From assembly GCA_048938005.1 (NCBI GenBank), contig JBHLMQ010000067.1, positions 1 to 10,547 of the forward strand: 10,547 bases of DNA, read 5' to 3'. A program made the position numbers and the translations under genes. Below the pieces are notes generated by a model that had not been told where the DNA came from, ran no database searches, and worked only from the letters and a program-made list of their open reading frames with translations. Source of the DNA: Promethearchaeota archaeon. GTDB taxonomy: Archaea; Asgardarchaeota; Lokiarchaeia; Sigyniarchaeales; SOKP01. Numbering within the stretch: the first letter of the stretch is position 1; each line of letters opens with the position of its first letter. Shown piece by piece: positions 1-10,547 of the stretch.

Positions 1-123
1 TAATTTAAGGTTTTTGCTCTAAAATCTACCTTTTTAATATATTTTCTAAATTTAAATCGTAGATTTTACAATTTATAATTTTTAGATTCATAAATCCCAG
101 AAAAGGATATGAAAAGATTTGGA

Positions 124-1263
124 TTAAATTAGAATAGGATCTTTGGGCACATAGGTTACTTGTTCGCAGTTTTCTTTCCCTATAATGATATCATCTTCTA
201 ATCTAATTCCCCATTTACCAATCCAATATAGACCTGGTTCATTTGTATACACCATGTTCTCTCTGAGCTTAATATTTTCATGGACTTTCCAATTTATTCT
301 AGGACCAATGTCATGGGATTCAAAACCAAGAGAGTGTCCCAAACCGTGAAAAAATAATTTCTCATGGTCAAAACCTTTTTCAGCTAAATATTCACGACAT
401 TTTTTAGCTGCCAAAAAGTTTGGAGTATCATTGGTATAATATTTATTAGCGATAACTTTAGATTCATAAAGAGCACTATAAGCTTGTATAAATTCATCTG
501 GGGGCTTTCCATTAATCCAAAACGTCCAAGTTATATCTGAGCACATTTCATCAATTTGTAATCCCGTATCGATTAGCAAGACACCTCGTTCAATCTTTTT
601 CTTGGAAGTATTATGATGCGGATCTGCTGAGTGGGCTCCAGTTGCCACAATGGTTTCAAATGCAGATCTACCTAACTTTAAATACTCATATTCTAATTTA
701 GCTTTTATTTCATTTTCAGTCATTCCAGTTTTTATCCAATCTGGAATTGTTTCTAATATCTCGATTGTTATTTTACACACATTTCTCAGATCATTTAGTT
801 CATCCTTAGATTTTACACTTCTAAGTTCAAATATTATGGGAGCTGCTGAAAAGAATTCAGTGTTTGGAGATAATTCTTTTAATGAAAAATAATCTCCAAC
901 ACTAATATGATCTGCATAAGCAGTGCTTTCTTGGGTTAAGATATTTTCTCCAAAATTAAGAGCTATACGTTGTTTATTAACCAATGGAATTAAATAAGAT
1001 CTTAGTTCTTCTACTGATTTATAAGGAGTTACCTGAGCATTTATCCCCTTCTTTTTAAGGGATTGTTTAATCATATTTACTTCCATCTCGACAGCGAATA
1101 TCTGATGGTATCCATTTGCTGCGATATAAATATAATGACGAGCATGAGATGCAACACCAAGTAAGAATCGAGAATTTACATCGCTATCTTCATTACATAT
1201 TATTAACCAACCATCGCCATTTACATCTTGGAGTATTTGCTGAGCTTTTTCAAATTTATCCAT
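124..1263 (-). CDS. M24B family Xaa-Pro aminopeptidase/dipeptidase (prolidase-like), 379 aa
   Basis: Pita-bread-fold metal-ligand motifs occur in the expected order: SADPHH, LLIDTG, CSDITWT, FFHGLGHSLGFESHD, TNEPGLY, GIRLEDDIII. The N-terminal region of about 150 aa fits a creatinase/prolidase N-domain and ends in ELRSVKSKDEL. Confidence 0.95.
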   Translation of the reverse strand: MDKFEKAQQILQDVNGDGWLIICNEDSDVNSRFLLGVASHARHYIYIAANGYHQIFAVEMEVNMIKQSLKKKGINAQVTPYKSVEELRSYLIPLVNKQRIALNFGENILTQESTAYADHISVGDYFSLKELSPNTEFFSAAPIIFELRSVKSKDELNDLRNVCKITIEILETIPDWIKTGMTENEIKAKLEYEYLKLGRSAFETIVATGAHSADPHHNTSKKKIERGVLLIDTGLQIDEMCSDITWTFWINGKPPDEFIQAYSALYESKVIANKYYTNDTPNFLAAKKCREYLAEKGFDHEKLFFHGLGHSLGFESHDIGPRINWKVHENIKLRENMVYTNEPGLYWIGKWGIRLEDDIIIGKENCEQVTYVPKDPILI

Positions 1264-1512
1264 ATATCAAATCATTAAATGGTTTGTAATTAATTTTATT
1301 AAAATAGTATATTTTTGATTTATTCAATTAAAAAACTAAAACTTTCATTAAAATTATGGGAATTAATGGCTTTAATAAAGTGATAAAGAAAAAAAAATAT
1401 TGTTATTGACTTTTTATTTTTTAAATATAGTGAATAATAAAAATATTTATTATATCTCAGTCCATTAATTATTAAGAATTAACAAAAATATTCAATTAAG
1501 TTGAGATTTAAA

Positions 1513-1965
1513 ATGTCCGAAATTATAAAAATCCATTTAAGTACTGGTACAGAGCTAGATTTTGATGAAAAAGCACCAACTACCCTTTTTGAATTGATAA
1601 TTAGTGATATTTTAATTCCAAAATACAAAGAGAATGCTGATTGGAACTTAAGTTTAAATATTATCATCGAAGAAATGAATCGTCTTATAATTAAGCATGA
1701 TTTGAATCCAAAATTAAAAATAGGTCTATTAAATCGAGTAGAAGAACATTTAGATAAAGATATTGAGGAATTAACAGGCGTAGATAAAATTGAAATATTA
1801 TTCTTAAATATGGATGATTATGTTGAAGATATAAGAAAATTAATACTTGCTGGTAAAGATAAAGCAGATCTTCGAACTAGCATGGCTCAATTAGTAATGC
1901 CCTTAACACTTTTTGAATTATCTGAGCTTTTTATTTATTTGGGGAAACGAACATTTTTAAAATAA
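1513..1965 (+). CDS. Hypothetical soluble, acidic, largely alpha-helical protein (150 aa from ATG 1513; ORF track starts at TTG 1501)
   Basis: Open frame with typical composition, divergent from the peptidase and followed by a T-rich tract. In-frame ATG at 1513 (MSEIIKIHL). No recognisable family motif. Confidence 0.8.
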   Translation: MSEIIKIHLSTGTELDFDEKAPTTLFELIISDILIPKYKENADWNLSLNIIIEEMNRLIIKHDLNPKLKIGLLNRVEEHLDKDIEELTGVDKIEILFLNMDDYVEDIRKLILAGKDKADLRTSMAQLVMPLTLFELSELFIYLGKRTFLK

Positions 1966-1970
1966 AAAAA

Positions 1971-1988
1971 TTTTTTCTCTTTTTATTT
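1971..1988 (+). terminator. U-rich archaeal-type terminator of the hypothetical gene
   Basis: TTTTTTCTCTTTTTATTT lies just after the stop codon at 1965. Confidence 0.45.
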
Positions 1989-1998
1989 GCACTTTTGT

Positions 1999-2076
1999 TT
2001 AAGTTTCAGGACATATTTCAACACATTTAAAACAACGCGTACAAAGTGAACCCCATTGGGGAGTTATTTTAATATT
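1999..2076 (-). pseudogene. 4Fe-4S ferredoxin-type fragment (remnant or non-canonical small ORF): NIKITPQWGSLCTRCFKCVEICPET*
   Basis: Manual translation of the minus strand gives a perfect C-x2-C-x2-C-x3-C-P motif (Cys codons starting at 2043, 2034, 2025, 2013). It is bounded by TAA at 2079-2077 and TAA at 2001-1999, with no ATG/GTG/TTG in frame. Confidence 0.65.
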
Positions 2077-2128
2077 TTATTTTAGATTAAATGTAAAATT
2101 ATATATAACTTTTAATTTTGATATTAAA

Positions 2129-2929
2129 CTAATCTAATTTTACTTCTTTTGCTGTTTTATATAGATAATTATAGTAGTAATTGCTAGCAGGTCCAAAAGC
2201 TAAATAATCAGCATTTACTCCAAAATAACTTAATTCTCTAGGGAAAAAACTCTCAGAAAGCATAATAAAAGCATCTTCACCTTCATCTATAATAATGGAA
2301 CTCCCAAAAATTTGGTCCCTCCATCTAATTTCACAAATTGAGTTATATTTTTTAATAAGTGCTCTGAATTTTTTATCATTTAATGCTTGAGCTTCAATTA
2401 GAAGCCTAAGATCTGTTACACCTCTTGCTCTTGCTTTCTTTATATCTTCATAGAACACATCCAAAAATTCATAATTGGTAAAAACCAAATAGATCGAATT
2501 TTTAGCTAAATTAATCAATGATAAAGACCTATTAATACATACGTCCCTACCACGATGAATATATAAGGCAATTTTAATAGGAGTATCGTGAGATTGATAA
2601 ATTGGTGTTAATGTTTGAATAATTTTATTCGAATAATCATTAAAACTATCACTATATTGCTTCTTTGCGATAATCAATGCTTCATCTGGGCTCTTAGCAA
2701 AATATCTTGAAGGGCGTGACTCCTCCTCCTTAATAATCCACATTTTTTCTTTTTCAAGCTGAGTTAAAATGTTGTAGATTCTCGAATAAGGGACTCCCGA
2801 AGCTTCAGAAAGTTCTCTTGCGTCCATTGGCCCTTTACTTATCAAAGTAAGATATATAGAAATCTCATAATCAGTGAGTCCAATTGATCTTAATGATTCT
2901 TTTACGTTTTCTGGAATTTCTTTAGACAT
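2129..2929 (-). CDS. TrmB family transcriptional regulator (266 aa from ATG 2929; ORF track starts at TTG 2971)
   Basis: N-terminal TrmB winged HTH: LRSIGLTDYEISIYLTLISKGPMDARELSEASGVPYSRIYNILTQLEKEKMWI...SRPSRYFAKSPDEAL. It is followed by a helical linker and a TrmB-type effector domain (IHRGRD...LINLAKNSIYL...AKARGV-like ARARGVTDLRLL...SIIIDEGEDAFI). Confidence 0.93.
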   Translation of the reverse strand: MSKEIPENVKESLRSIGLTDYEISIYLTLISKGPMDARELSEASGVPYSRIYNILTQLEKEKMWIIKEEESRPSRYFAKSPDEALIIAKKQYSDSFNDYSNKIIQTLTPIYQSHDTPIKIALYIHRGRDVCINRSLSLINLAKNSIYLVFTNYEFLDVFYEDIKKARARGVTDLRLLIEAQALNDKKFRALIKKYNSICEIRWRDQIFGSSIIIDEGEDAFIMLSESFFPRELSYFGVNADYLAFGPASNYYYNYLYKTAKEVKLD

Positions 2930-3099
2930 GATTTCATTGCTTTTTATATTTTCGAAAGGTTTGGAACCCAATCTGTTGTTTTAAAATATAATATAAAATG
3001 TATTAATCTTAATATAATAATAAGGTTATTCTTTTCTTAAATTTATTTGAATTAAATAGTCTAATTTCAGTTAGGTTGCTATTCTTATTGATAATATTA

Positions 3100-3140
3100 A
3101 TATTTAAAAAGAAAAAAGAAGTTAAAAAAATCATAAAGAA
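3100..3140 (-). terminator. U-rich terminator downstream of the membrane protein gene
   Basis: The + strand AAAAAGAAAAAAGAAGTTAAAAAAA reads as T-runs on the minus strand just after the stop at 3147. Confidence 0.4.
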
Positions 3141-3146
3141 AGGATC

Positions 3147-3734
3147 TTATTTTATTTCTAAAGGTCCTTTAAAATATATAATTGATATTGATGACAAAAC
3201 AGAAATCCCACCTATTATGATATAAAATAATCTCCAAAATTGAACGCCAATAGAATTAAAAAGAAAGTAGAAGCAAATTATCCACCCTGCTATGGTTAAA
3301 AGACCGAATGCTAAATAGTAATCCCTTTTTTTATCTGAAGGTAAAGCTCTAAATAGTAAAATTGCATAAAAGGGCGTTATAAATCCAATTCCCGCACTTG
3401 ACATCACAAAAATTATAAAATATGTTACCCAATTCCAGGTAATACTCATATAAATATAAGTAAAGCCTGTAAATATTACACCAATAATTAAAAGTTGTTT
3501 ATTAACTTTCGTAGTTAAACGGATTGTTATGAATAGAAACACAGCAAATGCGAGAAAGGCTAAAAGGAGTAATTCTGCAAATCTGATGTCAGTGATTATC
3601 CAAGAACCACTAGGATTAATTATATAAGGTGAAAGAAATGATAAAAAATTGAGAAATGCACCTGCAAAAATGCCAGATAAAATAACAACTGGTAATATAA
3701 ACCTAAAAATTATTTGTTTATCCATAATAATCAT
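3147..3734 (-). CDS. Polytopic membrane protein (about 6 TM), resembling one half of an MFS transporter
   Basis: About six hydrophobic segments. MFS N-half-like signatures are LTTKVNKQLLIIG (degenerate motif-A position), SAGIGFITP...LFRALPSDKKR (TM4/loop) and FWRLFYIIIGG (TM6 WRxxF-like). The start may be ATG 3725. Confidence 0.75.
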   Translation of the reverse strand: MIIMDKQIIFRFILPVVILSGIFAGAFLNFLSFLSPYIINPSGSWIITDIRFAELLLLAFLAFAVFLFITIRLTTKVNKQLLIIGVIFTGFTYIYMSITWNWVTYFIIFVMSSAGIGFITPFYAILLFRALPSDKKRDYYLAFGLLTIAGWIICFYFLFNSIGVQFWRLFYIIIGGISVLSSISIIYFKGPLEIK

Positions 3735-3979
3735 TTTAATTTAAAATCCATATAAAAGTTTTTTTTTAAATAAACAATAAAATTATAAATCCAGACTTCA
3801 ACATTTAAAATCTTAAATTTAAAAGAATAATTTTTTTATAGAAGAAGTTCATATTTGGAAGGAGTTAATGAAGTAACATTTTCTTTCCTAGTATAAATAT
3901 AAGAAAAAAATACTTTTCTAAAACAATCAAAATTCCTAAAACACTTTATAGAATAGTAAGACTCAAGTGTTTTCTTAGT

Positions 3980-3994
3980 GAAAATATTTATATA
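3980..3994 (+). promoter_or_regulatory. Putative BRE/TATA promoter for the 960-aa gene (probably a leaderless transcript)
   Basis: TTTATATA at 3987-3994 is preceded by purine-rich GAAAATA and centred about 26 nt upstream of ATG 4016. No Shine-Dalgarno is visible. The AT-rich background lowers specificity. Confidence 0.45.
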
Positions 3995-4015
3995 AAACAA
4001 TTCAAAATAAATATT

Positions 4016-6898
4016 ATGTTAAATAAAACAAAATTTAATATTTCAGTAATTGTTTTAGCTATAGGTATTGGTCTTGTACCAACTGGGTTTTTCTTAAATG
4101 GATATTATAGAGATCAAGTCCGTTCCTATGTTCCTGAAACTCTTTTGAATATTCAGGAGACTGTTATACCTGAAATTGAATCACAATTTCTTGGGTTAGG
4201 AATATGCGAGGATTTACCCATTATTCAGGACCAACAAACAGAATATATTGAAGATGAAGTAGTCAAAATACTATCTATTCCAAGTACTCTTTTATACCTT
4301 AAAAATCTATCAATGCCATTATTTTTACAAAGAATAAACGGTTCGATGACAAGTATAAATATTAGCGGAAGTCTAGATGTTGTATCTAATGATATAAATG
4401 ATAAAATTTATGGTTCAATATCAGCTCAGCTAATAAACTCAACAATAAAGCAAGTCATGATTAGTAATTCAACCACAGAAGTTTTTGCTAGAGAGGTTTT
4501 CTTCAATAATTATACTTTTCAAGATAATTATTCAACTTCGATATTGGGTGTCTCGGAATATGCTACAAGCGGTACGAATAAATTAAATTATACTATTACT
4601 GCTCAACAAAGACTGTTAGATGGTTATCTGACTTCTCCAGGTTTAACTCAAGATCTTGAAAATGGTACTGGTGTTCTGGATTTCATGGAATTTTACAATA
4701 ATGCAACGGTAGATCCCTTAACTTACAATCAGACAATGCAAACAACTTATAATTCTACATGGGAGCAACTTACAGCATTAGCAGGATATATCACAAATTA
4801 TTTGTGGAATTCTATAGTTCCTAATATAATTTCCGCAAATTATAGTATGACACCATCAGAATATGCAGCATTTCAAGCGAGAGAGCTTTTCTTTAATGAC
4901 GAACATTGGTCATCTACTACAAAAAATATTACTTCTATTAAGGGTATTTCAGAATATGGAACAGGAGGGGTGAATAACCTAAGTTTTTCGACCGCCGCTC
5001 AAGAAAGAATCTTGTATGGTTATTTATACGCTCCAGGTATTCTAGAAGAACTGGATTTAGGCACAGGTGTTCTCGATTTTCTTGATCTTTATGCACAAAC
5101 CTCTGGGGATATTATAATGCAATCTCTGTATGATGCCACATTTTATCAATTAAAAAATGTAACTTCTTATCTAATTAAATATATGTTTGAAGTAATTGTA
5201 ACTGAACAATTGGGATTAGATGGATTAACTTTAGAGACAGCAGCATTGAGGGATTTCTATAGTCAGTGGGCAAATGCTTCGATTTTCACCCGTGGAATAT
5301 TTCTCAGGGATTTAAGCACTGAACTCGGAAATCAGCTTAGAATGTCAACCGTAGCTAAATTAATTCGAAGTAATATTATTAAAATAGTAAATGTAAATGG
5401 TACAACCTTAGAATTTGCGAGAAATAGGTTTTTTAATGATTTCAATTTAACAGGGAATTTCACAGTAAACATACAAGGTGTCTCTCAATTTAATTCTAGT
5501 AGCACATATAGTCTCAACTATTCAATTAGCTCTCAAGAAAGAATATTGGATGGATATAATGATGCACCAGGAATATTAGAATCGTTTGATACTGGTATAG
5601 GTTTACTCGACTGGTTGGATTTCTATCTATTGGCTTTTCTAGATCTCGGGGCCAACAGAACTTTAATGGAGACTACATATAATGCGACTTGGGTTGATCA
5701 TCTTTTCCCTATGGGACAATATCTCTTAAATTATATGTTAGGTCAAAAAGTTGGAGCATCTACACAAAAAGGTTTAGAAATAGGATTTCCAACACCATCA
5801 GGGATTTCAATGAGTGCGGCCGCAATTCTTTGGGACCCAGCCAATTCATCTAGTTTCGTAAATGATGTGGGAATTCAAAAATGGTCAAGTGCTGAGAAAG
5901 GAAATTTAACTATCCAAAACGAATTGAATATAACTTTTGGTTTTAGTAATACGCAATTCCAAAAAATGTATAACTGGTTATTTTCAACTATAAAAGATGT
6001 TATTGTGCCGATTGTTTTTATTCTCCTGAGACCAACTGGCCTCAGAATAACAACCACTGAATATGCAGAAATTTTAATTCTAGAACAATGGGCAAATGCT
6101 ACTGTTATTCCTGCTGGACTCGATCTTGGGGGCGGAGTTAAAGGTTTCGAAGTAGGTATTCCAGAAAAATCTAATATTTCGTTATCTACAGCAATAGATT
6201 TCTTCGATCTAAAAAATTCATCGTCATTTATTCATAAAAATGGACTTCTAAAATGGATTGATGCCGAAAATGGAGATAATATCACTAGAACCGAATTAAT
6301 CACAACTTTTGATTTAGAAACGGATCAATTTGACTTGATCTTAAACTGGTTATTCACAACATTTAGAAATAATGTTATTCCTATTACTTTTAATATAACA
6401 GGATATACATTAACTGAAATTGCAGGATTGGAATTCTATCGTCAATGGGCTAATGGTTCACTTTTTACTAGTGGACTTGACCCTGGACCAGCCTTTGGAC
6501 TCCCGTCTCTCAGTGGGTGGGAACTGGGTATTCCAACTTCAAGTGGAATAGATCTTGTTATGGGTATGAGATTGTGGGATGAAGAAAATCGTAATTCACT
6601 AGTATCTCAAAGTGGAATTGCCCGTTGGTTTAATGCAATAGAAGATCCTCAAGTGTATAATTATCTGATAAACTATTTCAAGTTTACTGACAGTCAAATG
6701 CAAGGAATGTTTGAGTGGTTAATAAAGATTAGAGAGGATTTCACCCTAATTTACTCGAAATTACAAATGGGGTTACCAATAAACGCATATGAGTTTGGAA
6801 GTTTATTAATCCTTGGATTTACCGTGTGTGGATTTGTTATTGCTGCTAGCGGTGTGTTGTTTGCAATTATAACAAAATTATCTAAACGTCGAAAGTAG
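4016..6898 (+). CDS. Large extracytoplasmic repeat glycoprotein, 960 aa, with N- and C-terminal membrane anchors; family unknown
   Basis: Hydrophobic segments at aa 7-27 and aa 927-952, the latter followed by a basic tail (KLSKRRK). About 33 N-x-S/T sequons (hand count) lie between the anchors. There are six internal repeats. Confidence 0.9.
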   Translation: MLNKTKFNISVIVLAIGIGLVPTGFFLNGYYRDQVRSYVPETLLNIQETVIPEIESQFLGLGICEDLPIIQDQQTEYIEDEVVKILSIPSTLLYLKNLSMPLFLQRINGSMTSINISGSLDVVSNDINDKIYGSISAQLINSTIKQVMISNSTTEVFAREVFFNNYTFQDNYSTSILGVSEYATSGTNKLNYTITAQQRLLDGYLTSPGLTQDLENGTGVLDFMEFYNNATVDPLTYNQTMQTTYNSTWEQLTALAGYITNYLWNSIVPNIISANYSMTPSEYAAFQARELFFNDEHWSSTTKNITSIKGISEYGTGGVNNLSFSTAAQERILYGYLYAPGILEELDLGTGVLDFLDLYAQTSGDIIMQSLYDATFYQLKNVTSYLIKYMFEVIVTEQLGLDGLTLETAALRDFYSQWANASIFTRGIFLRDLSTELGNQLRMSTVAKLIRSNIIKIVNVNGTTLEFARNRFFNDFNLTGNFTVNIQGVSQFNSSSTYSLNYSISSQERILDGYNDAPGILESFDTGIGLLDWLDFYLLAFLDLGANRTLMETTYNATWVDHLFPMGQYLLNYMLGQKVGASTQKGLEIGFPTPSGISMSAAAILWDPANSSSFVNDVGIQKWSSAEKGNLTIQNELNITFGFSNTQFQKMYNWLFSTIKDVIVPIVFILLRPTGLRITTTEYAEILILEQWANATVIPAGLDLGGGVKGFEVGIPEKSNISLSTAIDFFDLKNSSSFIHKNGLLKWIDAENGDNITRTELITTFDLETDQFDLILNWLFTTFRNNVIPITFNITGYTLTEIAGLEFYRQWANGSLFTSGLDPGPAFGLPSLSGWELGIPTSSGIDLVMGMRLWDEENRNSLVSQSGIARWFNAIEDPQVYNYLINYFKFTDSQMQGMFEWLIKIREDFTLIYSKLQMGLPINAYEFGSLLILGFTVCGFVIAASGVLFAIITKLSKRRK
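4487..5737 (+). repeat. Three type-A protein repeats (aa 158-263, 288-390, 468-574; nt 4487-4804, 4877-5185, 5417-5737)
   Basis: Shared pattern ARxxFFN...G(V/I)S(E/Q)(Y/F)...LxY/FS/T...Q(Q/E)R(L/I)LxGYxxxPG(L/I)......GxG(V/L)LD(F/W)xxxY...MxxxYxxT(W/F)...YxxxY(L/M). Confidence 0.92.
5771..6721 (+). repeat. Three type-B protein repeats (aa 586-655, 710-779, 834-902; nt 5771-5980, 6143-6352, 6515-6721)
   Basis: Shared pattern GxExGxPxxSxI......(L/F)(W/F)DxxNxxS(F/L)(V/I)xxxG(I/L)xxWxxA...Fx(F/L)xxxQ.....WL. Associated QWAN motifs occur at aa 417, 691 and 810. Confidence 0.92.
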
Positions 6899-6900
6899 GA

Positions 6901-6941
6901 ATTTTATACTTTTCTTATTTTTTCCTTCATTTTTTTATTTT
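6901..6941 (+). terminator. U-rich terminator of the 960-aa gene
   Basis: Several T-runs (TTTTCTTATTTTTTCCTTCATTTTTTTATTTT) follow directly after TAG 6898. Confidence 0.55.
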
Positions 6942-7293
6942 AACACTTCAAAAAAGTCCTAAAACATTTAAAATTTGTTATGAAAATAATATCCTATTTT
7001 ATGCCTTAATTCACGAATGTTTGATTATTGATTGTATTAATTTATAACTTATTATCACAAATTTTATACAAATATGTTTAATAAAAAATTTTAACAAATT
7101 GTTTAAAAAATATTAAGAGATTGATAAATCTATAAAGAGTTTTTTAGACATAAGTATTTAACATTATATACAAAAGATTGTAAAAAAAGAATAAAATTGA
7201 AGTTTTGATTAAAAAAAAATTGATAAATGATCATATTTAATAAAGAATAAATATTATTTCCAATAAAGAATACAAAATTCAATTTGTGATTTC

Positions 7294-7713
7294 ATGGACA
7301 TTGTTGATCTTAAAATATTGGAACTGCTTAAAGAAAATAGCAGGATGTCATTTAATGATATTTCTCAAAATGTTGGGAAAACTGAAGCTACTGTAAGAAG
7401 AAGAGTTAAAAAATTGACTGATGAGGGAATTATTAAAAAATTCACCATTGAATATAGTATTGATAATAAACCGCGTACTAGAGCTACCGTAAAGGTTGAA
7501 CCAGATTTTAAAGAAATTAAAAGAATTTTAAAGGAATTATTAGAAATTGAAGAAATCACGGATGTTTGGAGACTTTCAGGGGATTGTGGACTTTTTATGA
7601 AAGTAGAAATTCCCTCAATTGAACAATTTAATCCTCTTATTGAAGAAAAGATCTCTCAGATTAAGGGAGTTAAAATAGTTGAGACTTGTTTTATAACTGA
7701 TGTAATTAAATAG
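7294..7713 (+). CDS. Lrp/AsnC family transcriptional regulator, 139 aa
   Basis: HTH MDIVDLKILELLKENSRMSFNDISQNVGKTEATVRRRVKKLTDEGIIKKFT, plus a RAM domain (VWRLSGDCGLFMKV...ISQIKGVKIVETCFI). Confidence 0.96.
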   Translation: MDIVDLKILELLKENSRMSFNDISQNVGKTEATVRRRVKKLTDEGIIKKFTIEYSIDNKPRTRATVKVEPDFKEIKRILKELLEIEEITDVWRLSGDCGLFMKVEIPSIEQFNPLIEEKISQIKGVKIVETCFITDVIK

Positions 7714-7746
7714 GATTTTATTCTATTTTAAAAATTTATATAAAAA

Positions 7747-9117
7747 TTATTTTTCTAAAAGTTTATTGATAACATTAATCCTTTTTTTAGTTTTCTTTAA
7801 ATCACTTTGAAGTTTTTTGGAGCGCTTTACATATTCCTCATCATTCAATTTTCCCGATGAGTGTTTCTTATCAATAAATTCCAGTAAATCCTGAACAGAT
7901 GTTAATTTTGTTTCTAGGCCTTCTTTTTCATTTTTTAATTCTCTTTTAGTTTTAGCTTTTGTTTTAAGTTTGGGCGCTGGTTTTAAAAATTGTTCTATCT
8001 CATCTTCATCTTTTTTCAAACTTTCTGGTTTGGGAGGTAAAGCTGTTAATATTGGTTCTTCTTGAATACTTATTTCTTCAGTCACTTCAGAATCCTCTAT
8101 ATCAACCTGCTCCTTTGGTTTAATGGTGTAAGTAGAATCAGGGCTTTGAATAGTCTCAGAGTTTTCTAGATCAAAAATTTCATCATCTGAATCGATTGAT
8201 TTTTCAACCAATTTGTCAATTGTAGTTTTTATTGTATTAATTTGATTTTGAAAGATTTTTAATAATTCTATTAATTCACTTTTTTTAGAAATCTTCATTG
8301 AAAAATCAATGTTTATTGATCTCTTTTCAGCTGGAATAGATGGGGCAGAAGTAATACGTTCTTCAGAGATTGTAGGTTGACTAATAGATTTTTGGTCAAT
8401 AGGGGTAGGTAGATCTAGGTTTGCTCTCAACTCCATACGATAATCAGAAATTAACCATTGAAAAAGATTTAATACTAATTGAGGATGGTTATTACATTGA
8501 AAACCTCCTCCAATTTTATCTCTAAACATTTCATAACTTCCAATGCAGCAAACTCTTCCATTTTCTATTTCTGACACACAGATAAGAGGACAGGAAAAGG
8601 GTTCGGATGTTTCATTTGAATCCGCTATAGAAAATGCTCCACTTCCGATAATTGAAAGAGAACATCCTGATCTATAGCACAAGGAACTTATTTCAGCTGT
8701 AATTGGATGAGGTATATTAAATGCAGAAACGAGTGGAATATTTTCTAATCCTAAGTTACTTATTTCATCTAAAACTTGATCATTTTCAAAAGCAATTCCA
8801 AATTGTTCTGATATTTCAGATAAATTACTTCCACGACCCTTATCTCCCCCTGCATGAGATAATAATAATAATCCTCCACCTGAATTCTTAACCCAATTTA
8901 CGATCGCTGAAATTTCAAATGAAGAGATTCTGGCAAAATCAGGGCATACAAAAACGAGAATGTCATATGGCATTAATGATTCTTCTGTAATAGGTACCTC
9001 TAAAAAATTGTAGCAAGTAAAATCATTTGAATTCAAATAATCTCGGAGCTCAGTAAGATTTTCATCAATTCTTCCTCTTGGTTTATGAGAAATATCAAAA
9101 GCGATATGATATGGCAT
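7747..9117 (-). CDS. IFT52-like GIFT (GldG/IFT52) domain protein with low-complexity linker and C-terminal coiled coil, 456 aa
   Basis: aa 1-222 show GIFT-fold motifs: IAFDISHK, ITEESLMPYDILVFVCP, NWVKNSGGGLLLL, NLSEISEQFGIAFEND, HPIT, GRVCCIGSYEMF, NLFQWL. There is no signal peptide or TM. aa 235-390 form a Pro/Ser/Glu-rich linker containing a helix at 278-308, and aa 390-456 form a Lys-rich helical hairpin. Confidence 0.85.
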   Translation of the reverse strand: MPYHIAFDISHKPRGRIDENLTELRDYLNSNDFTCYNFLEVPITEESLMPYDILVFVCPDFARISSFEISAIVNWVKNSGGGLLLLSHAGGDKGRGSNLSEISEQFGIAFENDQVLDEISNLGLENIPLVSAFNIPHPITAEISSLCYRSGCSLSIIGSGAFSIADSNETSEPFSCPLICVSEIENGRVCCIGSYEMFRDKIGGGFQCNNHPQLVLNLFQWLISDYRMELRANLDLPTPIDQKSISQPTISEERITSAPSIPAEKRSINIDFSMKISKKSELIELLKIFQNQINTIKTTIDKLVEKSIDSDDEIFDLENSETIQSPDSTYTIKPKEQVDIEDSEVTEEISIQEEPILTALPPKPESLKKDEDEIEQFLKPAPKLKTKAKTKRELKNEKEGLETKLTSVQDLLEFIDKKHSSGKLNDEEYVKRSKKLQSDLKKTKKRINVINKLLEK

Positions 9118-9274
9118 TATTAATCATTTAAAATATGTATTTTTTTTAACTTAATCAATTTCTTGTAATTATTATGTTGTATTTTAATATTTCTATAATT
9201 AATATTTAACTGTATTACATGAAAGTTATAATTCTCACTCTATAAGTTATATTATAAAATAAGTGGAAAATTTT

Positions 9275-10372
9275 TTAATAAACACTTTTATCTCCAATAA
9301 TTAAGTTATCTTTGCATATATTCTCAACTTTTACATTACTACCAATGATCGAGTTCTGTGATATTATATTTTTTAGGAGAGCTCTTTTTTCAATAACACA
9401 ATTTTCTAAAATACAATTTTCAATATAGGAGTTTTCGCCTATTGAGATATATGGTCCGATTACAGAATTTAATATTTTTGTATTTTCTCCTATATAAATA
9501 GGATTCTTTAAGAAGGATTTTTCCACTGCTATGTTTAAATTCTGAAAATCTTCGACTCTAATAGAATTTTGTTCTAAAAGATACTTATTTCCATTTAAAA
9601 GTTCGGAAGGTCTCCCAAAATCCATTACCCCTTGTTTTAATTTAACAGCTGCAATTTTATAACCTTGATTCACTAGATCCTGTAAACTTTGTGTCATATA
9701 AATTTCCTTTGAGTTATCTGTTCTTTGATCCAGATATTTCTTAAGGTTTCTGAATAATGTACAAGTAGCTGTATTTGAAAATGCGTACGGGCCAGCAATA
9801 GCAAGATCTGATACAAATTTCTTTGGTTTTTCAACTAATTTTTGAATCAAATTATTATTATCAATAGTAACTATTCCATATGAATGTGCATCCTCTTTTG
9901 GTACTTTCATAACGGTTATTATTCCGTCTACATCAGATTCCCAATATTTATACATTAAATATGAATATTCATCAATAGGAATCATGTCACTTAAGAAAAT
10001 AAGCGATCCTTCTTTTTTATCATCTTTCAGATTTTTCGATTTCGATTCTTTAAATCTCGAATGTGCTAAATAGACCGCTTCTCCTAAACCCCAATAATAT
10101 GGGATACCTTCTTCGTATCCTCGTGGTATTTGTTCAATAAATGTTAATTTAAACTTTTCATTATAGTGTTTTTGTATATATTCCATTATTTGTCTTTTCT
10201 TATAACCGACTATTAAAATTAATTCTGTATTTGAATCAAATGTATTAGTGAATTTAAGTAGATTATGATCTAAAACAGTTTTTCCTGCAACTGTTAAGAA
10301 TGCTTTCGGTTTACTTAGTGTAAAGGGCTTTAATCTACTCCCTATTCCTGCAATTGGACCAATTATTTTCAT
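9275..10372 (-). CDS. Sugar-1-phosphate nucleotidyltransferase (long-form glucose-1-phosphate thymidylyltransferase-like) with C-terminal left-handed beta-helix (365 aa from ATG 10372; ORF track starts at GTG 10378)
   Basis: Signature GPIAGIGSRLKPFTLSKPK, GLGEAV, SYGIV, LVEKP, LAIAGPYAF, DFGRPSELL. Hexapeptide repeats follow (PIYIGENTKILNSVIGPYISIGENSYIENC). Substrate specificity cannot be determined from the sequence. Confidence 0.92.
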   Translation of the reverse strand: MKIIGPIAGIGSRLKPFTLSKPKAFLTVAGKTVLDHNLLKFTNTFDSNTELILIVGYKKRQIMEYIQKHYNEKFKLTFIEQIPRGYEEGIPYYWGLGEAVYLAHSRFKESKSKNLKDDKKEGSLIFLSDMIPIDEYSYLMYKYWESDVDGIITVMKVPKEDAHSYGIVTIDNNNLIQKLVEKPKKFVSDLAIAGPYAFSNTATCTLFRNLKKYLDQRTDNSKEIYMTQSLQDLVNQGYKIAAVKLKQGVMDFGRPSELLNGNKYLLEQNSIRVEDFQNLNIAVEKSFLKNPIYIGENTKILNSVIGPYISIGENSYIENCILENCVIEKRALLKNIISQNSIIGSNVKVENICKDNLIIGDKSVY

Positions 10373-10393
10373 ATTCACTAAAAAATTAATAAG

Positions 10394-10400
10394 TTTTATA
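10394..10400 (-). promoter_or_regulatory. Putative TATA box of the nucleotidyltransferase gene
   Basis: TATAAAA on the minus strand, about 25 nt upstream of ATG 10372. Confidence 0.35.
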
Positions 10401-10421
10401 TTTGAATATTATGGAATAATA

Positions 10422-10547
10422 TTAATAAAATCTAGACTTGTCTGAATCAAAAATCCTCTGTAAATACCCAAATATTAAGTCAAGACCATTTTCTTCTTTA
10501 GTAGTACAAGGAATTAATTCTGCAGTTGAGCCCATTTGAACAAATAC
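10422..10547 (-). CDS. 3' end (41 aa, 5'-truncated by the window) of a probable P-loop GTPase, most like archaeal GPN-loop GTPases
   Basis: Manual translation: VFVQMGSTAELIPCTTKEENGLDLIFGYLQRIFDSDKSRFY*. LIPCTTKEENGLDLIF...QRIF matches the G5 strand plus terminal helix pattern (hIPhSAKxGEGhDELh...hQxhF) of GPN-type GTPases. Confidence 0.6.
   Translation of the reverse strand, partial: VFVQMGSTAELIPCTTKEENGLDLIFGYLQRIFDSDKSRFY

Follow-up and report, generated by a model that had tools for sequence, protein, structure and literature searches.

A cytoplasmic protein of a Lokiarchaeial archaeon and its GIFT domain, a homologue of the IFT52 N-terminal domain

The gene described here, found in a window of 10,547 nucleotides (the whole stretch of DNA analysed) from a Lokiarchaeial (Asgard) archaeon, encodes a cytoplasmic protein with a GIFT domain in its N-terminal half. 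Residues 1–227 constitute a genuine GIFT domain. Its homologue in IFT52, the N-terminal domain (IFT52N), is also the closest solved structure to it. The likeness to IFT52 is not specific to the group of orthologues to which the protein belongs and is common to many archaeal and bacterial proteins. On balance we favour the reading that the protein is a soluble, probably non-enzymatic docking scaffold, by analogy with its nearest relative, and that the comparison of sequences and folds points to a domain-level relative of IFT52 rather than to an IFT52 orthologue. The same reading, held with the same modest preference, takes the orthologous group to be mostly single-copy and widespread, though not universal, among Asgard lineages, and to sit within a far larger GIFT family, of which each Asgard genome encodes several paralogues, cytoplasmic as well as secreted, and which extends to other archaea and to bacteria.

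Gene and protein architecture

The coordinates of the gene and of the parts of its product are collected in Table 1. The span which had drawn attention in the initial annotation, 8452–9117, corresponds to residues 1–222 of this protein.

Table 1. Features of the GIFT-protein gene, in positions of the window
Feature	Positions	Strand	Basis
Whole gene, 456-aa cytoplasmic GIFT-domain protein (P0001)	7747..9117	(-)	ORF list and translation; ATG start
Stop codon of the gene	7747-7749	(-)	
GIFT domain, residues 1-227, class I glutamine-amidotransferase-like alpha/beta fold	8437..9117	(-)	PF23355, AlphaFold2, IFT52N superposition
Loop motif GG[DE]x4[STN]N[LIVMF], residues 90-99, GGDKGRGSNL, after strand 82-87	8821..8850	(-)	Invariant columns
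Linker, residues 228-390, mostly disordered, one long helix 273-320	7948..8436	(-)	pLDDT, composition
C-terminal helical hairpin, residues 391-456, helices 391-420 and 426-455	7750..7947	(-)	pLDDT 88-95

The protein has no signal peptide, and a 19-residue uncharged hydrophobic window was found neither in it nor in any of the 19 orthologues checked, which agrees with the initial description of an N-terminal domain free of signal peptide and transmembrane segment. A total of 561 homologues was obtained, the best 120 of the 561 being 83–100% identical to the protein over residues 1–230. For the orthologue alignments 20 homologues were fetched, and the weakest two, L023 (E 2.6e-12) and L025 (E 3.6e-15), were left out.

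In the AlphaFold2 model the GIFT domain has pLDDT values mostly above 90 over residues 1–225, while values in the linker fall below 50 at residues 228–276 and 315–387. The 163 residues of the linker include 34 D+E, 13 P and 30 S+T; its columns could not be aligned among the orthologues, where it is unconserved, and no Pfam family matched it. The hairpin-like tail was alignable in 8 of the 19 orthologues, and the C-terminal halves of five orthologues gave no Pfam family at its cut-off and only sub-threshold noise of coiled-coil type at E≤10.

Similarity of the GIFT domain to IFT52

The Pfam family PF23355 (IFT52_GIFT) matched the protein with 43.5 bits (E 2.7e-11; cut-off 27.2), ahead of ABC_transp_aux (PF09822), whose 16.1 bits lie below the cut-off of 34.7, and of DUF4350 (PF14258), for which there was no match at E≤1. 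All 19 orthologues were matched by PF23355 at E≤1e-3 and above its cut-off, the best E value being 1.3e-28. A phmmer search with the single protein against the PDB sequences returned 10 sequences at E≤10, of which only three, all of them IFT52, reached E≤1e-3 (5fmr_A, 1.3e-5; 8bd7_B, 4.6e-5; 5fms_A, 1e-3), the first match after the IFT52 chains having E 0.5. The profile of the 19 orthologues found the same protein in three chains with E values from 2.8e-25 to 1.6e-22 and 83–92 bits (best 92.1), followed by a next match at E 0.2, and the alignment spanned both halves of the domain, at positions 4–129 and 147–223. Seven colinear motif blocks shared with IFT52 had been listed in the initial annotation; six of these were recovered in the HMMER alignment to mouse IFT52, and the remaining one, the N-terminal strand, in the profile alignment.

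The comparison of structures led to the same assignment. Foldseek placed IFT52N best for the AlphaFold model (E 1.9e-16; TM 0.77–0.87 on the target), and VIA-align superposed the model on it with Z 28.4 and rmsd 2.2 Å, 219 of 227 residues being aligned with 22% identity. The VIA Z values were 28.4 and 28.1 for IFT52N, compared with 22.3 for OST48, 19.1 for STM1381 and 16.3 for ThuA.

IFT52N, as represented by PDB entries 5FMR and 5FMS and by PF23355, has the same fold and a sequence colinear with that of the Asgard domain throughout (rmsd 2.1–2.2 Å and 20–22% identity in the two superpositions). Both proteins are cytoplasmic, both contain the loop GG[DE]x4[STN]N, and in both the domain is followed by a non-globular linker.

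Differences from IFT52

Besides these common traits, the halves of the domain are set further apart in IFT52 by a longer insert, and the column of Cys152 of the Asgard protein is occupied by Ala in both IFT52 chains. Past residue ~227 no likeness to the IFT88/IFT70-binding centre or to the IFT46-binding C-domain of IFT52 was detected by HMMER, Pfam or VIA, the C-terminal comparison having covered the whole protein and, with Pfam, the C-terminal halves. When full-length IFT52 (8bd7_B, 454 aa) was used, HMMER aligned only chain residues 52–119 and 180–230, and VIA only 7–255. The layout of GIFT domain, linker and helical C-terminal part, which had been compared to that of IFT52, stands as a description of the protein, and its likeness to IFT52 is a generic one.

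According to PMC4818760 and PMC9753473, a conserved basic patch of Chlamydomonas IFT52, K130 and R204, is needed for the contact between IFT-B1 and IFT-B2, and IFT52N, which has no catalytic residues, serves as a platform to which IFT88 and IFT57/38 bind. In the HMMER alignments K130 and R204 of 8bd7_B face the consensus residues t and a of the orthologue profile, and these columns are not basic; in the 456-aa protein it is Cys176 that faces R204.

The genome, which is 95% complete, was searched for the partner subunits IFT46 and IFT57. IFT46 (PF12317, IFT46_B_C) had no place at E≤0.1, and IFT57 (PF10498) had no credible match in it, the single place of 13.6 bits coming from a search that was positive in 8 of the 14 control genomes as well. 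Co-occurrence with IFT partners was not seen for these two subunits.

The wider GIFT family

It was found that 6617 representative proteins match the orthologue profile at E≤1e-3, and that at least 150 of them are nearer to this profile than IFT52 is, the best 150 of the 6617 ending at 126.7 bits. The domain groups used below were drawn by us from a FastTree tree of these best 150 of 6617 matches; domain matches with less than 35 bits or fewer than 150 profile positions were dropped, and 163 domains were kept. From a further alignment (A8) P0243 and P0187 were omitted. For every profile of a cytoplasmic Asgard-type group IFT52 was the sole significant match in the PDB, with 92.1, 65.9, 67.5, 71.1 and 53.7 bits.

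The family includes secreted multidomain proteins from clusters named Thermoprotei, Bathyarchaeota, Methanofastidiosia and Zixibacteria, and of 30 top-matching proteins looked up 7 clusters carried an organism name. A control profile was built from secreted GIFT domains, several of which have named non-Asgard relatives in these four taxa, and it matched IFT52 in the PDB with 90.0 bits (E 1.6e-24), the alignment running unbroken through the entire domain, as against 92.1 bits for the orthologue profile. Of 10 proteins of the secreted control type, 4 likewise had PF23355 as their top family, with up to 113.6 bits. The scores of PF23355 were 69–114 bits in proteins that are secreted or could not be placed, and Thermoprotei-named members occur in the clusters of two of them. 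The proposal of the initial annotation that the protein lies close to the ancestor of IFT52 is not supported. Against it stand the strength of the secreted control, the rank of PF23355 in secreted proteins, the number of representative proteins nearer to the profile, a C-terminal half without IFT52 likeness, the lack of an IFT46 or credible IFT57 match in the genome and the failure to find the orthologue in 13 of the 27 Asgard families sampled.

In the secreted multi-GIFT surface proteins of other archaea and bacteria (for example P0188 and P0261, whose clusters have Thermoprotei-named members; P0186, Bathyarchaeota; P0193, Zixibacteria) the single domains score 47–111 bits with the profile of the orthologues, and at the profile level these proteins are as IFT52-like as the orthologues. 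Signal peptides and tandem GIFT domains are found in them together with CARDB, PKD, subtilase or T9SS modules. GldG/ABC_transp_aux and DUF4350 belong to the same superfamily as the Asgard protein, and their families give sub-dominant matches at E≤1e-3 to 15 and 10, respectively, of the 19 orthologues; the named members are extracytoplasmic, unlike the Asgard protein with its lack of signal peptide and membrane segment. The Salmonella proteins STM3548 and STM1381 (2GK3, 3SOZ), cytoplasmic single-domain relatives of GATase1 type whose function is not known, superpose with Z 18.9–19.1 and gave no significant sequence match in the orthologue-profile search of the PDB.

The main value of these data at present is one of caution. 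The name IFT52_GIFT covers a very broad prokaryotic family, and a match to it therefore cannot be taken to indicate a eukaryote-like system. UniRef already contains the automatically assigned name 'IFT52 GIFT domain-containing protein', and in the full-text literature, as far as it could be searched, no report of a conserved cytoplasmic family of IFT52 type in Asgard archaea was found, the supplementary tables of Asgard signature-protein surveys, which may include it, being outside that search.

Distribution in Asgard archaea and beyond

PF23355 has places in 147 of the 151 genomes of the Asgard phylum sample and in 0 of 14 control genomes, the prokaryotic controls for this distribution being these 14 named genomes and the Atlas clusters. 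The orthologue itself (E≤1e-50) occurs in 85 of the 151 Asgard genomes and in 59 of the 72 of high quality; this cytoplasmic protein is thus widely kept in Asgard archaea. Cytoplasmic paralogues bearing the loop motif are present in Asgard families in which the orthologue was not found. Relatives in the genomes of GTDB species numbered 135, and of the best 80 nearly all are Asgard-titled or untitled, the two exceptions being L034, with a Thermoproteota title, and L094, titled Deferrimicrobium, whose genome falls in the window's own phylum sample.

In an Atlas search the nearest listed clusters were bacterial and archaeal and included no eukaryotic IFT52, in a collection that is poor in eukaryotes and with scores for partial proteins that are uncalibrated.

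The conserved loop and the possible function of the protein

Residues G91, D92, G94 and N98 are invariant in the 19 orthologues, and residues 91–94 have pLDDT below 50 in the AlphaFold2 model, as expected of a flexible loop; the strongest conservation in the orthologues is thus found in a surface loop of low pLDDT. The motif is present in both IFT52 chains in the HMMER alignments, and groups G1, G2 and G3 have it in 67 of 71, 14 of 14 and 7 of 8 domains, respectively. It is absent from the 44 other secreted domains (0/44), occurs in 4 of 9 domains of the PKD/beta-helix-linked group, which has no taxon assignment, and is missing from one cytoplasmic group (0/9).

The preference for a non-enzymatic scaffold derives from the behaviour of IFT52N, a binding platform devoid of catalytic residues, and from the location of the strongest conservation in that loop. 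The GIFT domain would offer a docking surface to other proteins, as it does in IFT52, and the invariant flexible loop after strand 4 may be the site of contact, while the helical tail could tether the protein or self-associate. An invariant Cys152 and a nearly invariant His137 leave room for catalysis and count against this assignment.

Origin of the IFT52 GIFT domain

To our knowledge, the origin of the non-coatomer core subunits of IFT-B is unsettled; in the accepted model IFT arose from a coatomer-like progenitor. It is tempting to speculate that the Asgard cytoplasmic GIFT proteins, that is the orthologue together with the paralogues having the GG[DE] loop, are the lineage from which the GIFT domain of IFT52 descended vertically. 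The docking module, central to the IFT-B core, would then be older than cilia and have begun as a cytoplasmic scaffold of archaea, IFT52 would consist of this module and a new IFT88/70/46-binding tail, and the Asgard family would be a new eukaryotic signature protein. We consider such a descent doubtful, with perhaps a minor chance of being correct. In its favour, IFT52 is the only significant PDB match of each cytoplasmic Asgard-type group, the orthologue group scores highest among them, with an alignment that extends over the two domain halves, and the loop motif distinguishes G1–G3 and IFT52 from the other secreted domains. The protein is moreover cytoplasmic like IFT52, unlike GldG or OST48, and motif-bearing cytoplasmic paralogues are present in Asgard families where the orthologue was not found. 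Against it stand the secreted control, which matches IFT52 over the whole domain at 90.0 bits, and the higher PF23355 scores of secreted or unplaced proteins in comparison with the 43.5 bits of the 456-aa protein. The motif is in addition not confined to the cytoplasmic groups nor universal in them, and the groups themselves rest on the FastTree tree of the best 150 of 6617 matches. The missing IFT52-like centre and C-terminus, the non-basic K130 and R204 columns, the lack of an IFT46 match in the genome and the 13 of 27 families without a detected orthologue point in the same direction. If a tree were to tie IFT52 to the Asgard proteins, a component of ciliary transport would join the Asgard inheritance, and the IFT52 docking domain would gain a prokaryotic model open to experiment.

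The residues which leave room for catalysis could alternatively belong to a cryptic enzyme, in which Cys152, His137 and an acidic residue form a site of class I amidotransferase or DJ-1 type that hydrolyses an amide or a thioester. C152 is invariant in the 19 orthologues, as are D92, E68 and D117, H137 is conserved to at least 90%, and glutaminase subunits have the same fold (VIA Z 15.7 for Pdx2 and 14.8 for anthranilate synthase). The nucleophile of amidotransferases, however, sits in the elbow after strand 4, and Cys152, which opens the second-half strand 152–156 in the AlphaFold2 model, is therefore wrongly placed for this role. The replacement of the Cys by Ala in both IFT52 chains and the absence of a catalytic GATase Pfam family above its cut-off also speak against an enzyme, and the recurrence of the H-P-I-T and G-C-S-L motifs across groups, secreted ones included, suggests a structural role for them. 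An enzymatic activity of this kind is accordingly judged improbable, and the docking scaffold is retained as the preferred reading.

Gene neighbourhood

The neighbourhoods of 80 loci and of the window's contig were compared, about 60 of the loci being from Thorarchaeota and hence not independent. Neighbours differ among the Asgard classes, synteny being held within classes only, and no obvious partner was found among the neighbouring genes over the 80 loci and the window. A 960-aa neighbour protein gave no internal repeat at E≤1e-3 in a self-BLAST, though repeats are visible by eye.

OST48/Wbp1 is a lumenal, membrane-anchored subunit of oligosaccharyltransferase and one of the three founding GIFT families. 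Its N-terminal domain (PF03345) comes second to IFT52N in the structural comparison (Z 22.3, rmsd 2.7 Å, 216 residues aligned), and in the window an NTP-transferase (sugar-1-phosphate nucleotidyltransferase) gene lies directly upstream of the GIFT-protein gene, the same family being found two genes upstream in four Odin-type loci. Taken with the original proposal of GIFT domains as sugar-binding (Beatson and Ponting 2004, as quoted in PMC7226087), these observations would suit a module with affinity for a carbohydrate or a nucleotide-sugar intermediate that takes part in glycosylation together with the adjoining enzyme, but this is very unlikely, as the NTP-transferase neighbour occurs in only 5 of 81 loci, none of them of the Thor, Jord/Frey or Hel types, and PF03345 (OST48_N) matches one of the 19 orthologues (E 2.8e-5), has no match to the 456-aa protein at E≤1 and has 0 places in the genome. 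The neighbours in loci of the Thor/Jord type are a PCC-domain protein, DNA polymerase B and HIT, and in those of the Odin type a B3/4-domain protein.

GIFT domain and its likeness to IFT52

The window makes up the leading 10,547 bases of a contig of 14,427 bases, from a genome of 3.72 Mb and 101 contigs with a completeness of 95% and a contamination of 7%. The GIFT-domain protein encoded in it has 456 residues (see Table), the span 8452-9117 of the initial annotation corresponding to the first 222. Pfam analysis assigned the protein to IFT52_GIFT (PF23355; 43.5 bits, E 2.7e-11, cut-off 27.2); ABC_transp_aux scored 16.1 bits, below its cut-off of 34.7, and at E<=1 no family besides these two was found. 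When the single sequence was compared with the PDB sequences by phmmer, three IFT52 chains were retrieved (E 1.3e-5, 4.6e-5 and 1e-3), the first match after them having E 0.5.

Twenty homologous places were fetched from other genomes of the phylum, and those 18 that matched the query at E<=5e-28 were aligned with the window protein over the full length (A1) and over the GIFT domain (A2). In A2 the orthologues are 29-42% identical to the window protein and 16 columns are invariant, including G91, D92, G94, N98, C152, P173 and Y195. In the PDB, the A2 profile matched IFT52 alone (92.1 bits, E 2.8e-25, positions 4-129 and 147-223), the following match having E 0.2. The AlphaFold2 model built on A1 showed pLDDT mostly >90 for residues 1-225, with the exception of blocks 91-100 (62) and 11-20 (76). 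Foldseek with this model placed IFT52N, IFT52's GIFT domain at the N terminus, on top (E 1.9e-16, target TM 0.77-0.87, identity 20-22%), followed by OST48/Wbp1 (1.5e-10) and then STM3548, ThuA-like proteins, site-1 protease and GH42 middle domains. The VIA-align superposition on IFT52N gave Z 28.4 and 28.1 with rmsd 2.1-2.2 A over 215-219 residues, and lower Z values for OST48 (22.3), STM1381 (19.1), a GATase1-like protein (18.0), ThuA (16.3) and Pdx2 (15.7).

The resemblance to IFT52 first recognized by motif comparison is thus borne out by Pfam, phmmer, the A2 profile, Foldseek and VIA-align; six of the seven colinear blocks were reproduced in the phmmer alignment to mouse IFT52, and the N-terminal block in the profile alignment. 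The proposed cytoplasmic location, with neither signal peptide nor transmembrane segment, agrees with the finding that no uncharged hydrophobic 19-mer occurs in the window protein or the 18 orthologues. It is confirmed that this cytoplasmic Asgard protein carries a true, well-conserved IFT52-type GIFT domain.

Specificity of the likeness

The A2 profile matched 6617 representative proteins at E<=1e-3, of which 1885 reach 1e-10 and 162 reach 1e-30. Because the 150th-best still scored 126.7 bits, versus 83-92 bits for IFT52, at least 150 representatives are nearer to the orthologous group than IFT52 is. About 64 orthologues head the best 150, followed by other cytoplasmic groups and by long secreted proteins, each of which contains between one and ten GIFT domains. 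IFT52 was the top PDB match for every group profile built, with 65.9, 67.5, 71.1 and 53.7 bits for four cytoplasmic groups and 73.2 bits for the PKD/beta-helix-linked group. The decisive result came from a control profile of 11 secreted domains, which aligned across the whole domain without a break at 90.0 bits (E 1.6e-24), and the clusters of five of these domains hold members named Zixibacteria, Thermoprotei (two), Bathyarchaeota and Methanofastidiosia. In Pfam, nine of ten secreted or unplaced proteins matched PF23355 at E<=1e-5, and for four it was the best family (113.6, 102, 85.7 and 69.3 bits, versus 43.5 for the window protein); the Atlas contains bacterial and Thermoplasmatota clusters with PF23355 in 95-97% of members. 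It follows from the control profile, Pfam and Atlas results that the name IFT52_GIFT marks a broad prokaryotic family and not a eukaryote-like protein. So far as can be judged from profiles, the likeness to IFT52 is not peculiar to the window's Asgard protein.

A closer tie is suggested by other data. Among the Asgard paralogues, the group profiles gave the strongest and most complete IFT52 match in the PDB for the window's orthologous group, and to this group belong 10 of the best 13 PF23355 places in the phylum scan (nine fetched and confirmed, G044:C105 confirmed by the orthologue search at E<=1e-50). The loop after strand 4, GG[DE]x4[STN]N[LIVMF], is present in both IFT52 chains (phmmer and profile alignments) and in 67 of 71 domains of the orthologous group. 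It also occurs in 14/14 and 7/8 domains of two cytoplasmic paralogue groups, 3/8 and 0/9 of two further groups, 4/9 of the PKD-linked group and none of the remaining 44 secreted domains, these counts covering the top 150 hits only and concerning a single character, which can mislead. The groups were drawn by hand on a FastTree of the top hits, independently of the motif.

Orthology to IFT52 is opposed by several differences. The sequence and fold alignments of full-length IFT52 (8bd7_B) to the window protein end where the GIFT domain ends. Beyond about residue 227 the orthologues show low-complexity sequence, unalignable in A1, and then helices; the AlphaFold2 model shows residues 228-276 and 315-387 as disordered, 273-320 as a helix and 391-455 as a confidently predicted helical hairpin, and Pfam found no family at cut-off in the C-terminal halves of five orthologues. 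Mutation of IFT52 K130/R204 is reported to abolish IFT-B2 binding (PMC4818760, PMC9753473); in the A2 profile, positions 130 (K) and 204 (R) of the IFT52 chain lie opposite consensus t and a, and in the phmmer alignment R204 lies opposite Cys176 of the window protein. The 95% complete genome gave no match to IFT46_B_C or OST48_N, and a sole match to IFT57 at 13.6 bits, such places being found also in 8 of 14 control genomes.

The protein is a further member of an already known domain family. The initial annotation had set it close to the ancestor of IFT52, a placement that may plausibly hold but is weakened by the control profile of secreted domains, several with named non-Asgard relatives, which also matches IFT52. 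It seems rather unlikely that a proper tree would raise the protein to a new eukaryotic signature protein. Full-text literature searches gave no paper that connects Asgard archaea with IFT52 or with GIFT domains; the family may appear in supplementary lists of Asgard gene clusters.

Distribution in Asgard genomes

PF23355 was matched in 147 of 151 sampled genomes of the phylum, above cut-off in 141, covering every family except f9 (0/1), and in none of 14 control genomes. The window's genome has six places; four are cytoplasmic-looking proteins of 255-456 aa, including the window's own, and a fifth, C44, is a stop-to-stop frame of 419 aa. Another is a frame in which an S8 subtilase domain and a GIFT domain (47 bits against the orthologue profile) occur together with a signal/anchor segment, a membrane segment at the C-terminal end and a cysteine-pair tail; the subtilase-plus-GIFT pairing recurs in protein P0243 and in eukaryotic site-1 protease, the latter among the fold matches.

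The orthologue proper, defined by E<=1e-50 to A2, was found in 85/151 genomes (59 of the 72 of high quality), as a single match in 82 of the 85. Fourteen of the 27 families contain it, and in the other 13 the search at this threshold did not find it; five genomes from the latter contain relatives at 84-118 bits or none, some of these relatives being cytoplasmic with the loop motif. In four orthologue matches the GIFT domain contains a single in-frame stop, TGA or TAA; these could be pseudogenes, assembly errors or six-frame artefacts.

The database homologue search gave 561 matches at E<=1e-3 among 1635 candidates; in the best 120, identity over residues 1-230 is 83-100%. The closest proteins are labelled hypothetical, from Promethearchaeota or Lokiarchaeota MAGs, and one of them was automatically named 'IFT52 GIFT domain-containing protein' in UniRef. 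The source organism is accordingly an Asgard archaeon of the Loki type. NCBI labels of MAGs with proteins 84-92% identical to the window protein include Hod-, Hermod-, Odin-, Thor- and Heimdall-archaeota besides Promethearchaeota; because they differ among near-identical proteins they were disregarded for lineage, and they should not enter lineage counts. A scan of GTDB species genomes by N-terminal motif gave 135 relatives, the best 80 of which are titled Sigyn-, Jord-, Frey-, Odin-, Thor-, Hel-, Hermod- or Heimdall-archaeota or untitled as to lineage, apart from two, Thermoproteota (L034) and 'Candidatus Deferrimicrobium sp.' (L094, genome G151). A phylum search centred on L094 returned the same places as the window's Asgard sample, so that its title probably reflects mislabelling or a mixed bin.

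Gene neighbourhood and possible function

IFT52N is reported to be a docking platform, with no enzymatic activity and no sugar binding (PMC4818760, PMC9753473). By analogy, the window protein is best read as a scaffold, whose GIFT domain would bind partners via the conserved flexible loop and whose tail would serve tethering or self-association. Catalysis via the invariant Cys152 and the near-invariant His137 has a small chance, judged from residue conservation.

From the 81 gene neighbourhoods compared no partner emerges. The orthologue gene is preceded by a PCC-domain gene and DNA polymerase B in Thor- and Jord/Frey-type loci, by a B3/4-domain gene in Odin-type loci and by an NTP-transferase gene on the window's contig. 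On this contig, as in four Odin-type loci, the surroundings of the GIFT gene include a sugar-1-phosphate nucleotidyltransferase family together with a TrmB-family regulator, and this is a synteny remnant across classes. In Jord- and Frey-archaeial loci (L029-L035) a gene for a 188-aa ARPC4-like protein is directly downstream of, and convergent with, the orthologue, the family being present at 7 of the 81 loci.

Table. Coordinates of the genes and frames discussed
Feature	Location	Strand	Remarks
GIFT-domain protein gene	window 7747-9117	-	456-aa open frame, ATG start
Sugar-1-phosphate nucleotidyltransferase / TrmB-family neighbours	window 9275-10378 and 2129-2971	both -	also L036, L037, L041, L046
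960-aa ORF	window 4016-6898	+	hydrophobic segments at both ends; 35 N-x-S/T sequons
ARPC4-like protein (example)	L031:7367-7933	-	PF05856, 30.6 bits, cut-off 22.2
Subtilase + GIFT frame	G000 (window's genome):C11:58507-62529	+	1341 aa; PF23355 place
Orthologue matches with in-frame stop	G097:C177:73430-74095; G115:C108:16112-16771; G068:C150:27964-28623; G045:C8:3-572		six-frame search

The 960-aa ORF of the window matched no Pfam or NCBIfam family above cut-off; three look-alike blocks are visible by eye, and self-BLAST reports no repeat at E<=1e-3. The ORF probably encodes a surface protein that is large and N-glycosylated.
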